From IMG/VR virus record IMGVR_UViG_3300029305_009755: a stretch of DNA of 20,000 bases. One strand, 5' to 3'. The notes below the pieces were generated by a model. The model saw nothing but the letters and a program-made list of their open reading frames with translations. It was not told the origin of the DNA and made no database searches. Shown here in pieces: positions 1 through 20,000 of this stretch. This DNA is from an uncultured virus (IMG/VR IMGVR_UViG_3300029305_009755) (Duplodnaviria; Heunggongvirae; Uroviricota; Caudoviricetes). The stretch's first letter is position 1, and each line of letters begins with the position of its first letter. Made by a program: the position numbers and the translations under genes.

Positions 1-28
1 AATCTTCGGAAATGTTGAAGGGAAAGGG

Positions 29-42
29 AGGGGCTAATGCCC
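29..42 (-). terminator. GC-rich hairpin after the major capsid gene
   Basis: GGGGC-TAAT-GCCCC just downstream of the capsid TGA at 51, followed on the minus strand by a pyrimidine-rich tract. Confidence 0.55.
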
Positions 43-50
43 CGTTTTCA

Positions 51-1361
51 TCACAGGGTGTCGTCCTGAAGTCCGACCAGCCTGCTGTGCTGGATGAATG
101 AATCGATACGTGTCTCTGCACGCATGTGGATGACATTCAGTTCCTGCAGCTTGCGGGTGATGGAGGGGTTGGCGTTGCTGTAGAGTGCAACGGGTGTCAG
201 GATGGACATCCAGATATGGTCCAGATCGATAAGAGAGATATCTCCCATCTTGGTGGTGGAGACCTTCTTCTTGGAGTAGTCGAAGTTGAGGTTTCCGCTG
301 TGGATGATCGGGACCTTGTTGTATGTGTTGACATACAATCCCATGTCACGTCCAGGCATGGTCTTGACACCGTTGAAGTCCCTCTGGACGAAGACGGTAT
401 CGAGGAGGACCTGGTTGGCCTGCATGAGTGCTCCGAGCTTGTCCTCTGCGATGTTGGACATTGCCCAGATCTTGTTGTTGGGGCTTGCGGAGTCTGCCCA
501 GTTGACTGCGGCAGTCCTGTATGCGAGCCTCATTGCCTCAAGGGACAGGGTCTTTCCCTGCATGTCGATGACGTTTGCATCAAGGTTGGACTCTCCGTTT
601 GCACGGTAGTTGTAGAAGTCTCCGCGGGATGCGGTCCTTCCACCGTAGGGGGAGACCATTCCCTCATCGATGGTCTTTCCGTTGACGGTCCTTCCGATCT
701 CAGAGTATCCGGAGAGGAGCCTGTGGATTCCATTGAGTGAGGTCTCGATTCCGTTCAGGACAGGCTGGGGGTTCTCGATAGGCCTGAGGAGGGATTTATC
801 GAGCAGATCGGAGAAGTTCCTGGAGATCTTGTCGACGTAATCCTTCTTCTGGATGGTATCATCCTTGCTCTCGAGTGCTGCCAATCCAAGACCGTAGTCG
901 TAGGAAAGGGTGAGGTCCTTGAAGGGCTGCCTGAACTCAGTGACAGGCAACTTGATGGAGTCGGGGATGTAACCATCCTGGATGGTGGTTGCTCCGATTC
1001 CGATGAAGTCCTCGGGTGCGAAGTCGGTAAGACCCATCTGGATGTCCCTCTCGGTGGCAAGACCGTAGGAGGCCGCCTCGGTTGCGATCCTGACTCCTTC
1101 ATGCTGATAGGGACGGGCACCGATTGCGGTGAAGATGTTGTCGTTCATGAACATCGCGGCGGTGATGTACTTACCGTAGATCGCGTTGTGGTATCCGTTC
1201 AGGAAGTCGGTTGTATAGACCGCGGATCCTGCGGATTTGCTGATTGCTGTAGCGTATGCGCCGTTGTAGAAATCCTCAACGAGGTCCCACATGGCGTCGC
1301 CTCTCTGGGGATATGTGGTCCCCAGTTTGTCGCCCATTGTGACATAGTTTCCACTAGACAT
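51..1361 (-). CDS. Major capsid protein (HK97 fold, archaeal tailed-virus type)
   Basis: 436 aa, directly downstream of protease and scaffold. NAIYG...NIF..IG.RPYQHEGVRI resembles the N-terminal part of halovirus-type capsid proteins as I recall them. AGGTGA RBS at 1371-1366. Possible propeptide cleavage at ISK/SA. Confidence 0.85.
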   Translation of the reverse strand: MSSGNYVTMGDKLGTTYPQRGDAMWDLVEDFYNGAYATAISKSAGSAVYTTDFLNGYHNAIYGKYITAAMFMNDNIFTAIGARPYQHEGVRIATEAASYGLATERDIQMGLTDFAPEDFIGIGATTIQDGYIPDSIKLPVTEFRQPFKDLTLSYDYGLGLAALESKDDTIQKKDYVDKISRNFSDLLDKSLLRPIENPQPVLNGIETSLNGIHRLLSGYSEIGRTVNGKTIDEGMVSPYGGRTASRGDFYNYRANGESNLDANVIDMQGKTLSLEAMRLAYRTAAVNWADSASPNNKIWAMSNIAEDKLGALMQANQVLLDTVFVQRDFNGVKTMPGRDMGLYVNTYNKVPIIHSGNLNFDYSKKKVSTTKMGDISLIDLDHIWMSILTPVALYSNANPSITRKLQELNVIHMRAETRIDSFIQHSRLVGLQDDTL

Positions 1362-1378
1362 GTTTTCACCTGTTTTTC

Positions 1379-3196
1379 TCAGAATCTCGTCTGAGCCACA
1401 TGTAATTTAAAGTTTTCAAGATCCTGCTTCACGACCTCGTAGGGATCGACCCCCTGGCCCATGCGCACGGGATTTGTCTGGGATTTCTTCACATTGCCGA
1501 GGGTTGGCGGTGTGATGTCCCCATTCACCGATGTGGAGAATCCGGGACGGTCGCTCTTCGCGAGGGCCATCATCTCCTGGAGGGACATGATGGGTTTTCC
1601 GTTATCCTCTGCCTTGTGTACAGGCTCATCCATGTCTGGAAGTTCAAGCCTGGTTTTGGTTCCCTCAGAATCGTCGCCCTCACCCTCTACTGCGGGTTTT
1701 GCAGTTGCCACGGCCTCGGGCTTCTGCTCCCCACGGGTGTCGTCGGTCTCCTCGGGAGAGGATACCTGATCAGCGACAGTGAGGGGGCTATGGTCATTGG
1801 TGTCCATCCTGACTACAGGCACCGCATAAGGTGCGTTGCCCTTCTTGACATCCGTGATGGGTGTCGCCGTCACGATGGAGTCCGGGTCCTGTTTGCCACC
1901 GAGGTCGGTAGCGGACTCGTACGTATGTGCGGTCACGATGGAATCTGCATCCTTGGAACCTCTGGAACCCATGGGGGTCTCGAAGATGTTCCTGGCTGTG
2001 GTGATCCTGTCATCTCCCTTGATGAGAGGGGACAGTCCATCCGGTCCGATTCCACTCTGATGGGGTGCGGAGAACCCTCCGTTGGACATGAGTGCCCTCA
2101 TATCGGGAACCGCGAAGACCTCTGCATCATAGGATTTGGCGATCTTGGGTTCCTCGGGCTTCACATCATCAAGGATGGAAGGCTCTTCCGGAGGTTCGGG
2201 AAGGTCTGTGAGCTCGTCTGCGGATTTCTTCGCAGGCTCGGAATCCTCATCGTCCTTCTTCTCCTCTTTCTCTCCCTCATCTTTCGTCTCTTTCTCCTCG
2301 GATCCTCCCTCGGATTCCTCCTTGGGCGCGTCATCCTTCGAATCCTCGGATCCTTCCTCTGCGGGTGCAGGCTCCTCGGAAGGGGCATCACCCTCGGGTA
2401 CAGGCTCTCCCTCGGGAACGTCGTCCACCATAGGGAGTCCACCCTCAACAGGGATCTCGGATTCTCCGGCATCGGCCTCGAGCTCGGAACCTGCAACAGG
2501 CAGTGTGAGATCCACCATTCCGCTCAGTGCGGACGTGATGGCGTTCTCGACCTCTGCCCACTGCATGACCTGCTCAGGCTGACCCGAATCGATTGCCTCA
2601 TGTGCGGCCTGTTTGAGTGCCGCGATGAGCGCCATTGCCTTCTCGGAGACGTCAGGCGAGCCCATAGCTGCGCCTGCACCTCCATCCATCGGCATCTCCC
2701 CGCCATCTCCAAGGACGTCGTTCAGGAGAGTCTCGATCTCCTCATCGGTGATCTCCTCTCCCATCCCCTCGTCCACGGGCATGTCAGGGCCACCCTCCAT
2801 CGGGGGCATCTCACCCTCAGGGGGCATGGGGCCTCCTTCCATAGGAGGGGCCTCCATCTGTTCTGTCTCGTCGTTCATCATATCCTCTCCTCCCATGGGC
2901 ATGCCTACGGCATCTCCCTGGGATTCCATCCCCATCGAGGGGTCCTCCATCATGGGGTCCCCTCCCATGGTGGGATCTGTTCCCATCATGGCAGGATCCA
3001 TCGGAGGTGCGTTCTGAAGGGCGGCATCCTCCCCTAGGAGACGGGGGATCAGATCGGCGGAACGCTCGGTGTCTGTCTTGACTCCTTGAAGCATCATCGC
3101 CAATGTGTCCAACTTGTCCCCGATGGCGGTCTTCTGGATACGATAGGAATTCTCGCGGAACTCCTCCCATGCTTTATCGCACTCTTCAGTATCCAT
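1379..3196 (-). CDS. Putative capsid scaffolding protein (acidic, low complexity)
   Basis: 605 aa, rich in D/E/P/M/G, between protease and capsid genes. Many K-S/K-A/K-G motifs. CAGGT RBS-like and TTAATTAAATA TATA-like sequences upstream. Confidence 0.65.
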   Translation of the reverse strand: MDTEECDKAWEEFRENSYRIQKTAIGDKLDTLAMMLQGVKTDTERSADLIPRLLGEDAALQNAPPMDPAMMGTDPTMGGDPMMEDPSMGMESQGDAVGMPMGGEDMMNDETEQMEAPPMEGGPMPPEGEMPPMEGGPDMPVDEGMGEEITDEEIETLLNDVLGDGGEMPMDGGAGAAMGSPDVSEKAMALIAALKQAAHEAIDSGQPEQVMQWAEVENAITSALSGMVDLTLPVAGSELEADAGESEIPVEGGLPMVDDVPEGEPVPEGDAPSEEPAPAEEGSEDSKDDAPKEESEGGSEEKETKDEGEKEEKKDDEDSEPAKKSADELTDLPEPPEEPSILDDVKPEEPKIAKSYDAEVFAVPDMRALMSNGGFSAPHQSGIGPDGLSPLIKGDDRITTARNIFETPMGSRGSKDADSIVTAHTYESATDLGGKQDPDSIVTATPITDVKKGNAPYAVPVVRMDTNDHSPLTVADQVSSPEETDDTRGEQKPEAVATAKPAVEGEGDDSEGTKTRLELPDMDEPVHKAEDNGKPIMSLQEMMALAKSDRPGFSTSVNGDITPPTLGNVKKSQTNPVRMGQGVDPYEVVKQDLENFKLHVAQTRF

Positions 3197-3244
3197 AGGT
3201 CATTACCTGTGGGCTCCATGTACTCGGAGGTATTTAATTAATAG

Positions 3245-4276
3245 TCAGAAAAACCCCTCTTCAGGGGGTGCGGGCATCAGCAATCCATAGTCATCTCCGG
3301 ACTTGCGGATGAGTCCCGCATCCAGCAATCTCATGAAATCGGAACGACATATCCTGCCTGTGACCATGCCATCCTTGTCCAGATATCCTTTGGTCACACC
3401 TCTCCTGAACTCGTTCTCTATGAGCTTGTCGATGGTGTTCACCATGAGCCCCTCTTCGCAACGTACGACCCCGTATCCACACTTCACGAGCTTGGATCTC
3501 TGAGCTCTGTCACAGGACTCCACCAGGACCCCTTCAGGTCTGACATGCATGTCTCCGAATCCCAGGGGTTCCAGGCTCTTCTTCAGCTGGTGCAGGGGGC
3601 AGTTGTCCCTATCGCGATGGATCTCGTATTCCACCACATCCAATCTAAGGGATTCGTCATCATGGGACTTCGCCAGGCGTGCCTGGTCGTTGTACCAGAG
3701 CATCTTGCAGTGCTTGTTGGCAGGAACGGAACACAGGGATATCTCCAGGAGCTGTTTGAGGTCCCTGCGTGTATAGCATCCCCTCTCATCGCATTGGAAC
3801 TTACCACGGTTCGCCTCTCCGCCCACTGACAATGAGCTGTGGCCTTTGACGAATGCCTTGCGGGCCTCATCGTATACGGGGCCCCCTCCGAAGACGTTGC
3901 CCCATATCTCGACACCCTGCATCCCGTCCTTGGTGATGGGACTCCAGTCCCAGGCATGTGCCACCTGGTAGTTGCTGTGGTTGTGCTGGATGTTGCCACC
4001 GAACCTCATGAAGTCATCCATGAGCTTGGCTATTGAATCGATGGTGATGAGCTCACCATCCCTGTCCACATCCTCCACGGATGCTATGGCCCGGAAGCTG
4101 AATGAGGACGGCAGATCCTTGCATGCACGCCATGCCTTACGGGATGCCTCCAGCACTTCCTCCTCGGTGGATGGGGAGCATTCGTTGTAGGTCTTCCTCC
4201 AGACCTCCTGATCCTTGTCATCCAATGAGCTGCGCACTTGAGACGGCAGTTCGAATATCGTATCGTACACGATCAT
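3245..4276 (-). CDS. Prohead maturation protease (HK97/S78-like) with N-terminal ChaB-like domain
   Basis: Motifs ASVEDVDRDGELI, NIQHNH, SSLSVGG and LLEISLCSVPAN fit HK97-family prohead proteases. The N-terminal YDTIFELPSQVRSSL..DQEVWRKTYN..ASRKAWRACK matches the ChaB pattern. Start could be 4279, 4276 or 4270. Confidence 0.85.
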   Translation of the reverse strand: MIVYDTIFELPSQVRSSLDDKDQEVWRKTYNECSPSTEEEVLEASRKAWRACKDLPSSFSFRAIASVEDVDRDGELITIDSIAKLMDDFMRFGGNIQHNHSNYQVAHAWDWSPITKDGMQGVEIWGNVFGGGPVYDEARKAFVKGHSSLSVGGEANRGKFQCDERGCYTRRDLKQLLEISLCSVPANKHCKMLWYNDQARLAKSHDDESLRLDVVEYEIHRDRDNCPLHQLKKSLEPLGFGDMHVRPEGVLVESCDRAQRSKLVKCGYGVVRCEEGLMVNTIDKLIENEFRRGVTKGYLDKDGMVTGRICRSDFMRLLDAGLIRKSGDDYGLLMPAPPEEGFF

Positions 4277-4703
4277 CACCTTTCAATCTATATTCCTGGC
4301 CTTTGATGGCCTCACGTACCTCTACGCCCTCCATGGACCCCAATGCATGGATCGTGCGGCTCTTGGGAATCGCGGCCCTGGCACAGATCTCCGAGGAAGT
4401 CATCCACTCTTCGGTCAGTGCCTCCCTCACCTTGGAGATCTCTTCATCCGTCACCCCATGGTATTCACGGGTCACGGCTCTATGGACCTCATCGATGAAT
4501 ACCTGTGTACCGGATAAACGTATGGCCACGGTCTCCCTCTGTCCATCCCCCCGCTTATCCACGATGGAATTGGGAAGTCTCCTCACCAACGGAATGATCT
4601 GTCGGGACGTCAGATCCATCTCATATGCCAGATCCTTCAGACCTATCCATGTGTTACTGCGGTTGATAAGCAATATCCAAACTTGAAACGTTGCCCTGTT
4701 CAT
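4218..4703 (-). CDS. Hypothetical protein with two putative (winged) HTH segments
   Basis: ATG at 4703 overlaps the upstream TGA (ATGA coupling). WIGLKDLAYEMDLTSRQI and WMTSSEICARAAIPKSRTIHAL look like HTH units. The 3' end overlaps the protease gene by about 60 nt. Confidence 0.6.
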   Translation of the reverse strand: MNRATFQVWILLINRSNTWIGLKDLAYEMDLTSRQIIPLVRRLPNSIVDKRGDGQRETVAIRLSGTQVFIDEVHRAVTREYHGVTDEEISKVREALTEEWMTSSEICARAAIPKSRTIHALGSMEGVEVREAIKGQEYRLKGDDRVRYDIRTAVSSAQLIG

Positions 4704-5308
4704 GGGTATGTACCTCTTCTGTAGTTTCCTCTGGGGTTCTTTCCACCGACTCCGCTGTATCCATCCCAATCATGCCAATGCATGTTGGAGGATTCCGGGT
4801 GTGAATGCACCATGCGAACCTCGATGGAATCGTATAATCCGATGGATACGCCCTCATCGCTCGGCTCGGCGAATCCGGACATCTGATTATCCAGCAGTAT
4901 CTGACGCATCTTGTCCGCCATGAGATCGGCCAGAGATTCCAGATCGTGATCATCCAGATAGTCTTCTGGAACGCCGTTCCATACGAGGTTGACGCCGGGA
5001 CGGAAGAACGGGGTCGGTTTGGAACCGAATCTCATCACATGATGGTATATGTCCTCCGCACGGGATGCATCCAAACCACGTTGCTCGCCCCATTTGATGA
5101 ATTTTTTCCTGACATGATCTGGATCGGGATGATCCGATCTTTTTCTGGCCGGACCGGTACCGAATTCCACATACTCTGCATAGGGAGCATTCACCTCGAC
5201 CAATGCGATAGGACCCTTGACCTCGGAAACGTAGTCGCCCAGCTCTTCAACCGGGTCTCCCTGGTCGCATTCCCAGGTGATTGTGCATTCCAAGGTCAGG
5301 GTCGGCAT
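4700..5308 (-). CDS. HK97 gp10-like head/tail morphogenesis protein
   Basis: VNAPYAEYVEFGT and PTPFFRP motifs typical of HK97-gp10-like proteins; abuts the portal stop codon. Alternative GTG start at 5314. Confidence 0.65.
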   Translation of the reverse strand: MPTLTLECTITWECDQGDPVEELGDYVSEVKGPIALVEVNAPYAEYVEFGTGPARKRSDHPDPDHVRKKFIKWGEQRGLDASRAEDIYHHVMRFGSKPTPFFRPGVNLVWNGVPEDYLDDHDLESLADLMADKMRQILLDNQMSGFAEPSDEGVSIGLYDSIEVRMVHSHPESSNMHWHDWDGYSGVGGKNPRGNYRRGTYP

Positions 5309-5310
5309 GA

Positions 5311-7041
5311 TCACTCCATCGCATCGTCGGCTTCACGCTTGGACAGGTCCACCTCATCCTTCGAGTCGCCGATCTCTTCATCTTCTCTGCGGGCCGTACC
5401 CTTCTCGGGCGGGCCATCACCATCGCCGGGGCGGAGGCCTCCGTCTGCGATCTCCTGCTGCCCCATCATGGCCTGTTGTTGGGCCATGGCCTCCTGTTCC
5501 TTCCTCATGATCTGGTCGATGGGTTCCTCTGAATACCTGAACTCCCCATCCGCGAATGTGATGTCGAATCCGAGGGACTTCATCATCTGGGCCTCCTGCA
5601 TCTTGTCCATCCTGCGCTTGGCATCGGTATGTGCCTTGCTGGGTCTGTTGATGCACAGTTCCCAATCGGTGATCTGAGGATACCAGGAGAGTATCCATTC
5701 ACAGAGTCTATCGATACGGTTGTACTTGTCCATCAGGTACCTGTCGAAGATGGTGATCTGCTGGCTCTCGTTGTTCATGCCGCCAGATGCTTCCACATCC
5801 CCTGCGAACAGGTTGGGGACACCGCCATGGGCGCACAGCCTGTCACGGATGTCCGCCTTGGCCTGAAGGGCCTCTGCACCGTCCTCGGTACCGAGCTCCA
5901 GGGTCTGCGCCTTCATTTCTGCCGTTCCGGACAGCTGAGGCGGAGTGCATACAATGGGGATGGAGTTGTCGTTGGTAGCCAGGATGTCCTGGATGGCCTT
6001 TGTGATGTCCTCCACATCCTCATCGGAGAATCCGGGGAGGATGACCATCTTACGGACGTATCCGAACTTGTAACGTTTGTAGAAATGCTTCTCCAGGTAA
6101 TGGTATGTCAGGAGGTCGTCCTCTATGTCCAGCCATATGGGGATCCCATAGGTCATGGACTGGGAATACCAGTGGTCCTGATAGACCTCCTCCTTGGTAT
6201 AGAGCCAGTAGTTACCCGTGGCTCCCGGATCCTCTCCGATCTTCCAGTATGCGGGATACAGACGCTTACCGTCCTCGGTGGCGATGTTCACCGCATCCTC
6301 ATCGGTATCCATGTTGATGAGCATGGATCTGTTGTCACGGGTGAATGCCCATTTGGTACCGGGCTTACCCGTCTGATCGTAGAGGTTCTGAACATATTTC
6401 GGGTCCTGTGCCAGGAACTCGAGGGGATATGCACGCACCAGCTTGCCCGTGGATTCATCTACGATGTCCCCTGTGACACAGAGCATGTATGCCTGGTTGC
6501 AGAGGATCTCGGACTCCCCATAGGACTTCAGGACATCCAGAAGGGACTGCCCGTTGTCGTTGGCCTCCTCCAGGAGACTCTTGCCGTTTGGTCTGACGAA
6601 GTACTTCTTCTGGGTTGGATCGGGTCTGCGCAGCTGGTATCCTCCGCATGAGGGACACCGAGTCACGAATCCCTGCAGCTCCTCTCCGCATTCCTCACAC
6701 TTCAATGCGAAACGTGGACGGAAATCCAGGTCGTGACGGAACAACTCGGTGACGGTCCTGTTCACGATGGTGGACAGCACGGATACCTCGCGTTTGTACC
6801 AGTCCATGAGGGCGTACATGTACCAATAGGAGTTGTCCTCGGACCAACGATAGAACACGTTGGAGGGACGTTCCGCATTACGGATGGCCATCTGCACCCT
6901 GTTACCGGATGTCAGTTCCTTGGCGATGGCCGCGGAATCCACACCCATGGTGGACAGGGAGAGCGCCGGTGTATCTATTACGGCGGATTTTACCACCGCA
7001 GACCTTCTTTCTGAGGGCACTGCCCCTGCTACTCTTACCAT
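5311..7041 (-). CDS. Portal protein with Zn-ribbon insertion
   Basis: 576 aa, immediately downstream of TerL. Portal-like segments YGIPIW and IRDRLCAHGGVPNLFAG..GGMNNESQQ. Contains a CEEC-x10-CPSC insertion and an acidic C-terminal tail. Confidence 0.8.
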   Translation of the reverse strand: MVRVAGAVPSERRSAVVKSAVIDTPALSLSTMGVDSAAIAKELTSGNRVQMAIRNAERPSNVFYRWSEDNSYWYMYALMDWYKREVSVLSTIVNRTVTELFRHDLDFRPRFALKCEECGEELQGFVTRCPSCGGYQLRRPDPTQKKYFVRPNGKSLLEEANDNGQSLLDVLKSYGESEILCNQAYMLCVTGDIVDESTGKLVRAYPLEFLAQDPKYVQNLYDQTGKPGTKWAFTRDNRSMLINMDTDEDAVNIATEDGKRLYPAYWKIGEDPGATGNYWLYTKEEVYQDHWYSQSMTYGIPIWLDIEDDLLTYHYLEKHFYKRYKFGYVRKMVILPGFSDEDVEDITKAIQDILATNDNSIPIVCTPPQLSGTAEMKAQTLELGTEDGAEALQAKADIRDRLCAHGGVPNLFAGDVEASGGMNNESQQITIFDRYLMDKYNRIDRLCEWILSWYPQITDWELCINRPSKAHTDAKRRMDKMQEAQMMKSLGFDITFADGEFRYSEEPIDQIMRKEQEAMAQQQAMMGQQEIADGGLRPGDGDGPPEKGTARREDEEIGDSKDEVDLSKREADDAME

Positions 7042-7074
7042 ATGGATCGACCCCTTATCATCTTACTTATATAT

Positions 7075-8463
7075 TCAATCTGCCGTCGTGGCCACCACAC
7101 GTCTGGACTTGCGATGACCGGAGTCTTCTGTCAACATGGGCGTCTCCTGACCTTTAGCCTCCACGACAACCCCATGTGCATTCAATAACATCGGGGCGAG
7201 ACTATAGCGTATCGAATCGAGGCAATGATCGTAATCCTTGATAGGTTCGTCTTTGAAGTTGCCATCCTTATCTGTATCGTAACAGTAATTGTTCAACTCC
7301 ATTATAGTGTTCTTACAGGAGGGATGGACGATCCAGTGGAATCCCTGAAGACGCTGGATACCGTTCCTCTTGGAATCGGGGCCCTTCAAGGCCGGTTTGA
7401 CGTTGGGTAGGGCCCACTTGGTCGGTTCGGCATCATCATCTTCTTCATCGACAAACCCATTGCGCACCTCATACAGTCCTGTTTGAAGCTCGTAGATGGA
7501 CTTGGGCTCCGCGGAATCGGCATAGATCGTTTCCTTACCATATCCCATAAGGGTGATCTGCTTGGCGATGTCCACGTTGCTCTTACCACGGACATACATC
7601 TCGTCATAGACCCAGAGCGTACGGGTCTTCATGTTCACCAGTACTGCTGCGAACGCATTGTACGATGCCACGAATCCGAAGTCCAATCCGTAGGTGGCGA
7701 CCACGTCCGGGTCCTCCAGAACCTCCCTGTAATCGAACTCCGATTCCTCCCAGTCCGTATACACCAGACCCTCGGCTATACCCCAGTCCCCATCACAGAT
7801 GACACGTGCCAGACGGGGGTTCTCGACGTACATGTCGAGATACCTCTGGATATCCACATCGTCCAGGAACTCGTTGTCCCTGAAGGTAGTGGTATCGTAG
7901 AAGACATTGCGTTTGGGTTTATCGAAGAACCTGGCCTTGAGCCAATGATGTTCGGACCAGGGATTGAATGTGATGGTGACCTGCTTCCACAGCCCGAGGG
8001 CGGGGTCCATCCTACCACGGATGGACATGCAGATCTTGTCGAACTCCTTCTCATTGGTGATCTGGGATGCTTCCTCGAACCATACCCAGCACAGATGACC
8101 TTTGGCCACGGAGATGGATGCGATCTTGGACGCATCATCGAGACCACGGAACAGTATCTTCTGTTTGGTGGGTTTGTACTCCAGCTCCACACGGGCCTTG
8201 TTGACGTTCCAGTATTCCGAGAAGCCCAATTGCTCTATGGCCCATTGGAGGTCCTGGAAACAGGAGTCCCTGATATCGGAGAAATAGCGGCGTATCACGA
8301 GGAGGTTCGACCCGGGATACGCCACCATCTTGGAAATGAAATCCAATGCGGCGGTCTTGGACTTCTTGGATCCCTTGGACCCTTTGACCACCCTGTAGAA
8401 GCACCTGGTGGTCAGGAAGTCATCATATCCGCGACCGACGATCTCCGATATTTTACGGGCCAT
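7075..8463 (-). CDS. terL: Terminase large subunit (PBSX/SPP1-like, Terminase_3 type)
   Basis: Walker A variant VVKGSKGSKKSKT, Walker B WVWFEEA, TFNPW, and nuclease motifs GLDFGF, ADSAEPKSI and DHCLDSIRY. Confidence 0.95.
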   Translation of the reverse strand: MARKISEIVGRGYDDFLTTRCFYRVVKGSKGSKKSKTAALDFISKMVAYPGSNLLVIRRYFSDIRDSCFQDLQWAIEQLGFSEYWNVNKARVELEYKPTKQKILFRGLDDASKIASISVAKGHLCWVWFEEASQITNEKEFDKICMSIRGRMDPALGLWKQVTITFNPWSEHHWLKARFFDKPKRNVFYDTTTFRDNEFLDDVDIQRYLDMYVENPRLARVICDGDWGIAEGLVYTDWEESEFDYREVLEDPDVVATYGLDFGFVASYNAFAAVLVNMKTRTLWVYDEMYVRGKSNVDIAKQITLMGYGKETIYADSAEPKSIYELQTGLYEVRNGFVDEEDDDAEPTKWALPNVKPALKGPDSKRNGIQRLQGFHWIVHPSCKNTIMELNNYCYDTDKDGNFKDEPIKDYDHCLDSIRYSLAPMLLNAHGVVVEAKGQETPMLTEDSGHRKSRRVVATTAD

Positions 8464-8465
8464 GT

Positions 8466-8879
8466 TCACTCTGGGATCTCTTCATCATCCCTGTCATCGT
8501 ATTGGAATCCAGGGGCGTTCTTCACTTTCTCGGAATCAGACTCTCCGTCGGGCGTGATATCGAATATGATCTGGGGAGTGTCCACTGTGACCGCCTGTTC
8601 CTTGGGGGGCGTATATCCTGCATATTCGAAGAGGAATCTGCGGGACTTGTCCTCACCGTTGGCGGCATCCAATCCAGCCTGGATGATGATACGGGTCTTC
8701 AGATCCGTGTTCTTGTCGGCGAATGACCTCAGGGGTTTCTCACCGTCCACATGTTCCACCGGACCGGAGGAGATGGGGGAGTCCAACACCGCGCGTATCA
8801 ACAGTTTCAGATCCTTGCGTTCACGGGCCCTGTATTGGGCATCCGTCTCACCGGGGAGTCTTTCGAGATTATCTATCAT
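8466..8879 (-). CDS. Putative terminase small subunit
   Basis: 137 aa, abutting terL, helical, with AANG..SRRFL..YAGYTP and PQIIFDI near the C-terminus. TTTATAAA box about 25 nt upstream. Confidence 0.6.
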   Translation of the reverse strand: MIDNLERLPGETDAQYRARERKDLKLLIRAVLDSPISSGPVEHVDGEKPLRSFADKNTDLKTRIIIQAGLDAANGEDKSRRFLFEYAGYTPPKEQAVTVDTPQIIFDITPDGESDSEKVKNAPGFQYDDRDDEEIPE

Positions 8880-8909
8880 GGTTACGTGATTGACTGCAAT
8901 GTTTATAAA

Positions 8910-9386
8910 TCAACGTCTGAAAGCGCCATCTTTGCGCATACGTCCGATGGGGGTCAGCCACTTGCAGCGAGGGCATCTATCGGGCATGGTCTTCAGGCTC
9001 ATACCGAACTTGATCTTGCATCCCGGGCAGGTATATCCGTCGTTGATGTTGTCCACGATGTCCCCGCCCTCGAAGTTCTCTCCATAGAAGTTGAAGTACA
9101 TCACGGCGACGTTGTCATCCAGGGCGAACTCCCTGGCATCCATCCTGTAATCTCCCTTGGTGGCACGGTACCTCTCCATATCCTCGCCATCCTCGGTCTT
9201 GGATACGAGACGGCGGATTCCGCGGGCCTCCTGGCGATGGATGTCCATCCTGAAACGGTTGACCGCATCCGTGTCCTGGACGACCCTGGCCAGGGTGTCG
9301 GGGGACAGGTACCTCATATCATCGTCTGTAAGGCTCTTACGCATCTCTGCATAGAAATTGTCACGTGTACGGCTCTTCTGTGACAT
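8910..9386 (-). CDS. Hypothetical Zn-ribbon protein
   Basis: 158 aa from ATG 9386, with TATA-like TTTATA about 30 nt upstream. C-terminal CPGC...CPRC. Confidence 0.65.
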   Translation of the reverse strand: MSQKSRTRDNFYAEMRKSLTDDDMRYLSPDTLARVVQDTDAVNRFRMDIHRQEARGIRRLVSKTEDGEDMERYRATKGDYRMDAREFALDDNVAVMYFNFYGENFEGGDIVDNINDGYTCPGCKIKFGMSLKTMPDRCPRCKWLTPIGRMRKDGAFRR

Positions 9387-9492
9387 GGTATCATCCAATG
9401 GAAATGTAGGTCGGGTATAAATAGACTTAAGAGGTTTACTGGGTGACGGGATGTCCGCCACCCGCGCTCGAGAACATCTGCTCCTGCGGGTC

Positions 9493-12400
9493 TCACTCCT
9501 TTTCGGCGTCATCTCCCTGGAGAGGTTTCTCTCCGGGGAGGGGCGCTATATCTCCGAACATCGGCTGACCGTAGGGATGACCTTCCTTCTGGACCGCGAA
9601 CATACCCATCATCTCCCTGAGGGTGGGCATAGCAGATTTTTTCAAAGTGGTGTCGTAGCCCAGCTTCTCGATCTCCTTCAACTCCTGGCTCACATTGGAT
9701 ACGTTGGGTCCTGGAGATGCATCCGGAGTCTTAGCGGGTGCAGGTGCTGGATTCTCCTGAGCTTTATTGAACTCAGTAAGCGGATCGACATTCGGGCGCT
9801 CCTTTGGAGGATCATAGTCGCTGATCTTTGGGTCGGCAGTGTTGAACCTCTTGTTGAGGGTGTTGATCAGGAAATTGGGGTGGTCCTTGATACCGATCTG
9901 ATTCGCCAACGATCCCAGGGCCGTACCCATCAAACCACGATTGCCTCTCACCTGGTTCCTGATGTCCCTCAGAGGTGCTTGATCGTCCTCGAACAGTTTC
10001 TTGGCACCTAGGATGATATCATCATGCTTCTTCTTGTTCTCAGCCATCTTCGCTTCAAGGGTCGCCATCAACTCCTTGTCCTTCCTTGCCCTGGCCTTAT
10101 CGATCTCCATACGATCGGCCCTCATGGTGTCTTCAAGGGCCTTGTATTCGGGGTCCACCTTGGACATGTAGTGATCGTACGTCTCTGCGCCCGACTCGAA
10201 GAACCTGCGCCCTCCCATGTTGTATGCGGCATTGGCCAGATCATAAAGGTTGTTCTTGTACATGGGCGTCTTGCCGTACCAGATCAGATCCTTATCGTTG
10301 AGAGGTTCCTTGCCCTCATTCAATCCGAGGAGGTATGCTTCATTTTGGGCATCAGGTTTGAATGGGACCTTCTTATACCTGCTCATGCCATAGGCTTTGT
10401 CGATGTCCCTCTCGGGAATCTTCTCCATGAAGGGATTGGCCCCATGATACGGATCTCCGATCAGCTTGATCGATTTATCATCCTCACCATCCTTACTATC
10501 ATCTACCCAAGTATCGACGAGGGCGTTGTACTGATTGATTGCGGCATGGTAGTCTGGATGAAGGAATGAAAGCATATCCCCAGAGATCTTCTTAGGAGTC
10601 TTTCCGCGTAATGCATCAGAATCTCCTTTGAAATATGCAAGGATGTCCTTGAGGCTCTTCTCCTGTTTGTTCTTGACATTGGCCGGATCGAAATTGACCC
10701 TATCTTCCCTTATCTTACTCTGGGCCCTATATTTATCCAACAGATCTGGGTTGAGTATGTCCACACCCTGAGCATTCTTCACTATGAGTGGGAGATTCGA
10801 ACCTGTAGATATTCCCTGGAGGAACGAATTGGCCTTATCCAGTTTACCCGCATCCTCGGGAGACAGATTAGCCAGCACCTCTCCCAGTCCTGCTTTCGGA
10901 GGCTTCTTGGGGTTAAAGGTTCCGTCCGCTTTAGCCTGTTCTACAAGGGACTCAGATAATTTAGCTCTTAATTCGGGAACGGCCGAGAATATCTCTCTTT
11001 GGTATCTTTCAATAGGTGAATTCAATCCATTCAGGAACTCCTCATCATACATCTCCTCCCAAGAGGGTACGTTATCGGAGGTCTTGACTCCGCTGAGCTC
11101 CATCCTTCTCCTGAGATCACGGTCTGCCTGCTGACTCTCCCATGCACTGACCTTGGAAAGTTGGTCGGCACGCTCCAAGGCCTCCATAAGCTTGGGAGAG
11201 GTGACCTCATCGTCATCGGGCACTCCATCCAGACCCAGGCGGGACAGCATTCCAGTGACGTCACTATCACCACTCCTCCATGAATCGAAGAATCCGGCGA
11301 GCTGTTCATCAGATAGGTTCGCCAGATAGTTGCCAAGTGCAGACTGACCCTGTTCGGCACCTTTCATGGGGTTCCAACCACGGTCATCCCTATCCGGATC
11401 CAATCTCATGGAGTTCTGGATCTGGTCTATCCTATCCTGTTTGAACTTGTTCCTGTATTTGCCCTCTTTATCCCAATCCTCCAACATCCTGGTGGTTAGA
11501 TGCGCGAGCCTCATTCCGGTGGATTTATCGACAGATCCAGGGTATTTGGCCTCCAATGCATCCCAGAATGTCTTGGGGTCGAATGTCCCGCCCTCCTCTT
11601 CGGCCTTCTTTATCTTCTGGGCGATCTTGTTCTCGATCTTCTTGGTGAAGTGCTTGAGCAGCTCCCTGTCGACATCTTCATCGACATCAGCCATCATCTC
11701 CGAGATCCTCTGCTCGTTTTGCCTGCGGTCCATGGTCTTGGCCCTGTTGAGCTGACCTTCCTTCCTGTTCAGAAGCTTCTGGTATCCGGAAACGACCTGT
11801 TCGGGAGTCATCGTCTCGAACAGCGGGGTGCCGTCCTCATCCACTTTCAGATTGCCCTTCTCGTCATAATAGAGGGACCTGACCATCTTCTGAGCATGAT
11901 CGAAAGCGTCATCGATCATCCTGGTGACAGGATAGTTGGAATACTCCTGTCCATCCTCTCCTATGTAGCTCCTCTGGACCTTCGGGCTCAGGAACGCAGG
12001 GGCATCACCCGCAAGGGCACGTGTCACCATATGCTCGGCAAGCTGACTTGCCAATTCCTTGTTCCTGAGTTCCTCTCCTTTCCATTCCTCGTGACGATCC
12101 GCATCTTTCCTGTGGATCATATCATACATGCTGGAGACCAGATCGCGATTCTCGAAATCATCTTTGAACCTGTCGTACAATCCGTATGCGTCCTCGCCCA
12201 GCATCCTGGTGACATCGTTGGGGAGACGGTTCTTCATGAGGCCCCATGCGATACGCATCTCCATGGGGGCATCCATACGGATGGTCTCATCCATCATCTC
12301 ATCCAATTCAGCGACCGAAGCATTCGGATTGGTCTTCTGCAATGTCCTAAAGGCATCGTAGATATCGTTGAACACATACCTGAACCTGCCCTGCTGTGAT

Positions 12401-13020
12401 GTATTGAGGATATCCTCCAATCCGCGATTGTATGCATCCTGGTGACGACCTGCGATTATGTTCTCCTTATCCTTGGAGCTCAGGATGTACGGGACATCAG
12501 CGGGTACTCCAAGACCTGTACGGGGGTCGAGATCTTCTTCCATCAGGTCGTAGACAGATGCAGTCTGTGTCCCATCCTTCTTAAGATAGAACTTTCCCGG
12601 CATATGGGGGAAGTTGTACCATTTCAATCCACTCTCGCTCTGAGGTGCCCTTGAAGCAACAGTCTCATCACGTTCCTTCGGACGCTCCTGACCGATGTTC
12701 CCGTTACGGTCGATGTATGTGTTCAGCAATGCAGGCCTGATGTAACCCTGGAATGCTCCCCTCAGGTAATCGGGAGGCGCCTGTCCTTGATCCACGGCCC
12801 TCTGAGCCAGGTCCTTGAGGAACTGCCTCTTCCATCTGGCATAGCTCTTGAAACCATCCTCTCCATCTGCTTTCCTGATAGGTTTCGAAACAGCCTCCTT
12901 CACGGATCTGGTCACAGGCTCCGATTCCATATTCAGGGCACGTTTCATACCCTCTTCCCAAGGACGGATGGTACCCTTACGGATACCCATCATCCTTTCC
13001 ATATCCTCTTTGAATGTCAT
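9493..13020 (-). CDS. Large (1175 aa) hypothetical protein, candidate internal head/ejection protein
   Basis: Long uninterrupted ORF, charged and helical, no Cys. GGAG RBS overlapping the upstream stop. Terminal Met-rich motifs and K-G/K-A/K-S sites shared with the scaffold. Confidence 0.7.
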   Translation of the reverse strand: MTFKEDMERMMGIRKGTIRPWEEGMKRALNMESEPVTRSVKEAVSKPIRKADGEDGFKSYARWKRQFLKDLAQRAVDQGQAPPDYLRGAFQGYIRPALLNTYIDRNGNIGQERPKERDETVASRAPQSESGLKWYNFPHMPGKFYLKKDGTQTASVYDLMEEDLDPRTGLGVPADVPYILSSKDKENIIAGRHQDAYNRGLEDILNTSQQGRFRYVFNDIYDAFRTLQKTNPNASVAELDEMMDETIRMDAPMEMRIAWGLMKNRLPNDVTRMLGEDAYGLYDRFKDDFENRDLVSSMYDMIHRKDADRHEEWKGEELRNKELASQLAEHMVTRALAGDAPAFLSPKVQRSYIGEDGQEYSNYPVTRMIDDAFDHAQKMVRSLYYDEKGNLKVDEDGTPLFETMTPEQVVSGYQKLLNRKEGQLNRAKTMDRRQNEQRISEMMADVDEDVDRELLKHFTKKIENKIAQKIKKAEEEGGTFDPKTFWDALEAKYPGSVDKSTGMRLAHLTTRMLEDWDKEGKYRNKFKQDRIDQIQNSMRLDPDRDDRGWNPMKGAEQGQSALGNYLANLSDEQLAGFFDSWRSGDSDVTGMLSRLGLDGVPDDDEVTSPKLMEALERADQLSKVSAWESQQADRDLRRRMELSGVKTSDNVPSWEEMYDEEFLNGLNSPIERYQREIFSAVPELRAKLSESLVEQAKADGTFNPKKPPKAGLGEVLANLSPEDAGKLDKANSFLQGISTGSNLPLIVKNAQGVDILNPDLLDKYRAQSKIREDRVNFDPANVKNKQEKSLKDILAYFKGDSDALRGKTPKKISGDMLSFLHPDYHAAINQYNALVDTWVDDSKDGEDDKSIKLIGDPYHGANPFMEKIPERDIDKAYGMSRYKKVPFKPDAQNEAYLLGLNEGKEPLNDKDLIWYGKTPMYKNNLYDLANAAYNMGGRRFFESGAETYDHYMSKVDPEYKALEDTMRADRMEIDKARARKDKELMATLEAKMAENKKKHDDIILGAKKLFEDDQAPLRDIRNQVRGNRGLMGTALGSLANQIGIKDHPNFLINTLNKRFNTADPKISDYDPPKERPNVDPLTEFNKAQENPAPAPAKTPDASPGPNVSNVSQELKEIEKLGYDTTLKKSAMPTLREMMGMFAVQKEGHPYGQPMFGDIAPLPGEKPLQGDDAEKE

Positions 13021-13024
13021 ATGC

Positions 13025-13765
13025 TCATCTCCTTTCCATCATGGTCTTCAGATCAGGCATGAACCTCGGAGTCGGCTCATAAGGCCCCTCTGGCACCATG
13101 GGTCTTGCAGAATCCCTGTAGAATATCTCGTTTTCAAGGTCACGATCATAATCCCACTTATCGGCAGATCTGTCCCTTTGAGAATATGGTGCATATGCGT
13201 TTTCTTTGTCGAATTTTTCCTCATCTCTCGCATCGGCTGCACGATCCTCGGTGTAATTGACCTTTCCACCGATGTCTGGAGCGGAACCGTGAGTCTGATA
13301 TGAGTCCCTCCTGAGTTCCACTTCGGGGTTCTCTTCAGGGAATCCGAATATCCTATCCTTCGCCATGGAATTCGGTTCTCCCAACACCTCTCCTGTGAAA
13401 GGATCTGTGAAGAATGGATCTGCTACTGTTTCCGATGTGCCTATGGATGGGAGGGATCTTTCATTGCCCTGGACGTCCATGGCACGGTTGCTGGTCATTG
13501 AGGTGGTGTCGTTCCTGGCACCACGCCCTGTGGGGAATCCCAACCTCTCCCTCTTCGCGATCCCGCAGGCCTTCTCGTAGACCTCCTGCCTGCCCTTCTC
13601 GAACATGGCCTTGAATGACTCCATGCCATCGGGCGAGATGTCCTCTGTGAGGTCCTCTTGACCGTGATCGTCCTCAGGGGACTCGGAAGACACCATCACG
13701 GTGAGTGATATGACCGTCTGGCCCTCTTCCATAGGGGCATCACACGGTTTCTCCGTATCTGTCAT
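13025..13765 (-). CDS. Acidic hypothetical protein, candidate internal head protein
   Basis: 246 aa from ATG 13765; the longer track ORF would overlap the recombinase. TATAATAA box about 25 nt upstream. Motifs MESFKAMFEKG and MPDLKTMM. Confidence 0.65.
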   Translation of the reverse strand: MTDTEKPCDAPMEEGQTVISLTVMVSSESPEDDHGQEDLTEDISPDGMESFKAMFEKGRQEVYEKACGIAKRERLGFPTGRGARNDTTSMTSNRAMDVQGNERSLPSIGTSETVADPFFTDPFTGEVLGEPNSMAKDRIFGFPEENPEVELRRDSYQTHGSAPDIGGKVNYTEDRAADARDEEKFDKENAYAPYSQRDRSADKWDYDRDLENEIFYRDSARPMVPEGPYEPTPRFMPDLKTMMERR

Positions 13766-13781
13766 GAGACGAGGATGGCTG

Positions 13782-13799
13782 TCGTGGTTATTATATGAA
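13782..13799 (-). promoter_or_regulatory. TATA-like promoter with AATAACCACGA motif
   Basis: The minus strand reads TTCATATAATAACCACGA, ending 16 nt before ATG 13765. The 11-mer recurs at 16678-16688. Confidence 0.45.
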
Positions 13800-13901
13800 T
13801 GCACGTTCGTACAGTCGCCGAGAAAACACCTGCTATGCTCATATACATCGTAACGAGTTACATATAACATGGATACGATTACTGCACCTTCAACCGCACG
13901 C

Positions 13902-14801
13902 ATGATGACCGCCATATACGCACAATCCGACCTGGATTCGGACATATCCGTGTTCATATCGTCCCTGAGGGTCAAGGGACGCAGGGAATCCACCCTCAGG
14001 ACCTACAGGGAGGCCCTCAGAAGCGTTTTCCGCACCCTGGAATCCGATTATGGAATGGTGGTCGACCCCAGGACGCTCTCCGCACAGGATTTCGGGTACC
14101 TCAGGTCGGTTCTGACCGTGTGTGACAGCTCGAAGAAGCTCTATCTGCTGGTATTGGGGCTGTTCGTGGGCTTCCTGACCGGCTACAACCCCCGCCAGGA
14201 AGCGGATCTGCTGTGGAACGAGGACGACAAGCGCAGGCTGTTCATCACGCCCGAGCAGTTCAAGGTCATGATGTACCGCGGGACCCCTCTGGAACGCCTG
14301 ATCCTGTCCCTCGGTGCATACATGGGGCTGAGGAGGTCGGAGATGGCGGGTATAAGGCTCGGTGACCTGTCCAACGGGCACCTCAAGGTCAGAGGGAAGG
14401 GACATGGGCCCGATGGCAAGACCATGGATCTGTTCGTACCGCTGAAGGTTCAGAGGTGCATCGACGCCTGGATGGTGGAGAGGGAGCGCATAGTAACGAC
14501 CACAGGCTCTCTGGACGACCATCTGATCCTGTCACAGGGCAGGAACATCGGCAAGGGCACCACGGGCAACAGGATAGGGGATATCGTCAAGGCCCTGGGT
14601 AGAAGATGCGGGGTGACATTGACCGCACATTCCCTGCGCAGGCTCCACGCCACGGCATTGTACTCTCAAGGGGTGGATCTGAACACGATCAGGCTGATGA
14701 TGAGGCACGCATCGTTGAACACGACGCTCACATGCTATATCCAGGCCAACCCCGAGAACATGACATCCGCCAGGAAGGCGTTGGAGGGGGTGCTGGATTA
14801 A
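13902..14801 (+). CDS. Tyrosine recombinase (integrase/XerC-D family)
   Basis: Catalytic set GLRRSE (R), VRGKG (K), HSLRR (H-x-x-R), MRH (H) and TLTCY (Y). N-terminal SAM-like domain (RESTLRTY). Alternative start at 13869. Confidence 0.93.
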   Translation: MMTAIYAQSDLDSDISVFISSLRVKGRRESTLRTYREALRSVFRTLESDYGMVVDPRTLSAQDFGYLRSVLTVCDSSKKLYLLVLGLFVGFLTGYNPRQEADLLWNEDDKRRLFITPEQFKVMMYRGTPLERLILSLGAYMGLRRSEMAGIRLGDLSNGHLKVRGKGHGPDGKTMDLFVPLKVQRCIDAWMVERERIVTTTGSLDDHLILSQGRNIGKGTTGNRIGDIVKALGRRCGVTLTAHSLRRLHATALYSQGVDLNTIRLMMRHASLNTTLTCYIQANPENMTSARKALEGVLD

Positions 14802-14808
14802 GGGGTTT

Positions 14809-14828
14809 GAAGGGGCCGAAGCCCCTTC
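14809..14828. terminator. Hairpin between convergent recombinase and fibre genes
   Basis: GAAGGGGC-CGAA-GCCCCTTC, a perfect 8-bp stem. Confidence 0.7.
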
Positions 14829-14834
14829 GGGTCA

Positions 14835-16283
14835 TCAGGGAGAGACGACGACGGTGATTGCACCGAGATCGACGTTTCCGGAGATGGTGACATTGTTGGT
14901 GTCGGTGTAGACCACTTCGGCGTAGATGATGGCGCCGGTTGTGGTGTTGTAGACCGAGACCTGGGGGTACTCGATACCAAGGTTGTGGGTGACTACCTGT
15001 GTGGTACCTGCTGAAGAGAAGACCTCCTTGCGCCTGACCTTCTTGACCTCTGCGGTGAAGTCGGAGATCTTGGCTGCAGTCAGAGCGGGGATGTCTCCTG
15101 CCTCGAGTGCGGCACCGGAAGTGACGATACCCTCGGTGTTGACAGTGACCTTGGTGTAGGTTCCGCCGGTCTGGGTGACCTTTGCGGCCTTGCCTGCGAT
15201 GGCGGAGTCCAGCTGTCCCATCTTGGTGTCGTATGTGGACTGGTCGACCTTATCTGCGACATCATCCTCGAGTGTACCGATCTTGGTGGAGTTGGAAGAT
15301 ACGTTGCCCTCGATCTCCTGGACCTTGGCATTGTATGCGGTCTGATCGACCTTGGTTCCGATGGACTGGTTGAGTGTGGAGACCTGTCCGTTGACGAACT
15401 CGGTGGTTGCATATGCGGTGAGGTCTGTGATTCCACCGAGGGCATCCCATGCGTTTCCGTCCCAGACGACGTTGGTTCCCGCAGGTCCGTATGTGGATGC
15501 AGCTGTGATGTTGTAGACATCTCCCTTTGCTGCTCCAGAGGGCAGTGCGGACTCGTTGGCAACCGTTCCCATGACACGGTAGACGGATGCGACCTTCGCA
15601 TTGATCGCAGAGTCAACCTCGCCCTTGGAGTAGGTCTCGGTCTTCTTGTAATAGTCGGCGAGTTTGGTGTCGACCTGGGTGGAGGTGTAGACATCAGCAG
15701 AGTTGGCCTTCGCGTTGATCTTGCCCTCGAGCTCGGTCTTGAGAGACTCTGCCTCGGAGTCGGTGAATGCATCCGCCTTGTCCTGCTTGGTGGCGATGTT
15801 GGTCTCCAATGCGGAGACACGGGTCAGAAGGGAATCTCCACCCTCTCCGGTGGATCCGACTGCGGTCTTCAGGGCTGCGATGTCGGTCTTGTTCTGTGTG
15901 TTGTCTCCCTCGAGTGTAGAAACCTTGCCCTCGAGAGTGTCGATGTCACCCTCAGCGGTATCGACCCTTCCAGTAAGGGCGGTGATGGCGGACTCGTTGG
16001 CTGCAGCCTTGGTTGCGTTTGCCTCGATGGAGGACTGTGCTGTCGTCTTCCAGGTCTCCAGTGCTGTGACACGTCCTGCGACCTCGTCTGCAGAGGACGC
16101 CTGACCGAGTTTGACGACTGCGGCACCGGTATCGACGTACAGACCAGCATCATCACCTGTGACGTACACGATCCTTCCAGGATAACTGGAACCGGGTTTG
16201 GAATCGACGTTCTCCACGGCAACGTTCTTGATCTCGTTGCCTTTCAAATCAATGTTCGTTGCGAACTCTAGATTTTTCGACAT
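14835..16283 (-). CDS. Tail/head fibre-like structural protein
   Basis: 482 aa with heptad coiled-coil repeats (RVTALE, RVDTAE, KVSTLE, RVSALE), VVWDGNAWDALGG, GTYTKVTVNTEGIVTSG..DIP.L.A.KI and C-terminal VTHNLG..YPQVSVY, all common in phage fibre proteins. Confidence 0.75.
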   Translation of the reverse strand: MSKNLEFATNIDLKGNEIKNVAVENVDSKPGSSYPGRIVYVTGDDAGLYVDTGAAVVKLGQASSADEVAGRVTALETWKTTAQSSIEANATKAAANESAITALTGRVDTAEGDIDTLEGKVSTLEGDNTQNKTDIAALKTAVGSTGEGGDSLLTRVSALETNIATKQDKADAFTDSEAESLKTELEGKINAKANSADVYTSTQVDTKLADYYKKTETYSKGEVDSAINAKVASVYRVMGTVANESALPSGAAKGDVYNITAASTYGPAGTNVVWDGNAWDALGGITDLTAYATTEFVNGQVSTLNQSIGTKVDQTAYNAKVQEIEGNVSSNSTKIGTLEDDVADKVDQSTYDTKMGQLDSAIAGKAAKVTQTGGTYTKVTVNTEGIVTSGAALEAGDIPALTAAKISDFTAEVKKVRRKEVFSSAGTTQVVTHNLGIEYPQVSVYNTTTGAIIYAEVVYTDTNNVTISGNVDLGAITVVVSP

Positions 16284-16419
16284 GTCTATCTATCCTGTAC
16301 CCAAAAAGATGGGTTACAGATGTGGATAGGTCCTGTGATATTTAGACGTGGACCCTGATAAGATGGGGTTTGCCCCAATCCAGGGGCTGGGTGTTCGATC
16401 ACTTGTCGGGCCTGATCTC

Positions 16420-16662
16420 CTAGTGTTCCTCTTCACACTCCGCGAGACGGGTCTGGACCATGAGGGCCATCTCCGCCTTGGAGGGCCTTCCGGGACCCCT
16501 GCGCGAATACATCCTCGGATTCATGCTCACGGAGCAACGGGATACGTGCTTCTTGGCATATTCATCGGTACAGTCAGCGAGCGATTTCAGGCAATAGGGA
16601 CAGACTAGGACATCCGGTAACGCCATGTCCTCCCCGCAGCATTTGCATTTCACAATATGCAT
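16420..16662 (-). CDS. Small Zn-finger protein with AT-hook-like motif
   Basis: CKCC, CPYC..H...C and RRGPGRPSK. It is the only called gene ending in TAG. Confidence 0.6.
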   Translation of the reverse strand: MHIVKCKCCGEDMALPDVLVCPYCLKSLADCTDEYAKKHVSRCSVSMNPRMYSRRGPGRPSKAEMALMVQTRLAECEEEH

Positions 16663-16733
16663 GATGATCAAGAGATTTCGTGGTTATTGAACTTTAACCC
16701 CTAGGGCTCCGATGATGGGTGAGTGAAGAATAA

Positions 16734-16760
16734 GGAAGGGGGGTGGAGATCCCCCCTTCC
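16734..16760. terminator. Strong GC hairpin
   Basis: GGAAGGGGGG-TGGAGAT-CCCCCCTTCC, a perfect 10-bp stem. Confidence 0.65.
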
Positions 16761-16971
16761 GACCTTTCTTGGAGACATGAATCTAAGCAGGAGCTTTAGA
16801 CGGGTGAAAGGTAGCCGTCAAGGTGGCCTGCCTGAGTAGATGATATGAGACTCGCTGTATTTATAACCAGGCCCCCGAGTCGGATTGGAATTATAAAAGG
16901 ATATTCCCGATTTTCTCCTTAAATAGCCTTCACGTTGGAATAATTGACCACAAAAGGTCAGGAGGTGTACC

Positions 16972-17922
16972 ATGGCAGAGGAGATGACACTCAACGAGCA
17001 TCACAGCGAAGTGATGCACCAGCTGTGTGATATCGACAAAGATGTGGGAACTCTCATTAAAATGGAGGCTGAGGAATCTATGACAGGCGCATACGACAGC
17101 GGAATGCTGGCTGGAATGCTTGCAAACAAGAACAACGACAACGACATCTGGGCATACCTCGCCAACTGTCGCAATAACGGCAGTTGGGGAGATGGGGATG
17201 GACTCATGTTCCTCCTCCTGGTGCTGCTCTTGGGCGGCGGAGGCTTCGGAGGCTGGGGCAACAGGGGCCTCGACGGAGTCGCAGGTGTCGACAGGACCGT
17301 CGTCAACACCAGCAACTACGAGATGCTCATGGGAGCCATCCGTGGCAACGACCAGCAGATGCAGACCCTTGCGGCATCCCTGAACTGTGACATCGGACAG
17401 CTCAAGGCCGCACTCTGCGGAATCGACAAGCAGATCGCACTCACTCAGGGCGACATCACCCACGCTCTCGACCAGTGTTGCTGCAGGCTCGGATCCAAGA
17501 TTGACCACAACCTGTTCGAACTGAGCAAGCAGTCATCCGAGGGATTCTGCGGAACCAACCTCAACATCGAGAGGACACAGAATGCACTCCAGAGGCAGCT
17601 CAGCGAATGTTGCTGTGAGCAGAGGGTCGCTACCGCAGACCTCAAGTACAACATGGCATCTCAGTTCGCTGCACAGTCCTTCACGATCCAGCAGGCCTTT
17701 GCAGATCAGAACGCATATCTTGCCAAGGAGTTCTGCGCGATTAAGAGCAGGGAAGATGCCAGGGAGATCCAGGACCTTCGCGACAAGCTCGCAGACGCCA
17801 AGGCTGATGCCAGGGCTCTTGCCACAGTCTCTGCCGTGAACTCTGCAAGGACATTCAACGGAACTTTGGACGCCACGACTGGCGTGTTCTCCGGGAACGT
17901 GCCCCAGAATGTCTTTCCTTGA
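16972..17922 (+). CDS. Gly/Cys-rich membrane-anchored coiled-coil protein of unknown function
   Basis: GGAGGTG RBS. Hydrophobic LMFLLLVLLL followed by GGGGFGGWG, then QCCC and ECCCE motifs and a C-terminal IQDLRDKL coiled coil. The pattern resembles an uncharacterised family I recall from gut phages. Confidence 0.8.
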   Translation: MAEEMTLNEHHSEVMHQLCDIDKDVGTLIKMEAEESMTGAYDSGMLAGMLANKNNDNDIWAYLANCRNNGSWGDGDGLMFLLLVLLLGGGGFGGWGNRGLDGVAGVDRTVVNTSNYEMLMGAIRGNDQQMQTLAASLNCDIGQLKAALCGIDKQIALTQGDITHALDQCCCRLGSKIDHNLFELSKQSSEGFCGTNLNIERTQNALQRQLSECCCEQRVATADLKYNMASQFAAQSFTIQQAFADQNAYLAKEFCAIKSREDAREIQDLRDKLADAKADARALATVSAVNSARTFNGTLDATTGVFSGNVPQNVFP

Positions 17923-18001
17923 GGAAGAAGCGGTCACGTCTCCACTGATAACCGATGAAGAATCAGTACTCCAAGTAACCAGCCTGGAGTACTGGTTCTA
18001 A
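17909..18001 (+). CDS. Micro-ORF or +1-frame extension MSFLEEEAVTSPLITDEESVLQVTSLEYWF
   Basis: Not in the ORF track. Overlaps the stop of the upstream gene in the +1 frame and ends immediately before a hairpin. A homologous copy at 18772-18858 has synonymous differences. Confidence 0.5.
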   Translation: MSFLEEEAVTSPLITDEESVLQVTSLEYWF

Positions 18002-18002
18002 G
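17949..18002 (+). repeat. Direct repeat copy 1 (54 nt, 42/54 identical to 18806-18859)
   Basis: Ungapped alignment by eye: taaccgatgaagaatcag...agcctggagtactggttctaag versus taaccgaagaagagccag...agcctggaatactggttctaag. Confidence 0.85.
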
Positions 18003-18022
18003 AGAGGGGTTCAACCCCTCTC
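18002..18022. terminator. Hairpin between convergent genes
   Basis: GAGAGGGGTT-C-AACCCCTCTC, overlapping the HNH stop codon. Confidence 0.7.
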
Positions 18023-18680
18023 AAACTTTCCTGTGGTTTCCAACGGGAGATATAGTCAAGGCATCTTCAACTGACCATCCCCTCTTTAAACGACCGATTA
18101 TAGTTGCGGGCTGGATCCCTACCTCCCTACCCCAATCTGATACAGATTTAGTCTCTCCGTGCCAATCCAGGTAATGATTATTGCGTTTATTGTTACTTTG
18201 AATGATATTTGAAGTCCATCTGCAATTTTCAGGACTATATGGGCCATCATTATCAATACGATCCAAGGATAGATCTTTAGCCCACCCATTAGCGTAACTC
18301 CATTGAAGAAATGCAGGAAAATTATCTTCCCACTCTTCACATACACATATGCCACGCCCGCCATATCTAATATAACTGGGATCGTTTGGATTGTTACAAC
18401 GGTTACGCATTCCAATCCATCTCCTGTAGATAACCTTGCCAGAAGGGGTTTCTCTACCATCTCTAATCCTTCTTTCAAACTTAGGTGATCTACGAAAATC
18501 GTCAAGCATGCATCCACAAGAACGCGTGTTTCCAGAAGTTAGAACTCTCGAAGTTTTTTGAATCGTTTTTCCACAATCGCATATGCAAGTCCATAATGAT
18601 GAGCCTTGCAATTCTTCGCCACTGTAACATATAACTTTCAATCTGCCAAATTTTTGTCCAGATAGATCCTTTTTATACAT
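18021..18680 (-). CDS. Phage-type HNH (His-Me finger) homing endonuclease
   Basis: DLSGQKFGRL, WTCICDCG, TRSCGC, YGGRGICVCEEW and LSLDRIDNDGPYSPENCRW..QSNNKRNN. Visibly AT-richer than the head module. Confidence 0.88.
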   Translation of the reverse strand: MYKKDLSGQKFGRLKVICYSGEELQGSSLWTCICDCGKTIQKTSRVLTSGNTRSCGCMLDDFRRSPKFERRIRDGRETPSGKVIYRRWIGMRNRCNNPNDPSYIRYGGRGICVCEEWEDNFPAFLQWSYANGWAKDLSLDRIDNDGPYSPENCRWTSNIIQSNNKRNNHYLDWHGETKSVSDWGREVGIQPATIIGRLKRGWSVEDALTISPVGNHRKV

Positions 18681-18762
18681 CGCAATCTACAACCTCATCG
18701 CAGAATTATGCGGAAACACACTGCGATGGGATGTGCTTTCGGGTTTGCAACCCCTATCCGCA
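18678..18762 (-). ncRNA. Candidate structured 5' leader RNA of the HNH gene
   Basis: Three-stem junction UGCGGA/UCCGCA, GGGUU/AACCC and AAGCACAU/GUGUGUUU. The loop CCCAUCGCA is complementary to two downstream UGCGAUG sites. Confidence 0.5.
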
Positions 18763-18771
18763 AGTTATACT

Positions 18772-18858
18772 ATGCAACTCAGGTATAATACCTTTCCTCA
18801 ACAAGTAACCGAAGAAGAGCCAGCAGCTCAGGTGATGAGCCTGGAATACTGGTTCTAA
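18772..18858 (+). CDS. Micro-ORF or orphan gene 3' end MQLRYNTFPQQVTEEEPAAQVMSLEYWF
   Basis: Not in the ORF track. Homologous to 17909-18001 and followed by a hairpin. Confidence 0.4.
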   Translation: MQLRYNTFPQQVTEEEPAAQVMSLEYWF

Positions 18859-18859
18859 G
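18806..18859 (+). repeat. Direct repeat copy 2
   Basis: Aligns without gaps to 17949-18002. Confidence 0.85.
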
Positions 18860-18874
18860 GGGGATAAATCCCCC
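18859..18874 (+). terminator. Hairpin after repeat copy 2
   Basis: GGGGGA-TAAA-TCCCCC followed by CAAACT, as in copy 1. Confidence 0.6.
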
Positions 18875-18880
18875 CAAACT

Positions 18881-18909
18881 CCTTATTTTTACTGCGATTA
18901 ACAACAAGG
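18881..18909. other. Candidate tyrosine-recombinase crossover site
   Basis: CCTTATTTTTA-CTGCGAT-TAACAACAAGG: 11-bp inverted arms (9/11 match) around a 7-bp asymmetric spacer. Confidence 0.45.
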
Positions 18910-19382
18910 CTGACGCATCTGCTGTGTCTACCCTCCAATCCACCGTAAATACGATCAATACATATGCCATCAAATCTGCAGGTACCTNNNNNNNNNNTCA
19001 GAGTGGTGAAGCATTCCCAATTGGGGCAATTTTCATTTCAGTGGATTCTACTAATCCTGCAACATCTCTGGGTTATGGTACATGGGTAGCATTTGCACAA
19101 GGGCGTTGTCTGATTGGTGTGGGAACATCTGATCAAACATTTACAGCAGGTGCAACGGGTGGAAAATCTACACACAAGCTAACTGTATCGGAAATGCCTG
19201 CTCATACACATACCGCAAAATATTCATCATCAGGTAATGGAGCTAATACATATGTAATTGGTTCAGCTCAGAATAATAGTTCCGCGTCTAAAACTGTGAC
19301 GACAGATAGTACAGGAGGATCCTCTGCACATAACAATCTTCAACCATATGTCGTTGTATATATGTGGAAAAGGACTGCGTAA
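18891..19382 (+). CDS. Start-less tail-fibre/baseplate C-terminal cassette (T4 gp10 C-terminal-like domain), interrupted by an assembly gap
   Basis: Reads TAINNKADASAVSTLQSTV... with no ATG or RBS. After the gap it reads FPIGAIFISVDSTNP..GTW..GRCLIGVG..GATGG..H.LT..EMPAHTH..HNNLQPYVVVYMWKRTA. Frame continuity across the Ns is unverified. Confidence 0.7.
   Translation, partial: TAINNKADASAVSTLQSTVNTINTYAIKSAGTXXXXQSGEAFPIGAIFISVDSTNPATSLGYGTWVAFAQGRCLIGVGTSDQTFTAGATGGKSTHKLTVSEMPAHTHTAKYSSSGNGANTYVIGSAQNNSSASKTVTTDSTGGSSAHNNLQPYVVVYMWKRTA
18988..18997. other. Assembly gap (10 N, true length unknown)
   Basis: Run of n in the sequence. Confidence 0.99.
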
Positions 19383-19388
19383 ATAATT

Positions 19389-19410
19389 TAAGGGCCCATA
19401 TGGGCCCTTA
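19389..19410. terminator. Perfect 22-bp palindrome, bidirectional terminator candidate
   Basis: TAAGGGCCCATATGGGCCCTTA between two convergent TAA stops. Confidence 0.75.
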
Positions 19411-19411
19411 T

Positions 19412-19999
19412 TTATAGCAAATTGTATACACATGAGCCAAACTGTAATGTAGCCGAATCGACCCTTACATAAGTCCCGCCCAAGTAAATACTTAGCTTAC
19501 ACTGTGCTAAATCTTTTGCAGATATTGTAAGAGATCCACTTCTATCGGTGTGACCACTTAAGTCGGTTACTGTTGACCCCGTGGTGATTTTTATACATAG
19601 CTCGTCATAAGACCCGTAATTTGAGTATACGCTATAATTTAATGTTGCAGACTTCCCGCCTGGATTGTTTATGTTCCATTTAGCAACGAATGTATTTGGA
19701 CCAGAAGTAACAGCCTCTATTGTCTGAGTTATTTCCAAATCACTGAGCGTGTCAGCCCAATATCCCTGTCCGCTCCCGTCACTCGTCCAGACCTGTCCAG
19801 CCGTTCCAGCAGTTGTGGGCGGATAGATTGTCACAGTTGTCACCCCCGTAATGTGTCCCTGAGCATCAAACTTCAGTCTTGGAACTGCTGTAGCACTTCC
19901 GATATAGGATGTCTGTGCCGTGACCGAATTTGAATGATTGATGGTCTTCCCATCGTCGGCGATGGTGATTCCAGTTCCTCCGACGATGTCGTTCTGCTT
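19412..19999 (-). CDS. Tail fibre protein, 3' part (starts beyond the window)
   Basis: Frame is open to the window edge: KQNDIVGGTGITIADDGKTINHSNSVTA..FDAQGHITG..TAGTAGQVWTSDGSGQGYW, followed by an AT-richer beta-rich tip domain. Confidence 0.75.
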   Translation of the reverse strand, partial: KQNDIVGGTGITIADDGKTINHSNSVTAQTSYIGSATAVPRLKFDAQGHITGVTTVTIYPPTTAGTAGQVWTSDGSGQGYWADTLSDLEITQTIEAVTSGPNTFVAKWNINNPGGKSATLNYSVYSNYGSYDELCIKITTGSTVTDLSGHTDRSGSLTISAKDLAQCKLSIYLGGTYVRVDSATLQFGSCVYNLL

Positions 20000-20000
20000 G

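Follow-up and report, generated by a model that had tools for sequence, protein, structure and literature searches.

The right-hand end of this 20,000-nucleotide stretch of viral DNA (the window) raises the question of how a fibre-like reading frame that begins directly behind a terminator, and has no start codon, could come to form part of a tail fibre. Swapping of tips by DNA inversion is a known viral route to altered cell attachment. To our knowledge, isolates of gut-methanogen viruses are few, and little is known of how such viruses track the variable surfaces of their hosts. We consider, with a rough probability of 0.6, that a tail-fibre tip-switching locus of the shufflon type, in a tailed virus of Methanomethylophilaceae, has one of its ends here. 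The sequence-only reading of this DNA had proposed an invertible tail-fibre switch; its general idea, that start-less fibre tips would be swapped at a short in-frame site, is supported, and the full architecture is found on a related contig, C199. The locus proves more elaborate than that reading had it.

A tailed-virus gene set runs across the window, with structural genes on the minus strand. The landmarks are:

51-1361, minus strand: major-head-like protein
7075-8469, minus strand: large terminase subunit (PF04466, E 6e-54)
9493-13020, minus strand: 1175-aa protein of tape-measure size and position, without a family match
14835-16283, minus strand: P0002, a complete 482-aa fibre-like protein

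Full-length homologs of P0002 (52% and 60% identity) lie on two Ca. Methanomethylophilaceae MAG contigs, and one database homolog is named Ca. Methanomethylophilaceae. The earlier label of an archaeal virus is a reasonable one, the host link being provided by MAG binning and by homologies (P0002 and the relatives of the recombinase). As a part of the whole shufflon reading, and held with the same confidence, the host is probably a gut member of the Methanomethylophilaceae (archaea) and the virus a tailed one with a genome of ~80 kb. G001 (30,024 nt), the nearest record, matches the window letter for letter until base 15954 and then ends, so the cassette locus lies outside it; G001 and the window together make up the 34 kb of this virus that is known. 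Window positions 13000-20000 were compared with Logan contigs of four public runs, two of which are animal faecal metagenomes (99% and 92% of sampled words) and two gut metagenomes (31% of sampled words). C199, a 79,031-nt contig from a Ca. Methanomethylophilaceae MAG, is kin of the window's virus, with identities of 67% for the MCP, 67% for the portal-position protein, 53% for TerL, 60% for P0002, 55% for the recombinase and 72% for the conserved protein p316. It looks viral throughout (methylases, a VapE-like protein, SNF2 helicase, YqaJ, ThyX and a Tad2-like protein), and no host housekeeping domains were found among 33 scanned flanking ORFs.

The locus itself contains the following features:

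16972-17922, plus strand: p316, a conserved Cys-rich protein that travels with cassette arrays (phrog_16490, function unknown)
17940-18022, plus strand: first copy of the 63-nt repeat D1 (small-frame end ...SLEYWF*) and a hairpin
18021-18680, minus strand: HNH endonuclease gene between both D1 copies (phrog_374, E 3.7e-63)
18797-18891, plus strand: second copy of D1, with the G+C hairpin (18859-18874) and the oligo-T tract that form a cassette-insulating terminator
18888-18902, plus strand: site S1, TTTACTGCGATTAAC (F-T-A-I-N; TTT ACT GCG ATT AAC), the proposed crossover site
18903-18987, plus strand: start of silent cassette 1, NKADASAVSTLQSTVNTINTYAIKSAGT..., cut by the gap
18988-18997: 10-N scaffold gap, standing for the remainder of cassette 1, an unknown stretch and site S2
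18999-19382, plus strand: silent cassette 2, a Gp10_C-type tip (PF21939, E 2.2e-30, residues 5-126)
19389-19410: 22-nt palindrome, a two-way terminator between converging tips (z -3.79)
19412-20000, minus strand: cassette 3, a fibre module (82% identical to P0015) and tip

The element from which the earlier proposal started, CCTTATTTTTA-CTGCGAT-TAACAACAAGG, occupies 18881-18909, and a scan of the window that allowed up to 3 mismatches gave no second copy. Its 11-bp arms had been taken for the recombination site; the true conserved element is TTTACTGCGATTAAC, and the arms differ among the other site copies. Nor is their 9/11 symmetry distinctive, as 31 inverted repeats of this kind (11-nt arms, at least 9/11 matching, spacer of 6-8) occur in the window vs a mean of 6.6 in 20 block shuffles used as control. 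The arms are coincidental: the left one is the oligo-T tract of the terminator and the right one is cassette coding sequence. The terminator before the site was correctly recognized, with a 6-bp G+C hairpin followed by the oligo-T tract, and so was the lack of a start codon, ATG, GTG and TTG being absent in frame from 18789 to GTG 18924.

Upstream, the first D1 copy has 75% identity to 18797-18859, and its hairpin reaches -16.7 kcal/mol (z -2.78). The HNH gene (GC 40.8%) is found at 99% identity beside p316 in runs X8 and X10; these two runs yielded only p316 with the HNH gene (16943-18763) and short motif matches, and are uninformative on the array. A p316 homolog (72%) on C199 adjoins the recombinase and a cassette pair, and another (38%), in L148, precedes a complete fibre gene. 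The p316 gene of the window may begin near 16867. P0002, whose minus-strand CTGCGAT at 15604 reads in frame as SAINAK, was considered as an inverted partner of S1 and was rejected: 17 relatives conserve its family from end to end, the flanks are unlike the site, and CTGCGAT occurs 9 times in the window.

The plus-strand frame that had been read as a single one is split by the ten N at 18988-18997, a scaffold artefact that joins two cassettes. An X1 contig of 1,181 nt matches 18888-18987 by its letters 2-101 only, which leaves at least 1,080 nt inside the gap. The contig that carries 18998-20000 has 17 letters, TTTACTGCGATTAACAG, directly upstream (in X1; TTTACTGCGATTAACAG is also present in X3). 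Given these contig extents and the second contig's own copy of TTTACTGCGATTAACAG, cassette 1 and the Gp10_C tip are separate, each with its own site, and site S2, on the plus strand, is hidden in the N gap and heads the Gp10_C tip. The identification of that tip as gp10-C-like stands, with a PF21939 match of 106.8 bits vs a curated cut-off of 27; ten PHROG tail families also match it. Its first canonical in-frame start is GTG 19041, with none before the domain. The perfect 22-nt palindrome and the facing fibre-like frame on the minus strand (19999-19412) were both confirmed.

Homologs of cassette 1 (P0206-P0208) consist of SGQVWTSDGSGAGKW and then a variable tip; all three of these database proteins are short (203-262 aa) and none is fused to a fibre. 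One X1 contig spans 14506-18903 unbroken, which rules out a mis-join as the origin of the GC drop at ~18000. The window cassettes have 42-45% GC vs about 54-58% elsewhere in the window, and the silent cassettes of C199 all have 39-45% vs 59.5% for the whole contig, which makes low GC a feature of the family rather than a sign of a chimera or of recent import. Several left and right flanks meet at the site in the contig graphs of X1 and X3. For instance, a second contig in both runs ends in the hairpin and site (2 mismatches) but has a different upstream gene end. Contigs of X1 and X3 break at the site; repeats alone can also break contigs, and contig data cannot separate shuffled isomers from repeats or co-occurring strains.

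An inverted, AINNK-encoding partner had been predicted beyond base 20000, and a contig junction in X3 supports it. The minus strand at the window end reads C-AAG-CAG-AAC-GAC-ATC, which encodes (N)KQNDIV. The X3 contig agrees with the site as far as 18908 (...AACAACAAG), after which comes CAGAACGAC, the window's minus-strand end. This is the junction predicted for an inverted site at ~20001-20014, in frame as TAINNK/QNDIVGG, and it points to S3, an inverted third copy, just past base 20000. X1 record 8 extends exactly 26 nt beyond base 20000; an end 30 nt upstream of the first difference from S1 is what a k=31 graph would give if those 30 nt were common to S1. By this k-mer reasoning, S3 seems to share 30 nt with the silent-type S1, and hence the same left flank, so that expression is shown for none of the three window cassettes. 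In that case the minus-strand "fibre gene" may itself be a silent cassette. No fibre constant part was found in the 34 kb of G001 and window, and it may lie past 20000; sequences of the loose-end contigs likewise had no match within G001 and the window.

On C199, the sites fall into two classes:

Class 1, T-W-W-A-S-TGCGATTAAC: C199 38427+, 38517+, 39900-, 43759- and 45282+
Class 2, AAGGCAATTAAY: C199 33408+, 34344-, 37378+, 38402- and 45462+

Site 43759- is in frame within a 1118-aa fibre gene (...NPVQNKAVYSAIN, then TINQ...), at residue 494, with 504 open codons upstream. Class 1 has this one copy inside a fibre gene and three heading start-less cassettes, on both strands. The other C199 sites head frames of 102-369 codons or sit within them (38517+ and 45462+). 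At the cassette heads the frame is open for only 5-47 codons upstream; at 39900-, 89 open codons upstream overlap a neighbouring 145-aa gene in a different frame. The seven C199 cassettes form converging and diverging pairs, and in the window, too, cassettes occupy both strands (two plus, one minus). Tip C of C199 (39900-) is preceded by a T8 run and by an unrelated gene's stop codon, and has no canonical in-frame start ahead of the conserved SAGQAGQVWTSDG.

The site is just 12-15 nt long and has no dyad symmetry. All 7 class-1 copies (five on C199 together with S1 and S2) have GCG-ATT-AAC, and all 5 class-2 copies have GCA-ATT-AAY. In contrast, TAINNKAD on an unrelated metagenome contig is encoded as ACG GCA ATC AAC, and SAIN in the window's P0002 as TCT GCG ATC AAT. 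Invariant codons in the sites, set against other codons in unrelated DNA, argue for conservation at the DNA level. A degenerate 15-mer, TWWASTGCGATTAAC, had 5 matches in 174 family genomes, all at 38.4-45.3 kb of C199, vs 1 match for a reversed control of the pattern; the 12-15-mer site was absent from the other 173 family genomes searched. A DNA search of the 174 genomes with the C199 array returned no near-identical isomer pair, only relatives of the retroelement region. The fibre of one relative is apparently also a target of a retroelement.

Other collections added little. The exact window site and the window end had no match in IMG/VR or the JGI metagenomes, IMG/VR protein-based scans (minus tip, cassette alignment and p316) gave no usable match, and GenBank phages had no match to the locus. 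A second metagenome scan returned a single unrelated 1.4-kb contig, and the Gp10_C relatives in IMG/VR (at most 55% identity) were uninformative. The bare 15-mer had 64 matches in IMG/VR, which were discarded as chance, as BLAST of these against the window gave no related locus.

Protein comparisons can show whether the silent tips are used as fibre ends in other viruses. A search with the 497-aa constant part of C199 was followed through the best 150 of 13,772 matches, and four AIN-motif contexts, in two proteins among those 150, were examined. P0211 has 60% identity over 502 aa of the C199 constant part and runs on at VYSAIN into SKMDKMTVDSAP... (SKMDKMTVDSAPASGSANLVTSGGVFTAINN...), the type of the silent C199 cassette B. 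Silent tip C aligns with the C-terminal ends of two full-length fibres, P0015 (42%, 172 aligned positions) and P0304 (34%, 140 aligned positions); the junction in P0304 is VYTAIN, and in P0015 no AIN motif precedes the homologous region. By these alignments, types of cassette silent in one virus are C-termini of full-length fibres elsewhere, once behind the same constant part. A constant N-terminal part that ends in the site is present in the 1118-aa fibre of C199, and an AIN junction is also present in P0211 and P0304.

The window offers one enzyme for such a switch:

13869-14801, plus strand: XerA/XerC-like tyrosine recombinase, 310 aa, candidate invertase (PF00589, E 3.5e-16)

This protein also matches the NCBIfam model XerA_Arch (E 8e-22, below the cut-off of that model) and the XerC-like PDB structure 4a8e (E 1.6e-11), and it is the sole PF00589 match in G001. 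Its C199 homolog, 55% identical and likewise the sole PF00589 match there, lies mid-genome, 1.1 kb from a cassette pair. In the window it lies 4 kb from S1, and its neighbours are p322 and P0002, not cassettes. No serine recombinase (PF00239) was matched in G001 (30 kb) or C199 (79 kb); G002 has two PF00239 matches, on another contig. No candidate other than the recombinase at 13869-14801 was seen, and it is probably the switch enzyme. Of 174 host-family genomes, 39 contain relatives with 32-40% identity to it, which would be unremarkable for an ordinary integrase, and since the family is common among elements in host genomes, the protein may simply be an integrase.

In the shufflon reading, an asymmetric short site with the core A-C/G-T-GCGATTAAC marks the 5' edge of fibre C-terminal cassettes, which have neither promoter nor start codon and each lie behind a hairpin or oligo-T terminator. 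In the window, S1 (plus) leads into cassette 1 and S2 (plus) into the Gp10_C tip, and S3 (minus) would lead into the tip at 19999-19412. A copy of the site in frame within a full-length fibre gene is seen in the relative C199 only. Recombination between opposed copies of the site would invert the intervening DNA and put another tip behind the constant N-terminal part, with a change in receptor specificity, and the enzyme would likely be the XerA-like tyrosine recombinase. On C199, for example, sites 43759- and 45282+ bracket the promoter and constant part, and sites 38427+ and 43759- bracket tips. We infer inversion from the opposite orientations, the in-frame geometry, the terminator of each cassette and a site too short for homologous exchange; direct evidence of both orientations was not found in the contigs of the public runs. 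The two-state segment of the Mu G or P1 C kind that was first proposed does not fit, as there are at least three cassettes and no serine invertase in G001 or C199. A more elaborate design is possible, and we offer it as tentative and rather doubtful: a two-tier combinatorial host-range engine in which one Xer-like recombinase would serve two orthogonal 12-nt site classes (A-S-T-GCGATTAAC and AAGGCAATTAAY), linker modules and tips would be nested hierarchically on one fibre, the promoter-bearing constant part would itself be invertible, and a diversity-generating retroelement would also mutagenise one alternative C-terminus of that fibre in at least one relative.

The same features can be explained without programmed switching. 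The array could be a static mosaic, made up of leftovers of fibre exchange at a conserved motif (VTSGGVYTAINNK) that were imported with the HNH gene. A GC step from ~55% to ~42% at 18000, next to an HNH gene that has a diverged 63-nt repeat on both sides, would suit such an import, and the peptide motif is frequent inside fibres; orientation polymorphism was not seen in contigs of the public runs, and no fused cassette 1 is present among the 3 database homologs. We nevertheless regard this as unlikely, because 12 site copies are invariant at synonymous positions across two viruses with 55-72% protein identity, the silent frames remain open for 102-369 codons in DNA of 39-45% GC, and every cassette has its own terminator, while the low GC of every C199 silent cassette marks it as a family trait.

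Very unlikely, in our estimation, is that the tips are independent small genes, with the hairpin and TTATTTTTA serving as terminator and archaeal TATA-like promoter and each tip being translated alone from GTG 18924 or from a non-canonical start. P0206 (MNSAINNK...) and P0207 (MFVTAINN...) have been called with start codons at the motif, GTG 18924 lies ~24 nt past ATTAAC, and ATT codons are found at 18885 and 18897. However, neither the Gp10_C cassette nor tip C of C199 has a canonical start before its domain or SAGQAGQVWTSDG, respectively, the first ATG lies at varying distances from the motif, a tip of 127-260 aa would be without an anchor domain, and the same motif is internal to full-length fibres. 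The least probable explanation is a nuclease-driven conversion resembling mating-type switching, in which the expressed gene, cut at the site by the HNH enzyme, is repaired by copying from a silent cassette. The position of the HNH gene directly upstream of S1 and a site length of 12-15 nt, suitable for a homing-endonuclease target, are what one would expect of it. On C199, however, the HNH homologs are at about 25.7 and 61 kb, away from the arrays, and it is the recombinase that adjoins them; identity between expressed and silent copies ends at the site, which leaves no upstream homology for repair, and opposed cassette orientations are a prediction of inversion.

If the shufflon reading is true, fibre switching by inversion would be extended from haloarchaeal myoviruses to host-associated methanogens, and archaeal genetics would gain a very short, defined candidate recombination site together with a recombinase. 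It would also be a caution that cassette loci are the very places at which metagenomic assemblies of these viruses break or are mis-scaffolded. No description of a methanogen-virus tip switch of this type was found in the literature searched, with the main 2023 compendium lying outside it.

Several known systems can be compared with this locus. As in Mu G (Gin), P1 C (Cin) and p15B Min, DNA inversion would place alternative fibre C-termini behind a constant part, with converging tips; unlike these serine-invertase systems, it has no PF00239 match in G001 or C199. In the R64 plasmid shufflon (Rci), inversions among asymmetric sites, each with a conserved arm and a spacer, swap the C-termini of the PilV adhesin. 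R64 is a bacterial conjugative plasmid and its shufflon serves a pilus tip, whereas the present locus concerns a virus fibre, and the site and protein families are unrelated. The closest functional counterpart is the Rin shufflon of Bifidobacterium prophages, which has a tyrosine invertase, constant Rc and variable Rv cassettes and 11-bp asymmetric rix sites (PMC6109161). The two share several C-terminal cassettes of a receptor-binding protein, start-less and lying on both strands, a short asymmetric conserved site for each, a nearby tyrosine recombinase and a constant N-terminal part (seen here in C199). They differ in the host, which here is archaeal, in the sequence of the site, which shows no relation, and in the presence of two site classes; the present recombinase lies 1-4 kb from the cassettes rather than flanking them, and on C199 the constant part and promoter are bracketed by inverted sites. 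Inversion has been observed for Rin; here it is predicted from sequence.

The closest archaeal case is the two-state tail-fibre inversion by Int1 in the haloarchaeal myoviruses phiCh1 and phiH1 (PMC6210493, PMC8371274). Like the present virus, they are tailed viruses of archaea and encode a tyrosine recombinase of the Xer type (PMC6210493). The phiCh1/phiH1 recombinase lies between two fibre genes inside the invertible segment, and here it lies outside; there are two states, with crossover among many short repeats within genes, in contrast to the one 12-15-nt site per cassette and at least three cassettes found here (10 sites on C199). The kind of switching is known, from phiCh1/phiH1 Int1 and from Rin, and the multi-cassette variant in methanogen viruses would be new.

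The related viral contig C199 (79,031 nt, from a Ca. Methanomethylophilaceae MAG) carries a second class of site, found at five positions:

C199 33408, 34344, 37378, 38402 and 45462: class-2 site, AAGGCAATTAAY, read as K-A-I-N

Four of these five sites head short tip-like frames and the fifth sits within the 45282 cassette. Searches of both the window and its nearest IMG/VR record, G001, returned zero copies of the class-2 site. All of the silent cassettes, i.e., the start-less fibre tips of C199 and of window 18000-20000, have a GC content 14-20 points under that of their own genomes, which could reflect foreign origin, an absence of transcription or an S/T/N-rich composition.

Another Gp10_C-type tip variant (...PHNNLQPYIT) is present in the contigs of public run X3. 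It joins the window sequence at 19356 and departs from it at 19386, which points to the existence of more cassettes or strains. In the same run, window 14475-15543 is split into low-depth pieces, which suggests that the C-terminal half of the fibre-like protein P0002 varies between strains. G001 stops at window 15954, within the P0002 coiled-coil repeats.

C199 also contains a diversity-generating retroelement (L149:3502-5182 and L184:387-5249), which includes a 156-nt repeat pair with 85% identity and the following enzyme:

C199 retroelement: reverse transcriptase matching PF00078 (E 1.6e-16); its sequence includes YMDD as well as an LPIG...SQ motif

One repeat copy is located at the 3' end of the 1118-aa fibre gene, the same gene that carries the switch site. 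In addition to ThyX and two DNA methylases, this viral contig, binned with an archaeon, encodes an anti-defence candidate:

C199 72017-72484 (L185:12017-12484), minus strand: Tad2-like anti-Thoeris domain (PF11195, E 4.4e-20)

In the window, an HNH endonuclease gene (18021-18680) is bracketed by two diverged repeat copies:

17940-18002 and 18797-18859: repeat copies (75%), each with a small frame end (...SLEYWF*) and a hairpin

This gene and that of the Cys-rich protein p316 are present in runs X8 and X10 at 95-99% identity, with the match to the window ending at 18763. A p316 homolog is also found at L148, on another Methanomethylophilaceae MAG contig, followed by:

L148:10840-11886, same strand as and directly 3' of the p316 homolog: complete fibre gene, which has an ATG of its own

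At the equivalent position, the window instead has the HNH gene and a start-less cassette.
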